Shown here: positions 1 through 64,000 of the stretch, in pieces
How the letters are laid out: every line of letters starts with the position of its first letter
Position numbering within the stretch: position 1 is the stretch's first letter
NCBI GenBank assembly: GCA_027858315.1
Contig: JAQICV010000077.1
Coordinates: 6,186 to 70,185 of the forward strand
Direction of reading: 5' to 3'
Length of the DNA stretch: 64,000 nucleotides
From: Candidatus Woesearchaeota archaeon
GTDB taxonomy: Archaea; Nanobdellota; Nanobdellia; Woesearchaeales; UBA583
Position numbers and translations under genes: made by a program
The notes under the pieces: model-generated
Database searches by the model: none
Seen by the model: the letters and a program-made list of their open reading frames with translations, nothing else
Told to the model about the DNA's origin: nothing

Positions 1-53
1 AGTAAAATTCCCACATAATTACTTTAAATTAATTGATAATTATTATATAGGAG

Positions 54-428
54 TTAAATAGTCACAAGTATATTCTCAACTTCTTTTTTTAGATATTTAT
101 AATCAGAATTTCCAAAAGGAATACCTATTATTTTAACTAGTTTTACTTGACCAGTTTCTTGCATCAATTTAAGATAAAAACCTAAGTCTAAATCATGACA
201 AGTTAGAGAATTTGCAAGTACTAAATCATCTATTTTGTCTATTAACTTTACTTTTTTTAAACCCTTTACAACATCTAGAATTATCAATTCCTCACTTGCA
301 TTTAAAATCTCATTTGGTGACTCTGCATGAATGAATTCGAAGTCCTTTGTTTGAATTATTTTTGCTAGTTCTTTTGCTACTTCATCACCTTCAAAAAATT
401 CATTTCCAAATACAAATATCTTTCTCAT
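54..428 (-). CDS. hydrogenase maturation protease (HycI/HybD family)
   Basis: 124 aa ORF with an N-terminal 'IFVFGNE..GDE' motif and a later 'IILDVV' motif typical of hydrogenase C-terminal processing proteases. It sits in the hyp cluster. Confidence 0.5.
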   Translation of the reverse strand: MRKIFVFGNEFFEGDEVAKELAKIIQTKDFEFIHAESPNEILNASEELIILDVVKGLKKVKLIDKIDDLVLANSLTCHDLDLGFYLKLMQETGQVKLVKIIGIPFGNSDYKYLKKEVENILVTI

Positions 429-429
429 T

Positions 430-1059
430 TTATAATATAAATAAACCTTCTATAATTCCTACTTCGTAAATTAAAATAATACCTACTAAAATACTTAAAA
501 TTCCAGCAATTTTTGGAGTCCAATTATTACTTGAAATTTTATTAAATAGAAAGTATAGAACTAAACTTACACAAAACATTCCTATCATTGAACCAAATCC
601 AAAGATCAAGATATAAATTAAACCTTCTAAATTATTTTGAATGGATGTCAAAATTAAAAGTATTAAAGCTGCACTTCCTGCAAGACCATGAATCATTCCA
701 ATTCCTAAAGATTTTTTATTTGTATCAATTGATTTTAGTCCTAATTCTAATTTTTTATGAAATGAACCAAGTCCTAAAATTATTAACATAATACCAACAC
801 AAAATTCTAAAAACAATGCTAGAGTTTGTGGAAGAGTAATATTTAAGATTAAAACTAAAAATCCTACAAAAAATAAGGTTATAGTGTGTCCTACTCCCCA
901 AATTATTCCAAGTTTTAACGAATTAAAAATACTTTTCGAACTTGCAAGTAATGTATTTACTGCGACTATATGATCTGCATCAAAAGCGTGTTTTATTCCG
1001 ATAAGAAATCCTATTCCTAAAAATAAAAAAAATTCCATTAGAAAAAATATATCAATCAT
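430..1059 (-). CDS. NicO-family nickel/cobalt transporter
   Basis: 209 aa polytopic membrane protein carrying the 'HAFDADH' signature of the NiCoT/NicO family. It is adjacent to the hyp genes. Confidence 0.55.
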   Translation of the reverse strand: MIDIFFLMEFFLFLGIGFLIGIKHAFDADHIVAVNTLLASSKSIFNSLKLGIIWGVGHTITLFFVGFLVLILNITLPQTLALFLEFCVGIMLIILGLGSFHKKLELGLKSIDTNKKSLGIGMIHGLAGSAALILLILTSIQNNLEGLIYILIFGFGSMIGMFCVSLVLYFLFNKISSNNWTPKIAGILSILVGIILIYEVGIIEGLFIL

Positions 1060-1191
1060 TTTTATAAACTTTTTCTAAAATAAAAAATAAATAAAAATCT
1101 TAAAATCATAATCAATTTAGAATTTAGAACAATAAATATTTAATAAATTGAAACATTTATAATCCATTACAAGGTCTTTCTAGATACTCAC

Positions 1192-1207
1192 AAAGTTTTA
1201 TAAAAAT
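1192..1207 (+). promoter_or_regulatory. TATA-like box upstream of hypF
   Basis: 'agttttataaaaattg' lies about 25-35 nt upstream of the ATG at 1229, consistent with an archaeal TATA box and a leaderless mRNA. Confidence 0.3.
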
Positions 1208-1228
1208 TGTAAATAATTATATATTAAG

Positions 1229-3415
1229 TTGTATAGAATTAGAGTTTTTGGGATTGTGCAAGGTGTAGGATTTAGACCTTTTATTTATAATGAAGCTATA
1301 AAAAACAATATAAAAGGAACAGTTCAAAACACTGGAGATGGTGTTGAAATTATTTGTAATAATAAAGAATCAATATTAAGGATTTTGAAAACACCTCCAA
1401 AGCTTTCAAAAATTGAAAAAATAAAAATTGAAGAAGTTTTAAATTTGCCTGATTTTAAAGATTTTAAAATACTTGAAAGTGAAACTAGTAATTCTTACTC
1501 TCCAATTCCTGCTGATTTAAATTTATGTTCAGATTGCATTAAAGAAATGTTTGAAGTGAATAATCAAAGGTATAAATATTTTTTCATTTCATGTATTAAT
1601 TGTGGACCGAGATATTCTATAATAAAATCAACACCATATGACAGGAAGAAAACTACTCTAGATTTTTTTAATATTTGTAAGTTTTGTAATGAAGAATTTA
1701 AAGACCCTACAAATAGAAGATTCCATGCACAAACAATTGCATGTCCTGATTGTGGACCTCAACTTTCTTTGTACAAAAATGGAATTAAGATTGAAGGTAG
1801 TTGCCCAATAGAAGAAGTAGCTAAATTAATTAATAAAAATGAAGTTGTTGCTATTAAAGGAATAGGAGGATTTCACCTTGCTTGCTCAATTGAAGATGAA
1901 GCAATTTTAAGATTGAAGAAAATAACTCAAAGATTCCATAAGCCTTTTGCACTTATGGTAAAAAATGTTGCAATGATTGAGGGGTATGCAAAAATTAGTA
2001 AAAATGGACTTGAGCTTTTACAATCAAAAGAGAGGCCAATTGTTCTTCTTGAAAAGAAAGACTCAAATATTCTAAAAGAGATAAGTGAATTATCTAGTCT
2101 AGGTTTTATGCTACCTTATTCAGGAGTTCATTATTTATTATTTGAACATCTTGATTCTCCTATTGTTTTAACATCATCTAATTTGCCATCTTTCCCAATT
2201 ACCACTAAAAAAGAAGAGCAATTTACAGATTATGTCTTAGATTATAATCGAGATATTTCAAATAGTGTTGATGACTCAATTATTAAAGTAATTGGAAATG
2301 AAAAACTGATAATAAGGAGAAGTAGAGGATTTGCACCAAATGAGATTGAAATTCCTAAGAACTATCTAAATTTTTCAGAAGATATTTTAAGTGTGGGAGC
2401 TGAACTGAAGAATACTTTTTGTATTAAAAAAAATGATAAATTAATTCTCTCAGAACATATTGGAAATACTTATAATTTGGAAAATTTTGAAAACTTCAAA
2501 TCTAGAATTTTTAAGTTAATGGAATTTACAAAGTCCACCCCAAAAATAATTTTGAGAGACTCAAATGTAAACTTTAATACTTCACAATTTGCAGAAGAAT
2601 TTTCAAAAGAGAAAAATATTGAACTATTCAATATTCAGCACCATATTGCTCATGGTTTTTCTGTTGCACTTGAACATGATTTGAAAGATTTTTTAGCTAT
2701 TGTTTGTGATGGTTTAGGGCTTGGAGAGGATGGGACTGCTTGGGGAGGAGAAGTATTTCATAATGATAAAAGAATTGGACATTTAGAATATCAAAGTTTG
2801 GTTGGTGGCGAGATAGCAAATAAAGAACCTAGGAGAATCTTAGTTGGGATTTTAGCTAAATTTATGAAACTTAATGAGATTGAAAAAATATTAGGTGAGA
2901 GTTTAGAAATTAAAACTTATTTTGAACAAAAAAAACAAAATTTTAATTGTGTTGAAACTTCAAGTGTTGGAAGAATCCTAGATTGTGTTTCTGTTCTTTT
3001 AGGATTCTCAGATAAGAACTATTATGAAGGTCGAGGCGCTATGCTTCTTGAGTCAAATTCTAGTTCAAAAATTAAATTATTTTTTGAACCAATTATTGAA
3101 AAAGAAAATAATTTATTTATTTTGAAAACTACTCCACTATTTGAATTCATCAAAAATAATCTTGATAAAATATCAAGAGAAGAACTTGCTCGTTTCGCGC
3201 AGATTTATATTGCAAAAGGATTATTTGAGATTGCGAAAAAATATGATGAAAAATTGCCAGTAGTTTTTAGTGGAGGGGTTGCATATAATGAAATAATAAC
3301 CTCATTTATGATTAAGAATAAAGTATTGTTAAATAAAGATATTCCTTGTGGTGATGGAGGAATTAGCGCAGGACAAATTGCATACTTTTTATGGAAAGAG
3401 AAAAATAAAAATTAA
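1229..3415 (+). CDS. hypF: [NiFe]-hydrogenase maturation carbamoyltransferase HypF
   Basis: 728 aa ORF with an acylphosphatase-like N-terminus (VQGVGFRPF), two CxxC-x18-CxxC zinc fingers, and YrdC-like and Kae1-like domains. Confidence 0.9.
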   Translation: MYRIRVFGIVQGVGFRPFIYNEAIKNNIKGTVQNTGDGVEIICNNKESILRILKTPPKLSKIEKIKIEEVLNLPDFKDFKILESETSNSYSPIPADLNLCSDCIKEMFEVNNQRYKYFFISCINCGPRYSIIKSTPYDRKKTTLDFFNICKFCNEEFKDPTNRRFHAQTIACPDCGPQLSLYKNGIKIEGSCPIEEVAKLINKNEVVAIKGIGGFHLACSIEDEAILRLKKITQRFHKPFALMVKNVAMIEGYAKISKNGLELLQSKERPIVLLEKKDSNILKEISELSSLGFMLPYSGVHYLLFEHLDSPIVLTSSNLPSFPITTKKEEQFTDYVLDYNRDISNSVDDSIIKVIGNEKLIIRRSRGFAPNEIEIPKNYLNFSEDILSVGAELKNTFCIKKNDKLILSEHIGNTYNLENFENFKSRIFKLMEFTKSTPKIILRDSNVNFNTSQFAEEFSKEKNIELFNIQHHIAHGFSVALEHDLKDFLAIVCDGLGLGEDGTAWGGEVFHNDKRIGHLEYQSLVGGEIANKEPRRILVGILAKFMKLNEIEKILGESLEIKTYFEQKKQNFNCVETSSVGRILDCVSVLLGFSDKNYYEGRGAMLLESNSSSKIKLFFEPIIEKENNLFILKTTPLFEFIKNNLDKISREELARFAQIYIAKGLFEIAKKYDEKLPVVFSGGVAYNEIITSFMIKNKVLLNKDIPCGDGGISAGQIAYFLWKEKNKN

Positions 3416-4401
3416 CAAATTCTAGGAACTATTTTTCCTGAAGGCATTTGAAGAATTCTTGAACCTAAAGATGTTTTTAAAATTACTTTTCCTTGCTTGT
3501 TTGAAGTAGATTTTACTTCCCCGATTATTTGCGCCATTTCGTTAAACTTTTTTAATTCCTCCAAAACCTTATTTGAATTATTCTTACTTACAATAGTTAT
3601 AATTCTTCCTTCGTTTGCTAACTCTAGAGGATCAAGTCCTAAAAGATTACATGCAGTTCTTACCTCTTTTTTTATAGGAATTTTTGAGTCTTCAAGTTCT
3701 ATCTCGATTCCTTTTTCATTTGATACTTCATTTAGAACTGATGCAATACCTCCTCTAGTTGGATCTTTTGCAAATTTAATTAAGTTTCTAATTTTTTTCA
3801 TTTCAAGATATATTGATTTTGAGTCAGAGATTATTTGTGTTTGAAAATCAAACCTTTGAGACAACAATGCTACAGCATGTTCACCAATACCTCCAGAGAT
3901 TATAATTTTATCTCCAGTTATAATTTCTTCATCTATTATTTTTTTAGTAATACCTACACCTGAAACATTTATTACAATTTTATCTATTGCTCCTTTTTCC
4001 ATAACTTTTGTATCACCAGTTACAATTGGAATTTGTTGTTCTTTTGAGATTTTATTTATTGACCCCATTATTTCATTTAGAGTTTCTATATCAAATCCTT
4101 CTTCGATGATTAAAGACAATGAAAGACCAACCGGGTCAGCGCCCATAACTGCTAAATCATTTATAGTACCACAAATTGCTAGATGACCTATATCTCCTCC
4201 GGGAAATTTTATAGGATTTACTACAAAACTATCAGTTGTAAAACAAAGTGTATCTTTATTTGGAAGTTCAAATGTTGCAGAGTCGTTAGTAAAATTTTCC
4301 CATTTATCTCCTCGGTATAAATTACCTAAAAATGAATTCAATAAATCGTTCATTTCCCTTCCACCATTTCCTTGTTCTAAAGATATATTCTTTTTTTCCA
4401 T
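3412..4401 (-). CDS. hypE: hydrogenase maturation factor HypE
   Basis: 329 aa ORF with the PurM/AIR-synthase-like fold and the HypE-specific C-terminal PRIC motif. Confidence 0.9.
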   Translation of the reverse strand: MEKKNISLEQGNGGREMNDLLNSFLGNLYRGDKWENFTNDSATFELPNKDTLCFTTDSFVVNPIKFPGGDIGHLAICGTINDLAVMGADPVGLSLSLIIEEGFDIETLNEIMGSINKISKEQQIPIVTGDTKVMEKGAIDKIVINVSGVGITKKIIDEEIITGDKIIISGGIGEHAVALLSQRFDFQTQIISDSKSIYLEMKKIRNLIKFAKDPTRGGIASVLNEVSNEKGIEIELEDSKIPIKKEVRTACNLLGLDPLELANEGRIITIVSKNNSNKVLEELKKFNEMAQIIGEVKSTSNKQGKVILKTSLGSRILQMPSGKIVPRIC

Positions 4402-4403
4402 TT

Positions 4404-5411
4404 TTATTTTACATATTTAAACGCAATCCCGCATGCGCCTTCAGTTTCTGAAACCATGCATGCTCCAATTGGATTTTGAGGAGTGCAAACTTTGCCAAAT
4501 AATTTACAGTCTTTTGGTTCACATAATCCTTTAATTATTTCACCACATCTACAAGCAGGGTTTGAAAATGATTTTACATTTTTTAATATGTTTGCATATT
4601 TTATTTTTGCATTGATTTTATCATTTTTTGGTTCAAGACCTGAGTTTTTTAAAATCCCCAAACCTCTCCATTCCGAGTCGATAAGTTTCATGTTATCTCT
4701 TATAATCTTTCTTGCTTTAGGATTACCATCTTCTTTAACAACTTCAGTATAATCATTTATTACCTCATTTTTTCCTTCTTTGATTAGAACTAATAATTTA
4801 TATATTCCTCTTATGATTTGTTCTTTTTTAAAACCTGAGATTACTTGAGGAACTTTTAATTCATCAAATACCTTACTACCAATTATACATGCAACATGTC
4901 CTGGGTCTATGAATCCATCAACCTTTGTTTTTGTAGTTATTTCTCTCATTGGAGGAGGCATAATTTTATGAGCAGAATATACACAAATTCCTTTTTCTAA
5001 AAGATAAGCAGTCATAGGAGTTGTTGTTTCAAAACCAATTCCAAAAAAAACTCTATGTTTATTTTCATCTTTTAACATCTCAGTTGCAGTATAAATCATC
5101 TTCACATCTGCTCCAAGAGATTTTGCTTTTGCAAGCGAGAGTTTAGTTCCTGGAACATGCATCATATCTCCATAAGAAGCAACAGGTATTCCACTATTTG
5201 CTAGAGCTATCATATTATCTATATCTTTTTGTGATGTTACACATACAGGGCATCCTGGCCCAGAGATTAAATGAATATTTTTTGGAAGAATATCTCTTAT
5301 TCCATATTTCATAATAGTATTTGTATGGCCTCCACAAACTTCCATTATAGTTATTGTTCTATTATCGAATTCTTTTGCAATTTCTTCTATTTTTTTTAGG
5401 TAAATATTCAT
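4404..5411 (-). CDS. hypD: hydrogenase maturation factor HypD
   Basis: 335 aa ORF with the CGGHT and GPGCPVC motifs and C-terminal cysteine clusters. Confidence 0.9.
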   Translation of the reverse strand: MNIYLKKIEEIAKEFDNRTITIMEVCGGHTNTIMKYGIRDILPKNIHLISGPGCPVCVTSQKDIDNMIALANSGIPVASYGDMMHVPGTKLSLAKAKSLGADVKMIYTATEMLKDENKHRVFFGIGFETTTPMTAYLLEKGICVYSAHKIMPPPMREITTKTKVDGFIDPGHVACIIGSKVFDELKVPQVISGFKKEQIIRGIYKLLVLIKEGKNEVINDYTEVVKEDGNPKARKIIRDNMKLIDSEWRGLGILKNSGLEPKNDKINAKIKYANILKNVKSFSNPACRCGEIIKGLCEPKDCKLFGKVCTPQNPIGACMVSETEGACGIAFKYVK

Positions 5412-5614
5412 TCTTCATCATATAATAAATTATACATACCTTCTGCTTGTTTCTTATCTACTACTTCAATTGCAAAGCCAACATGAACTAGAACATAATC
5501 ACCAATTTTACATTCTATGAAAGAAACATTTGCCTCTTTTTTTATCCCACCATAATCAATTATGGCATTCTCGCCATTAATTTTTTCAATTTTACCTGGA
5601 AGAGCTAAACACAT
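5408..5614 (-). CDS. hypC: hydrogenase maturation factor HypC
   Basis: 68 aa ORF starting MCLALPGKI. It overlaps the hypD start. Confidence 0.85.
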   Translation of the reverse strand: MCLALPGKIEKINGENAIIDYGGIKKEANVSFIECKIGDYVLVHVGFAIEVVDKKQAEGMYNLLYDEE

Positions 5615-5669
5615 ATATTATTTAAAAAGAATTGAGTATATAAAGTTTTTCCACACGAACCTTGCAGCA

Positions 5670-6856
5670 TTATTCTTTTTTCCAAATATCTTTCATGATT
5701 AATTCTTTTAGATCTTTGTCATTAAAGTATTCACCATTTCTATGATTATATTCTGTTTCAACTTCAACTAAAGAATATGAAATTTTATTATTGATTTTTT
5801 CAATCAGATAACCTTTATTTCCAACTGCTCTAATTAGTGGTGTATCAAAAGGAGTTTTCATTTCATATGTTGTGTGAAGATGACCATCAATTGTAATTTT
5901 TGCTAAAGATGATAGCATTGCTGCAACATAGAGTGTAGGCATTTCATTTGCCTGCCTATCATCACGCCAAGCGCCTTTCCCTATTTGTCCATGTGTTAAA
6001 AATAAATCTAAGTTATCAGTATTATTTGGCATTATTCTTATCCAATCCATATCGTCTTTAATTTCTGATTCTTGAAGTTCTTTGGAAATATTTTTGAACA
6101 GAATTCTTCTATCTTCTCCTCTTTGATGTGAAAACATTTCATTTAATTCTTCTTCAGAATATATCTCTGAAAGAAATGGCAATAGAGCATTCACATTACT
6201 TACTGCGGCAGTTTTAATCCCATTAATATCTAATACTCCTTTTTCTTTTCCTAAATCTGAGATTAGTGATTTATTTTCTAAATATTTTTGAATTAGTTCA
6301 GGAAAATAAATTGGTTCATGGTTGCCATTTAGAAAATATGTTTCTACTTTGTATTTATCTATTAATTCTGCAAGTTTTTTGCATGTTCTTTTATTACTAC
6401 ATTATAGAGCGCTCTTAATTTAATTTTGTGATTTGAAATTATGTATTTTACTTCTTTTTCTATTTTAGAATTTGTATCTTTTAATTTATTTTGAAACTCT
6501 TTAGATTCAATAATTTTTACAATTGAAATAAGTTGCTCTTTAGCCTCTTCTTTTTGCTCTTAAGGTATTTGTTTGAGAAGTAAATCTATTCTTCCACCTG
6601 CTTGAGCAATTTGCTGATATGTTGCATAGGATTGAATTTCCTCAGAGGTTAGTAGTTCATTTGGTTTTTCATTAGTTATTTCATAAGGAAATTTTAAGTC
6701 TAATGATTTAGCAAGTTCTTCAAAATTATAATCACCAATCACATCACCATTTATTACGAATGGAATTTTGTTAATTTTTGCATACTCGAAAAGCTTTTCT
6801 AAAGCTTCCCAATTTGCATGATGATCAGAACTTACAAGAAGTTTGTTTTTATTCAT
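5670..6856 (-). pseudogene. disrupted calcineurin-like metallophosphoesterase (Mre11-like)
   Basis: The N-terminal piece (6560..6856) has the SDHH and GDVIGD motifs. The C-terminal piece has GNHE and GHLH motifs, in an open frame from about 6410 down to 5670. The two pieces are in different frames and separated by stops. Confidence 0.5.
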
Positions 6857-6911
6857 ATTTATTTTTCTAAAAGATTATTTATATTAGTTTGTAAAGAATT
6901 AGAAAAAAGAA

Positions 6912-7280
6912 TTACTCTTCTTCCTTAGCTTCATCTTCATATTCTGAGTCGTACTCTTCATCAACTTCTACTTCTTTTAGAGTTATATCTTTACCATCTA
7001 AAATTGTAGGAAGAGATTGGGCGCATTTAGGACATTCATAAATATTATTATCATGTAATTGTTGTAGAATTTTTGGTTCTCCTGTATATCCACATTTACA
7101 ACTAATAGTTGCTTTTTTTGAAATTACTTCAATTTTCCAATCTGTTAATTTCTCCATTACTTCTTTCATTTCATCTGCGGGAAGATGACCTAAATCTCCT
7201 ACTTCGATTGTTAATGACTTTACTTTTCCATAAGTATTTGCATCAGCAATTATTTTTTGTGCTATTGTTTGTTCATGCAT
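6912..7280 (-). CDS. hypA: hydrogenase nickel-insertion factor HypA
   Basis: The protein starts MHEQTIAQKII and has CxC...CxxC zinc-finger cysteines. The likely start is the internal Met of the 6912..7301 ORF. There is an unusual acidic C-terminal tail. Confidence 0.7.
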   Translation of the reverse strand: MHEQTIAQKIIADANTYGKVKSLTIEVGDLGHLPADEMKEVMEKLTDWKIEVISKKATISCKCGYTGEPKILQQLHDNNIYECPKCAQSLPTILDGKDITLKEVEVDEEYDSEYEDEAKEEE

Positions 7281-7398
7281 AATAGTTTGTAAAAAAAACA
7301 TTATTTAAATCTTTCGAGTAATACTAGACAATAAACAATAATTTTCTACTCCAAAAAGATGAATAAATGTTAATAAGTATATATTATAAAAATTATAT

Positions 7399-9132
7399 AT
7401 GAGTCTAAATAAAATCTCTATTAAAATAGGAGGTCCTGCAGGGTCTGGAGTTTTTACAATTGGTCTTTTGCTTTCGAAATATTTTCAAAGAGCAGGATTA
7501 AATGTTGTATATACTACTGATTATCCCTCTCTAATCAGAGGAGGACATAATACTTGCTGCGTTAGAGCAGAGAATGAAGAAATTAATGCTGAAGTTTTGA
7601 ACCATGATGTTTTAGTTGCACTTGATGATTTAACAATCACTGAAGATTTGAAACAATTAAACAAAGGAGCAGTTTTAATCTGTGATACAAAATCTACTTT
7701 TGAATCAGCAGATTATCAAGTTCTAAAAGTTGATTTTGATAAATTACTTGATGGAATGGATAAAAGATATTTCAATACTATTGCTTTTGGTTGTGTTATT
7801 GGTTTAATGGGTGAGGATGGAGATATGCTGAGAGATGCACTTGCAACTCATTTTAGAAAAAAATCTCAAGAAGTTGTTGAAGAAAATCTGAAAGCTGCTC
7901 AAGTTGGATACGATTTTGCAAAAGAGTTCTGTGTTCAAAATAATACTGGATTTTTAGGAAGAATTACTAAGACACAAAATTCTTTAGGAAATACTGTTTT
8001 TATGTCAGGAAATGATGCTGCTTGTGTTGCTGCTGTTAAAGCTGGAGTTAAATTTGTTGGAGAATATCCAATGACACCTTCTACTTCATTTTTACATTAC
8101 ATGGCTGCTCATGAATTAGATTACAATATTACAACAAAACAAACTGAAGATGAAATTGCTGCAATTAATACGGCAATTGGTGCTAGTGTTGCAGGAGTTA
8201 GGGCAATGACTGCTACTTCAGGTGGAGGTTTTGCATTAATGAATGAAGCTATTGGTTTTGCAGCTATTGCTGAAGCGCCAGTTGTGGTTTTTGAGTGTAT
8301 GAGAGGAGGTCCTTCAACTGGAATTCCTACATATACTGACCAAGGAGATTTGAAATTTGTAATTAATTCATCACAAGGAGAGTTCCCTATGGTTGTTTTA
8401 GCTCCAGGAGATATTGAAGAATGTTTTGAAGAGAGTTTTAATGCATTTAATTTAGCAGATATTTTACAAACACCAGTTATTGTTTTATTAGATAAACATC
8501 TTGCTGCATCTCATTTTACTGCTAAAAGATTTGATACTTCTAAATTAAAAGTAGATAGAGGAAAATACATCAATCTAAGTGATGAAGTTTTAGCTAATAA
8601 TAAAAGACATGAATTTACAGAGGATGGAATCTCAACTAGATTCAATCCAGGTCAACCTGGTGGTATATATACTAGTTCATCTTATGAACATGATGAAACT
8701 GGGTACACTTGTGAAGATTCTGAAAATCATGTAAAAATGATGGAGAAGAGGTTTAAGAAGTATGATGCAATTCCTAAAGAATTGTTAAGACCTAAGATGT
8801 ATGGACCGGAAGATGCTGATTTAACTATTGTTGGTTGGGGATCTACTAAAGGTGTAGCATTAGATGCAATTAAGTACTTGAACTCTGATGGACTTAAAGT
8901 AAACTATATGCATTTTGTATACATCAATCCTTTTGATAATGAAGAAGTTAAGAGTATGCTTGATAGTTGCAAAGATACAATTATTCTAGAAGCAAATTAC
9001 ACTGGACAATTAAGAGATATTATTAGAGAGAAAACTGGTTTCTACATCGAGAAGACTTATTTCAAATATGATGCAAGACCATTTTATTTTCAAGAAGTCT
9101 ACACTAAGATTAAGGAGGTATTGAAAAAATGA
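7399..9132 (+). CDS. 2-oxoacid:ferredoxin oxidoreductase, fused gamma/alpha subunit
   Basis: 577 aa ORF with an N-terminal gamma-like domain and an alpha-subunit transketolase-like domain. It overlaps the beta-subunit gene by 4 nt. Confidence 0.85.
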   Translation: MSLNKISIKIGGPAGSGVFTIGLLLSKYFQRAGLNVVYTTDYPSLIRGGHNTCCVRAENEEINAEVLNHDVLVALDDLTITEDLKQLNKGAVLICDTKSTFESADYQVLKVDFDKLLDGMDKRYFNTIAFGCVIGLMGEDGDMLRDALATHFRKKSQEVVEENLKAAQVGYDFAKEFCVQNNTGFLGRITKTQNSLGNTVFMSGNDAACVAAVKAGVKFVGEYPMTPSTSFLHYMAAHELDYNITTKQTEDEIAAINTAIGASVAGVRAMTATSGGGFALMNEAIGFAAIAEAPVVVFECMRGGPSTGIPTYTDQGDLKFVINSSQGEFPMVVLAPGDIEECFEESFNAFNLADILQTPVIVLLDKHLAASHFTAKRFDTSKLKVDRGKYINLSDEVLANNKRHEFTEDGISTRFNPGQPGGIYTSSSYEHDETGYTCEDSENHVKMMEKRFKKYDAIPKELLRPKMYGPEDADLTIVGWGSTKGVALDAIKYLNSDGLKVNYMHFVYINPFDNEEVKSMLDSCKDTIILEANYTGQLRDIIREKTGFYIEKTYFKYDARPFYFQEVYTKIKEVLKK

Positions 9133-10052
9133 ATGAAGAAATAAAAATTGAAGATGTGAATTTTGTTGGAGGAGATAATCTTAAATTTAGCCTTTTAGAT
9201 TTAGATTCTAAGCATGAGAGTCAATGGTGTCCTGGTTGTGGAAATTATGGTATTGTTATGGCAGTCAAGAATGCAATTCTTAAATTAGGTATTAATCCTA
9301 AGGATGTTCTAATTGTTTCAGGAATTGGTTGCGCTTCTAAGTTCCCTCATTATTTGAAAACTTATGGGATAGAGACTATTCATGGAAGAGCACTTCCAGT
9401 TGCAACTGGAGCTAAACTTGCAAACAAAGATTTACATGTAATTGTTGTTGGTGGAGATGGTGATGGTTATGGTATTGGTATGGGTCATTTAATGCATACT
9501 ATGAGAAGAAATATTAACATTACTTATTTAATTAATAATAATGAGATTTACGCTTTAACTAAAGGTCAAACTTCTCCAACTACACCTAAAGGAAAGAAGA
9601 CTGCTTCAACTCCTAATGGTTCAATTGAGACTCCAGTTAATCCAATGGCTCTAGCTATTGGTGGTGGTGCTACTTTTATTGCAAAGAGTTTTAGTGGTGA
9701 TATTAATCATATGAGCGATACTATTGCTCGAGCAATTGCTCATAAGGGTTTCTCAATTATTGATATTGCGCAAATCTGTGTATCATTTAATCCTTCAATG
9801 AATTTTAAATGGTATAAAGATAGAATTTATAATATTGATGATTTACCTGATTATAATAATAAGAATAAGTCTTGGGGTATGATTCATGCTCTTGAGAGTC
9901 AAGATGATAAGATTGGAATTGGAATATACTATCATAATGATGATGACAGAGAAACCTATATTGATGATCTGCCAGAAGATGAAAAATTATCTCTAGTAAG
10001 ACAAGATATAAATGATATTGACATTGAAAATATCCTTGATAACTACGAGTAG
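9129..10052 (+). CDS. 2-oxoacid:ferredoxin oxidoreductase beta subunit (TPP-binding)
   Basis: 307 aa ORF with the WCPGCGNYG motif and a GDG thiamine-diphosphate-binding motif. Confidence 0.85.
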   Translation: MNEEIKIEDVNFVGGDNLKFSLLDLDSKHESQWCPGCGNYGIVMAVKNAILKLGINPKDVLIVSGIGCASKFPHYLKTYGIETIHGRALPVATGAKLANKDLHVIVVGGDGDGYGIGMGHLMHTMRRNINITYLINNNEIYALTKGQTSPTTPKGKKTASTPNGSIETPVNPMALAIGGGATFIAKSFSGDINHMSDTIARAIAHKGFSIIDIAQICVSFNPSMNFKWYKDRIYNIDDLPDYNNKNKSWGMIHALESQDDKIGIGIYYHNDDDRETYIDDLPEDEKLSLVRQDINDIDIENILDNYE

Positions 10053-10105
10053 AGAAATCTCTTATTTTTCTTAAACTTTTTAAATTCTGAAATATTCTAA
10101 TATAT

Positions 10106-10765
10106 ATGAAGAGAATAAAACTTAAAAAAAGATCACTTTTCCAAATATTTCTAATTATGATTTTATTTTATTTTGCTATAACTTATACTTTTATTAATAA
10201 GAATACAATTGCTGAGCAATTTGAAATTATTAAAGAGAGTGGAGTGTTTTTTGCAAAATCTGCAACCTATAAAGTTCTTGATTTAGAGAATGATAATATA
10301 GGTTATGATAAATCGACATATGAGATTGAACTTTTAGTTTTTGATGAGATTAATGATATTAGAGAAGATAAAGGACTTAATCGTTTAATATGGGACGCTC
10401 AACTTTCAAGACTTGCTAGAGAGCATAGTTTTGATATGGCGCAGTATGATTATTTTAATCATTCCGATTTATTTGGAGATGGACCAACACAGAGAGCAGA
10501 GAGATTAGAGATTAAAATTACAATTGAGACTAAAGATACCATTTATACTGGAATTGGTGAGAATATTGGATATACTCCTAGAGGATTTGTTGATGATTTG
10601 GGTGTAATTATTACAACAAAAGATATTTCCTCAGGCACAATTTATGAATGGATGTTATCTGAACCTCATAAAGAAAATATTCTCAAAGAAGATTATTTGT
10701 ATACAGGTATTGGTGTTGCTTATGATGGAAAAGATGGGTATTTGATTACTCAAAATTTTCAATAA
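10106..10765 (+). CDS. membrane-anchored CAP/SCP/PR-1 domain protein
   Basis: 219 aa ORF with an N-terminal transmembrane helix and CAP-domain motifs (a HSxD-like segment and GENIGY). Confidence 0.5.
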   Translation: MKRIKLKKRSLFQIFLIMILFYFAITYTFINKNTIAEQFEIIKESGVFFAKSATYKVLDLENDNIGYDKSTYEIELLVFDEINDIREDKGLNRLIWDAQLSRLAREHSFDMAQYDYFNHSDLFGDGPTQRAERLEIKITIETKDTIYTGIGENIGYTPRGFVDDLGVIITTKDISSGTIYEWMLSEPHKENILKEDYLYTGIGVAYDGKDGYLITQNFQ

Positions 10766-10771
10766 AAAGAA

Positions 10772-12022
10772 TTATTTTTTAGATTTTTTCAAACCATATC
10801 TATATCCAACAATTAAACCTATAACTAAAAATATAGCGTAAAGTGCAATTCTCAATGTTAAACTCTCACCAGGATTTGCTGTTGATATATCATTAACCAT
10901 AATGGAAATTGTCTCATCTTCTGTTAAAACATCTCCATTTACTACTGATCTAATTTGTAATTTTAATTTGTATTCTTTAGCCTGAGCATCTTCATCAACT
11001 TCAATATTAAATATAACTTCACCTTCATCATTTACATTCATTTTTCCAATGAAATCAGACTTGTCTGCAAAATCAAATGGTTGAGATGAATCTTTAAATA
11101 TTTGAATTGATGTTGAATCACTATCTCCTGAACCAATATTTTGAATTTTTAAATGCAAATCAGCTTTCTTCCCAGGTACTAATTCTGGAGCAACAAATTC
11201 TAAAATTTTGTACTCAGGTCTTGCAAAGATTGCAATGTTGAAATCTTTAACTTGAGTTTTAATTTCATCTTGTTGTTTTTCATCAGATTCTTTGTATTGA
11301 ATATTTAATTTAGCTAATTTATTACCTTTTACTAAACCTTCATTAGTGTCTAAATAAAACTCTGCAATTTTTGAAGCACCTGCATCAATAGTTCCAAGGT
11401 TTGCTCTAGTTGAATAACCAAAACTTTCTTCGAATCCTTCAGGAATAGATAAATCTAAGATTACTTGTTCTGCTGCTTCATCTCCAATATTTACGATTTC
11501 TAGTTTAATTAAACCCTCATCGTAGTTTGCAATTAATTTATTTGGACTTGTCTCAACTTTTCCAATAATTAAATTAGGAGATTTATCTTCATCAACTCTA
11601 ATGTCAAATTCGATTTCTTTTGTAACGACTAAATTAGAAGATGTTTGATACATTTTTAACTCATATACACCTTCTAAAGCACCTTCATCAACTTTTAATT
11701 TGTAATATAGAATGTAGTATTCTTTATCATCACTATTACCTACCCAATCACCTAAATTTTTAATAGCTTTATCGCTACTATCAAAACTAAAAGGATATTC
11801 CGGTACTAATTCATACTCAATATCTTTTAATTCTTCATTACCTTCCTTTTCGATTTTAAATCTTAATTCAACATAGTCTCCAGGTTGCGCTGGGTCTGGG
11901 TCTTGATTAAGCAAAGTCTCTGTTAATTTTGAATAAGAAAAATCTTCTGCAAATGTAGTTGAGGAGATTCCTAACAAAACTAATGTTAATACTAATAAAT
12001 TTTTAATTAATTTGTTTTCCAT
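10772..12022 (-). CDS. secreted surface protein with C-terminal membrane anchor
   Basis: 416 aa ORF with a signal peptide, a repetitive beta-rich body and a C-terminal transmembrane helix followed by a basic tail. Confidence 0.35.
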   Translation of the reverse strand: MENKLIKNLLVLTLVLLGISSTTFAEDFSYSKLTETLLNQDPDPAQPGDYVELRFKIEKEGNEELKDIEYELVPEYPFSFDSSDKAIKNLGDWVGNSDDKEYYILYYKLKVDEGALEGVYELKMYQTSSNLVVTKEIEFDIRVDEDKSPNLIIGKVETSPNKLIANYDEGLIKLEIVNIGDEAAEQVILDLSIPEGFEESFGYSTRANLGTIDAGASKIAEFYLDTNEGLVKGNKLAKLNIQYKESDEKQQDEIKTQVKDFNIAIFARPEYKILEFVAPELVPGKKADLHLKIQNIGSGDSDSTSIQIFKDSSQPFDFADKSDFIGKMNVNDEGEVIFNIEVDEDAQAKEYKLKLQIRSVVNGDVLTEDETISIMVNDISTANPGESLTLRIALYAIFLVIGLIVGYRYGLKKSKK

Positions 12023-12023
12023 T

Positions 12024-13205
12024 TTATTTTAAATTTGCATTTCCTTTTGCTAACATAAATAGTTTTTTTATAATTTTAAAAGGAGAGTTTAACTTCTTTT
12101 TTGGTTTGTGCAATTCATATAATACTGAAATTGCAGGAACTACAGTAATTGCTGCTAAGAAACAAAATATTACTCCAAAAGCCATAATTTTACCTAATTC
12201 TCCTAAAATGATAAAATCACCATAAGTCATAGACCAAAAACCAATAAAACTAGCAATTGTAGTAATAAACATTGGCTTTAGGACATTTTCCATTGTTTTT
12301 TGCATTGCAAGAACCGGTTTCGCAGATGCGAGTTCTTGCTTGAACCTCATGATAGTTTGGATACCAAAATCTATTCCAATTCCAATAATCATCGAGATTG
12401 CTCCAGAACTAAAATTTGTCATTTTAATTCCTGCTGCAGCAATAAAACCAAATACCCAAATCACTCCAAATATAATTGTGAATAATGGAAGAACAGTATA
12501 AATTGGATGTCTAAATGTGAGCAATAATATTGCAATAATTGCAAATAATGAAATCATTGTAGTCTTAGATGAGTCAGGGCCCGTTAAATCTTCGGAGATT
12601 TTTCCTGCGATTGCTTCACCTGCTAATTGAACTTTTATTCCTTGAGGTTTTTGAGTATTATCAATAATTTTTTGAACTTGAGTTTGCAATTCACCAACTT
12701 CAAAACCTTGGTTTGCATAAACCCTAATTATAGTTAGAGTATATTTATCATTTACAATTCTATCAAATGTATTGGAATTATCATTCATTAATTCTTTTAC
12801 ATCTTTTAAATTATTAATTGGTTTATCATCGTTTAAATTGTAAATATTATTTCCTAGACTATCGCTACCAGTTACATCTTGAATGCCAACAACTTGATTT
12901 GATAAGATATTTGTATATCTTACAACCTCGGGGTCACGAATATCATATATATTTGAACCTAGTTCGGGGTCTAATTCGACTACTATCATAAATGCAGTTG
13001 ACTCTCCTCCACCTAGATTATCGGAGAGTTTTTGAATTCCATCAACAACTGAAAATGTATCAGGTAAAATTTCATCTACATTAGGATTGTCAACAATTAA
13101 TCTATCATATATACTAAATGATCCTACACTAATTAGTAGAGCAAATACAATTACTAAAAATGGATGATTTACAATTATTTTTGCGTATTCATGAATTAGA
13201 TTCAT
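12024..13205 (-). CDS. RND/MMPL-superfamily exporter, C-terminal half
   Basis: 393 aa ORF with an N-terminal transmembrane helix, a periplasmic-type domain and a 5-TM bundle. Confidence 0.5.
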   Translation of the reverse strand: MNLIHEYAKIIVNHPFLVIVFALLISVGSFSIYDRLIVDNPNVDEILPDTFSVVDGIQKLSDNLGGGESTAFMIVVELDPELGSNIYDIRDPEVVRYTNILSNQVVGIQDVTGSDSLGNNIYNLNDDKPINNLKDVKELMNDNSNTFDRIVNDKYTLTIIRVYANQGFEVGELQTQVQKIIDNTQKPQGIKVQLAGEAIAGKISEDLTGPDSSKTTMISLFAIIAILLLTFRHPIYTVLPLFTIIFGVIWVFGFIAAAGIKMTNFSSGAISMIIGIGIDFGIQTIMRFKQELASAKPVLAMQKTMENVLKPMFITTIASFIGFWSMTYGDFIILGELGKIMAFGVIFCFLAAITVVPAISVLYELHKPKKKLNSPFKIIKKLFMLAKGNANLK

Positions 13206-13206
13206 T

Positions 13207-14382
13207 TTAATTCATACCTCCTGTTTGATTGTAAAAATCTCTTTTTGCAATTTGTTTTTTTGCATTTTTATTCAAACTCTTAATTTCTATATTTTCATAT
13301 AGTATTATCATTAAAGGTGTGACAATTATTGCAGCAACAATTGAAGCTAAGATTCCTATTGCTAATGTTAGACCTAATTTTTGCATCATTGGTGTGAATG
13401 AAAAAGTTAGAGCTAAGAATCCTGCAAATGTTGTAGTTCCTGAAGATAATAGCGCCATTCCAATATTTGAAACTGTAGCCTCAATTGCTTTTAATTGAGT
13501 TTTTTTATTTTTGAATCTTTCTTCATTGTATCTTGTAAGCATAAAGACTCCATACTCAACTCCTAGTCCTAAAATGATTGAAGCTAGAGCAACGGATGCT
13601 ATTGACATTTTTAATCCAATATGTCCAATGATTCCTGCTGCCCAAACTAGAGCAAATAACAATGGAGTAAATACTATTATTGCTTTTGCAAAGGATTTTT
13701 CTGTGAATAATAATAATAAAAATATTCCTACTGCTGCCATTGAAAATGTTTTCAGAGTATCTGAGAATACTGTTTCTCTAATTGTTTTTCCAAAAGCAGG
13801 ACCTCCAGTCATAGTGTATTTCACTCCACCTGGTTGACCTACTGCAGACATTTTATCAAGAAGCATTTCTTCAAATGGAACTACATCTTCATATGCTCCA
13901 CCAATATTAGTTGTAATAGTTAAAATAGTCATTCTATAATTCTCACTAAATAAACCCTTTAGAGCTGGGACCATGTCTAAAAATTTTACTATATCATCTC
14001 TTGATTCAGGTGGATGAGACATCATTGCAGTTCCTAATGAAGAAGTTTGAATTACTCTTGAATCTTTTTTTAGAGAAGTTTCAAGTTCTTGTAAAAATGT
14101 TACGAAATCAGGATCTCTTAAATCAAGTAATTCATTCTCATCAGACTCATCTACTTCAAATACTAATACTACTGTATTTTCTCCTCCGAATTCATCACTG
14201 ATTCTATCTGTTAAAACATAGGCAGGCAAATGCCTTGGATTTTCTTTGTCAAAGTCAGATTCAACTTGTAGATTTGGAACACCTAAACCTATAAGTATTG
14301 TTGATATAATAACTATAGCTAAGAGTATAAATGGAAATTTGTATTGAAATTCTGCAATTTTTTCTAATATTTCTTTAATCAT
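13207..14382 (-). CDS. RND/MMPL-superfamily exporter, N-terminal half
   Basis: 391 aa ORF with the same architecture as its neighbour. The two ORFs are separated by 1 nt, consistent with a split 12-TM exporter. Confidence 0.5.
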   Translation of the reverse strand: MIKEILEKIAEFQYKFPFILLAIVIISTILIGLGVPNLQVESDFDKENPRHLPAYVLTDRISDEFGGENTVVLVFEVDESDENELLDLRDPDFVTFLQELETSLKKDSRVIQTSSLGTAMMSHPPESRDDIVKFLDMVPALKGLFSENYRMTILTITTNIGGAYEDVVPFEEMLLDKMSAVGQPGGVKYTMTGGPAFGKTIRETVFSDTLKTFSMAAVGIFLLLLFTEKSFAKAIIVFTPLLFALVWAAGIIGHIGLKMSIASVALASIILGLGVEYGVFMLTRYNEERFKNKKTQLKAIEATVSNIGMALLSSGTTTFAGFLALTFSFTPMMQKLGLTLAIGILASIVAAIIVTPLMIILYENIEIKSLNKNAKKQIAKRDFYNQTGGMN

Positions 14383-14806
14383 TTTTTGTTAAATTCTCTA
14401 CAATCTTTCTCATACTAGAAACTATTCTTTCCTTCTCTGTTTCATCAATACTTGAGAGCATAATTTTTGCAATTTTTAGTTTTTGTTTTTTGTGATCTTT
14501 ATATGCTTCAATACCATGATCAGATAATGATACAAATACTTTTCTTCTATCTATACTCTCATCTCTTTCTCTTTTCAATAAATCTTTTTCAATTAATTTA
14601 TCTATTAGTGGAGTAATTGTTCCAGGAGTTAAATCAAACTCCTCTGCGATTTCTCCCATTGTCTTTTTTGATTTTTCAATAAAGTCAATTACTTGTAAGT
14701 CTCTAAGCGGCAATTCACAAAGAGTTTTAGAATTAGCAAGTTTTCTTTTAACTTGGGTTCCAATTGCCTCAATTAGCATAGCAAGTTCTTGTTCTTTTGA
14801 TACCAT
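14375..14806 (-). CDS. MarR-family transcriptional regulator
   Basis: 143 aa ORF with a winged helix-turn-helix and MarR-like spacing. Confidence 0.6.
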   Translation of the reverse strand: MVSKEQELAMLIEAIGTQVKRKLANSKTLCELPLRDLQVIDFIEKSKKTMGEIAEEFDLTPGTITPLIDKLIEKDLLKRERDESIDRRKVFVSLSDHGIEAYKDHKKQKLKIAKIMLSSIDETEKERIVSSMRKIVENLTKND

Positions 14807-15233
14807 ACTATAAAATGTTTACTTTGATTTATAAATATTTTGATTATCAAAGTATTATTTTTTGATTTTATATAAGATTATGATTAAAACTATGAAAAAT
14901 AATGCAGTTATAGAATATGCAATGAAATTAGTTTCTGGTTCTGGGAAGAATAGAAGAGTTAGTAAGGCTATCAGAATAATGAATATAATTAGTTTGTTCA
15001 TTGAATCTTATGGATTCCTGATACTATAAAGGTTTTGGTGGTGAGGTGGCATATTGTAGTTTTTGAAAACTTTGTTTTATCATCAAGTTATCAAATATAA
15101 CAAATAATAAAGAACTTTCAATTTCAAAAAATATATTTGAAAGGTTAAAAGAATCTTCAATAAATTATTATCTTAAAGATTTAGATAATACAAATATTCA
15201 ATTATTGAGTGAAGAAGGAAATAATATAGAAGA

Positions 15234-15722
15234 ATGAATTTAGAAGAATTACAAAATGAGATTAATACTCAGAATCAAAGGAAAGGTGAAATAATCTCAT
15301 TAGTTGTTTCATTAGAAGGAGATATGGAATTTTTCATATCCAAATATTTTGCAAGAGATTCTAATAGAGATATTGTATTATCTTACTCAATCTTATCTGA
15401 TATAACAATAGAAAAGAAAAAACAATATATATTTGAAATTATAAAGTTTCAGGAAAGTACAGGATTTAATGAATTAAATAAAGAAATAAAAGAATTTGTA
15501 AATTTTCTTAGAAATGATTTTGATTTTGTAATACAAAAAAGAAATGCAATAGCACATTGGCATGGATTAATAGATAGTGAGAGAATTACTATTGAAAATA
15601 GAAAAAGAGTTACAACTCCTAAAGATAGATTAGAAATTACAAAAGATTTAGTTGAAGAAATTAAAATTAAAAAAGATAGAATTTCTAAAAGTTTAAAGGA
15701 ATTAGGAATTAAATATAAATAA
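15234..15722 (+). CDS. mini-HEPN protein with RNxxAH motif (Abi_2-like)
   Basis: 162 aa ORF carrying KRNAIAHW, the Rx4H HEPN catalytic motif of the AbiD/AbiF type. Confidence 0.5.
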   Translation: MNLEELQNEINTQNQRKGEIISLVVSLEGDMEFFISKYFARDSNRDIVLSYSILSDITIEKKKQYIFEIIKFQESTGFNELNKEIKEFVNFLRNDFDFVIQKRNAIAHWHGLIDSERITIENRKRVTTPKDRLEITKDLVEEIKIKKDRISKSLKELGIKYK

Positions 15723-15784
15723 CTTATTATATTAAATAACAAGAAAATGGGAAATTTAATAAAGAGAAACAACTCAAATTAATT

Positions 15785-16621
15785 ATGGATACAACTCTTC
15801 TTTTTGATGAAACTATTAATTGTTTAAAAAAAATAAATAATAAAAAAGATAATATAGATTTAAGTCAAAGTTCATTTCTGACTCCATTCTTCATTGCACC
15901 ATTAGCTGCATATTTAAATAATGTCAAATCAAAAAATTGCATATTACCAATAAGAACAGAAGTCTTTTCTTATTTAGAATATGTTAAATTTCCAACAGGA
16001 ATAAATGTAGATGAATTCAAAAGAAGAGCTGATAAAAAAACATATTTGCCCTTATTTTCATTTTATGATAATGAGATTGATAATGAAGAAATACTTAGCA
16101 AACTAATAGATTGTTTAACTATTTTTGCAGATATAAAATATAATAAAGATTTAATATATAATCCTTTAGCAGAATTAATAGATAATGTGAAAGAACATTC
16201 CCATTCTACTAAATGTGTTATTACTGCACAAATTTATGAAGAAAAGTATCTTGCAATTTCTTTAGTAGATAATGGGAAGACAATACCTCAAAATTACATT
16301 GATGCAAAATTTGGTATAAATAATGATATAGAAGCTTTTGAACAAATACTTAAAGGAATATCATCTACTGGTGATAATACTAGAGGGTTTGGTATTCAAA
16401 CATCACTTCAAGTCATTTCTGAAGCACTTAAAGGAACTATATTTATAGTTTCAGGCGGGGGAGGGATATACAAACAAGGCAAAAATCCACCTACATTATA
16501 TGATTTTACTAAATATAATTTAAAATATAAAGGAACAATTATTAATATTATCTTTGAAATGCCGAAAGAATCATTAAAAATAAATAAAATGGATTATTTA
16601 AGCAAAAAACGAATATATTAA
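15785..16621 (+). CDS. GHKL-family (histidine-kinase-like) ATPase
   Basis: 278 aa ORF with an N box (ELIDNVKEH), a G1 box (DNGKTIP), a G2 box (GFGIQTS) and a GGGG lid. Confidence 0.55.
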   Translation: MDTTLLFDETINCLKKINNKKDNIDLSQSSFLTPFFIAPLAAYLNNVKSKNCILPIRTEVFSYLEYVKFPTGINVDEFKRRADKKTYLPLFSFYDNEIDNEEILSKLIDCLTIFADIKYNKDLIYNPLAELIDNVKEHSHSTKCVITAQIYEEKYLAISLVDNGKTIPQNYIDAKFGINNDIEAFEQILKGISSTGDNTRGFGIQTSLQVISEALKGTIFIVSGGGGIYKQGKNPPTLYDFTKYNLKYKGTIINIIFEMPKESLKINKMDYLSKKRIY

Positions 16622-16673
16622 CCTTTAAATAGTCAATGAATAGGTTTATAAAAAAAGACATCATATTATATAT

Positions 16674-16979
16674 ATGAAAAAAATAGAATTATCTAAATCT
16701 TTTAAAAATAAACTAGCTTTAAGATCAACTGCTAGACATTTATTTGATATTATCATTGAAGAAAATATTACTACATTAGATTTTAAAAATATTGAATTTA
16801 TCTCTAGATCATTTGCAAATGAGTTATTAAAATTAGAAAAAGAAACAAAATTAAAATTAGAAAAAATTAATATGAGTTCAAATGTAAGTTTTATGATTAA
16901 GTTTGCTTTAGAAAATAGGACTGAAGATTCTAAAACTAATTATAAAATAGGTAATCTTGATAATTTGATTGCATTATAG
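16674..16979 (+). CDS. DUF4325/STAS-like domain protein
   Basis: 101 aa ORF with LALRSTARHL..LDFKNIEFISRSFANEL, matching the STAS-like DUF4325 pattern. Confidence 0.45.
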   Translation: MKKIELSKSFKNKLALRSTARHLFDIIIEENITTLDFKNIEFISRSFANELLKLEKETKLKLEKINMSSNVSFMIKFALENRTEDSKTNYKIGNLDNLIAL

Positions 16980-17077
16980 TTAACTTCATTTAATATTTAC
17001 TATAATTATAGATCTACAATTATATAACATTCCAATAATTAAAAAGATTTAAAAATATATTTTTCATTATATAATAT

Positions 17078-17536
17078 ATGAGTAATAAAAGAATCCAACT
17101 AGAGGCAATAGTTTATAGAAAAAAGAAAGATGAATATGAATTCCTATTGTTAAAAAGGATTCCTTCAAAAGGTCACTTTTGGCAGCCTATATGTGGAAAA
17201 ATGGAGGATAGTGATAAAAATGTATTGGATGGATGCTATAGAGAAATAAAAGAGGAAACATCAATTGATAAGAAAAATATTATAAGAGTAATAGATAATG
17301 TACATTATTTTGAAATGAATAGACATTATTTAACTCGAGAAGTTATGCCAACCATAAAAGAATATGTTTTAGCATTTGAAGTAGACACAAATACAGTAAT
17401 TAATATTGAGAATAATATTTACCCTGAGCATGAAGAATATAAATGGGTTACTTTAGAAGAAGCACTTGATTTGTTGAAATGGGAAAACAATAAAGAAGCC
17501 TTTAGTAAATTATTTGAGAATTTAAAAGATAAGTAA
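17078..17536 (+). CDS. NUDIX hydrolase
   Basis: 152 aa ORF with the Nudix box GKMEDSDKNVLDGCYREIKEETS. Confidence 0.7.
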   Translation: MSNKRIQLEAIVYRKKKDEYEFLLLKRIPSKGHFWQPICGKMEDSDKNVLDGCYREIKEETSIDKKNIIRVIDNVHYFEMNRHYLTREVMPTIKEYVLAFEVDTNTVINIENNIYPEHEEYKWVTLEEALDLLKWENNKEAFSKLFENLKDK

Positions 17537-17589
17537 AGAAACAATGCAAATCTAAATATTTATAAATATAAAAATTTAATCATATTTAA

Positions 17590-18132
17590 ATGAAAAAAAG
17601 ATATCTCATTTATGCTTTTATTTCAATAATTATTTCAGTAACAATAAACTTTAATTATCACGGTTCAGTATTAGGTTTTTTATCTATAACTATATTTAAA
17701 GGATTTCTTTTTTTCCTAGGACTAACTAGCATATATCATCTGGTTCTAAGTTTTAAAGACAAAAAATATAAAAAATCCATTTTTTTTGGAAGTTTACTTG
17801 TTTTATTATTTTTCTTTGCTTTTTTTTTGAATAATACAGAAGGTGAACTATGTTCAATGGCAATTCAATTCCCACATTTTAGAACTAATATTCTCACTCA
17901 AAAATGTGAATTTGGAGGAGGAGCTGGTTGTTTAATTGGAGAACCTTGGTATTATAATTCTGGTTGTGATATAAGTGAAGAAGAAAAATTAAATATATTA
18001 AAAAATGATGAAAAAGTTATTTTGGAATGCAAATTTATATGTGAGCAAAATTTTGAATATAAATATTGTTCAGGAATATATAGATGTAATGAATTCTTTT
18101 CTTGTGATAGTATTTCTTGTGTAGATGATTAA
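17590..18132 (+). CDS. secreted/membrane Cys-rich protein
   Basis: 180 aa ORF with a signal/transmembrane segment and a C-terminal 100 aa region containing about 11 Cys. Confidence 0.3.
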   Translation: MKKRYLIYAFISIIISVTINFNYHGSVLGFLSITIFKGFLFFLGLTSIYHLVLSFKDKKYKKSIFFGSLLVLLFFFAFFLNNTEGELCSMAIQFPHFRTNILTQKCEFGGGAGCLIGEPWYYNSGCDISEEEKLNILKNDEKVILECKFICEQNFEYKYCSGIYRCNEFFSCDSISCVDD

Positions 18133-18135
18133 TTA

Positions 18136-20097
18136 CTAATTAACAATTCTCTCCAAAATTTCTCTACTCTTCTTAGTTTTATTTTTCCAGAATGATTCAT
18201 CTTGTAATACTCTTTTTAGAATCAACTCAGGAGTTGATTTTCCTAATTGATTAAATTGAGGTTGATGATTTGTCATTAAGTTTCCTTTCTCATCTAAACC
18301 TGTTGCAGAGATTCCATCTATTCTTATTCCTTTAACTCTTTGTTCTTCAATGAATTCTTTAATTTCTCTTCCTAAGTGAGATACTGCAATACAATAATTA
18401 TTTTGCAGAGATAATTCTGTTAAGAATTCTATTAGAATTTTAGCTGCAGCACCTGGCTCAGTTATTGCTTCGAATTCATCAATTAGAATTAATTTAGAAT
18501 TTTCATGGTCTAGTATTTCAATTAGATTTCTTATAGTTTGTTCAAATGCTCCTGATCCTTGAGTTCCTGTAAATTTCTTTAAGTAAATTATTTCATCAAA
18601 GATTTTTACTGTAGAAGATACTGAAGTTGGAGATGGAAGACCCATATTAGTTAGGATATGAATTTGTAAGAACATTTCTAGAATAGTTGTTTTTCCACCT
18701 GAATTTGCACCTGTTAATACTGAGATTTTTTCATTTTCTAATTTCTCATTATTTATTGAATTAGTTCCTAGTCCGTATGAGATTGGCATTGGATTATCGA
18801 TGTATATATTTCTACTTTGAATTAATTCAAGTTTGTCTCCTAAGTTAGGATATTGAAGGTTGTATTTTTTTGCAAACTTTGAGATTCCATTAAAGAAGTC
18901 TAAATAAAAAGCATAGTCCCATAGTTTTTTGATTTGTTTATAATTAATTGAACCTAGTTGTTTGTATGTGTCCAATTCTAATTGAGAAGAGACTGAATCG
19001 ATTTGATTTAATAAATTTGCTTTTGCTTCTTCATCTAATTCAAGAGGATATGTTGAATTAGAAAATAAGAAGTCAACATTTATTTTTGCCTTTTTGAAAT
19101 CTTCTAGGATTTCTTTTTCTCTTTGAGAAATTATTTCTCTAGTGTCTTCTTTGAATTTATCCTGGAGTGCTTGCATATTTCCAGAATTTAATAATTCAAG
19201 CAGCTCATCTCCTCCTAATGAGAGTTGTTTTTTTGAAATGATTTCTTTTAGTTCTTTGTTTATGTTCTGAACCTCTTCTTCAAGTCTTAGAGCTTTATTT
19301 GTCAATTCTTTTAGTGATTCAGAAGAATCTACTTCAAGAAGCTCTTTTAGTTTTATTTGGTCTATATCTATGTCTAATTCATTATTTGTTAATTGATGAG
19401 CACAGGATTGTATTGACTTATTATATTTTGAAGATAAATCTAAAAGTTTTAATAAATTTAAAATTTGTTTCGAATTCTTTTTTATTATATTTCCGATAAT
19501 TACTTTTTGAAAATCTTTGAAAGAATAAATTTCAAAGTCAACATATAAATCCTCTTCAGTTACTAAAATAAAACTTGCACTTTGGTTTTGAGTTATTTCT
19601 TCTAATTCATTTTTTGTAACATAGAGTGAGCTAATTTTATATGAGTCATATAATAGATCTTGAATTTGTTTGTCTAGAGTATAAATTGTTTTATTAAAAG
19701 ATACCTTTGTATTAATTAGTTCTATTTGATTGATTATTGTTTTGATTTGTTTTTGAGATTCTTCATCTATATCAATTTTAGAAATACTTGAGAAAATTTC
19801 TTTTCTTTTTTTTAATTCTTTAACTTCTTTAGTTGGATTAAAAAATAGATTTGCATAATGATTTGTCTTTTGATTGAAAAATTGAGATTTTATCATATCA
19901 AATATCTTAGTTAAATGTTTTTTTGCATGTGATTGAGTGTATATCTCTTGAGTCTCTTTATTGAATAATTTTAGAAGCTGACTTGAAGTTAAATCATGAA
20001 AGTTATATAATTCATAGTTAGTCATTATCGAATTTATTTTACTTTCAGTATTAAATTTTTTTAGAAGTTCTTGTTTTAGATTATCTTGTATATTCAT
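18136..20097 (-). CDS. MutS2-like ABC ATPase (MutS domain V protein)
   Basis: 653 aa ORF with the Walker A motif TGANSGGKTT and a MutS-type signature LIDEFEAITEP. The N-terminal coiled coil has no mismatch-binding domain. Confidence 0.6.
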   Translation of the reverse strand: MNIQDNLKQELLKKFNTESKINSIMTNYELYNFHDLTSSQLLKLFNKETQEIYTQSHAKKHLTKIFDMIKSQFFNQKTNHYANLFFNPTKEVKELKKRKEIFSSISKIDIDEESQKQIKTIINQIELINTKVSFNKTIYTLDKQIQDLLYDSYKISSLYVTKNELEEITQNQSASFILVTEEDLYVDFEIYSFKDFQKVIIGNIIKKNSKQILNLLKLLDLSSKYNKSIQSCAHQLTNNELDIDIDQIKLKELLEVDSSESLKELTNKALRLEEEVQNINKELKEIISKKQLSLGGDELLELLNSGNMQALQDKFKEDTREIISQREKEILEDFKKAKINVDFLFSNSTYPLELDEEAKANLLNQIDSVSSQLELDTYKQLGSINYKQIKKLWDYAFYLDFFNGISKFAKKYNLQYPNLGDKLELIQSRNIYIDNPMPISYGLGTNSINNEKLENEKISVLTGANSGGKTTILEMFLQIHILTNMGLPSPTSVSSTVKIFDEIIYLKKFTGTQGSGAFEQTIRNLIEILDHENSKLILIDEFEAITEPGAAAKILIEFLTELSLQNNYCIAVSHLGREIKEFIEEQRVKGIRIDGISATGLDEKGNLMTNHQPQFNQLGKSTPELILKRVLQDESFWKNKTKKSREILERIVN

Positions 20098-20244
20098 TTT
20101 TATTTATTAAAATGGTCTTGAAAATTTATTTTACTAAATTTTCATTGTTCATAATAAAAAATAGATTAAGCTGTTTTTAAATATTTGTAAGAAGTTGAAA
20201 TTATTTGAAATATAATACTTAATGAAAATCTATGAATGTATATA

Positions 20245-20556
20245 TTATTTCTCTAATTTTTTAATATTATTAATTGCCTTTCTAATAAAATAGGAATATT
20301 CTTCTTTGTGTTCAATAGGGATCAAAACCCAATTTTTCATAATTTTGTTAGAATCATAAATGTGATGCCCAATCTTTGCTCCAGTTAATTTTAATGCTTC
20401 TTTTTTTGAATTTTCATCAAGTTTAATCATTAAACTATTTTTATATGAAATGACTAATATTTTTCCATAATCAAATCTAAGTCCATCAACTCCAAATACT
20501 TTACACAAAGAGATTTTATCAAATTTATTTGCAATCTGGACTAAAGTTTCTTTCAT
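20245..20556 (-). CDS. hypothetical protein
   Basis: 103 aa ORF. No recognisable motif. Confidence 0.25.
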   Translation of the reverse strand: MKETLVQIANKFDKISLCKVFGVDGLRFDYGKILVISYKNSLMIKLDENSKKEALKLTGAKIGHHIYDSNKIMKNWVLIPIEHKEEYSYFIRKAINNIKKLEK

Positions 20557-20603
20557 ATTAGTTTATGGAAATTGTAATATATAACTTTTTCTTAAAGTAA
20601 ATA

Positions 20604-21140
20604 TTATTTTTTAGTATATTTTAAAATAACAATTCCTTCTTGAATAGTAGATTCCTCTAGATGTAATTTTATATTAGGATTGTTTTCTAAAAATAATCTT
20701 CTTCCTGAACCTAAAATGGTCGGGATAATACCAATAATATAATCATCTATTATCTCTGATTTAATAAATGTGTCAGTTAAACCAGCTCCCCCATATAACC
20801 AAATATTTTTCCCATTTTCTTTTTGTAATTCTAATATTTTATCTACAATATTTTCTTTTCTGAATTCAACGTCTTTGAGTTTCGATTTTAATTCTTTTGA
20901 TGTTGCAACATATACTTTTTTATCTTTAAACATTTCAATTGATTCTTCAGGAATATCTTCATATGCTTTTCTTCCCATAACTACTGTATCAATAGAATTT
21001 AAAAACTCTTCAAAATTAAATTTTTTATTAGTATCATGGCTCTTATCTGCATCTCCGACTATCCAATCAAAGCTTCCATCTCCTCTTGCAATATAACCAT
21101 CTAAACTAATTGCTAGATTTAGAATTATTTTTCTTGACAT
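20604..21140 (-). CDS. RibD C-terminal domain / dihydrofolate-reductase-like protein
   Basis: 178 aa ORF with ILNLAISLDGYIA and GDGSFDW. A second, disrupted paralog lies at 37563..38105. Confidence 0.65.
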   Translation of the reverse strand: MSRKIILNLAISLDGYIARGDGSFDWIVGDADKSHDTNKKFNFEEFLNSIDTVVMGRKAYEDIPEESIEMFKDKKVYVATSKELKSKLKDVEFRKENIVDKILELQKENGKNIWLYGGAGLTDTFIKSEIIDDYIIGIIPTILGSGRRLFLENNPNIKLHLEESTIQEGIVILKYTKK

Positions 21141-21190
21141 AATATAGATAATGTTATCAGAATTTATAATCTTATCTTTAGAAAATTATT

Positions 21191-22402
21191 AAGCCCTCCG
21201 ACCGGGAGTAGTTTAATGTTAGAAATACAAGATATCAACAATAAAGAACTAAATACGTTGATATTAATAAATTTTAAAACTTAAATAAAAGTTCACCTCC
21301 TTTAATTAGGTGACTACAAAAATGAAAAATGAAAAAAATGTAGTCTCCTATTTCAAAGTTTTCTTGTACTGCTTTATTAAAAACTGAATTGTTGGTTTTA
21401 AATTGTTATTTTGAGAGTATTCTCTTAAAGAGAAGTAATACTCTTGTCTATCTTCTAAAAATATGTTAATTGGAGGATAATTATTTTTTAATAATATGTA
21501 ATTTAGTAATAATCTACCAACTCTGCCATTTCCATCTTGAAATGGATGAATATGTTCAAATTGATTATGGACTAGGGCTGCTAAGATCAGAGGTTTAAAG
21601 TTATTCTTATTCTCATTATACCAATGTATAAATTCGTCCAATTCTTCTTTTAATTGTGAGACAGGTGCTCCTTGATGAATGATATCACCTTGATTATTTT
21701 TTATTACAACTTCAACATCCCTTAACTTCCCTGCAAATCCTTTTGAACCTTTAAAACAAATTTCATGTAATTTTAATATTAAATCTAAAGAAACATCATC
21801 CTTGCAAGTGTTAATGAAATCTACGGCCAATCCAACATTAATAGTTTCTAGTTCATCTTTAGTTTTAGGTAAAGTTTTCTCTTCAAGTAAATCCTTAACT
21901 TCATCTTCAAGAACAGATGAACCTTCAATTGCATTAGTATTATATACGAAATCTTCTTTAAATTTCTCAAATTCTGAATTTTGAAGATGAATTATTTTTA
22001 ACTTAGAATCATATTTATTTAATTGATTAATTTGAGAAGAAGATAAAAAAAAATTAAAGACTTCTGTTTTTAACTCTTCAATTTGTTCAAGAATTATTTG
22101 CTGTGCCCTAGATTTATTTTTTTCTAAATCTTTTGCAGATAAATTTTGTCCTAGATACCTAGAAATTTTTTTTACTTTATCATTATCTCTATAAGAATGA
22201 GATAAATAGTATTTTATATTTTTTCCAGATTTTCTTTTTTCTACAAACATAGTAATAATTAGGTGACTACAATTTATAAATATATCTTCTTATGTAGTCA
22301 CCTTTCTTAAAATTTAGGTTCACCTCCTACCAAAAGTCAAGAATCTAGAAAATACATAATACGGTTCGCCTCCCGCGTTTTTTAAAAGCCCTCCGACCGG
22401 GA
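21191..22402. mobile_element. ~1.2 kb tRNA-Glu-associated cassette carrying a Fic gene, flanked by a 17-bp direct repeat of the tRNA 3' end
   Basis: 'aagccctccgaccggga' occurs at 21191-21207 and again at 22386-22402, inside the tRNA. Internal repeats: 'aggtgactaca' at 21308 and 22261, its inverse at 22293, and 'gttcRcctcc' at 21291, 22318 and 22364. Confidence 0.6.
21348..22250 (-). CDS. Fic-family protein (AMP-transferase), class II with inhibitory TxxxEG helix
   Basis: 300 aa ORF with the Fic motif HPFQDGNGRVGR and an upstream TNAIEG inhibitory motif. Confidence 0.85.
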   Translation of the reverse strand: MFVEKRKSGKNIKYYLSHSYRDNDKVKKISRYLGQNLSAKDLEKNKSRAQQIILEQIEELKTEVFNFFLSSSQINQLNKYDSKLKIIHLQNSEFEKFKEDFVYNTNAIEGSSVLEDEVKDLLEEKTLPKTKDELETINVGLAVDFINTCKDDVSLDLILKLHEICFKGSKGFAGKLRDVEVVIKNNQGDIIHQGAPVSQLKEELDEFIHWYNENKNNFKPLILAALVHNQFEHIHPFQDGNGRVGRLLLNYILLKNNYPPINIFLEDRQEYYFSLREYSQNNNLKPTIQFLIKQYKKTLK

Positions 22403-22463
22403 TTTGAACCCGGGTCCCCGGCTCGAAAGGCCGGAATGATTGGCCGGACTACACCATCGGAGG
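22389..22463 (-). tRNA. tRNA-Glu (anticodon UUC)
   Basis: Cloverleaf with anticodon loop CTTTCGA, T-arm GGGTTCAAATCCC and a 7-bp acceptor stem with C1:G72. No encoded CCA. Confidence 0.85.
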
Positions 22464-22557
22464 ATTATATAGAAATAAACCTTTTATTTGTCCGTTTGTT
22501 ATAATTAAAAGGAACTAATTTCCCTTTAAAAAGTTTTTTGTAAATTCTAGCGGCCCC

Positions 22558-22632
22558 AGGGAGATTCGAACTCCCGATCCACAGCTTAGAAGGCTGTTAT
22601 CATATCCAGGCTAGACCATAGGGCCACAATAA
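22558..22632 (-). tRNA. tRNA-Arg (anticodon UCU)
   Basis: Cloverleaf with anticodon loop CTTCTAA and T-arm GGGAGTTCGAATCTCCC. Confidence 0.8.
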
Positions 22633-22736
22633 TATTAATTAATTAAGATTGGATTATAAAGTTTATTATTTAGTTCAAGCTAAATAATGACCAAAAATCT
22701 TAAAGAAGATTTTTGATTTATTATAAAAAAACTTTA

Positions 22737-23399
22737 TTATTCAGTCTTTGTTTCAGCTTTTAATTCAGCTTTTGCTGCAGCAGCTGCTGCTGCTGCTGCT
22801 TTTTGTTCTGCTTCTTTTCTATCAATTTCTGCATTAGTTTCTAATTCTGCTTTAGTTAATTTTTTAACTTTTTGAATAGTGGAATGAGTAGTTGTTCGAA
22901 GTGTTAGTTTTGAAGAACCAACTCTTAAAGCTTCTCTTCCAAAGATCTCTTCTCCTGCAGGTAAAAATAATTCGAAAATTACTTTTCCTTTATGTACTTG
23001 ACATGCAGTACCAATAGTTTTACCAAAACTGTGTTTCATACCTGTTGAAAGCCTATCTGCTCCTGCTCCTGCAGCAAGAGGATTCTCTCTTAAAGTATGA
23101 TGAGGCACAGCTTTAATTCTAAAGTAAAAACCAGATCTACCATATTTCTTTTCAATTCTTCTTAAAACTGCAATTCTTGCAGCTTCAATTGAATTAGTTC
23201 TTACTTGTGCATCATCTTTTGAAATTAATTGCAATTTTACTGGAAAATTATCTGATTGAACTAAATTACCCATATCAAACTTAATAATCTTTTTACCAGG
23301 TCTTGCTTTAACAAAAGCTTTCTTCCTATATTTTGAAAATCTAGTGTAAGGTCTCTCTAGTTTTCTATAAGCGGTCCATTTTCTAAGCTTTGTTGCCAT
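22737..23399 (-). CDS. rpl10e: ribosomal protein L10e (uL16) with C-terminal Ala/Lys-rich extension
   Basis: 220 aa ORF with the N-terminal RPYTRFSKY..KIIKFDMGN motif. The C-terminus includes an A9 run encoded by (GCN)9. Confidence 0.85.
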   Translation of the reverse strand: MATKLRKWTAYRKLERPYTRFSKYRKKAFVKARPGKKIIKFDMGNLVQSDNFPVKLQLISKDDAQVRTNSIEAARIAVLRRIEKKYGRSGFYFRIKAVPHHTLRENPLAAGAGADRLSTGMKHSFGKTIGTACQVHKGKVIFELFLPAGEEIFGREALRVGSSKLTLRTTTHSTIQKVKKLTKAELETNAEIDRKEAEQKAAAAAAAAAKAELKAETKTE

Positions 23400-23401
23400 T
23401 G

Positions 23402-23665
23402 TTAATTAATCTTTACAGATCCCCCAATTGCTTGACCAGGCATACCAGTAATAAAATGAACTCTAACTGCACCTTTACCACCATGAATTGCGCTAATTGT
23501 ACCAGTAATTTCTTTTTTTGCTTTTCCTTCACAAACATAAGTTACAGTTTTACCAACTAATTTCTCAGCTGTTTCTTTACTATCAGTACCTGGAACTAAA
23601 ACTATCATTTGGTTAGTTGTTTGTGTTTTTCTTCCTCTTCTATAATTCACAATAATTCCTTCCAT
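23402..23665 (-). CDS. rpl35ae: ribosomal protein L35Ae
   Basis: 87 aa ORF matching the L35Ae pattern (VNYRRGRKTQ..VHF). Confidence 0.75.
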   Translation of the reverse strand: MEGIIVNYRRGRKTQTTNQMIVLVPGTDSKETAEKLVGKTVTYVCEGKAKKEITGTISAIHGGKGAVRVHFITGMPGQAIGGSVKIN

Positions 23666-23666
23666 T

Positions 23667-24041
23667 TTAGTCCCTCGTTTTAATAATTAAATCATTACCT
23701 TTTTTAGTTAAAACTTTTCCAGCTTTAGGTAAAGCTACTTGTTTGATTAAACCAGCACTTTCAAGTTGTTGTAAAACTTTTCTTACAATGTTTCTTGAAC
23801 CATCAAATTTTTTCTCAGGTCTGTGACCTCTATTTTTTTTACCACCGTAAGCTTTAGCTAATGTGTTTGTTCCAATTGGACCATATTTATTAACTTTACT
23901 TAATACTGAAGCAGCTCTTACTTGCCACCATTCAGGATTTACAGGAGGTCTTTCTTTACTAACACCTGTTTTAACAAAAGCGGCCCATTCAGGAGCTACA
24001 ACTTCTTTCACATTTCTCATTTCATCAATAAGTTTATCCAT
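23667..24041 (-). CDS. rps19e: ribosomal protein S19e
   Basis: 124 aa ORF with PEWAAFVKTGVSKERPP and NRGHRPEK. Confidence 0.85.
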   Translation of the reverse strand: MDKLIDEMRNVKEVVAPEWAAFVKTGVSKERPPVNPEWWQVRAASVLSKVNKYGPIGTNTLAKAYGGKKNRGHRPEKKFDGSRNIVRKVLQQLESAGLIKQVALPKAGKVLTKKGNDLIIKTRD

Positions 24042-24483
24042 TCTTTTTTACCTCCTCAGTTTCCTCTTCCTTAGTCTCAACTTCTTTAACTTCAGCGTTT
24101 TTTACTTCAGTCTTAGTCTCTTCAGTCTTTGCAGCTTTAGCAGGTTTCTCTGCTTTTTGTTCTTTTACTGCTTGAACTTCTTGAGATCTATATTTGTCAA
24201 GATGTTTATCCACACCGATTTCAATTAAGTTAACTAATGTTTTCTCAACTCCACCAATTTGTGTCTTAAGAGCAATTACACTCACTTTCCCTGGAGGATT
24301 CTTAATACCATTCTCCCATACTTTTTCGTTAAGTTCTGGACAAATGATAACTGAATCAGTTTTCATATGTTTTTGAATAAATTCTTGTAAAACACAGATA
24401 GCTTTTTTACTCCTTCTCCACTTTGGAGCAAACTTAGTTTTTCTCCTCAGTGGGACTACATATTCCCGTTTAAGCTCTGTCAT
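24034..24483 (-). CDS. rpl31e: ribosomal protein L31e with K/E-rich C-terminal tail
   Basis: 149 aa ORF with an L31e core (RRSKKAI..VWENGIKNPP) followed by a ~55 aa charged tail. Confidence 0.8.
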   Translation of the reverse strand: MTELKREYVVPLRRKTKFAPKWRRSKKAICVLQEFIQKHMKTDSVIICPELNEKVWENGIKNPPGKVSVIALKTQIGGVEKTLVNLIEIGVDKHLDKYRSQEVQAVKEQKAEKPAKAAKTEETKTEVKNAEVKEVETKEEETEEVKKNG

Positions 24484-24672
24484 TTTTATTTGAAAAATAC
24501 GAATATCCTATAAATTTAGGATTTTCATACTAAAAAAGAATAAATACTGCTTTTTAAAAGTTATCATGGAAATCTATTCTGAAATCATTTATTTGTTAGG
24601 ATTTAGAATTGTTAATTTTCAACAGATTTTTAAATAAAAGAAGAGATTAAATTCTATGAGAAATGTAATAAA

Positions 24673-24840
24673 ATGGTAAAATGGTTGTGTATTCCTTGTG
24701 GATATGTATATGATGAGAATATAGGAGATATTGACAGCGGTATTGAAGCTGGAACTAAATGGAGTGATATTCCTGATAGTTGGGTCTGCCCTATCTGTGG
24801 AGTTTCCAAATCAGATAAAGATCTTTGGAAACAAGTATAA
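24673..24840 (+). CDS. rubredoxin
   Basis: 55 aa ORF ([15 protein letters not shown]...[10 protein letters not shown]) with CxxCG and CPxCG motifs. It is too short to appear in the supplied ORF track. Confidence 0.85.
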
Positions 24841-24849
24841 ATTAAATAA

Positions 24850-26040
24850 TTAATTTTCTTCTCTAAAAGAACCCATCCCTTTAGTAATAAAAATGCCTGA
24901 AAATGCTATTGCGCTAAGGGTGTATATGGTTTCCCCAAATAATATGAAAATTCCCATGATTCCAATCGCAAACATAATTTTGGCAGTATGTAAATACCAC
25001 TCCCTTAGAATAATATATTCCATGTAATCTCCCTTTGATGCATTATTATAAAATATTGACATGAAAAGCATATTAACATGGCTTCTTACAAGTTTTCCTA
25101 AACCTTCAATTATGTATAGTGCAAATAACCCGAAGAAAATAACTAGACTCTTAAAGAACCAACTTACAGATTCAAATCTCATTATATTTGGCAATTCTTT
25201 ATCTATACCTTTTTTATCAAAATAAGATTTAGTGTAATATAAAATAATCATACTAAAAAATGAAATTGTAGTAAGTAAAATTCCCACATTAAAGAAGCTT
25301 TTACTAAGTAAAATGAACACTAGTATTGGCCAAATTCTTAGTATTAAAATTGCATCTAATCCTTCATAGATAAATGCCTTTTTAGATATTTTATTTTTTT
25401 TATTTTTAATTAATTTGTAATAATCTTTGTAAGAGAAATCATAATTTTTTATTCGAATATCCTTAGATTTTAAAAGAGGCACAAGACCAAGTAAAACAAT
25501 TGAAAATGTTAAAATTAAAAGGTACCAAAAACTAGTAAATTCTAGAATATAACCTGATATAATCGGGGCAGAAGTTCCTACAAGTGTTGTAATAATTTGT
25601 AGTGTTCCCATTTGTGAACTCCTATGTTTATTTGAGCCATTAACTGCGATTTCGCTGTGAAAAGTTGGCCAAAAAAATGACATATATAAACCAAAACTAA
25701 TCCAACTTAAATGATAATATAGTGTCGAGAGTGATAAGAAATTAAGGAATATTACATGGACTAAATAAATTGGGGTTGTGAATAATAAAGTATATTTGAA
25801 ACCTAATTTATTAATAGTTTTAACAGAAATTGGAATCATGATTAAATAAATAATCGAAGTTCCAATACTATAGAGTATAACTTCAACTAAAGAGTATCCT
25901 ATGCTGTATAAATAAACTGGTACAAAAATTCCAATTAAGCTTTTTGCAAAGGTTAAAAGCGCTTGATAAATGTATAAAGGACTCATTTTATCATGCATTG
26001 CCTTATGCAATTCAAAGTGATGATTATGATGTAGATTCAT
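24850..26040 (-). CDS. polytopic membrane protein (MFS-like transporter)
   Basis: 396 aa ORF with about 11 transmembrane helices. Confidence 0.35.
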   Translation of the reverse strand: MNLHHNHHFELHKAMHDKMSPLYIYQALLTFAKSLIGIFVPVYLYSIGYSLVEVILYSIGTSIIYLIMIPISVKTINKLGFKYTLLFTTPIYLVHVIFLNFLSLSTLYYHLSWISFGLYMSFFWPTFHSEIAVNGSNKHRSSQMGTLQIITTLVGTSAPIISGYILEFTSFWYLLILTFSIVLLGLVPLLKSKDIRIKNYDFSYKDYYKLIKNKKNKISKKAFIYEGLDAILILRIWPILVFILLSKSFFNVGILLTTISFFSMIILYYTKSYFDKKGIDKELPNIMRFESVSWFFKSLVIFFGLFALYIIEGLGKLVRSHVNMLFMSIFYNNASKGDYMEYIILREWYLHTAKIMFAIGIMGIFILFGETIYTLSAIAFSGIFITKGMGSFREEN

Positions 26041-26193
26041 TTTAATATAATTCTAAATAATTTATATTTTATATAAAAGTTAAGTATTACTTAAAAATAA
26101 TAATTCTTGGAAATTCTTAATCATTGTTTAGATTCATTTCATCCCAACTACATAACTCTAAGATATTTGAAAGAATAAAATAAAAATTTACTC

Positions 26194-26556
26194 TTATTTT
26201 TTTTCTAGTTCTTTAGTTAAATCTTCAATAGTCTCATCATCAAGAGTTTGCCCTAATAAAGCTTTTTCAAGAATTATCTCCCTAATCTTTGAAGTCCTTT
26301 TTAATTGATCTAAATAACTTTGAGATTCAATTAACTCATCAAAAAATTCATAAACTGCAGTTTCTAGTTCTGCTTTAGTTCCTTCTTTTTCTTTAAATTT
26401 CATATTAACAATGAAATAATCTTCTTCTTGATCTAAAAAGAAAAAAAAATCACTTAATTTTACATAAGATGCTTGTATTAGAACTTCTTTTGGATATATT
26501 TCTTTATTTATCCTAATAATTGCAGCCCAAACATTTATTTCGAAATGTGTCTTCAT
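26194..26556 (-). CDS. hypothetical protein
   Basis: 120 aa acidic ORF with no motif, divergent from the radical SAM gene. Confidence 0.25.
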   Translation of the reverse strand: MKTHFEINVWAAIIRINKEIYPKEVLIQASYVKLSDFFFFLDQEEDYFIVNMKFKEKEGTKAELETAVYEFFDELIESQSYLDQLKRTSKIREIILEKALLGQTLDDETIEDLTKELEKK

Positions 26557-26607
26557 AAAAATATATCTTTGATAAGATTTATAAAACTATTTTTTTCTTA
26601 TAATAAT

Positions 26608-28041
26608 ATGGCTATAAATTTCCTAAAACAAGATGGTTTAGATTATATTAGTAATTTTTATAGATATAAATTATATGATACTATGTCAGGACTTTATTTG
26701 GTAACTCTTGATGATGGAAATTTTTTATTTATTAATAAAAGTACACTACAACAATTAAAAAAAGGTAAAATTGTAGACCCTAAAATCTTTGAAATTTTAC
26801 TTCAAAAAGGTGTAATTATTACTGAGAAAAATTTTAATCAGATTGTTGAAAAAACTAAAAAAAGATATGAATTCCTTAATTCAGGAACTTCACTTCATAT
26901 TGTTATTCCCACACATAGATGTAATCTTGCTTGCGTATATTGTTTTGCATCTTCTTGTTCTATGACTGAGAAAATACAAGAAACAGATATGAGTGATGAT
27001 ACTGCATTAAAAATTGTTGAATTTATTATGAAATCACCATCAAACTCAATAACTATCGAATTTCAAGGAGGAGAACCTTTAGTTAGATTTGATATAATCA
27101 AAATTATGGTAAAACATGCCAATGAGTTAAATAAAACTTATAAAAAAGATTTACATTTTGCACTTGTCTCAAATCTAACTTTAATGAGTGATGATATTGC
27201 TGATTGGTTAATTGAAAATGATGTTACAATTTGTACTTCATTTGATGGGCCTAAAGAAGTTCATGATAAAAATAGATTTTTTTTATCAAAAAGTGGATCG
27301 GAAATTGGAACATATGAAAAAGTTGTTTACTGGGTAAAACGAATTAATGAGAAATATAAAACTCTGAATAGTAAATTACAAGTAAATGCTCTTATGACTA
27401 TAACTAAAAATTCCTTACCATTTTACAAAGAAATTATTGATGAATATGTAAAATTAGGACTTTATTCTGTAGACATTAGAGGACTTACACATGTTGGAAG
27501 AGTTGAAGAAAATGAAGATTCAATTACATATTCTCAAGAAAATTTCATTGAGTTTTATGAAAAATCCTTAAAGCATTTAGAATCTTTAAGAGAAAAAGGT
27601 ACTTTTGTTTTTGAGAGAATGCAAGAACTTTACGCAAAGAAAGTGCTTTTAAATGTCCCTGGATATCATACTGATTACGAATCTCCTTGTGGAGCTGCAA
27701 CAGGCCAAATGACATATTTTAATAATGGTGAAATTTATACATGTAATGAAGCTTTAGGTAGAGATGAATTTAACTTAGGGAATGTTTATGATGATAATTG
27801 GCAAAAAATTTTTAAAAAAAAAGAGACTTCAAAAGCAATACTTAATTCTATGATTGAGCAAAATGTTATTTGTGATAGATGTGTGTATAAACCATACTGC
27901 TCAACTTGTATGGTCGAAAATTTTTATAAAGATAAAAAATTTAACTTTTATCCAACAAAAACTGCAAATCATCATACTACAATTTATCAGTCTAAACAAA
28001 TATTCGATAAAATTCTTGAAGAATTAAAAAAACAATTCTAA
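26608..28041 (+). CDS. radical SAM / SPASM-domain protein (maturase-like)
   Basis: CNLACVYC is a Cx3Cx2C motif. A C-terminal SPASM-like cysteine cluster (CGAA...CDRCVYKPYCSTC) is present. The likely start is MAINFLK inside the 26545 ORF. About 90 aa precede the core. Confidence 0.8.
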   Translation: MAINFLKQDGLDYISNFYRYKLYDTMSGLYLVTLDDGNFLFINKSTLQQLKKGKIVDPKIFEILLQKGVIITEKNFNQIVEKTKKRYEFLNSGTSLHIVIPTHRCNLACVYCFASSCSMTEKIQETDMSDDTALKIVEFIMKSPSNSITIEFQGGEPLVRFDIIKIMVKHANELNKTYKKDLHFALVSNLTLMSDDIADWLIENDVTICTSFDGPKEVHDKNRFFLSKSGSEIGTYEKVVYWVKRINEKYKTLNSKLQVNALMTITKNSLPFYKEIIDEYVKLGLYSVDIRGLTHVGRVEENEDSITYSQENFIEFYEKSLKHLESLREKGTFVFERMQELYAKKVLLNVPGYHTDYESPCGAATGQMTYFNNGEIYTCNEALGRDEFNLGNVYDDNWQKIFKKKETSKAILNSMIEQNVICDRCVYKPYCSTCMVENFYKDKKFNFYPTKTANHHTTIYQSKQIFDKILEELKKQF

Positions 28042-28111
28042 TGTTCATCACTTTTTAATGAATAAAGTAGATATATTTATAAATCCTAAATTTTACTAAT
28101 ATATATAGAAA

Positions 28112-28693
28112 ATGAACGACGATAAAAGATTAAAAGAAGCATTTAGAAAAATCAAACAAGATATGTTTGTTCTATCCAAACAAATTGATGAAATTAAGGG
28201 AAGCAAAGTTTCTACGAAAACTGAGATAAAAACAGATTTTGATAAAAAAAAGTTTGAAAACTTTGTAAATAATGTTGAAAAAGAATTAGGAGACTTAAAT
28301 CTTTATTTGAAAGAATTTGATGATAGAATTAAACATATCTCAAAAAAAATTGAAATTTCAGATAAAGAGAGAGAAGATATAAAAAATAAATCTTTACTTA
28401 ATCAAAGTTCATCACAATCAAATAAAAGCGATATTGAATTATTTGATGAAAGGTTTGGTGAATTTTCAGAAATTTTAAATGAGAAAGTAACACTTGAAAT
28501 AAGTTCATTAAGATTAGAATTTACTGAAGAAGTTGCAAATTTATATGATAAATTTTTCAATGAGATTCTAGATTTAAAACATGAGATAACTAAAAAACAA
28601 AAAAAAGAAGAAAAATCTTCTAAAAAAGCTGAAAAAGAAACAGAAATTAAAAAAGAAACTATTAAAGAAATTCCTGCACCAGTTGAAAAATAA
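28112..28693 (+). CDS. K/E-rich coiled-coil protein
   Basis: 193 aa low-complexity charged ORF. Confidence 0.3.
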   Translation: MNDDKRLKEAFRKIKQDMFVLSKQIDEIKGSKVSTKTEIKTDFDKKKFENFVNNVEKELGDLNLYLKEFDDRIKHISKKIEISDKEREDIKNKSLLNQSSSQSNKSDIELFDERFGEFSEILNEKVTLEISSLRLEFTEEVANLYDKFFNEILDLKHEITKKQKKEEKSSKKAEKETEIKKETIKEIPAPVEK

Positions 28694-28922
28694 ACAACTT
28701 TATTTAATAAAAAAAAGACAACTAAAAAAGATGAACCTTTTAAAAAAATTGAGGAGGATGAACTTTATCCTGCTCATATTGAAAAAGAGAGTAAAATGAA
28801 AAAAATTGCTAAATGGCTTTTTGTTGATGAAGAAGAAGATGAAATAGAACATATTAAATCAGAAATCAAAAAGTCTGAAAAATAAACATCTATTTTTAAA
28901 ATACCTTTCACAATATACTAAT

Positions 28923-29225
28923 ATGGTAAAACAAATCGAGAATATATTTAGCTTAGTTGCTCAAATAAAAGTATACTTTGGAAATGTGGGTATATATTTG
29001 AGTATTGCAAATTTTTTAATGCTTCTTGCAACATTTAAACTTGCATATGGAATTAATATCAGTGCATTTCTTTTAGTTCCAACCGGATTTATTTTAATTA
29101 TTTTTTTGGGTTGGCTTGATTATAATCTTATTTTAAAATACCAATCTCAACATTCAAATAAAAAAAATGATTTGAAACATCAATTAAATAGGATTGAAGA
29201 AAAACTAGATAAAATTTTAAAATAA
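28923..29225 (+). CDS. small membrane protein
   Basis: 100 aa ORF with two transmembrane helices. Confidence 0.3.
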   Translation: MVKQIENIFSLVAQIKVYFGNVGIYLSIANFLMLLATFKLAYGINISAFLLVPTGFILIIFLGWLDYNLILKYQSQHSNKKNDLKHQLNRIEEKLDKILK

Positions 29226-29345
29226 AATTACTTCTTATCAAGATGGTCTCCTTTCAACCTTTTTTCTGAGCTTTTTACTTATTGATGGCTCTCGAGTTCC
29301 GTTAACTCTTCGCCTTAAAAAGCTAAAAAAGATTGAGCAAAAAAA

Positions 29346-29579
29346 TTACTTTTTATCCAGATGGTCTTCTTTGAATTTAAGACCTTTGTCTATAAAACTT
29401 AAAAAAATTTGAGCATCTTCTTTTTTCATTGCAAATAGGTTTGCAAATTCTTCAATATCAAATTTATTTATTTTTAATTTTGTTAGATACTTAGCGATTT
29501 CTTCTGCTTTTTCTTTTTCAAATAAATTGTATTTCTTAACGACTTCTTCAAATAATTTTTTATGTTCATCTAAATCCAT
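29346..29579 (-). CDS. hypothetical small protein
   Basis: 77 aa ORF. A degenerate copy of its 3' end lies at 29229-29262. Confidence 0.3.
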   Translation of the reverse strand: MDLDEHKKLFEEVVKKYNLFEKEKAEEIAKYLTKLKINKFDIEEFANLFAMKKEDAQIFLSFIDKGLKFKEDHLDKK

Positions 29580-29582
29580 TTT

Positions 29583-31319
29583 CTATCTGTGTGTAAAATA
29601 AAAAATATTTTTTCCTTGTTTATTTTTATGATCAAATTTAACAAAACCAAATCTTTCAAATTGAATATTTTCATTAGGTTTTAAATTATCTAAATTCTCA
29701 GTAACTCCTTTAATTAATTGATTGTCTTGCATTACAAGTTCAATATGTTGATGTTCATTATGATTTCTTGGAACAAATTGAATATTTCTTTTTGCATTTA
29801 GATTTTTATCATAATCTTTACTTAAATATTCTACAACTAATTTATCTTTAGTTTTTTCGATAATTTTAAAATTTGCAAAATGCATAAGTCTAATTATATC
29901 ACCTTCTTCTAAATTATTAAAATCTATTCCATCAATAAAATAATCATTTTTTACAGTTATTTTTCGATATCCTCTTTCTTTGAATTCTTGATGTTTTGGA
30001 AGTACAATTTCTTTATCAGGAAATTCATTAATGTTTTTAATATGAACTTCTTTAGGATTTAAAACAAATGAGTACCTGTCCGCTTCTTTTTCTAAAATTT
30101 GTTTATTAAAAAAGTTAATTTGTTTAAAATAATCTTTCTCAGACATTTTCAAATCTCTTTTAGTTATCCCTCCTGCAATAATCATATCTCTAAATGCTTT
30201 TGCTCTAAATCCTCTTTTTCTAAAAGATACTAATGTTGGAACTCTAGGGTCATCCCAACCAGAGTATATACCTGTATCAATTTTTTCTTTAATTGGAGTT
30301 TTCCCCAGTTCTAAATCTTCAAATTTAATTCTTCCAAAATGAAAATAGTTTGATTTTTTAAGACCTAGTGCATCTTTTACCATGTCTTGTCTTACTCCTC
30401 CAATTTCAGCATCTTTTCCTCTAATTACATAGTTAATATTCATAAGAGAATCGTCAATTGAGACGCATAAATTATACATTGGCCATAGTTTGTATTTTGT
30501 TCCAACTCTTGCATGAGAATTCGAATTTAATCTTGCAATTGGAAAATCTCTAAGTGCAGGATTTTTATTTTTTAAGTCTGCTTTAAATCTAATTACTGCA
30601 TCACCATCTTTATATTTTCCATTGAAAAATTTCTCATATTTTTTTTGTTGAACTTCAAGAGGTTTATCTCTGTGTGGACATGGTTCTGCAGAATCATTAT
30701 ATGCTTTGAATACATCTGCTTCACATTCACAAACATAGGCATTTTTAGTTTCAATTAATTGTCTTAAAAATTTATAGTATGTTTCTAGTCTATCGGATTG
30801 ATAGTAAATTTCATCAATACTGTCATCAGTTATCCATTTTGAGTCTTCAATAATTTTCTCATAATTATTTATGTCAATTTTTTCAGGATTAGTATCTTCA
30901 AATCTTAAAATAAATTTTCCACCATATTTTTTCTTGTATTCGTAATTAAAAACTAAATTATACAAATGACCTATATGTAAATACCCTGAAGGAGCCGGAG
31001 CAAATCTTCCAATAAATAAACCTTTATGGTCTGGCAAATCAGGTAAACCTTCTTTCTTTTCTACTTTTTCTTTTTTTTCAAGTGCTTTAGGATTTAAACT
31101 TAATAGTTTTCTTTTTTGGTCTTTATCATCCATTTCATTTACTTGTTTAACAATATTTTCAATTTCAGAAGTATAGTGTTGCATATCTTCTTTAATTTCT
31201 GGAAATTTAGGAATAACTTTCCCAAGCATTGCTTTAGGATTTGCTTTTCCGCCAAAATTAACTGCATTTTCTAATGCTTGTAGAAATACGAAATCTTCAA
31301 ATTCTTTTTCATTCATCAT
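29583..31319 (-). CDS. gltX: glutamyl-tRNA synthetase (archaeal/eukaryal type)
   Basis: 578 aa ORF with the class I HIGH motif (PSGYLHIGH), RFEDTNP and an MSEK-type motif. Confidence 0.85.
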   Translation of the reverse strand: MMNEKEFEDFVFLQALENAVNFGGKANPKAMLGKVIPKFPEIKEDMQHYTSEIENIVKQVNEMDDKDQKRKLLSLNPKALEKKEKVEKKEGLPDLPDHKGLFIGRFAPAPSGYLHIGHLYNLVFNYEYKKKYGGKFILRFEDTNPEKIDINNYEKIIEDSKWITDDSIDEIYYQSDRLETYYKFLRQLIETKNAYVCECEADVFKAYNDSAEPCPHRDKPLEVQQKKYEKFFNGKYKDGDAVIRFKADLKNKNPALRDFPIARLNSNSHARVGTKYKLWPMYNLCVSIDDSLMNINYVIRGKDAEIGGVRQDMVKDALGLKKSNYFHFGRIKFEDLELGKTPIKEKIDTGIYSGWDDPRVPTLVSFRKRGFRAKAFRDMIIAGGITKRDLKMSEKDYFKQINFFNKQILEKEADRYSFVLNPKEVHIKNINEFPDKEIVLPKHQEFKERGYRKITVKNDYFIDGIDFNNLEEGDIIRLMHFANFKIIEKTKDKLVVEYLSKDYDKNLNAKRNIQFVPRNHNEHQHIELVMQDNQLIKGVTENLDNLKPNENIQFERFGFVKFDHKNKQGKNIFYFTHR

Positions 31320-31459
31320 ATTTTACTTTGTCTTAGAGAATTTATAAAGATTTAGTAATTATGGCCTGGCCTTAACTTTATAAAGTAAAATTCATTATAT
31401 ATTATATATGAGGTCACAAATTGTAAAAATTTGCTTGACACTTTTTTAATGAATAAAAA

Positions 31460-31870
31460 ATGGATGATAAAAAATACGAAGAACTTTTAGATAAAGCCTA
31501 TTCTGAATTACCTGAAGTTCTATATAAAAAAGGAAGATTTGAATTGCCAACAGTTAAAGGTAAATTAATCAGATCAAGAACTGTGATTACTAATTTTAAA
31601 GATATTGCTCAAAAATTCTCAAGAGAAGATGACCATTTGACCAAATATTTCTTAAGAGAAGCTGGAGTTAGAGGAGAATTAGATGCTAGAGGAAATTTGA
31701 CACTACATTCAAGATTTCAACCTGCAGGATTAAATAATATTGTTTCAAGATATTTTGATAATTTTGTAGAATGCCCACATTGTAGAAGCCCAGATACAGC
31801 TCTTGAGAAAGAAGGTTCAATGCTTGTATGTAAAGCTTGTGGACATCAAGAGAAAAAATCTAAATTATAA
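31460..31870 (+). CDS. translation initiation factor aIF2 beta subunit
   Basis: 136 aa ORF with an eIF2beta/eIF5-type domain and a C4 zinc ribbon CPHC...CKAC. Confidence 0.8.
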   Translation: MDDKKYEELLDKAYSELPEVLYKKGRFELPTVKGKLIRSRTVITNFKDIAQKFSREDDHLTKYFLREAGVRGELDARGNLTLHSRFQPAGLNNIVSRYFDNFVECPHCRSPDTALEKEGSMLVCKACGHQEKKSKL

Positions 31871-31882
31871 TCTTTTCTAAAA

Positions 31883-32182
31883 ATGAGCGAAGTACAAAAT
31901 CTAATTACGAAGGAAAAACTTGAGAAGTATTTTGATATTACAGGTAGAGCTCTTAAAAAATTAAAACTAGCCTGCCCTGATAAGACTCATTTAGATAAAA
32001 TTGCTAAAGATTATCTTAATATGGCTCAAACCTATTTTAACGATGCAAAACACTTTGAAGAACAAAGTGATTGGATTAATGCATTTGCTGCTCTGAATTA
32101 TGCTCACGGATGGTTAGATGCAGGTGCTAGACTTGGAGTATTTGATGTCGAACACGATTCAGTTCTTTTTACTGTTGATTGA
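31883..32182 (+). CDS. conserved hypothetical protein
   Basis: 99 aa helical ORF. Its last 35 bp are duplicated at 32248-32282. Confidence 0.35.
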   Translation: MSEVQNLITKEKLEKYFDITGRALKKLKLACPDKTHLDKIAKDYLNMAQTYFNDAKHFEEQSDWINAFAALNYAHGWLDAGARLGVFDVEHDSVLFTVD

Positions 32183-32278
32183 GTGAGATATCAAATTTAG
32201 ATGCTTTGTGTTAGCAAAGTTCCGAACGAATTTTATGAGTGACTGAATTGAACATGATTCAGTATTATTTACTGTTGA

Positions 32279-33700
32279 TTAATCTTTTAATTTATCAGTA
32301 TTAAAGTGTAATTTTTGAACTAATTCACGATTAATAAAAATCCCTTCTAAGATTTCCCTTCTTTTTTCATAATTCACATCAATTAAAGTTTTTCCATTAA
32401 GATATAGTATATCAAATGCCTTTACTACTACATTGATATGTGATACTACTGAGATTTCTTTTGTCAAAATTCTTCTTGATAGAATTTGAAATTCTAAAAA
32501 CTCTTCTTTGTCAAAGTCATACCCAACACATTCAGTATCTAATACGAAACTTAGGTCTGAAAAATTATCTTTTATGAATTCAACAACTTCAGGAAATTGT
32601 TTAGTTATATTATCTAAGTTTCTTGAAAATAATTCTATTTCCCCTTTTTTGTTGTGTATCTGAACTCTTAATCCATCATATTTATAGTCTAAAAATGCAG
32701 GAGTCCCAGTAAGTTCTAAACTTTCTTTAATTGTATTCTTTCTTGTTCCAAGCATACTTTTAATTGGATTTCCTAAAATAATCTCAAAATTTAAAATATT
32801 TAAAATGTCGTCATCAAGTTCTCTTAGTAATTTTCTAAATGAGTTTAATAGATTGTATTTTTTTTCAAAATATTGTGTGAATGCGTTATACACTTCTCTT
32901 GGATTTGAAGATTTTAGTATTTGTTTTTCCTTATTTCTCCTTAGAGCAAATTCTATCGGTTTTATTTCATATTCAATGTCATAATCAAGTAAGCTTGTTT
33001 CTTTTTTTGGCGTTTCAAGTTCAACGATTTGGTATTTTCTTTGCGCTAATTCATCTTGTTCTTTTAAGTCTAGTTTAGTTTTACATTTTAAACAATTTGA
33101 TAAATTTAAATTCACATATAGGCATTTAGGACATATCAAATGAATCCCAAGAATATTTGGAAAATATGCATTAACTGCAGCTTCTCTTAGAACTCCTTCT
33201 GATACCCCAATCCTTAAATCATCAATTAATAGTCTTGAAAGATATTTGTATTCAACATCAGAATTAGCGTATAAGTATAAATTACTCAAAATCTCTTTTT
33301 TCTTTTTATTGCTGTTTGTTCCACTAATTGATGCTATTTCATCTAAAGATTTGTTAATGAATTCAATTGTTAATTTTTTACTTAGTAAACTTTGTTGATA
33401 TTTTTCTTTTAAAACTTCTACACTAACTGAACCTAAATCTCCAAGTTTGTTGAACTTTTTTTCAACGCCTCTCTCACTAGTTTTGGAAATAGAACTAATA
33501 ACTGAAAATATTGTCTTTAATGAAATTCCTAGATTTTTCTTATTAATTTCTCTTTGATAATTTTTTGCTAAGATGTCAAATACGATTTTTGCATCTTTTT
33601 TATTTTCAAGCAAAAAATCTCTTAGAATTAAGACTTTCTCTAATCTTTTAGATCTTTTATCTAAATTTTCAAAAAGCTTTGCAATCTCTAAAAACTCCAT
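32279..33700 (-). CDS. ATP-dependent DNA ligase, apparently lacking the C-terminal OB domain
   Basis: 473 aa ORF with a DNA-binding N-terminus, motif I KYDGLR, VLDTE and FDILY. It ends soon after motif IV. A CPKC..CLKC zinc ribbon is inserted. Confidence 0.7.
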   Translation of the reverse strand: MEFLEIAKLFENLDKRSKRLEKVLILRDFLLENKKDAKIVFDILAKNYQREINKKNLGISLKTIFSVISSISKTSERGVEKKFNKLGDLGSVSVEVLKEKYQQSLLSKKLTIEFINKSLDEIASISGTNSNKKKKEILSNLYLYANSDVEYKYLSRLLIDDLRIGVSEGVLREAAVNAYFPNILGIHLICPKCLYVNLNLSNCLKCKTKLDLKEQDELAQRKYQIVELETPKKETSLLDYDIEYEIKPIEFALRRNKEKQILKSSNPREVYNAFTQYFEKKYNLLNSFRKLLRELDDDILNILNFEIILGNPIKSMLGTRKNTIKESLELTGTPAFLDYKYDGLRVQIHNKKGEIELFSRNLDNITKQFPEVVEFIKDNFSDLSFVLDTECVGYDFDKEEFLEFQILSRRILTKEISVVSHINVVVKAFDILYLNGKTLIDVNYEKRREILEGIFINRELVQKLHFNTDKLKD

Positions 33701-33809
33701 ACTTAATATATTTGAAAGATTATAACTTTATAAATATATAGCCAGTAATTTAATTAAAAATTACTTTGATACAATTTCAAATTAAAAATATTTGAAATAA
33801 TTTTAGTTA

Positions 33810-34355
33810 ATGTCTTTTGTTATCCTTTTTATTCTAAAAGAAACATTTATAAAACTTAAAATTAAATATTTTCTTATGGTATTTGACAAGATCAGAGAAG
33901 CGTTCTCTAAAACAGATGAAAAGTATGAAATATTATATTACAAATACTCTCAAATCAAGATGGAGAACATCAAATTAAAGGAGAAGCATACAAAGGAGAT
34001 GCAACATCATAAAGAAAAAGTACATGAGATTATGGCAAAACATTTAATTAATCTTTATGAAGATGTTGAGACTGCAAAATCAGATAGTTTCAAAGTAAAG
34101 GCATCAGATAAAGAGACTCAAAGACTTTTAATTAGTTTAAATAAAGTAGAAAAAGATATGAAATCTGTAATGACTAATTTTTCAATTGAAACTTATGATG
34201 CTGAAGATAGGATGTTTGATCCAGAATTGCACGAAATAGCTTCTTATCAAGATGCTAAAGGAATGAAGAAAGGAATAATTATTAATACAGTAAAAAAAGG
34301 TTTCAAATATAGAAATAATATTATTAAAAAACCGAAAGTTCTTGTTACAAAATAA
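33810..34355 (+). CDS. GrpE-like coiled-coil protein (tentative)
   Basis: 181 aa ORF with an N-terminal coiled coil. The C-terminus (KGFKYRNNIIKKPKVLV) resembles the GrpE beta domain. Confidence 0.3.
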   Translation: MSFVILFILKETFIKLKIKYFLMVFDKIREAFSKTDEKYEILYYKYSQIKMENIKLKEKHTKEMQHHKEKVHEIMAKHLINLYEDVETAKSDSFKVKASDKETQRLLISLNKVEKDMKSVMTNFSIETYDAEDRMFDPELHEIASYQDAKGMKKGIIINTVKKGFKYRNNIIKKPKVLVTK

Positions 34356-34439
34356 AAATCTTGAAAAAGATTTTTAGTTATTTTCTTGGAAAATAAAATA
34401 AAAATTTAATATTGCTTTTATCCTAAAGTATTTAAAGTT

Positions 34440-34955
34440 TTGAATTCTGAAATTTCTATGAAGCAAGTTATTTTAATAGGCCCTAGAGGAGTTGGTAAAA
34501 CATCAATAGGTATTGAACTTGCAAAATTACTAGAAATTGAATTTATTAATATTGATACTTATATTCACCAAAATTTGATATTTCCTGCAAAGGATATCTA
34601 TACAAAAGAAGAATTTGAGAAAAAACAAGAAATTGAATTTAATGTTTTAAAAGATTTTATATACTCCAAAAAAGAAGTAGTTATTTCTAATGGAGCAGGA
34701 CTTCTTCAAAATCAAACTTCAAAAAGACTCATTGAAATTAAAGAAGTTTTAAAAGAGAAAAATGTTATACTATTGTTTCCTTATACTAATTTTATGTTGT
34801 CTAAAATAATCTTAGAGAAGAGAACAAAACAAAAACTAAAGATTATTGATATTGAAACTTCATTTCTACTTCATAAAAAATTTACAAAAAAAATATTCTT
34901 TACTAAAAATTTAAATATTAAAGAGATTGCTAAAGAACTATTAAAAATTATTTGA
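34440..34955 (+). CDS. P-loop kinase (shikimate-kinase/AroK-like)
   Basis: 171 aa ORF with ILIGPRGVGKTS (Walker A) followed by the LAKLL..FIDTD pattern. Confidence 0.4.
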   Translation: MNSEISMKQVILIGPRGVGKTSIGIELAKLLEIEFINIDTYIHQNLIFPAKDIYTKEEFEKKQEIEFNVLKDFIYSKKEVVISNGAGLLQNQTSKRLIEIKEVLKEKNVILLFPYTNFMLSKIILEKRTKQKLKIIDIETSFLLHKKFTKKIFFTKNLNIKEIAKELLKII

Positions 34956-34961
34956 AGAAAT

Positions 34962-35636
34962 TTAAAGATAATCTAAACTCTCAACAATATTTTGAATTTC
35001 TACTGTTGAACTCATCGTACCAATAATTAAACCAAAACTATTCCCTACTACTCCTGATGCAATGTAATAACTTCCTTGATTTATTGTTCCAACTCCACCA
35101 ATTTCTTTTAGAATAGGTTTAACTTGATCTTCTTCATATTCTTGAGAGAAGAAGTATTTATTATTCATAAATCTACATGTAGCTCCAATTGATTTGAATA
35201 TAGGATTTTCAATTCGAATGATTTTGTATTTAGTTTGTTTCTTGATTTCAGATTCAAACTCTTCTGAGTATTCAAAATTAATTAAAATTTTTCCATTACC
35301 TACACAAATATTGCTTCCATAAGTGTTTTGTAAGTCTTTAATTACAATTAATTTTACTTCATGAGTTTTACAGATTTCTTCTAATTCTTTTTGTTCATAT
35401 TCATACATTGAAGGAACTATTAAAATTTCAGTATTTCCTGAAATAAATAGGCCAATTAATTCAGTTCCTAAAACTGATACAGTGTACACAGGCACATTAA
35501 AAGTTTTTTCTATTTCTTTCTTTTTTTCATCAGAAATCTCATGTCCAATTAAACAAAATTTGTCATTAACAAACATATAAATACCAATATTTGGGTTTCC
35601 ACCAAAATCCATTAAATTAACATTTTTTTTAACCAT
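34962..35636 (-). CDS. translation initiation factor aIF6
   Basis: 224 aa ORF with the characteristic repeated alpha/beta eIF6 pattern and N-terminal GNPNIGIY. Confidence 0.7.
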   Translation of the reverse strand: MVKKNVNLMDFGGNPNIGIYMFVNDKFCLIGHEISDEKKKEIEKTFNVPVYTVSVLGTELIGLFISGNTEILIVPSMYEYEQKELEEICKTHEVKLIVIKDLQNTYGSNICVGNGKILINFEYSEEFESEIKKQTKYKIIRIENPIFKSIGATCRFMNNKYFFSQEYEEDQVKPILKEIGGVGTINQGSYYIASGVVGNSFGLIIGTMSSTVEIQNIVESLDYL

Positions 35637-35731
35637 TTTTTAATTTTATATATTAATAAGAATAAATATGAATTAATAAACTTGATTATTATAATCATAA
35701 TCTTTATTAACAATTAAATATAATAATAATT

Positions 35732-36208
35732 ATGGGTACATGTGAGCTTTGTGGGAAAATTGTAGACACGACTACAACTGTTAAAGTTGCTGGTTCTAAT
35801 ATGCAAGCTTGTGGCAAGTGTAAAGCGCTTGGTTCTGAGGTTAATAGGGAAAGTCCAGCATCTCTTTCCCATTCATTTAGGAAGAGAACAAAAGAAGGAA
35901 GTGTTGAAATGGAAGTTATTTCTAATTATGCTCCAGTTATTAATTCTGCACTTGCAAAGAAAGGTTTAAATATACATCAATTGGCTAGGATGTTAAATAT
36001 TAAAGAGAGTACTTTGAATAAATATTTTACAGGAAAGATCAAACCTGATGTTACTGTAGCTAGAAGACTTGAAACTTTTTTTGAAATTACAATATTAGAA
36101 TACAGAGAAGCTCAAGATTTAGGTGATGTAATGGTAAATGAGGAATTAGACAATAAACCTATGAGTCTAGGTGATATGATTAAGAAACAAATGGAGAATA
36201 AGAAATAA
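35732..36208 (+). CDS. archaeal multiprotein bridging factor 1 (MBF1), Zn-ribbon + HTH
   Basis: 158 aa ORF with CELCG..CGKC at the N-terminus and an XRE-type helix-turn-helix at the C-terminus. Confidence 0.6.
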   Translation: MGTCELCGKIVDTTTTVKVAGSNMQACGKCKALGSEVNRESPASLSHSFRKRTKEGSVEMEVISNYAPVINSALAKKGLNIHQLARMLNIKESTLNKYFTGKIKPDVTVARRLETFFEITILEYREAQDLGDVMVNEELDNKPMSLGDMIKKQMENKK

Positions 36209-36211
36209 ATA

Positions 36212-37276
36212 ATGGCTTTTGATTTAATTACAATTATAAATTACCAGGTTGGTTTGAATGAAGTTTGGAGATATCTAGTTTTTTTAATAGCTCTATTAAT
36301 GACATATCCTTTAGGAAAACTTATCATATATATTTTACAAAATTATTTAAAGAAATGGGCTACCAAAACTGCTTTTAAACTTGATGATATATTTTTCAAC
36401 AGTATTAATCCTTCAATTACGATGTTTGTATTTGCAGGACTATTTTATTTTGGTTCTAGTGTTTTAAATCAAGGTCAATATGCACCAGTCTTCACAAAAG
36501 CATTCAATTTTTTCATTATAGTTCCTCTAGTTTATTTCTTAATTAAGTTTTCAACAGAGATGATTGGATTTTATTTGAAAAGCGATAAGAAAAGAATCAA
36601 TGAAGCAGGAATTGATTTGCTTATGCAAATTGTAAGAATTACATTATTTTTAATTGGTATATTGTTAGTACTTGGAAATTTGGGATATAATGTTTCAGCA
36701 GGATTAGCAGGACTAGGTGTAGGAGGTTTGGCATTTGCTCTTGCAGCTCAAGATATTCTAAAAAACTTCTTTGCAGGAGTCTCTTTAGTATTTGATAAAA
36801 CTTTCAATAAAGGAGAGAGAATTCAATTTCAAGGAGTTACTGGAAAGATTGAAGAGTTAAAATTAAGATCTACAAAGGTTCGAACTTATGATGGAACTTT
36901 AATGACTATTCCTAATGCAATGCTTGCTGATAATATGGTTGAGAATGTAACAAAAGTTCCAAAAGTTAAAGTTAAAATGACAATTGGAGTTGAGTATTCA
37001 ACTTCTGCAACTAAATTAGAAGAAGCTAAAAAGATTATTCAAGAAGCAATTGACTCAAATGAATATGCAGATGCTGGAAATCATGATGTTTGGTTTGATA
37101 ACTTTGGAGCATACTCATTAGATCTTCAAGTAATCTATTATGGAAAACTAACTATGGATGATTGGAGTAAAAGAGTACAATTCAAAGATGAAATTAATTT
37201 TGCAATTAAGAAAGGATTTGAAAAAGCAAAAATCAGTATGGCATTCCCAACTCAAACAATTGAGTTGAAAAAATAA
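36212..37276 (+). CDS. MscS-family mechanosensitive channel
   Basis: 354 aa ORF with transmembrane helices followed by the MscS hallmark GVTGKIEELKLRSTKVRTYDGTLMTIPN. Confidence 0.8.
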   Translation: MAFDLITIINYQVGLNEVWRYLVFLIALLMTYPLGKLIIYILQNYLKKWATKTAFKLDDIFFNSINPSITMFVFAGLFYFGSSVLNQGQYAPVFTKAFNFFIIVPLVYFLIKFSTEMIGFYLKSDKKRINEAGIDLLMQIVRITLFLIGILLVLGNLGYNVSAGLAGLGVGGLAFALAAQDILKNFFAGVSLVFDKTFNKGERIQFQGVTGKIEELKLRSTKVRTYDGTLMTIPNAMLADNMVENVTKVPKVKVKMTIGVEYSTSATKLEEAKKIIQEAIDSNEYADAGNHDVWFDNFGAYSLDLQVIYYGKLTMDDWSKRVQFKDEINFAIKKGFEKAKISMAFPTQTIELKK

Positions 37277-37321
37277 AATAAAAATATTTATAAACTCCAT
37301 ATCATTATTTTATATATTCAA

Positions 37322-37393
37322 GCTCCTGTAGTACAATGGCTAGTATCCCGGCCTTCCAAGCCGGTGATCTGGGTTCGAATCCCAGCAGGTGCA
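37322..37393 (+). tRNA. tRNA-Gly (anticodon UCC)
   Basis: Cloverleaf with anticodon loop CTTCCAA and T-arm CTGGGTTCGAATCCCAG. There is one T:T mismatch at acceptor position 3. Confidence 0.75.
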
Positions 37394-37562
37394 CTCAAAT
37401 ACGAGATTTGGTGAATAGGGAGTAGAAATTTGCGAAACCTTCCGAATCTTAATTTTAAATAATTCTGAACAAAATGTCAACTTTGAAAGTTTACTATTTT
37501 AGAAAATTGAATTTTTACTTAGAATAATAATAATACTATCAATAGAGATAGAATAAATATAT

Positions 37563-38105
37563 TTAGATTTTTTTATTATATCTTAAAATGATGACTCCTT
37601 CTTTTAGTGTAGATTCTTCTAGGTGTAATTTTATTGTAAGATTATTTTCTAAAAATAATTTCCTACCACTTCCTAAAATAATTGGAATAATGCCTAGAAT
37701 ATATTCATCTATAATATTTGCTTTAATAAATGAATCCGTTAATCTTGCTCCACCATATAACCAAATATCTTTGCCTTCTCCTTTTTTTAATTCTAATATC
37801 TTATTACAAATATCTTTTGATATAAATTTAACATCTTTAAGTTTTGATTTCAATTGTTTAGATGTTGCAACATATACTTTTTTACCATTGAACATTCTAA
37901 TTGATTCTTCAGGAATATCTTAATATGCTTTTCTCCCCATAACTACAATATCAATAGAATCGAAAAAAATTTCAAAATTAAATTGATTTTTTGTATCATG
38001 ACTTTTATCTGAATCTCTAACTATCCAATCAAAGCTCCCATCTTCTCTTGAAATATAACCATCTAAACTAATAGCTAAATTTAAAATTATTTTTCTTTTT
38101 GTCAT
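37563..38105 (-). pseudogene. RibD_C/DHFR-like gene interrupted by in-frame nonsense codon
   Basis: Paralog of 20604..21140. Codon GAA (KAYEDIP) is TAA here at about 37916, splitting the gene into 37920..38105 and 37563..37895. Confidence 0.7.
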
Positions 38106-38164
38106 ATATAAACAATAAAAATCACAATTAAATTAATTATTGTTTGTTCTAGAAAAATATTAAG

Positions 38165-38239
38165 CCCTCTGGCCGGGATTTGAACCCGGGTCACAGCCTT
38201 GAGAGGGCTGCATGATTGGCCGAACTACACTACCAGAGG
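38165..38239 (-). tRNA. tRNA-Glu (anticodon CUC)
   Basis: Cloverleaf with anticodon loop CTCTCAA and T-arm GGGTTCAAATCCC. It is a close paralog of tRNA-Glu(UUC). Confidence 0.85.
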
Positions 38240-38293
38240 ATTACTTATACTTTATAAGAATTATAAGAGGTTTTTAAAGATTTTGATTGAAAA

Positions 38294-38950
38294 TTACCTA
38301 AAATAAGAATGAATTAATTCATATATCTTTCCTTTTAATTTGAAACAAGTATTTATATCATTTTCAAGATTTTTCTGATAAAACCTATCTAAATATACTT
38401 TTTTTAAAAAAGGACTTCCTTTTACAAAGGGAATTTTATCTAGATAATTTTTATTAACTGTATTTTTATATTCCATCTTATTTCTAAATTCCCATTTTCC
38501 AATTTGTGTTTTGATTTTATTATTGTTTTTATCTAAAAATTCAACATCTTTCATATCTCTTACAACTAAATATAGTTCAAATTCCATTGAACCATAATCT
38601 GATTCAGGAAGATTTTTTTTGAATTTCCATTTAAATTCGAATTCTTTTGCCCACCCTCTCTCAACGACAACATGTTCAACTTCAAACATATCTGAATTTC
38701 TATTTATTCGCTCTTTATTATCTACCCATTCTCCTGCTTTTACTAAATAATCTCCATCAGGACTCCATACATCAGTGAATTTTAAATTTACAAGTAAGTC
38801 ATGAAGATCATTGTAAAATTTTTTAATATCTACTTTTTTTGAAAAAACTTCTGTTGCAGGTTTAAATAACAGACTTTTTTTATCTCCTAGAACTTCATTA
38901 ATTATATTAGTAGTAGTAGTCCCACCCCTTAAATAATTGTCATCACCCAT
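38294..38950 (-). CDS. hypothetical protein
   Basis: 218 aa ORF with no motif. Confidence 0.3.
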   Translation of the reverse strand: MGDDNYLRGGTTTTNIINEVLGDKKSLLFKPATEVFSKKVDIKKFYNDLHDLLVNLKFTDVWSPDGDYLVKAGEWVDNKERINRNSDMFEVEHVVVERGWAKEFEFKWKFKKNLPESDYGSMEFELYLVVRDMKDVEFLDKNNNKIKTQIGKWEFRNKMEYKNTVNKNYLDKIPFVKGSPFLKKVYLDRFYQKNLENDINTCFKLKGKIYELIHSYFR

Positions 38951-39012
38951 ATATCTATAATTTAAACAAGAAAAGAAGTTTTTAAATCTTTCTTTTCATT
39001 AAATAAGAAAAT

Positions 39013-39549
39013 TTAAAGATTTTTATCAATCATTATATCATTTGGTTTAACATAACTTAGAAGAATTCTTAAATTTTTTAGAAATAACTCAATGTCCTCT
39101 AATTTAGTTTCAATTGAAGAATTTGGTTGAGTTATTTGCTTTTCTAATTTTGAATTTATATTTTTTAGCTCAATTGAAATTAATTCAATATTAGAGTCAG
39201 ACGAATGATCTAGCATATCTTTCATAGATTCAACAAGTCCTGAGAGTGATCCTATCATCCCCTCTAATCTATCATCTAGGCTCTGAGTTTTAGTTACAAG
39301 ATTATCTAATGTTGATTTATTTAAATCTTTTATATCATCTAAATGGTTAATTATTGTTTCTCGTTCTTTTTTTGATTCTTCATTTATTACTTGAATTATT
39401 TGAGAAAGAAGTTTTGTATCTGGTTGAGCTTGTTTTTGAGGAACGAGAGTTTTTTGTTTTAAGAGATCATTTTCTTTTTTCAATTTAGAATTTTCTTCCT
39501 TTAAATCTCTAATTGAACTCTTTGCTACTAACTCATATTCGTCATCCAT
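39013..39549 (-). CDS. coiled-coil protein
   Basis: 178 aa ORF with heptad-rich sequence. Confidence 0.3.
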   Translation of the reverse strand: MDDEYELVAKSSIRDLKEENSKLKKENDLLKQKTLVPQKQAQPDTKLLSQIIQVINEESKKERETIINHLDDIKDLNKSTLDNLVTKTQSLDDRLEGMIGSLSGLVESMKDMLDHSSDSNIELISIELKNINSKLEKQITQPNSSIETKLEDIELFLKNLRILLSYVKPNDIMIDKNL

Positions 39550-39640
39550 ATGATATTTAAAGTTAATTTTAATATATTAATTTATCACTACTTGAAAATG
39601 TTAGACAATAAAATTAATTGAAATTAATTAAATTTAAGAT

Positions 39641-39892
39641 ATGTTAGATCAAATCATGTTAATTATAGGTATTTCGGGAGTTTTAGTTATTGCTCTAAAT
39701 TTTATTTTAGAGGCAACAAATAGATTAGGAAAAGACCATAAAAGTTTTGCTTTACTTAATGTTTATGGGTCCAGTGCACTTTTCATATATTCTTTATATG
39801 AAAAAGTTTGGTTATTTGTAGTTTTGAATGGATTTTTAATATTTGTTGGATTTTATGGAATTTATCAAGTTTTTAGAAATAAAAAGAAATAA
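39641..39892 (+). CDS. small membrane protein
   Basis: 83 aa ORF with two transmembrane helices. Confidence 0.3.
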   Translation: MLDQIMLIIGISGVLVIALNFILEATNRLGKDHKSFALLNVYGSSALFIYSLYEKVWLFVVLNGFLIFVGFYGIYQVFRNKKK

Positions 39893-39894
39893 AT

Positions 39895-40356
39895 TTATTT
39901 TTCATATATCTCAATTAATTTTTTATTTACACTAGAATACTTCTCATTAAACTTAGCAATAATCTCATTTATTCTTACAGTATCAAATTTACCATTAGGT
40001 TTAAAAAAATCAATTATGTCATGAGCTGCATGAATGTTACCCAAATTATCCTTTTCAAATTCAATAGCATTTTCAGTATGTACGAGACTATTTCTCATAT
40101 TGTTTAGAAAGTATAGGTCATCAAATAATTCTCTTGCGATTTTGCCTTCAAGCCACTTCTTTTCATTGTTTATATGTCTAAACAACTTTAGTTTTGAATT
40201 AAAACTAATTATTGAGTTATTGAATAGAATTTGATGATAGAATTGTTCTTGAGTTTTTTGAGGTTTGAGGTGTTTTATTAGGATTTGTTTTAGATAAAAT
40301 TCTACTTGATTAAACTTTAAAATAATTTCACCAATTAATTGTTCTTTTTTTTCCAT
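39895..40356 (-). CDS. mini-HEPN protein with RNxxxH motif (paralog-like of 15234..15722)
   Basis: 153 aa ORF with the NMRNSLVH motif and similar size and architecture. Confidence 0.4.
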   Translation of the reverse strand: MEKKEQLIGEIILKFNQVEFYLKQILIKHLKPQKTQEQFYHQILFNNSIISFNSKLKLFRHINNEKKWLEGKIARELFDDLYFLNNMRNSLVHTENAIEFEKDNLGNIHAAHDIIDFFKPNGKFDTVRINEIIAKFNEKYSSVNKKLIEIYEK

Positions 40357-40397
40357 GTGTTAGATTAAGAAGTCTTTATTTAATAAGTTAACTAACT

Positions 40398-41027
40398 CTA
40401 TAAATCATTATAGCTAACTAATTGAATATTGTTTTTATCTAATTTGGGAACTAAATATTTAATTTTTTCAATGTCTAACTCTCTTTTCTCATTTAAACTT
40501 GATTTGCAATTTTCATCATATGTGCCTGGATGAAATAAAATTTCATATATCTCATCTTCTTGCATTGATTTTATCATTTCATCTAAATCCTCAAAAGATG
40601 AGTCAGTCCCGTTGAAAAGTTTGTTTGTAGTTTTCACATCTTTTAATTTATTGGTCATAGTTCTACAAGGCAAATTATTCTCTTTACAAAAATTTGAGAT
40701 TACTAAGATTTCTTCATCCGATTTTTTTGGTTTATGAATATCTATGTGAGATGGATTAAATGAGAATATGTCTGAAAAATGATTATATTGGATTGCGATT
40801 TCTTTTTCAAAATTTTCATTTTTAAATTCTAAATGAAGACCAATACTCAAATTATACTTTTCTTTTAATTCAATTATTTTTTTAATTTGCTCTTCTTGTT
40901 CATCACTTACCCAATTTACCATAACAGTTGTTGAAGTAACAAGATTGTTTTCAATTAAATTTAGAATAGATTCGTTAAATATCACACTATATCCAAAATC
41001 ATCCGCATTAATAATTATTCTTTTCAT
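40398..41027 (-). CDS. YdjC/ChbG-family carbohydrate deacetylase
   Basis: 209 aa ORF with IINADDFGYS at the N-terminus and His-containing motifs. Confidence 0.55.
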   Translation of the reverse strand: MKRIIINADDFGYSVIFNESILNLIENNLVTSTTVMVNWVSDEQEEQIKKIIELKEKYNLSIGLHLEFKNENFEKEIAIQYNHFSDIFSFNPSHIDIHKPKKSDEEILVISNFCKENNLPCRTMTNKLKDVKTTNKLFNGTDSSFEDLDEMIKSMQEDEIYEILFHPGTYDENCKSSLNEKRELDIEKIKYLVPKLDKNNIQLVSYNDL

Positions 41028-41069
41028 ATAAATATTAGTTTAAAATATGAACCTTATAAATATTTCTAA

Positions 41070-41237
41070 AATTTAAAATAATAGAGGAGGGAGGGATACG
41101 AGAAATTTTTCTTCGAAATAATTTCTGGACAATTTGAACAATAATAAAAATTCGGGAAATTTTTAAACAAATTGAATAATTCAATTAGGTTCAAATAGTT
41201 TGAACCTTCAATCACAATTTATAGAAAATAGGTGAGG
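41070..41237. repeat. miniature element 3' of tRNA-Cys: att-like duplication plus palindromic hairpin
   Basis: 'gagggagggat' at 41087-41097 repeats the tRNA 3' end at 41227-41237. The hairpin is agaaatttttcttcgaaataatttct at 41101-41126. The body is homologous to 48027-48147. Confidence 0.55.
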
Positions 41238-41294
41238 GAGGGATTTGAACCCTCGATCACAGGGTTGCAGCCTATTGCCTTAACCACTTGGCCA
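41223..41294 (-). tRNA. tRNA-Cys (anticodon GCA)
   Basis: Cloverleaf with anticodon loop CTGCAAC and discriminator U73, which is typical of tRNA-Cys. Confidence 0.85.
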
Positions 41295-41393
41295 CCCCAC
41301 CACAAGTAAATATTAATTATATTTGTTTTATAAAGGTTTCTTACAAAGAAACTTCCGAAGAAATCTCTGATTTGTGACTGAAATTTTCCTATA

Positions 41394-41795
41394 TTAAAAA
41401 TTAGATAATTTGCCTGTAATTGAGTCTATTTTATCCTCATTTTCTGGACCAATTGCAAGACAAGTTGGAGTTCCAGGAGCAATTTCTGTTCTTCCTGCAT
41501 CAGTTATTAGAGCAGTTGTTAGTCCAAAATCTTTTGCTTCTTGAAGGTATTTGTATAATTCTTTTTCAGATTCAATCTTTAGAGTAATTTTTTTCATACC
41601 CGAATTTCTCCACTTTGAAACCATTCTATCGTCTGAACGAAGTGTTGCTTCAACTGCTGCATGAGCTGCTTGAGCTGCAATTTTACCTTTAGACATTCCT
41701 AAGTCTTTTCGAATTAGAATTACTTGTTTTAATTCAGACATAGAATTGGTGGTTTTTAATAGTTTAAAAAGTTTGGTCAAAAATTTAAAAAACAT
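41394..41795 (-). CDS. pth2: peptidyl-tRNA hydrolase, archaeal Pth2 type
   Basis: 133 aa ORF with VILIRKDLGMSKGKIAAQAAHAAV. Confidence 0.8.
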   Translation of the reverse strand: MFFKFLTKLFKLLKTTNSMSELKQVILIRKDLGMSKGKIAAQAAHAAVEATLRSDDRMVSKWRNSGMKKITLKIESEKELYKYLQEAKDFGLTTALITDAGRTEIAPGTPTCLAIGPENEDKIDSITGKLSNF

Positions 41796-41907
41796 TTTTT
41801 CGAAGCAATTTAATTTTTAAATAGTTCATTCACTAAGTTTGGAACAATTTAATTCTGGAAAAATTAAATAGTTTTATAAAAGTAAATTCATATATAATTT
41901 TATGGTA

Positions 41908-41941
41908 CAGTCACAATTAAAAATTGTTCGGGACCATTTTA
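41908..41941 (+). promoter_or_regulatory. conserved upstream motif (cagtcacaa..ttgttcggGAC..atttta) plus TATA-like box upstream of SRP54
   Basis: Shares about 80% identity and the same spacing to the ATG with 47366-47401 upstream of dut. Confidence 0.4.
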
Positions 41942-41957
41942 AATATTAAAATTAAAA

Positions 41958-43343
41958 ATGGTACTTGACAATTTAGGTGGGTCTTTGAAAGATACACTAT
42001 CTAAGATTAGGAATTCTTTAACAGTTGATAGAAATTTAGTTGAAGAAATTCTAAAAGAGATTCAAAAAGCTCTTTTGAGCTCTGATGTTAATGTTAGGTT
42101 AGTTCTTGAAGTTACAAAAAGAATTCGTGAAAGAGCAATTAATGAGAGAAATGAGAATCTTACGAAAAAAGAACAACTTATTACAATTATTTATGAAGAA
42201 TTGTCTGCTTTTTTGGGAGATGGAAAAGAATTTGAATTGCGTGAAAAACAAAATAGAATTTTACTTGTTGGCTTGTATGGTCAAGGAAAGACTACTACTT
42301 CAGGAAAATTAGGAAATTATTTTAAAAATAGAACAAAAAAAGTTGCACTTATTTCAACAGATACATGGAGACCTGCAGCATATGACCAATTAAAACAACT
42401 TGGAGATAAAATTGAGATTCAAGTTTTTGGAGATAAAACTGCTAAGAAACCGGAAGAAATTTATAAAAAATTCAAAAAAGAATTAGATAAATTTGAGATA
42501 GTAATCATTGATAGTGCTGGAAGAGATAGTTTGAATAAAGAACTTGTAGATGAAATTACTGACTTGAATAAAATAGTTGACCCAACAGATACATTTTTAG
42601 TTATGGGTGCAGATGTTGGACAGACTGCACAAAGACAAGCTGAAGCGTTTAAAGATAATTTGAATGTGACAGGAGTTATCATTACTAAGATGGATGGAAC
42701 TGGTAAAGGTGGAGGCGCCCTTAGTGCTTGTTCTATTGTTGAAGCTCCAGTAAGATTTATTGGTGTTGGTGAAAAAACTGAAGATTTTGAAAGATTTAAT
42801 TCTGAGAAATTTGTATCCCAACTTTTAGGCATGGGTGATATTGATACTCTTCTTGAAAAAGCAAAACTTGCAATTGATGAAGATAAAGCTAGAGGCATGG
42901 CCGATCGTATGATGAAAGGAAATTTTGACCTTGATGATTTATACGAGCAAATGGGTGCTATGAAGAAAATGGGTTCTATGTCTAAAATTATGGGAATGAT
43001 GCCCGGAATGGGAGGTTTGAAGATTGATAAATCACAGATGGAAAATCAAGAGTCTAAGATGAAAAAATGGAAATTTATTATGGATTCAATGACTAAATAT
43101 GAAAAAAGAAATCCTGAAGTAATTGAACTTTCAAGAATCAAAAGAATTGCTCAAGGTTCAGGAACTCAAGTTTCAGATTTAAGAGAACTCCTAAAACATT
43201 TTAAACAGACTAAAAAAATGATGACTATGTTAAAAGATCCTGGTTCAATGCCCGATATGGATAATATGAATCCTCAAGAAATTATGAAAATGATGAAAAA
43301 ATCAGGCATGAAAGATTTTAAAAAATTAGGTAAAAAAAAATAG
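41958..43343 (+). CDS. srp54: signal recognition particle protein SRP54
   Basis: 461 aa ORF with an NG domain (GLYGQGKTTT, DTWRPAA, KMDGTGKGG) and a Met-rich M domain. Confidence 0.9.
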   Translation: MVLDNLGGSLKDTLSKIRNSLTVDRNLVEEILKEIQKALLSSDVNVRLVLEVTKRIRERAINERNENLTKKEQLITIIYEELSAFLGDGKEFELREKQNRILLVGLYGQGKTTTSGKLGNYFKNRTKKVALISTDTWRPAAYDQLKQLGDKIEIQVFGDKTAKKPEEIYKKFKKELDKFEIVIIDSAGRDSLNKELVDEITDLNKIVDPTDTFLVMGADVGQTAQRQAEAFKDNLNVTGVIITKMDGTGKGGGALSACSIVEAPVRFIGVGEKTEDFERFNSEKFVSQLLGMGDIDTLLEKAKLAIDEDKARGMADRMMKGNFDLDDLYEQMGAMKKMGSMSKIMGMMPGMGGLKIDKSQMENQESKMKKWKFIMDSMTKYEKRNPEVIELSRIKRIAQGSGTQVSDLRELLKHFKQTKKMMTMLKDPGSMPDMDNMNPQEIMKMMKKSGMKDFKKLGKKK

Positions 43344-43403
43344 TGAATACTCTAATTAGATAAACAAACTTTAAAAACAAATAAGATTTAAAAATAATAT
43401 AAA

Positions 43404-43688
43404 ATGAATGATGTAGAAGATAATCCGAATAATCCTACGATTCTTTCTGGAGAAAAATTGAATGTAAGGCACCACTTCATTATTAAATATAAAACTGAGG
43501 AAGATAGAATCAAATTTATCGAAAAAGTTTTAAAACTTATCAAAGATCATGAGATTAGAGATTATTTTATTGAAGAAAAAAAAGCTTTTATGAAAAATAG
43601 AATATTATATAATCATAAAACTCTGATTAATGGTAATGAATTTAGTTTTTCCCAAATAGATCAAGAATTTTGTAAATATTTGAACTAA
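43404..43688 (+). CDS. hypothetical protein
   Basis: 94 aa ORF. Confidence 0.25.
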   Translation: MNDVEDNPNNPTILSGEKLNVRHHFIIKYKTEEDRIKFIEKVLKLIKDHEIRDYFIEEKKAFMKNRILYNHKTLINGNEFSFSQIDQEFCKYLN

Positions 43689-44041
43689 AATAAATTTTTA
43701 ATAATTTTCTTCCACAATATTATTTCCTTTGAAAAATTAATCATGAATAATGTTGCAATTCCCCATAGAACAAGTAACCATATTGGAATTCCAAAATAAT
43801 TAGGCTTTGAATATGTCCATGCTCCATATGAAATTGCAATTATTTCTGAGATTGCTCCCATTAAACCACAAATAAAAAATATTAGAATCATATCTTTATC
43901 TTTCATTAAAAACAATATTAGAAATGCATAGAATATTAATAGAACTAATACTAGATTTGGGTTATTCCATAAAAAAGCAACTGTTAAAAGAGTCATAACT
44001 GATAGAGTATTTGTCAGAAAAGATTTTAGATATTCATTCAT
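43685..44041 (-). CDS. small membrane protein
   Basis: 118 aa ORF with four transmembrane helices. Confidence 0.3.
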   Translation of the reverse strand: MNEYLKSFLTNTLSVMTLLTVAFLWNNPNLVLVLLIFYAFLILFLMKDKDMILIFFICGLMGAISEIIAISYGAWTYSKPNYFGIPIWLLVLWGIATLFMINFSKEIILWKKIIKNLF

Positions 44042-44063
44042 ACAATTTTTAAAAATCTAATAT

Positions 44064-44684
44064 TTATAAAAGTTCTTTAAATTCTTGAATATTTTCTACC
44101 AAATAATCTGGATTAAATTTTTCAAGTAATTTTTTAGAGTTATAACCCCAACTAACACTTATACATTTTACTCCTGCAGCTTTGGATGCTTCAATATCTC
44201 TAATCTCATCTCCAACATAATATACTTCTTCTTTATTTAGATTATTTTCATCAATTATTTTTTGAATGTGTTTTGCTTTTCCAAATAAAGAGGATTTGTA
44301 GTATTGTTTGTCAAAGAAATCTAATTTCTCTTTTTTGAATATTTTTTCAACAAATTCTTTGTTGTTAGAAGTTAAAATGTATAGTTTATGATTTTTACTT
44401 TTTAGATGTTCGAATAAAGTTTTTATTCTTTCAAAAGGTTTTACTTCGGAGTCCCTTTTATTAAAATCTCGTTTTATTTTCCAAACAATATATAATATCT
44501 GTAATTTATTAAGTTTAAATTCTTTGATTATATCATGCAAGGATTTATTTTCTATCAAATTGTATAGTCCTTTTTTACTCACTTCAATTCCAGATTTATT
44601 TGCATTTAAATATAGACAATCAATTAATAAATCTAAACTGTTAAGTATTGTTCCATCTACATCAAATATTAGAGTTTTACTCAT
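44064..44684 (-). CDS. HAD-superfamily hydrolase
   Basis: 206 aa ORF with HAD motif I IFDVDGTI and C-terminal motifs. Confidence 0.6.
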   Translation of the reverse strand: MSKTLIFDVDGTILNSLDLLIDCLYLNANKSGIEVSKKGLYNLIENKSLHDIIKEFKLNKLQILYIVWKIKRDFNKRDSEVKPFERIKTLFEHLKSKNHKLYILTSNNKEFVEKIFKKEKLDFFDKQYYKSSLFGKAKHIQKIIDENNLNKEEVYYVGDEIRDIEASKAAGVKCISVSWGYNSKKLLEKFNPDYLVENIQEFKELL

Positions 44685-45779
44685 TTTTGAACTCCAATAA
44701 AAAAATGTCTTTGATATTTATTACAGGTTTTGAATGTCTTAATATGTCATCTTGACCAATTCTAGGACAAGCAGTATTTACCCAACATTCTACGAATGGG
44801 AAATTTTCCATTTCACTATCCAAGAAATTATCTGAAACAAAATAATAAAATTCTTTATCTTTGTATTGGTCTTTTAATTTTAAAGCTGATTCTTTGTATT
44901 CTTGTCCCCATTTTGATGAAACAAAAACTCCGATAATGTTTGAAGTATAAAATTTTAAAAGATTTCCTTTTTTCTTTTTTAAGTATTTTTCAATATGAGT
45001 TTTATCTATTACTTCAATTAATTCTTGAACTATATTTAAAATAATTACTGGCTTGATTTTATCCTGATTTTCTTGAGCTAGTAGAATTGCATTTGGATGA
45101 AAATATCCATCACCAATATATACAAATCCATCAACTTTTGAAATGTCTAAATTTAAATTGTCTACATAGGAATCACACCCTAGAATTTGTCCTTTAAATT
45201 CTGCTCTATGAGGTTTAGTAATTATTATATTGTATCCTTCTTTTTCTAAAAGAGATTTTACTATTTCTAATTTTGGAATAAATTGAATTGCGCAGTATAT
45301 AGCAATTGTTTTTTTTTCACCAAGTGTTTCTTTTAATTTTTTAGTAAAATCTTGTGGTATTATGAAGTCTATTCCAAAATTTGCATTTAATAATTTTATT
45401 TTCATTTTTGGACCACCTCCAAAAATGAAGAAATTTGTTCCAAATTTCTTAACAATCCAATACTAAGTATTTTGCCTTGTTTCATTCTTTACCACATCTC
45501 CTTTTTCTTAATGTATACAGCATGACCCCATTGAACACATAAGTCAAAACCCAATTTATCTAAGTGGTGAGGGATGTCACATGCACCAAAACATGTACCA
45601 AAATATGAAAAATAATCTGCTTTTGTTTTTTCTTTTAGTTCATCAATTATCTCTTTTGAGTAATATTTTAGTCCATCCGGAAACTGAAGAAGCACTAATT
45701 TGTGATTATTAGAATTTATATCATCTATTAATTTGTCAATTTCTAAATCATAATATGTTTTGTACTTTTTCTCACTCAT
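44677..45779 (-). pseudogene. diphthamide biosynthesis Dph2 (2-(3-amino-3-carboxypropyl)histidine synthase), split in two frames
   Basis: The N-terminal 96 aa (LLQFPDGL, GTCFGACD, WGHA) lie at 45489..45779. The C-terminal 242 aa (GQILGCDS, GDGYFHP) lie at 44677..45405. A stop plus a frame change fall in the 83-nt gap. Confidence 0.55.
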
Positions 45780-45865
45780 ATTAATGATTAAAGTGAGCTA
45801 ATTTAAAAAATTATTGACAATTATTGAAATAAATAGACATATAAATAGAAATTATTCTAAAAACT

Positions 45866-46552
45866 ATGAATGAAGAGTGGTTTGATCAAAATTATGAATG
45901 GCCAGGTTGGCCTTTGAAAGATGACCCACATGGAATAGATTTTGATTTAGATGCCAGAAAAAGAATGGTTGGAGGTAGTGAGTTACTACTTCCTTTTATT
46001 TATAAATACAGGAATGGTGTTTGTAATGCCATACTAGAGATTGGACCTTTTTTTAACCCACTTATTACAACTAAGAATTTTCCAAACAAAAATATTTGTT
46101 ATTGGGAAAATGATAGACATGTATTAAAATGGCTCCCTAAATTTAATAATTCTGAATTGGTTAAACCTATTTACTGCGACTTAAAAGAGATTGAAGGCGA
46201 TTCATTAATAACTCTTCAACAAGAAACATTTAAGTATTTTAAAGAAGTAAAAAATACTAGCAATAAATTTGATTTTGTTATTATTTCTCAAGTATTGAAT
46301 TATGTTGATTATAAATTGTTTTTATTAATTTTGAAGAGTTTTGTTAAAAAAGATGGACTAATTTTCATAAATAATGTTGTAGAACATGGTTTGCCTGATT
46401 ATTTCTCAGATAAGAGACCAAAAAGTATTAAAGAAACTATTGAGATTTTAGAACATATAGGTTATGAAATTTTAGAAAAAGATATTATTGCAACCCAATA
46501 TCCTGATTCTCAAAAAAAAGATAGAGTAATACTTGTCGTTAAAAATAAATAA
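45866..46552 (+). CDS. SAM-dependent methyltransferase-like protein
   Basis: 228 aa ORF with the Rossmann-like glycine motif ILEIGPFFNP. Confidence 0.3.
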   Translation: MNEEWFDQNYEWPGWPLKDDPHGIDFDLDARKRMVGGSELLLPFIYKYRNGVCNAILEIGPFFNPLITTKNFPNKNICYWENDRHVLKWLPKFNNSELVKPIYCDLKEIEGDSLITLQQETFKYFKEVKNTSNKFDFVIISQVLNYVDYKLFLLILKSFVKKDGLIFINNVVEHGLPDYFSDKRPKSIKETIEILEHIGYEILEKDIIATQYPDSQKKDRVILVVKNK

Positions 46553-46855
46553 TCATTTATACTCATCAATTAAATCCTCATCATAAGAAGAATCATATTT
46601 TGAGATTTGAGATGATTGATTATTTTTATTTTTTTTATGATAGACATAATAACTAATAATTAAAATCCATATCAATGATTGCATCAAATATGAAATCATA
46701 CCACTTTTTAAATAGAAATTAACACCAAATAAAATTATTATTAAAATTAACATAAATTTAAAAGGTAAAGTTTCCTTACTCTTTTCAAAACCAAGAATAG
46801 AATTTCTAATTGGTTTTCCATCAATTCCATATTTTGGTTCCTCAAAATTATCCAT
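46553..46855 (-). CDS. small membrane protein, tandem paralog A
   Basis: 100 aa ORF with 'KYGIDGKPIRNS' followed by two transmembrane helices. Similar to 46925..47308. Confidence 0.3.
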   Translation of the reverse strand: MDNFEEPKYGIDGKPIRNSILGFEKSKETLPFKFMLILIIILFGVNFYLKSGMISYLMQSLIWILIISYYVYHKKNKNNQSSQISKYDSSYDEDLIDEYK

Positions 46856-46924
46856 GATATGTATCCAAGAATTATATTTATAATCTTTTTTAACTATTTA
46901 TTTTAATATCTAGTTAATTTTTAA

Positions 46925-47308
46925 TTATTTATTAAATTCTTCAATTAATTTATCTGCTTTTTTTTGATCAAAATCAGATTCATCATCATATTGATCTAAG
47001 ATTTCATCTATTTCATCATCTGATTCAATATCTAAGGGATTACTTCCTTTATTATCATTAAAGGTATCATCTATTTGTCTAATTTTCATGTAGCCTAAGA
47101 ATATTATTAATACAAGATAAAATAACCCTTGGCCCAAAATCATTGCCAATTTAGGACTTATCATAAAATAAATAACTGCTAAAGTAATTAGAGTACCAAA
47201 AATTATCTTAATAGTTAAACCATGATTTGAATCTTTATTAATTTTAAACATTGAATCTTTAATTGGTCTACCATCAGGAGCATATTTTGATTCATGATTA
47301 TTCTTCAT
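46925..47308 (-). CDS. small membrane protein, tandem paralog B
   Basis: 127 aa ORF with 'KYAPDGRPIKDS' followed by two transmembrane helices and an acidic tail. Confidence 0.3.
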   Translation of the reverse strand: MKNNHESKYAPDGRPIKDSMFKINKDSNHGLTIKIIFGTLITLAVIYFMISPKLAMILGQGLFYLVLIIFLGYMKIRQIDDTFNDNKGSNPLDIESDDEIDEILDQYDDESDFDQKKADKLIEEFNK

Positions 47309-47365
47309 AATTATTTTTCAAAAGATAAGATTTATAATACTTTTTAATCTTAATTTAGTTATGTG

Positions 47366-47401
47366 CAGTCACAAATCGAAGATTTGTTCGGTACATTTTT
47401 A
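47366..47401 (+). promoter_or_regulatory. conserved upstream motif (cagtcacaa..tttgttcggTAC..attttta) upstream of dut
   Basis: Direct comparison with 41908-41941. Confidence 0.4.
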
Positions 47402-47419
47402 ACAAAAAAATTGTAAAAA

Positions 47420-47935
47420 ATGGAAAAACCTTTTTTAAAGATAAAGCTATTAAGAGAGAATGCTACAATGCCTTCTAAGAGAGTTGAAGATGCATGTTTT
47501 GATTTGTATGGATGTTTTGATGAAGATCCAAAGTTCTCATATCCAGGAGATATTTATTTAGTTCCATTAGGTATTTCAACAGAATTCCCAAGAGATTGGG
47601 TTTTTTATATCGTTGAGAGGTCAGGTTCAGGGTCCAAAGGGATTTCTACTAGAGCAGGAGTAATAGACAGTGGATATAGGGGAGAGATTAAAACTCCACT
47701 GAATAATACAACAAATAAATTGATTATTTTTTCAGAATTCCCTGATGAAGAAATTAAAGAGAAATTTGCAGAGAAATTAAAGGGCTTTGAAGATAATTAT
47801 AGGATTTATCCTCAATCTAAAGGGATTGCGCAAGGTTTCTTACTATATTGTCCACATGTTGATGTTGAAGAAGTAAAAGAACTTGATATGAACTCCGAGA
47901 GAGGATCTGGAGGATGGGGAAGTACAGGTAAATAA
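47420..47935 (+). CDS. dut: dUTP diphosphatase (dUTPase)
   Basis: 171 aa ORF with RSGSGSKG, GVIDSGYRGE and a C-terminal RGSGGWGSTG. Confidence 0.8.
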   Translation: MEKPFLKIKLLRENATMPSKRVEDACFDLYGCFDEDPKFSYPGDIYLVPLGISTEFPRDWVFYIVERSGSGSKGISTRAGVIDSGYRGEIKTPLNNTTNKLIIFSEFPDEEIKEKFAEKLKGFEDNYRIYPQSKGIAQGFLLYCPHVDVEEVKELDMNSERGSGGWGSTGK

Positions 47936-47996
47936 AATTTTAATTTATTCTAATTTTTAATATAATAAACACACAACTTCTATACTTTTTCTCAAT

Positions 47997-48177
47997 TTAG
48001 AATTATGAAAATGTGGCCATACGGATACGAGAAATTTTTCTTTGAAATAATTTCTGGAACATTGTTAAAACAAAGTACGAGAAATTTTACTACACAACAA
48101 TTTTTACTTCATAAAAATAGTTTGAACTCTCTTCAAATCTTATTCAATTAGAATTACGAAAACGTGGCCACGCGGAT
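47997..48177. repeat. miniature element 3' of tRNA-Pro: ~30-bp att-like duplication plus palindromic hairpin
   Basis: 'ttagaattaYgaaaaYgtggccaYRcggat' occurs at 47997-48026 and 48148-48177. The hairpin is agaaatttttctttgaaataatttct at 48030-48055. Confidence 0.55.
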
Positions 48178-48237
48178 TTGAACCGCGGTCCAAGCGTCCC
48201 AAACGCCTGATGATAGACCAGACTACACTATGGCCAC
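48163..48237 (-). tRNA. tRNA-Pro (anticodon UGG)
   Basis: Cloverleaf with anticodon loop TTTGGGA (G37) and T-arm CGCGGTTCAAATCCGCG. Confidence 0.85.
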
Positions 48238-48255
48238 ATAAAAAAAATGTTGGAT

Positions 48256-48852
48256 TTACTCATCACTAAAATCATCTAGTGTGTACTTGAAATCTTTTTC
48301 CTTAATAATGCCTCTATTTGATAAATAGTGTTTTGCAAGAAGCATAAATGCTAAACCTAAAGATTTTTTACCTTTATTATTAATAGGAACAACTAAATCT
48401 AATTTTGAAGTTCTATTGTTAGTATCACAGAATCCAACTGTAATAATTCCTTGTTCAAATGCTTCACTTAAAATGTTTTTATCAGTTAAAGGGTCACATA
48501 CAATTACAACTTTATATTCTTTGAAATCTTCAAGAGATACATTTGTTAATTTACCTGGAAGGTATCTTCCAGTAAAGATGTCACAACCAATTAATTTTGC
48601 AAACATTTGTAGAGGCTTTTTTGCATTTTCTCTTCTTCCCATAATTACAAATTCAGAAGGATCATATCTTGAAAGTAAATTAATTAAAACTTTTAGTCTA
48701 CTATCAACATCATCAGTGTTTAAGATTTTTAACCCATCAGGTCTTGATCTTATAATGAACTTGTCAGTAAATCCGTTTTTATACTTAGTTCCAATGTGTA
48801 CTCCTGCTGTTAAATAGTCATCAACAGGTACCAAAGTAGTATTTTCAACCAT
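48256..48852 (-). CDS. rps2: ribosomal protein S2 (uS2)
   Basis: 198 aa ORF with YLTAGVHIGT at the N-terminus and a conserved uS2 core. Confidence 0.85.
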   Translation of the reverse strand: MVENTTLVPVDDYLTAGVHIGTKYKNGFTDKFIIRSRPDGLKILNTDDVDSRLKVLINLLSRYDPSEFVIMGRRENAKKPLQMFAKLIGCDIFTGRYLPGKLTNVSLEDFKEYKVVIVCDPLTDKNILSEAFEQGIITVGFCDTNNRTSKLDLVVPINNKGKKSLGLAFMLLAKHYLSNRGIIKEKDFKYTLDDFSDE

Positions 48853-48939
48853 ACAAATTATGAATTTTATTCCATTTATAAAGCTTTACTATTTCTATAT
48901 ATATAGAAAGTTTATAAAGACATTTGAGAATTAATTATT

Positions 48940-50118
48940 ATGTTTCATATGTATCTTCCATTTAGGAAAAAATTTAAGAAAACTACACAACTATCTATTT
49001 CAAGACTTGTTGCGGCATTTGGTGTCTCAGGAATTAACACTATTTGGATAATTTATATGACTAGATTTGGGATAAGTGATTCAATGATAGGATTCATTTC
49101 AGCTTTCTTGGTAATAATATCCTTGATTACTGCATTTTTCTCAACACCTATTCTTGAAAAATATAATGAATTGAAGATTTTAATTATTAGTATTATTGTT
49201 CAAATTATTGCTTATACAATGATTCCATTTTTCCCAAATTTATATATTTTCATTTTTCTTGCGATGATAATTTCAATTGGAACCGTATTTAAAATAGATA
49301 GTTTTGATATTCTATTTCGAGATGAATCAAAAAATAAAGAACTTAATGAAGATGAAGGATTAATGTATTCCTTATCAAATGTTGGATGGTTAGTTGGTCC
49401 TTTAATTGCAGGATTCTTCCTAGTTGAATACGGAATAAATTCAGTATTTTTTGTAGGGTCAGTATTTATTTTAATTGGTCTTTTTATGCTCTTAAGAGTG
49501 AAAATCAAACTCCCTGAGAAGAAAAGAAAAAATTTCGATACAAATATTACTAAGAATATTAAAGATTTTATTAAAAATAAAAGATTGATTTTATCTTATA
49601 TCATAAGTGGAGGTATATATATCTGGTTGGCGCTACTCTTTGTTTACATACCTCTTTTCATTATAGATAGTGGTCTTGGAGAGGCATACATTGGAGTATT
49701 CTTATCTGTTGTTGTTATTCCACTCGTTTTGTTTGAATATGAGGTTGGAAAACTTTCGGAGAAATATGGATTTAAACCATTTTTTATTTTAGGTTTTTTT
49801 TCTCTTACAATAATTGCAGGACTTATGTTTATATTTGACAATATATATGTAACTTTATCACTTATGGTTGTATCAAGCATTGCAATGTCATTTTTAGAAC
49901 CACTTCAAGATTCATTTTTCTTCAGCAATGTGAAACATAAAGCTGATGAGGAAAAGTACTATCCTATATATGCTACAGCTACAGATATTGGAAGTTTTGT
50001 TGGAAAAATAAGTGTTGCAGGATTATTACTTTTATTGCCAAATAAATATGCATTTTTAGTTATTGGAGTATTTATGTTTATTATTGGAGTTGTATTCTTA
50101 TTCCATAAAGAGAAGTAA
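48940..50118 (+). CDS. MFS-type transporter
   Basis: 392 aa ORF with 12 predicted transmembrane helices in a 6+6 arrangement. Confidence 0.5.
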   Translation: MFHMYLPFRKKFKKTTQLSISRLVAAFGVSGINTIWIIYMTRFGISDSMIGFISAFLVIISLITAFFSTPILEKYNELKILIISIIVQIIAYTMIPFFPNLYIFIFLAMIISIGTVFKIDSFDILFRDESKNKELNEDEGLMYSLSNVGWLVGPLIAGFFLVEYGINSVFFVGSVFILIGLFMLLRVKIKLPEKKRKNFDTNITKNIKDFIKNKRLILSYIISGGIYIWLALLFVYIPLFIIDSGLGEAYIGVFLSVVVIPLVLFEYEVGKLSEKYGFKPFFILGFFSLTIIAGLMFIFDNIYVTLSLMVVSSIAMSFLEPLQDSFFFSNVKHKADEEKYYPIYATATDIGSFVGKISVAGLLLLLPNKYAFLVIGVFMFIIGVVFLFHKEK

Positions 50119-50279
50119 TCAATTTACTTTACTTATATTTTTAAATAAAACATTATTAATTGTTAATATGAAATCTATAAATAGTGTTTTTAGAAAAGGC
50201 TATTCTTGTTATAATTATAGATGGTAAAGTCTCATTATTCAATTATAATTACTAAAAATTATTAACTAATTTATTAAAA

Positions 50280-51317
50280 ATGACTAAAAAAATTAAAGAT
50301 ATCAATATGAAAAAAACAACTAAGGCAAAAGATAATGTATTAAAAAAAGCCAATACATTAGAGGGATGGCCAGAAATTAGAGGTTACGATTTTGAAGAAG
50401 AATTTAATTTTGAAAATTTTTTGAAATCCTATGCCAATACAGGTTTTCAAGCAACTAATCTTGCACAATCTATAGAGATTATTAAAAATATGAGGAAAGA
50501 TAAAGCAACTATATTTTTTGCTTTTACTTCCAATATGGGAACTTGTGGAGTTAGAGAACAAATCAAATATATTACAAAGAATAATATGGTTCAAGTAATG
50601 GTCACTAGTGCGGGTGCTATTGAAGAAGATATTATTAAGTGCTTAAAACCTTTTGTTCTAGGAGATTTTAGAGCTCCAGGACATGTACTAAGGGAAGATG
50701 GAATTAATCGTACAGGAAATATATTTATTCCTAATGATATATACCTATACTTTGAAAAGTTTATGACTAAATTCTTAGAAAGAATCTATGAGAAACAAAA
50801 ACAAAAAAATGAGATTATTGGAATTAAAGAGTTTGTTTATGAATTAGGATATGAGATGGAATTACAAGACTTAGAAAAAAAAGAAGATAGTTTCTCATAT
50901 TGGTCTTACAAAAATAAAATTCCTTTTTTTTGTCCTGCACTTTTAGATGGAAGCCTTGGAGATATGGTTTATTTTTTTAAGAAGAATCATCCTGATTTTA
51001 AAATTGATACTTCAGATTATATTGTCGAAGTTACAGATTTAGCTTTGAATTCTGAAAAAATGGGAATTATTGCAATTGGAGGTAGTGTTCCAAAACATGT
51101 TGTTTCAAATGCTGCTTTGTTTAGAGATGGTGCAGATTATGTTGTTTATATTAATTCAGGTTTAGAGATGGAAGGTTCTAATGCCGGAGCACCTATTGAT
51201 GAAGCAGTTAGTTGGGGAAAGATTAAACCTGAAGCTCAAAAAATAAAAGTTGAATCTGAGGCAACTTTAGTTTTCCCTTTAATTGTTGCAGGAGCTTTTA
51301 AATTGTACAATCCATAA
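50280..51317 (+). CDS. dys: deoxyhypusine synthase
   Basis: 345 aa ORF with AFTSNMGTCG, a GGSVPKH NAD-binding motif and C-terminal SWGKIK. Confidence 0.8.
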   Translation: MTKKIKDINMKKTTKAKDNVLKKANTLEGWPEIRGYDFEEEFNFENFLKSYANTGFQATNLAQSIEIIKNMRKDKATIFFAFTSNMGTCGVREQIKYITKNNMVQVMVTSAGAIEEDIIKCLKPFVLGDFRAPGHVLREDGINRTGNIFIPNDIYLYFEKFMTKFLERIYEKQKQKNEIIGIKEFVYELGYEMELQDLEKKEDSFSYWSYKNKIPFFCPALLDGSLGDMVYFFKKNHPDFKIDTSDYIVEVTDLALNSEKMGIIAIGGSVPKHVVSNAALFRDGADYVVYINSGLEMEGSNAGAPIDEAVSWGKIKPEAQKIKVESEATLVFPLIVAGAFKLYNP

Positions 51318-51354
51318 AACTAAATTTTATAAATCTTTATTCTTAAATATTTTT

Positions 51355-51939
51355 ATGAGCAAAATACCTGAACATGCAAAATGTGTATTTAAAGGAGTTC
51401 TTTTTGAGATATATCAATGGAAACAAGAAATGTTTGATGGGACATTTAAAACTTTTGAGGCAGTTAAAAGACCTGGAACAGTTAGAATTATTGCAATTAC
51501 TAGGCAAGGGAAAATCATTATGCAAAGAGAAGAACAACCTCATATTGGGAAGTTTACCAATATCCCTGCTGGAAGAATGGATCAAGGAGAAGAACCAATT
51601 GATAGTGCAAAAAGAGAACTTCTAGAAGAGAGTGGATATGTATCAGAAGATATACTTGAATTTTATAAATTTCCTTCACGAGGAAAAGTTATTGGTAATT
51701 CATATATGTTTATTGCTAGAGAATGTTATAAAAAACAAGATCAAAATTTTGAATTTGATGGTGAGAGAATTGAGACTTTTTTTGTTGACTTTGGAACATT
51801 CATTAAAGAAACTCAAAAAGAGGAGTTTAGAGATAATCAACTGACTGATTTAATTTTTAGAATGATTCATACTCCTGGAGAATTAGATAAATTTAAAGAA
51901 CTATTGTTTTCGAAAGAAGGAATTAAGATAACAAATTAA
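51355..51939 (+). CDS. NUDIX hydrolase (ADP-ribose pyrophosphatase-like)
   Basis: Nudix box GRMDQGEEPIDSAKRELLEESGY. The start is taken at the internal Met to avoid overlap with dys. Confidence 0.65.
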   Translation: MSKIPEHAKCVFKGVLFEIYQWKQEMFDGTFKTFEAVKRPGTVRIIAITRQGKIIMQREEQPHIGKFTNIPAGRMDQGEEPIDSAKRELLEESGYVSEDILEFYKFPSRGKVIGNSYMFIARECYKKQDQNFEFDGERIETFFVDFGTFIKETQKEEFRDNQLTDLIFRMIHTPGELDKFKELLFSKEGIKITN

Positions 51940-52508
51940 TTATTTTTTAAATCATGAAAACTTTTTAGGTTCTTTTTCTCAATTATCAAATCTCCGTATT
52001 TTTGTTTTTCTAAGTTAGCTTCAAGACCTAATTTTTTTAATAAATATAAACATCTCTTTTTTGCTTCTTCTTTTTGGGAGTCAGCTTCTACCATTAATTC
52101 GACTTCGATAAATTCACCTAAACCATCCACATTGTCAAGAGCAATCTCGAAATCTTCAAATTGATAATATGCTCTTTGTTTTTTTATTGTGAAAAACTCT
52201 TCAAAACCTAGTTTCTCAATAATTCTTTTAGTAGAACTCATATCCGCTATATCTATTTTATATTCTATTCCTCCTCCAACATTCCTATCTATTTCTTTTA
52301 TCTCAAATATTTTTTTACTATTAACGATTCTTATTCTAAAAACTATTCCTCCGTCTTTAATTTTACCTTTAGAGTCTAAGAATTCATTTTTTAGAAAGAT
52401 TATGTCTTCTTGTTCTTCTTCTTTGATATATTGAAAATTTAATTCTTCAAATTTTGAAAGAATTTCTTGTTTATTATCAACTCTTGCTTTAAGCTCAACT
52501 TCTATCAT
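51936..52508 (-). CDS. CYTH-domain triphosphate tunnel metalloenzyme (CyaB/ThTPase-like)
   Basis: 190 aa ORF starting IEVELKARV, with acidic EXEXK-like motifs. Confidence 0.6.
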   Translation of the reverse strand: MIEVELKARVDNKQEILSKFEELNFQYIKEEEQEDIIFLKNEFLDSKGKIKDGGIVFRIRIVNSKKIFEIKEIDRNVGGGIEYKIDIADMSSTKRIIEKLGFEEFFTIKKQRAYYQFEDFEIALDNVDGLGEFIEVELMVEADSQKEEAKKRCLYLLKKLGLEANLEKQKYGDLIIEKKNLKSFHDLKNN

Positions 52509-52547
52509 AAAATATTTCTAAAAATTTGTATTAATAAATATTGGTAA

Positions 52548-53264
52548 TTATTCTTCTAAATCATCAAATATCTTTCTTAAATGTTTTAAAACTTTAGTTC
52601 TTGCATGATAACTTAGAACTACATTTCTTAATCTGTAATTAATTATCTCTTCTTTCTTATGTAAAAACCCTTTTTGCTTTAATTCTTTTAATGTTGTTGG
52701 GTGGGATTGAAATAATTGTTTTCCTTCGTCTGGTCTTGAATTTTCAATTATATGAATTGTTGATGAGAACTCTTCCATATCTAAAAACTGTTTTACATCT
52801 TGATCTAATCCTTTGTATTTCATTTCTGAATTTTCTATAATTCTAAGGTCACCGTGATGAATATTTAAAATGTTAATTTGCGCATTTCTGAATTTCATAA
52901 AATCAAGAAAACTTTGAGGAAGAATTTTTGTGAAATTATTTGTGATTATGAAATCAGGTTCAAATCCATCAATGAACACTCCTAACATGTCAAAATACTT
53001 TTCCTTGTCCTTCTCAAAAGTTTTATTTTTATCAAAAGTATAAGTGTAGAAATTGTCCATTTCCTCATCAAAATCTACTGGAAATTTTCTATCAAGTATT
53101 AAAAAAATATCAAAATCAGGATTATTTTGAGCAAATAAATGTGCTAGATTTACAAAAGATGAACTTAGAAAAACTATTTTTTTTCTCTCTTGCATCTCAT
53201 CCATAATAAGAATTCTGATCTTTGGTTTAAAAATGTTAACTACTAGCACCACTTTTAAAAACAA
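52548..53264 (-). CDS. formyltransferase-fold protein (degenerate PurN/Fmt-like)
   Basis: 238 aa ORF with FIITNNFTKIL...NIHHGDL, resembling the LAGfMrIL...NIHPSLLP pattern with substitutions. Confidence 0.3.
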   Translation of the reverse strand: MFLKVVLVVNIFKPKIRILIMDEMQERKKIVFLSSSFVNLAHLFAQNNPDFDIFLILDRKFPVDFDEEMDNFYTYTFDKNKTFEKDKEKYFDMLGVFIDGFEPDFIITNNFTKILPQSFLDFMKFRNAQINILNIHHGDLRIIENSEMKYKGLDQDVKQFLDMEEFSSTIHIIENSRPDEGKQLFQSHPTTLKELKQKGFLHKKEEIINYRLRNVVLSYHARTKVLKHLRKIFDDLEE

Positions 53265-53338
53265 TAAATAATTATAATCAAAAACTACAACTAAATTATA
53301 TGTTTAATAAATTAATAAGGAAAAACCCTGTAGCTTTG

Positions 53339-54499
53339 ATGTTTGCTTCATTCCAATTAACTCATCAAATTGCTGTTGGTATGATAGTTCCTTTTTTTTT
53401 CTTTAATCTTTTTAGAAGCAGGATGGAGTAACAAAGAGATTACTTATTTTTTTGCAATACTTAGTTTTGCTATATTCTTATTCTCTCCAATTATTGGTAA
53501 GATTTCAGATAGAATTGGAAGAAAGAATATTATCTTTTATGGAATTATTGCGCAAATATTTTTCCTTAGTACATATTACAATTTTACTGATAATAGGACT
53601 CTTGTTTACATTATTAGATTTATAGATGGAATTGGTTCAGGGGCAGTCTCAATTGTTGCACTTGGAGCATTTGAAGATATTATTAAAGAAAAGAGAGGGT
53701 TTTGGACAGGTTTTTTTTTAGTGTTGGATCAATTGGAGCAATTATTGCTCCTATTCTTGCAGGATTTATTGCAGACTGGCATTTAGCAAAAACAATATTC
53801 TTAGTCTCAATAGTATTTATGATTCTCTCAATCTTGTTATTAGTTTTAATACCTGAAAAAAAGAAGAGTAAAACTAAGATTAAACTAAGAGATCTTAATC
53901 CATTATATGAGATTTCAGATTTTTTAAAATATAGAAGATTGCAAGGAATGGCAATTCTAGGAATGACTATGAATGCAAAAGGGCAAATTATAACAATATT
54001 TTTCCCTATTTTCGTAGTAAAAACTTTAGGACTTCCAGTATATTGGTTTGGAATACTTTGGGGGATTGGGCCCTTCATACATATGTTCCAATTTTACTTT
54101 GGAAGAATTGCCGATAGTATTTCTGCACAATTTGGAGTAATGCTTGGAGTTTTTATTGTATGTATTTCAATGCTCTTTATGCCACTTGCAACTGGAATAA
54201 CTAGTCTTGCAATTATTTTATTCGTTTATGGATTAGGATCAAGTATCTGGAATGTAACAGCTTGGTCTCTCATGAGCAGTGTTGCAGAAAAACATGATAT
54301 GGAAGGAGAAGTTGTTGGAACATATTATTCATTGTCATATTTTGCAATGTTTTTAGCATCATTATTTGGAGCATATATTGTTGATGCAATTGGAATAGCA
54401 AGAACATTACAAACATTTGCAGTAGTTATACTTTGTATGACTGTAGTGTCATATTTTTTCTTTAGACCAATTTTTCATAATGTAGTTTCTAAAAATTAA
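53339..54499 (+). pseudogene. MFS transporter with two frameshifts in poly-T tracts
   Basis: Continuous transporter-like translation requires frame changes at the T9 runs at about 53390 and about 53712. The intact C-terminal ORF is 53702..54499. Confidence 0.5.
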
Positions 54500-55028
54500 T
54501 AAAATTCTCAATTAATTTCTTATTTCTTATCTCAGGGTGAAATAATGAAGCATAAATTTTTCCATTTGAGAACAACTGAGGAATTTTAGTTTCTAATAAT
54601 AGATTAAACCCTTGAGGTAATTCTGAATATGATTTATGAAGAGCATAAACTTCATTTAAAGAGACTTTTTCTAAAATACTGTCTTCTTTGACTTTACTTA
54701 TCTTAACCAGACCTATTTCCTGCTTCTCTTTCAATTCAGCTCCAAATATTTTTCCAATTATTTGAGCTCCAGCACAAATTCCCAATATATATCCTTTATA
54801 GTTTTTCATCCAATTAAAAATTTCAGTGTGATTTAAATATTCAAAATCTTTTAGAGCAACACCACATAAGATAACTTTTTCATACTTTAAAATTACTTGT
54901 TCGTTTAATTCTAAAAAATGAATTATATCGAAATTTGTTTTAACAATTTCTTTAACTGGCAATACAAATTCATCATGATGAAGAGAATTTTTTTCTTTAT
55001 TCATATCAACTATTAATATATTATTCAT
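54489..55028 (-). CDS. class I glutamine amidotransferase (GuaA-subunit-A-like)
   Basis: 179 aa ORF with the nucleophile elbow GICAGAQ and the FHPE motif. Confidence 0.5.
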   Translation of the reverse strand: MNNILIVDMNKEKNSLHHDEFVLPVKEIVKTNFDIIHFLELNEQVILKYEKVILCGVALKDFEYLNHTEIFNWMKNYKGYILGICAGAQIIGKIFGAELKEKQEIGLVKISKVKEDSILEKVSLNEVYALHKSYSELPQGFNLLLETKIPQLFSNGKIYASLFHPEIRNKKLIENFINF

Positions 55029-55813
55029 TTTTTGAGAATTTTTAAATAATTCAATAAGGATTTATGGTTTTTTAAGTTGGTTAAAACTAATTCTTTTTTT
55101 GTTATATCAAATTTCTCACCTTTAAAATCTACTGCGCATCCTCCTGCTTCAAGAACTAATAAATAACAGCAGTAATCCCATGGTTTTGCACTAGCTGAAA
55201 TTAATGCATCAACTCTTCCTGAAGCAACTAATGCAGTTGAAAAAACTAGAGAATAATAATTTCTTATTGTGATTTCATTATCTAAAAGGATGGAGAATAA
55301 TTTTTTCTTTAATGATTTATTTTCTCCTCCAGATAAAATTACATCTGAGTTTTCAAGTTTCAAATCTGAAACTTTTAATCTTTTAGAATTAAAGTAAGCA
55401 CCTTTTCCTTCTTGAGCAAAATATAATTCTTTAGTTACAGGATTATTACAATAACACATAATAACATCATTTTTCTTTGCAAATGCAATAGTTACCATAA
55501 AAATTGGAATTTCACGAGAATAGTTTCTTGTACCATCAATTGGGTCTATTATCCAAGTATAATCTGAATTATTAGTAACTGAAGATCCTTCTTCTGCTAA
55601 AATATTATGATTTGGAAACTTCTTTTGAATAATTTTGACAATTTCTTTTTCAATTAATAAGTCATATATTGTTACAATATCTCTTTTTTCTTTATCCTTG
55701 TAATATACTCCTTTATCTTTCAATAAAAATCCTTTTTTTGCAATTTTAGCTCCTTTTAAAATAGCTTTTTTCATAACTTTTCTTATTTCTTCTAAATTTA
55801 TATCTTCTCTCAT
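55025..55813 (-). CDS. inositol monophosphatase / fructose-1,6-bisphosphatase family protein
   Basis: 262 aa ORF with WIIDPIDGT and LAEEG motifs. Confidence 0.8.
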   Translation of the reverse strand: MREDINLEEIRKVMKKAILKGAKIAKKGFLLKDKGVYYKDKEKRDIVTIYDLLIEKEIVKIIQKKFPNHNILAEEGSSVTNNSDYTWIIDPIDGTRNYSREIPIFMVTIAFAKKNDVIMCYCNNPVTKELYFAQEGKGAYFNSKRLKVSDLKLENSDVILSGGENKSLKKKLFSILLDNEITIRNYYSLVFSTALVASGRVDALISASAKPWDYCCYLLVLEAGGCAVDFKGEKFDITKKELVLTNLKNHKSLLNYLKILKK

Positions 55814-56493
55814 TTATCTACCAATTTAACTTCTTTAATTTCCAAAATTCCCGCATTTTCACTATCCATATGTTTTTCTACATCCAATAACTTTATCTCT
55901 TTTTTGAATAAAGGAGAATCTATAACAAATGTTTCAAGTTCTCCACCTTCCCCGGCAGGATTAATTTTATATTTTTTTTCTAACTTCGTTAATTCTTTAA
56001 TTAGATTTTTATCAAGAATTCTTCCTAAGTAAGATTTGTCAAAAGGATAAGAAAAAATTCCTACAATTATTATTTTGAAATTATTTTCTAATAATTCATA
56101 TAAAAAATCTACTTGATTTTTTTGCCATAATGGGTTAAAACACCAGATATTTAATTTTTGACAAATTGTTTGAATTCTTGATGATTGGTATGCAGAATTT
56201 ATTGCACCAGTTACAACTCCTTCAATATTATATTGTTCTTTTGCTAACTCGATTGCTAATTGTAGGTCTTCTAATTCTTTTTCTTTTTCACCTTTAGTTT
56301 TATATTCAATTATTGGAATCCCTAAAGCTTGTGATTGTACTTTTACAAAATCAATTCCTTGTGTTTGAAACATGTAAGATTCTTTATTTTCAGATACTAA
56401 AGTTATAAGACATACAACTTCATTTTTTTGATTAGCTTTGTATAAAGCATAATTAGAATCTTTCCCACCAGAAAACAAGACTGCAACTTTCAT
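55810..56493 (-). CDS. diphthine-ammonia ligase Dph6 (MJ0570/DUF71 PP-loop ATPase)
   Basis: 227 aa ORF with the PP-loop VLFSGGKDS and NPAGEGGELETFV. Confidence 0.65.
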   Translation of the reverse strand: MKVAVLFSGGKDSNYALYKANQKNEVVCLITLVSENKESYMFQTQGIDFVKVQSQALGIPIIEYKTKGEKEKELEDLQLAIELAKEQYNIEGVVTGAINSAYQSSRIQTICQKLNIWCFNPLWQKNQVDFLYELLENNFKIIIVGIFSYPFDKSYLGRILDKNLIKELTKLEKKYKINPAGEGGELETFVIDSPLFKKEIKLLDVEKHMDSENAGILEIKEVKLVDK

Positions 56494-56535
56494 TATAATA
56501 AAGATTCCCTAAAAACTTATAAAGATATAAGTTTT

Positions 56536-56856
56536 GTGATTCATATGAATAATACTAAAATTCTAATGATTTTTTTATTAATTGGTTCATTATTATTTAC
56601 AGGGTGTATCCCTCGAATGGATGAATTAGAACTTAATACCGATCCAAGATTATATGCAGGAGAAGGAGAGATGTGTGAAAATCAATACATGAAAGTTGAA
56701 TGTAGTGAGGGACTAGAATGTATTCCTAAGAGCACTAAACCTTATGTTATTGGTTTTTGTTATCTTCCAGGTTATGTATATAATGAAGATTTTATTAATA
56801 GAAATACTTATGAAGGAAATCCCGATTATGATACTAGAATTAATCTTAGTTCCTAA
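56536..56856 (+). CDS. small secreted Cys-containing protein (lipobox-like LFTGC)
   Basis: 106 aa ORF with a signal peptide and 6 Cys. Confidence 0.3.
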   Translation: MIHMNNTKILMIFLLIGSLLFTGCIPRMDELELNTDPRLYAGEGEMCENQYMKVECSEGLECIPKSTKPYVIGFCYLPGYVYNEDFINRNTYEGNPDYDTRINLSS

Positions 56857-57833
56857 TTTTCTTCTTTTTTTATTCTATCACCAATATATATTTTATTTGC
56901 TTTTCCTACTTTTATTCTTTTCAAAATTTTTCTTGCATGTAGTTTAGAAATAATTTTACTTAAATTAGATTTAGTTAATTTAGGTAAATAGTTTAGAATA
57001 TCATATTGGGAAATCCCATCATTATCTTTAATAAGTAATAATACCTCACTTTCGTTCTCAGTCAAATGCTTTTTAACTATTTCTTCAATTGTTTGTCTAT
57101 TCTCTTCTTGAGGTAGATTAACTTCATTACTAATTTTTTCTTCTGGACGAATCTCTACAATATTTTCTTGCACATTTACTTTAGATTTAGAAGTTTTATT
57201 TTTTATTTTAGTTTTATATAAAATTAATAAACTTACAACTAAAATAAGTAAAATGAAGATGATGGTGAGATATATTAAATCTCTATTAATAAATCCTGTT
57301 TCAATATTGGACTTTGTGTCTTTAAAATTTACAACAAATAATAAATCTTCTTCAACAGATTCAAAATCCCATATTACTCTTCCTGATTCATCTAATAAGA
57401 AATTTGTAGGAAAAATGTCTATCCCTTCCCCGAAGTTGTCTTTAAATTCAAGATTGAATATTAAATTGTCAACAGGGAAATCAAAAGATAAATAAGTTCT
57501 AAAAGCATCTGCTTTGAAAAGATTATTGGATATGTCTTCAGACCTATATTTGATTAAAAAATAATTGTCTTCAATCCCTTTTGGTTTGAAAATGAAAAAA
57601 TCTCCTACAGATTCGTAATTAACTGTCCCGAACTTATCTACTGCATAATCGATTTTAGCATCTTTTGGTTTTTCTATTGAGAATTTTGAAATACTATCAT
57701 TAGTTTGAAACTCTATAGCATAATTATATATTGTGTAATCTTGATAGACAAAAGCTTTCACTGTAACATCGGTTGCATTGGAAACTATTGGAAACAGTAA
57801 TATCAGAAAAATGATGCAGAGTTTCTTAAGCAT
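56853..57833 (-). CDS. single-pass membrane protein with extracytoplasmic domain and C-terminal winged-helix DNA-binding domain
   Basis: Signal peptide MLKKLCIIFLILLFPIVSNA, a ~190 aa outer domain, a transmembrane helix, then a TrmB/MarR-like wHTH (ESEVLLLIKDNDGISQYDILNYL..ARKIL). Confidence 0.4.
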   Translation of the reverse strand: MLKKLCIIFLILLFPIVSNATDVTVKAFVYQDYTIYNYAIEFQTNDSISKFSIEKPKDAKIDYAVDKFGTVNYESVGDFFIFKPKGIEDNYFLIKYRSEDISNNLFKADAFRTYLSFDFPVDNLIFNLEFKDNFGEGIDIFPTNFLLDESGRVIWDFESVEEDLLFVVNFKDTKSNIETGFINRDLIYLTIIFILLILVVSLLILYKTKIKNKTSKSKVNVQENIVEIRPEEKISNEVNLPQEENRQTIEEIVKKHLTENESEVLLLIKDNDGISQYDILNYLPKLTKSNLSKIISKLHARKILKRIKVGKANKIYIGDRIKKEEN

Positions 57834-57884
57834 ATTTATAGAGTAGAGAAAAATCTTTATAAAATTTGTGCTAATAGTTATTAT

Positions 57885-58619
57885 ATGATTAATCATATTG
57901 GATTCATAATGGATGGAAATCGTAGGTATGGAGATAAGTATAATTTATCCAAAAAGGAAGCTTACAGAGCTGGAATGGAACAATTTTTAAATTTTGTTAA
58001 GTATCAAGTTAAACATAATATATTTGAAACATCGTTTTACGCCCTATCAACTGATAATTATGAAAATCGTGGAGAAGATTTGAGACCTATAGGAGACTTA
58101 ATCCAAAATTTTTTTAAAGATGATGATTTAGAAGAGTATTTTATCAAACATAAAATTAAACTTTGTTTGAGAGGTGAAATTGATGAATTGGAAGAAAAAG
58201 ATAGGAAAGAGAGGAAAATTAAGCTTTTTGTTTCAGATCTAAGAAAAAGGTTCGAGAAATGTAATGCAAAAATTGGTCAAGAGTTCAAATACAGAGTAAA
58301 TATTGCAATAAACTATGATGGACAAAAAGAAATTTTAAGATCTTTTAAGAGTATTTATGAGAAAATTTCTAATGGAAGTTTAGATTTTGAGAAAGTTGAT
58401 GAAAAAACTATTAAAAATAATATTTATTATAATGATTCTAAATCTCCTGAAATTATTGTGAGACCTGGAGATTCACCAAGAATCTCAGGATTTATGCTTT
58501 GGGATAGCAAATACAGTGAATTATATTTTACAAAAAAATTATGGCCAGAGATGAATGAAGAAGATTTTGTAGAGATTCTCGATTGGTTTAAATCTATTAA
58601 AAGAAACTTTGGTAAGTGA
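57885..58619 (+). CDS. uppS: undecaprenyl/ditrans,polycis-prenyl diphosphate synthase (UppS family)
   Basis: 244 aa ORF with HIGFIMDGNRRY and C-terminal R-x-S motifs. Confidence 0.85.
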   Translation: MINHIGFIMDGNRRYGDKYNLSKKEAYRAGMEQFLNFVKYQVKHNIFETSFYALSTDNYENRGEDLRPIGDLIQNFFKDDDLEEYFIKHKIKLCLRGEIDELEEKDRKERKIKLFVSDLRKRFEKCNAKIGQEFKYRVNIAINYDGQKEILRSFKSIYEKISNGSLDFEKVDEKTIKNNIYYNDSKSPEIIVRPGDSPRISGFMLWDSKYSELYFTKKLWPEMNEEDFVEILDWFKSIKRNFGK

Positions 58620-58658
58620 ATAATTTACAATATTTAAAAATAAATTCTAAATTTTTAT

Positions 58659-58952
58659 CTAATTAAAATATTTAGATAAATAAGATTCTGATTCTGAATC
58701 GGATAAACCCATATTTAAAAGGCCTGTTTTTACTGATTCTTTAGAGTAAGTTGATTTGTATTGAATAATGTACTCTTGAGCTTTTTTCTCATTCTCATTT
58801 AAATTATCTCCACCCATATTTGGATTATAAGAGTAACTTTGCATTGAGTTTTGTTTTGCCTTTGCCATTCTTTTTTGATTCCATAAACCTATTGGAAATA
58901 TTAGAACTAAAGAGACAATCAAAAAGATTTGAAGTGGATTTATGTCTATCAT
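58659..58952 (-). CDS. small membrane protein
   Basis: 97 aa ORF with an N-terminal transmembrane helix. Confidence 0.3.
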   Translation of the reverse strand: MIDINPLQIFLIVSLVLIFPIGLWNQKRMAKAKQNSMQSYSYNPNMGGDNLNENEKKAQEYIIQYKSTYSKESVKTGLLNMGLSDSESESYLSKYFN

Positions 58953-58984
58953 ATTTTATTAATGAAAGTTTCTATTTATTAAAT

Positions 58985-60031
58985 TTATTTCTTACTGATT
59001 AGTTTTATTACTTCAATCATCCTATTTGAAAATCCATATTCATTATCATACCATACTGCAAGTTTTAATAGATTTCTACCAACAACTTCTGTACTTTGAG
59101 CATCAATTACTCCTGAATGCGGATTTCCTATTATGTCTGAAGATACTAATTCTTCTTCACTATACTCGACAATGCCATGGAGTTTTGTACTACAAATTTC
59201 TTTTAAGAATGAATTGATTTCTTCTTTTGTTATATTTTTTTTCAATTCTAAATTCAAATCAGTAATACTCCCAGTTATAGTTGGAACTCTATATGCAATT
59301 CCATGAAGTTTGCCTTCTAATTCAGGTATTAATTTAATTACTGCTTGCGCTGCACCTGTTGAAGTTGGAACGATGTTGAATGGTGCTGCTCTTCCTCTTC
59401 TTAATTTTGGATGTACAGAGTCTAAAATTCTTTGATCTCCAGTTACTGAATGAATCGTTGCAAACATTCCTTTTTCAATACCATATTTTTTGTATAATTC
59501 ATTAACTATTGCACTCATAGAATTTGTTGTACAAGAACCATTTGATACAACCTTAAATTCATTTTTATACTCTTCATCATTAACTCCTCTAACCAGATAA
59601 AATACATCCCCTTTACCTGGTGCAGAGATTACAACTTTTTTTGCACCATTTTTTATATGAATGTCTACTTGTTCTCTGTCTACAAATCTTCCAGTACATT
59701 CAGCTACAACATCAATATCTAAGTCTTTCCAAGGTAGTTTTTCTATATCTTTTTCTCCTAAAACCTTAACTCTTCTATCTCCTACAACTAGATACTCACC
59801 ATCAACTTCAACTTTAGTAGGGAATTGGCCTTGTGCACTATCATATTGTAAGAAATATCTTGCTGCATCAGCTCCAGATAAATCATTAATTGCGACAAAT
59901 TCGATGTTTGGATCATTAAATCCAGCTCTAAATATCATTCTTCCAATTCTTCCAAATCCATTAATTGCAACCCTTACTTTTTTATTTGAAGAAATTTCTT
60001 CTTTAATTTCACTTAGTATATTATCTTTCAT
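58985..60031 (-). CDS. gap: glyceraldehyde-3-phosphate dehydrogenase, type I (bacterial/eukaryotic type)
   Basis: 348 aa ORF with INGFGRIGR and the catalytic SNGSCTTNS motif. Confidence 0.9.
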   Translation of the reverse strand: MKDNILSEIKEEISSNKKVRVAINGFGRIGRMIFRAGFNDPNIEFVAINDLSGADAARYFLQYDSAQGQFPTKVEVDGEYLVVGDRRVKVLGEKDIEKLPWKDLDIDVVAECTGRFVDREQVDIHIKNGAKKVVISAPGKGDVFYLVRGVNDEEYKNEFKVVSNGSCTTNSMSAIVNELYKKYGIEKGMFATIHSVTGDQRILDSVHPKLRRGRAAPFNIVPTSTGAAQAVIKLIPELEGKLHGIAYRVPTITGSITDLNLELKKNITKEEINSFLKEICSTKLHGIVEYSEEELVSSDIIGNPHSGVIDAQSTEVVGRNLLKLAVWYDNEYGFSNRMIEVIKLISKK

Positions 60032-60161
60032 AGATAAATTTACTCAAAGTTTTAATTAAATGTTTAGTATCTTCGTTTAGTGATTATTTATTTTTACTTT
60101 AATTTTTATCCAATTTTAATTTAAACAAAGATTTATAAAACAAAATTCTTTAAGTAGTTCT

Positions 60162-60527
60162 ATGAAAGCTGAAAAAAAAATTGAAAAAAAATCTAAACAT
60201 GTTTTTGGAATGACTGATGCAGATTTTTCAAAAGAGAATTTTATTGAAGGAGGAGTTATTAGACCTTTAATACTTATGAGTGCATTTTTCTCATTTATAA
60301 TTGCTATGTTTTTGTTGTTATTGGGTGCTAAAGATATGGATTTAAATATGTTGAAATGGGGTGGTTCCTTAATTATATTTTCATTTGTTTTGAATTTATA
60401 TTCAATCTATGAATCTCTAAAAGATAAGCCTAGTATTTTTAAGAATATGAATTTAGGATTTAAATTTACATTATTTTTAATTGAAGTTGTAGCATTCAAC
60501 TGGATTTTAGCTACAATCCTAAATTAA
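60162..60527 (+). CDS. membrane protein
   Basis: 121 aa ORF with three transmembrane helices. Confidence 0.3.
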   Translation: MKAEKKIEKKSKHVFGMTDADFSKENFIEGGVIRPLILMSAFFSFIIAMFLLLLGAKDMDLNMLKWGGSLIIFSFVLNLYSIYESLKDKPSIFKNMNLGFKFTLFLIEVVAFNWILATILN

Positions 60528-60642
60528 AAGAAATTTTAAAATACAAAATTTCTAGCAAATCACCTATTATTTAATTTTTAATTTAATTTTTTACTTTATA
60601 GGTAATACTTTTTTTTATATTTAAAAGTCTTTTAAATAGTAT

Positions 60643-61167
60643 ATGAAATTATCGCAAGAGTTTTCTAGAGTTAAAAATAGTTTTTCTAAAGTTAAAGAAG
60701 ATATGATTAGAATATCTTCAAAAATTAATGAAAATTATGATGAATTTCTAAAAGAACATAAAAAAATTAAAGAAACTATTGAGAATTTATCAAATGAAGT
60801 TAGAGAACATATTTCTAAGGCTAAAAATATTACTCCAAATCTTGAGACTGATAAAAATGAATCAAAAAAAGAGTATTTGGATTTGAAAGCAGAGATTAGG
60901 GAACTTAAGAGTGCGATCTCAAATATATTAGAAGAGCACCATAAATTCAATTTAACTATTGAAGAAGTTAAAAAAAATAAAGGTAATATTACTAGTCTTA
61001 AAGAAAAGCTCCACAGTAGTGAGCTTGAAATTTTTTTGTTAAAGGAGAGACTGATTGAAAAAGATGTTGAGGTTAAACAAATGAAAGATATAAATTCTCA
61101 CATGTTGAATGTACTAACTGAACTTTCTAATCTTGAGTTAGAAATACTTAATAAAAAACTTAACTAA
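60643..61167 (+). CDS. coiled-coil protein
   Basis: 174 aa charged, heptad-rich ORF. Confidence 0.3.
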   Translation: MKLSQEFSRVKNSFSKVKEDMIRISSKINENYDEFLKEHKKIKETIENLSNEVREHISKAKNITPNLETDKNESKKEYLDLKAEIRELKSAISNILEEHHKFNLTIEEVKKNKGNITSLKEKLHSSELEIFLLKERLIEKDVEVKQMKDINSHMLNVLTELSNLELEILNKKLN

Positions 61168-61227
61168 TGAAAATGGATATAGTCAAAAATAATAAAAATA
61201 TAGAAAATCCTGAGGTGAATTGTTAAA

Positions 61228-62052
61228 ATGGATTTTGAACAAAAGAAAAAGAAAAATGATAATGAAGAACAGTACCATATTGAAAATTTAAGAATTGTTA
61301 GAGATTTTTCTAAAAAACTTATTTTAGAAATGGATGATCTAGTTAAGGCAATAGTTATCTTTGGTTCAAATACTCATGATACTCTAGATAAAGATTCAGA
61401 TATAGATTTAATGATAATTCTAGATAATGTTTCAGTTTTTGTGACTGATGAACTAAAAGAAGCTTATAGAATTATTGTTTCAAAACTTGCATCAAAATAT
61501 CCCAATAAACTTCATCTTATGAGTGTAAATTTTAGTGATTATTGGGATATGGTTAGGAAAGGAGACCCTATAGTTATTAATGTTTTAAGATACGGAATCC
61601 CACTTTATGATAAAAACATAATAGCTCCAATGCAATATTTGCTTGAAATTGGAAAAATTAAACCTTCAAGAGAAACAGTTTATACTTATATGGCGAGGTC
61701 TCAAACACTTTTAGAAGAGACTTCTAAACATTTAGATGACTCTGTATTAGATTTGTATTATGCAATCATTGATATGGTGCATGCTTCTTTAATTGTTGAG
61801 AAAAAAATGCCTCCTTCCCCAAAAGAGATGCCACATATATTCAAAGAGACTTTCAAAAATAAACCTTTAGCAAAATACTCGAAAATAATTGAAGAGTTTT
61901 ATAAAATTGCAAAAGGTATAGAACATAAAAAAGGAATTAAAATTAATGGTGTGAAATATGATGAGCTTAAAATTAAAGCAGAAGAAGTAGTTTTGGAATT
62001 AAAGAAACATATCGATGTAAGCATCACAAAAAAAGACCTATTTGAGTTATAA
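61228..62052 (+). CDS. Pol-beta-superfamily nucleotidyltransferase fused to helical C-terminal domain
   Basis: 274 aa ORF with the GS...DxD NTase motif (IFGSNTHDTLDKDSDIDL). Confidence 0.5.
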   Translation: MDFEQKKKKNDNEEQYHIENLRIVRDFSKKLILEMDDLVKAIVIFGSNTHDTLDKDSDIDLMIILDNVSVFVTDELKEAYRIIVSKLASKYPNKLHLMSVNFSDYWDMVRKGDPIVINVLRYGIPLYDKNIIAPMQYLLEIGKIKPSRETVYTYMARSQTLLEETSKHLDDSVLDLYYAIIDMVHASLIVEKKMPPSPKEMPHIFKETFKNKPLAKYSKIIEEFYKIAKGIEHKKGIKINGVKYDELKIKAEEVVLELKKHIDVSITKKDLFEL

Positions 62053-62054
62053 AT

Positions 62055-62648
62055 ATGGCAATCATTACTATTCAAGAGCTTTTAATGTCGATTCATCAGA
62101 ATAATTTTTTTTGGATTGTAATACCAATTTTATTTATTGGTATTGTTACAGATAAATATCAAGAAGAATCAGGAACTTCTGTGGGTAATGCTATTTCTAA
62201 TGGTGCCTTAATTATTTTTACAGGTTTTTCATGGATACAAATTATTTCATCAAGGATAAATTTTTCAATTGATGTTATTGCATCACAATATATTTTTGCA
62301 GTATTTATTATTTTGTATGGTTTTTCAATTATTGGGTCAGGTTTTGGTAGCGGAGAGTTTGCAAAAGTATATGGTAGGATTAGAGTAATTACATTTATGT
62401 TAATATTTTTTACAATGATGATTTATGTTCCACTATTATATAATTATGTTAGTGTAGTATTGTTTGTTTTATTATTTCCATTTTATTATGCTTTTATTAC
62501 AGAACTTATTAAAATTATGCCTGTTGCAGGTTCAAAAATGGTTAACAAAGAGTATATTGATTTTTCCAAATCGGAACTTAAAAAATTGTCTCTTAATCAA
62601 AGATTTATTACAATTGGCAAAGCGAAGATATATGAGTATTTAGAGTAA
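62055..62648 (+). CDS. membrane protein
   Basis: 197 aa ORF with five transmembrane helices. Confidence 0.3.
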   Translation: MAIITIQELLMSIHQNNFFWIVIPILFIGIVTDKYQEESGTSVGNAISNGALIIFTGFSWIQIISSRINFSIDVIASQYIFAVFIILYGFSIIGSGFGSGEFAKVYGRIRVITFMLIFFTMMIYVPLLYNYVSVVLFVLLFPFYYAFITELIKIMPVAGSKMVNKEYIDFSKSELKKLSLNQRFITIGKAKIYEYLE

Positions 62649-62682
62649 ATGTTTATAAGAATTTGACTATTATTTTTATTAT

Positions 62683-63633
62683 ATGAGTATTGAAATAAAT
62701 ATTACTAAAGAATTTGACGGAGTTAAACCTAAAAATTTTATTAAGAAAAATATTGATATTCCATTTTTTAAAGTTGTTAATTTGATTAAAGATAAAAGAA
62801 TTACTATAAATGGGAAAAAGATTAAACAAGATGATATTTTAAGAGAAGGAGATGTTCTTAAAGTTTGGCCAAATGATATAACTCTTCGAGAAAAGAAGAA
62901 ATACCAAGAGAATATGGAAGATTTAGGTATTGAAGTTGTTTTTGAGAATGATAATTTCATTATTTTTAATAAAATTGCAGGAGTTGTTGTTCAAGGAGCC
63001 CAACATGATGATAAATCTTTTTCACTTCATCTTGCATGGTATAAAAATAAAATTGGTGATGAGAGTAGTTATGAATATTTTCATGCACACAGATTAGACA
63101 AAGATACTTCTGGACTTTTAGCTGTTGCAAAAAATGAGATTGCAATTAGAAATTTGAATGAAATCTTTAGACAAAGAGATGTTGTTAAGAAATATGTTTG
63201 TTTGTGTGTAGGAGAATTTGAAGAAAAGGAAGGAAAAGTTGAAGTTTTAATGACTCGAAATCCTCAAGGTTCTCATGAGAAGATGCGTATTGTTGAAAAA
63301 TTTGAGAAGGAAACTAAAAAGAGTCTTAGTTTATACAAAGTTCTTGAAGAGTATGAAGATAAAGATGGAGATATATTCTCATTAGTTGAAGTAGAAATTA
63401 AAACTGGCATTACACATCAAATTAGAGTTCATATGAAATCTTTAGGTCATGCTATACTAGGAGATAAAATGTATGGTAATTCATTTCTTAATAGAAAGTA
63501 TGAAGATAGATTGAGTAGACAATTTTTACATGCCAAATATTTAAAATTTAATTATGAAGGTGAAGAATTTGAAGTTGAAGCTCCAATTACTTTAGATTTA
63601 GAAAACTTTTTGAAAAATTTGAAAAAATTTTAG
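62683..63633 (+). CDS. RluA-family pseudouridine synthase with N-terminal S4-like domain
   Basis: 316 aa ORF with the catalytic motif HRLDKDTSGLL. Confidence 0.8.
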   Translation: MSIEINITKEFDGVKPKNFIKKNIDIPFFKVVNLIKDKRITINGKKIKQDDILREGDVLKVWPNDITLREKKKYQENMEDLGIEVVFENDNFIIFNKIAGVVVQGAQHDDKSFSLHLAWYKNKIGDESSYEYFHAHRLDKDTSGLLAVAKNEIAIRNLNEIFRQRDVVKKYVCLCVGEFEEKEGKVEVLMTRNPQGSHEKMRIVEKFEKETKKSLSLYKVLEEYEDKDGDIFSLVEVEIKTGITHQIRVHMKSLGHAILGDKMYGNSFLNRKYEDRLSRQFLHAKYLKFNYEGEEFEVEAPITLDLENFLKNLKKF

Positions 63634-63995
63634 ATGAATTCTTTTTCCATTGATTGTTTTAAATTTAAATAATTTTTCTCCCACCAAGTATAATAAAATG
63701 ACATGTTTCCTTTAGGTAAGAAATCTCTAACATTAGAATTTTTTGCAATATAATTTCCATATAGAACCAAATCAGATTTAATAGACATAAAAAGAACTAA
63801 ATACGGAATTAATTCTAACTCTGCAGAAATTAAAGGATTATAGATCATATACTCTTTAATAAAATATATAATTTTTTCGAAATTATACTTTCCACTATTA
63901 GAAATCTCATATTCCTCTTCCCTTGATAAAAACAAACTAGTTTTCACTATATCGTAAATTCTGTAAGTATAAACAATATGCTCGAAATCAATCAA
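63630..63995 (-). CDS. hypothetical protein (partial at window edge)
   Basis: The ORF runs to the window end. Confidence 0.2.
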   Translation of the reverse strand: MIDFEHIVYTYRIYDIVKTSLFLSREEEYEISNSGKYNFEKIIYFIKEYMIYNPLISAELELIPYLVLFMSIKSDLVLYGNYIAKNSNVRDFLPKGNMSFYYTWWEKNYLNLKQSMEKEFI

Positions 63996-64000
63996 ATATT

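Follow-up and report, generated by a model that had tools for sequence, protein, structure and literature searches.

A CAGTCAC–TTCGG motif at gene boundaries of Woesearchaeota, probably the terminal module of miniature non-coding insertion elements

The window, that is, the whole 64-kb stretch of Woesearchaeota DNA analysed here, has a G+C content of 27%, and its SRP54 and DNA ligase match proteins of a MAG labelled Candidatus Woesearchaeota archaeon without a difference. A Pfam scan of 73 window ORFs identified only housekeeping or unassigned genes. At about 19–24 window genes, a box of the TTTATAAA type lies 28–32 nt upstream of the ATG, mostly at exactly 29 nt (examples are the genes at 14806, 16674, 26556, 28923, 31319, 48852, 48940, and 57885). 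Transcription starts approximately 26 nt downstream of the centre of a TATA box. Because the box mostly lies 29 nt before the ATG, the first genes of transcription units look leaderless; internal genes of these units (e.g., 44677..45405) carry GGAGGT. Comparison contigs with syntenic neighbourhoods come from two congeneric organisms (SRP54 92% and 89% identical, ligase 92% and 88%), for which nucleotide identity to the window is about 80–87% (~83%). Contig L274 represents a more distant relative (ligase 70% identical); its positions 1–2284 hold a large ORF with intein-splicing and LAGLIDADG domains.

Upstream of the genes for SRP54 and dUTPase (dut), the earlier note had aligned two segments (41908–41941 and 47366–47401) at about 80% identity, each ending 17–19 nt before the ATG. 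Both figures hold: the identity is 28/36 (78%), and the block ends 17 nt (ATG 41958) and 19 nt (ATG 47420) upstream of the start codons. The bipartite pattern CAGTCAC-N(10–16)-TTCGG has four exact matches in the window, compared with an expectation of 0.00 from 100 dinucleotide shuffles, and the spacer in these four cores is N12–14. The cores are M1 (41908–41931, + strand; CAGTCAC-N12-TTCGG, with an inner hairpin ACAATT/AATTGT), M2 (47366–47391, +), M3 (32222–32245, –), which supplies an exact core for the inverted copy previously placed at 32215–32245, and M4 (41355–41380, –), which had not been noticed before. The window contains five CAGTCAC heptamers, four of which have TTCGG 12–14 nt downstream; thus, the motif is no AT-rich artefact, and the low-complexity explanation that had been named as what would refute it is contradicted by four core matches against 0.00 in shuffles. 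In total, the window holds four intact and three decayed copies, and approximately 13 copies (about eight intact, five decayed) are known from six organisms. Profile searches (nhmmer) with the core and with the M1-type unit returned the seed copies only, other matches being weak, and an added 10 kb of the source contig, which brought the source genome sequence examined to ~74 kb, held no further copy. Elsewhere in the window, palindromic pairs at 21300–21330 and 22255–22310 (AGGTGACTACA ... TGTAGTCACCT) flank TATA regions near a Fic-family gene (21348..22250); in appearance these are inverted repeats of the operator type, and they have no relation to the CAGTCAC..TTCGG element.

Each of M1–M4 is precisely absent from at least one congeneric genome that carries the same genes. 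The M1 insertion at the SRP54 start (41902..41957, +) comprises 56 nt, made up of the left repeat ATGGTAC and the element. In L081 and L082 exactly these 56 nt are missing and the empty site reads TTTATAAAAGTAAATTCATATATAATTCT-ATGGTACTTGAC; in the window the occupied site reads ...ATGGTA[CAGTCAC...AAAA]ATGGTACTTGAC. The right direct repeat ATGGTAC (41958..41964, +; 7/7 identical) is the true SRP54 start, so that the 7-nt direct repeat takes in the start codon. The native SRP54 TATA box TTTATAAAA (41873..41881, +) lies 29 nt upstream of the retained first ATG at 41902 and is also present in L081 and L082. A second hairpin at 41933..41962 (+; ACCATTTT...AAAATGGT), which an inverted-repeat scan reports with 15-nt arms at 87%, pairs the real SRP54 ATG (41958). 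The M2 insertion at the dUTPase start (47360..47419, +) is 60 nt long and is absent from L082, in which the empty site is TTTAAT-ATGGAAAAACC; here the direct repeat is ATG, and the parts on the + strand are a first ATG at 47361, the core at 47366–47391, a hairpin at 47394–47422, and the real ATG at 47420.

Two decayed copies of the M1 type extend the earlier note's list. One occupies the eIF2-beta leader (31408–31459, +; ATGAG-GTCAC..CTTGAC..TTTTTTAA..AAAAA-ATGG) and is also found in L270 and L271; in the outgroup L274 the site is empty and the gene leaderless. The other lies in the leader of gene 18136..20097 (20098–20152, –; ..TTCAAGACCATTTTAA..AAAA-ATG; nhmmer E = 0.008). A unit of ~50 nt is homologous over its full length at four start codons that have only ATG in common, and the host genes (encoding SRP54, dUTPase, eIF2-beta, and an AAA-like protein) are unrelated in function. 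Four of the seven window copies are located exactly at leaderless start positions, which we judge, as an unquantified assessment, to exceed what survivorship would give; survivorship in a compact genome could partly contribute. A further candidate in the "GrpE leader" was rejected, since GrpE really starts at 33877 with a leaderless ATG that has a TATA of its own at –29. The longest GrpE ORF starts at 33810, and the TATA 29 nt before 33877 (ATGGTATTTGAC) and the L270 alignment favour the start at 33877.

The motif upstream of SRP54 and dut had been read as an extended archaeal promoter common to both genes, in which the TATA-like "cattttaa" is preceded by a transcription-factor site at about –55 to –30. 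An A/T-rich box does lie within the motif, and the distance from motif to ATG is fixed at 17–19 nt. However, the SRP54 genes of L081 and L082, dut in L082, and eIF2-beta in L274 lack the block and start 29 nt after the same TATA, and in all four start-codon copies the native TATA is kept upstream of the insert, 29–31 nt before the retained first ATG. The motif's own "cattttaa" begins 16–24 nt before the ATG at a distance that differs from copy to copy, rather than the 28–32 nt seen at ~19 other genes; an archaeal core promoter (BRE/TATA) has a fixed-distance TATA conserved at orthologs, which the motif's A/T box is not. Moreover, two of the four intact window copies are located downstream of genes, and the conserved blocks decay in older copies. 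The promoter reading fails on account of the block-free orthologs, the true TATA upstream, an A/T box at a variable and too short distance, and the half of the intact copies situated 3' of genes; we consider it very improbable.

The two intact window copies outside gene starts, M3 and M4, adjoin gene ends. The M3 element (32183..32249, –; core 32222–32245; second hairpin CTTTG/CAAAG) is located between two DUF357 3' ends. The gene-proximal repeat (32150..32182, +) provides the working last 10 codons and stop of DUF357, and the distal repeat (32250..32282, +) is a displaced DUF357 3' end that overlaps the ligase stop codon. A repeat scan detects this pair as 31 nt at 87% with a spacing of 100, the full repeat being ~33 nt. 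L270 and L271 are empty at this DUF357/ligase junction, with ~94–100 nt missing. The M3 repeats show five differences, all synonymous, and are as distant from each other as from the L270 ortholog; because the differences are all synonymous, an imported gene end fits better than a fresh duplication. The M4 block (41332..41380, –; 49 nt) lies between the PTH2 stop and the tRNA-Cys TATA and includes the core (41355–41380) and a hairpin GTTTCTT/AAGAAAC (41336–41352). These 49 nt are missing from L081; in L082 the copy is decayed (TATTCAT..TTATG), with both stems kept. A decayed copy upstream of the SRP54 TATA (41827..41860, +; CATTCAC..TGGAAC) is the ortholog of an intact copy at L082 571–596, and in L081 the equivalent position shows CAGTCAC with a right half that has degenerated. 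More generally, the CAGTCAC and TTCGG blocks are lost from older copies, and the A/T inner stem is kept in decayed ones.

Every copy is an insertion relative to close relatives (presence/absence polymorphism), and in relatives the same kind of core occurs at different loci. These include L082 571–596; L081 1709, where an M3-like copy separates the tRNA-Cys gene from a 15-nt duplicate of the tRNA-Cys 3' end; L274 19224, at which CAGTCAC-N17-TTTGG-TACCTTTTTAAC lies between tRNA-Arg and a duplicate of the tRNA-Arg 3' end; and the split dph2 gene of L082, whose spacer holds a variant of the core. The core is absent from L001 (SRP54 77%) and from the other Woesearchaeota loci examined. The gene for Dph2 (diphthamide synthase) is also split in the window (44677–45779, –) into ORFs of 96 and 242 aa separated by an 83-nt spacer with a GGAGGT ribosome-binding site; L082 2995–4142 shows the same split and spacer with an extra 51-nt element-like insert. 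Two further genes are absent from the syntenic L081 and L082 contigs, one of 118 aa with a weak DUF2878 match (43685–44041, –) and one of 100 aa apparently related to its neighbour 46925..47308 (46553–46855, –). Judged by this synteny, both are recent gains or losses adjoining the element cluster.

Downstream of most tRNA genes examined in the clade, the 3' part of the gene occurs a second time, from the T-loop to the end and sometimes with the trailer (window 41069–41244 and 47997–48177; L001 9022–9129; L274 18920–19045 and 19196–19320; L272 ~675–800). A non-coding filler of 70–140 nt, often with a T-arm-like hairpin, separates gene and duplicate. The repeats start in the T-loop at tRNA-Cys of L081, L001, and L272, at tRNA-Arg and tRNA-Glu of L274, and at tRNA-Cys and tRNA-Pro of the window; those of L081, L274, L001, and L272 measure 14–26 nt. 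The two window fillers constitute family W: that at tRNA-Cys (41098..41215, +; ~118 nt) is flanked by repeats at 41069–41097 and 41216–41244, that at tRNA-Pro (48027..48147, +) by repeats at 47997–48026 and 48148–48177, and both open with a common 32-nt block (31/32 identical). Family W resembles the core family in architecture (terminal block, A/T hairpin, TGG-AC), and its kinship to that family is architectural only and not proven. Partial copies of the motif had been claimed for both 41140–41166 and 41796–41870. The latter contains the decayed copy at 41827–41860; the former lies inside the family W filler, whose sequence shows no significant resemblance to the core family (nhmmer E = 3.7 and 25). 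A second group, family T, shares GCTCAAC-hairpin-CTTGG-YACC between tRNA-Cys of L001 and tRNA-Glu of L274, and its layout matches that of the core family, of which it is probably a diverged branch.

Read in the orientation of the core, an insert consists of a distal repeat, a 0–8 nt spacer, CAGTCAC, 12–17 nt, TTCGG or TTTGG, K-A-C, a second hairpin, a variable segment, and the gene-proximal repeat, followed by the gene; the CAGTCAC end is thus 0–8 nt from one copy of the target direct repeat. The 12–17-nt core interior forms an A/T hairpin in the M1, M2, and M4 type, with compensatory changes in three of seven pairs. The segment GGKACC(A)TTTTTAA and the hairpin CC(A)TTTTT/AAAAA(T)GG are common to M1, M2, the 18136 copy, and L274, and therefore belong to the element. 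In M1 and M2 the gene's ATGG forms part of the 3' arm of this hairpin, and the ATG at the 18136 copy is paired likewise; in the eIF2-beta copy the second hairpin stops at the AUG.

All inserts lie between direct repeats of a gene boundary, consisting of the ATG of leaderless genes (3–7 nt), the tRNA T-loop to 3' end (about 14–35 nt), or the last 11 DUF357 codons (33 nt); over all copies the lengths are 3, 7, ~13, 15, 14–26, and 31–35 nt. Because the repeat always takes in the gene boundary, the gene survives the insertion. The gene with the duplicated boundary is always on the side of the element opposite CAGTCAC. At 5' insertions this gene points away from the element, at 3' insertions towards it. 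Inspected by eye, the left and right ends of the individual inserts are unrelated and show no terminal inverted repeats, and an inverted-repeat scan of the four intact and two leader copies (M3 and M4 clipped by 1–7 nt) gave internal hairpins and no pairing that joins the ends. Most copies contain an internal stretch complementary to the target beside the proximal repeat. Shuffle p values for this complementarity are 0.0005 (L081t), 0.0005 (L274-Arg), 0.0035 (L001), 0.026 (M3), and 0.03 (M4), with a combined p of 6e-8 for copies that were chosen by eye; M1 and M2 are individually non-significant.

We propose that the motif is the conserved terminal module of miniature (~35–100 bp), non-coding, non-autonomous insertion elements that have been moving in the genomes of a small group of related Woesearchaeota, a reading to which we assign a probability of roughly 0.65. 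The earlier note's suggestion of a promoter-bearing, MITE-like repeat forming one family with the mini elements is upheld in substance, since the copies are polymorphic and repeat-flanked and the core occurs in the L081 tRNA-Cys and L274 tRNA-Arg elements; the promoter-bearing part is not.

The same sites might instead be scars of site-specific integration, left when a virus or plasmid with a tyrosine integrase and an attP-borne gene end inserted and was later deleted to attL, filler, and attR; the motif would serve the integrase as an arm or core site, and there would be no mobility of the short blocks themselves. The tRNA duplications, which run from the T-loop to or past the 3' end like integrase att sites, are consistent with such an origin, and partial tRNA copies are known as attR remnants of archaeal elements of 9–23 kb (PMC9897764). 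So are the M3 repeats, with their solely synonymous differences and a mutual distance equal to that from the L270 ortholog, and the 7-nt repeat of M1, which has the size of a tyrosine-recombinase overlap region. Against this, a ~50-nt unit is homologous throughout at four start codons sharing only ATG; a single genome carries family W at two different tRNA genes, with a separate repeat at each; independent insertions would have had to be cut down to 35–120 bp again and again, which is improbable; neither an integrase gene nor a larger version was seen at any of the ~13 sites; and five specific patterns retrieved nothing real from the viral collection. The specific patterns covered subfamily 1, the M1/M2 type, family W, and family T; a less specific 14-letter motif pattern gave chance matches in viral contigs, among the matches listed. 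We regard integration scars as an unlikely explanation.

For inserted elements at gene starts, the host TATA would now fire at the retained first ATG, giving a leader of ~55 nt that would open with a uORF of 8–15 codons and end in an A/T hairpin; insertion would thereby turn leaderless genes into leadered genes with a structured leader. In M1, M2, and the 18136 copy, the real AUG is paired within this A/T hairpin; in M1, M2, and the eIF2-beta copy, the uORF ends 8–17 nt short of the real AUG. Such insert-made leaders may well affect translation. A conserved uORF peptide was considered and rejected: the peptides are alike, yet the frames differ through the core, and the likeness therefore reflects DNA homology and no conserved peptide.

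These features also bear on the possibility that the unit is a functional 5'-leader RNA module for control of translation or stability, with a CAGUCAC/UUCGG internal loop as a protein-binding site, that has spread to several genes. M1, M2, and the two decayed leader copies are sense-oriented between the TATA-defined start and the real AUG, with a second hairpin that pairs this AUG (M1, M2, 18136) or ends at it (eIF2-beta); the M1 fold has z = –3.67, and the inner stem is kept in old copies. However, M3, M4, L082 571, and the tRNA-linked copies lie outside 5' leaders; M3 and the tRNA-linked copies are antisense to the gene with the duplicated end; the conserved blocks are exactly the parts that decay in retained leaders; the four host genes have no functional relation; there is no Rfam match; and the folds of M2, M3, and M4 are no better than shuffles. 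Copy orientation and the decay of the conserved blocks defeat a pure RNA-element reading, which we consider improbable. Across the whole window, Rfam identified only tRNAs at the gathering threshold, with nothing credible at E ≤ 10 in 41040–42020, and inspection of both strands by eye revealed neither RUGAUGA/CUGA pairs nor CUGANGA..GAAA cores. C/D or H/ACA sRNAs, K-turns, hammerhead and other small ribozymes, BHB introns, CRISPR repeats, and ORB/dif sites were rejected as identities of the motif, since the requisite boxes, symmetry, or context are absent and Rfam is empty.

If the motif is the terminal module of mobile elements, a putative trans-acting recombinase encoded elsewhere in the genome would recognise CAGTCAC..TTCGG for binding or cleavage and join this module at gene boundaries. 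The direct repeat would have one of two origins, a staggered cut that is then repaired or a short crossover in which the element supplies the remainder of the gene end; circular units, if formed, would show junctions such as AAAATGGTA|CAGTCAC. Duplication at insertion is favoured by the presence of one element type at many unrelated targets, each with its own repeat, and of family W at two different tRNAs within one genome, whereas the T-loop breakpoints, the repeats reaching the gene end, and the synonymous differences at M3 favour recombination of the integrase type, in which the element brings the gene end with it. A folded single-stranded intermediate, or pairing with the target in the manner of a guide, is suggested by the hairpins and by the target-complementary stretch within most copies, and we infer that the folded intermediate is the more likely chemistry. 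Neither the 73 window ORFs scanned with Pfam nor the gene tables of seven relative loci (L081, L082, L270–L274) include a transposase, integrase, Cas1, or reverse transcriptase.

Wider scans concerned other collections. A metagenome scan for the motif gave 10 matches, of which six are chance matches in GC-rich contigs and four belong to an unrelated conserved sequence (32–37% GC); because the scan missed the window's own copy, the source contig is not in that collection. The latter four (L259, L265, L266, and L268; 32–37% G+C) share a near-identical GTCACCTAGTCAC(W)TACACATTCCTCACTTCGTTCGGAA(Y)TTCAGAACAC, a conserved sequence that matched the pattern by chance and is not the element studied here. 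A scan of a genome collection with SRP54 returned mostly bacterial Ffh; its Woesearchaeota were L001–L004 only, none with the core. A fused 1915-aa protein used as a query for further contigs of relatives had no match.

Among known mobile DNA, the elements are closest in outward form to MITEs (Neisseria Correia elements, Sulfolobus SM1–4, Rickettsia palindromic elements), which are likewise short, non-coding, hairpin-rich, multi-copy, polymorphic, and repeat-flanked, sit in transcribed gene borders, and alter leaders; the window elements are small (35–100 nt), non-coding, multi-copy, and polymorphic, with empty sites in relatives. Unlike MITEs, they have no terminal inverted repeats visible by eye and only one conserved end, their repeat varies from 3 to 35 nt with the target class rather than having a fixed length, they insert at gene boundaries (the start codon at the transcription start, the tRNA T-loop, and the ORF 3' end), and the 73 window ORFs scanned include no parent IS. 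We know of no classical transposase that yields a repeat range of 3–35 nt.

Integrative elements that target tRNA genes (SSV/pNOB8-type and other tyrosine integrases) also produce a duplication from the T-loop to the tRNA 3' end, in which the gene-side copy restores the gene end, as well as protein-gene 3'-end repeats with synonymous differences; sublocation classes of tRNA-targeting integration were reportedly described by Williams in 2002. In contrast to integrase att remnants, the fillers seen here, in the window and in relatives, are 35–140 bp with neither an ORF nor an integrase, and a single filler family can be found at unrelated targets, among them start codons with 3–7 nt repeats. Casposons, which are driven by Cas1, target the 3' ends of tRNA or aEF-2 genes and duplicate the target on integration; they are kilobases in size, encode Cas1 and PolB, and have terminal inverted repeats and a fixed ~14–15 bp duplication. 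The window elements share with them tRNA and protein-gene 3' ends as targets and a gene-preserving duplication, but lack Cas1, PolB, and visible terminal inverted repeats, and their duplication varies in length.

The IS200/IS605 family and the related PATE/REP sequences resemble the window elements in having no inverted termini and an internal sequence able to pair with the flanking target in a guide-like manner; function in IS200/IS605 rests on subterminal hairpins, as it would in the window elements. However, IS200/IS605 insertions lie 3' of a tetra- or pentanucleotide that is fixed, leave no duplication, and are bounded by two hairpin ends that differ from each other, whereas the window elements have clear direct repeats, differing flanks, and one conserved end, with no TnpA or TnpB in the window. 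Ty3, a eukaryotic LTR retrotransposon targeted to start sites via initiation factors, generates a fixed 5-bp duplication; like the window elements, it inserts within a few nucleotides of the transcription start at several unrelated genes. That the window elements might be tethered to TBP/TFB is, by this analogy, pure conjecture. The combination of variable repeat length (3–35 nt), a single conserved end, hairpins, and target complementarity matches no family compared. A more specific and more speculative version of our reading is that a new archaeal mobile element, a ~50-nt hairpin unit with one conserved end, homes to the transcription start/ATG, tRNA T-loops, and ORF 3' ends via a target-pairing folded single-stranded intermediate and creates uORF leaders in a leaderless lineage; taken as a whole, we hold this to be possible but unlikely.

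DPANN archaea have tiny, gene-dense genomes, and our literature searches located no description of such repeats or elements in this group. For annotation, the motif mimics a shared promoter, and duplicated ATGs or gene ends may mislead gene callers and tRNA finders. If target pairing is true, the putative recombinase is of mechanistic interest. If the proposed mobility is true, compact DPANN genomes still carry active selfish DNA. The copies seen are all confined to the few positions where an insertion would plausibly be tolerated in so compact a genome. The elements would provide a concrete route by which leaderless genes gain structured 5' leaders and uORFs, a gain that would bear on the evolution of archaeal modes of translation initiation.
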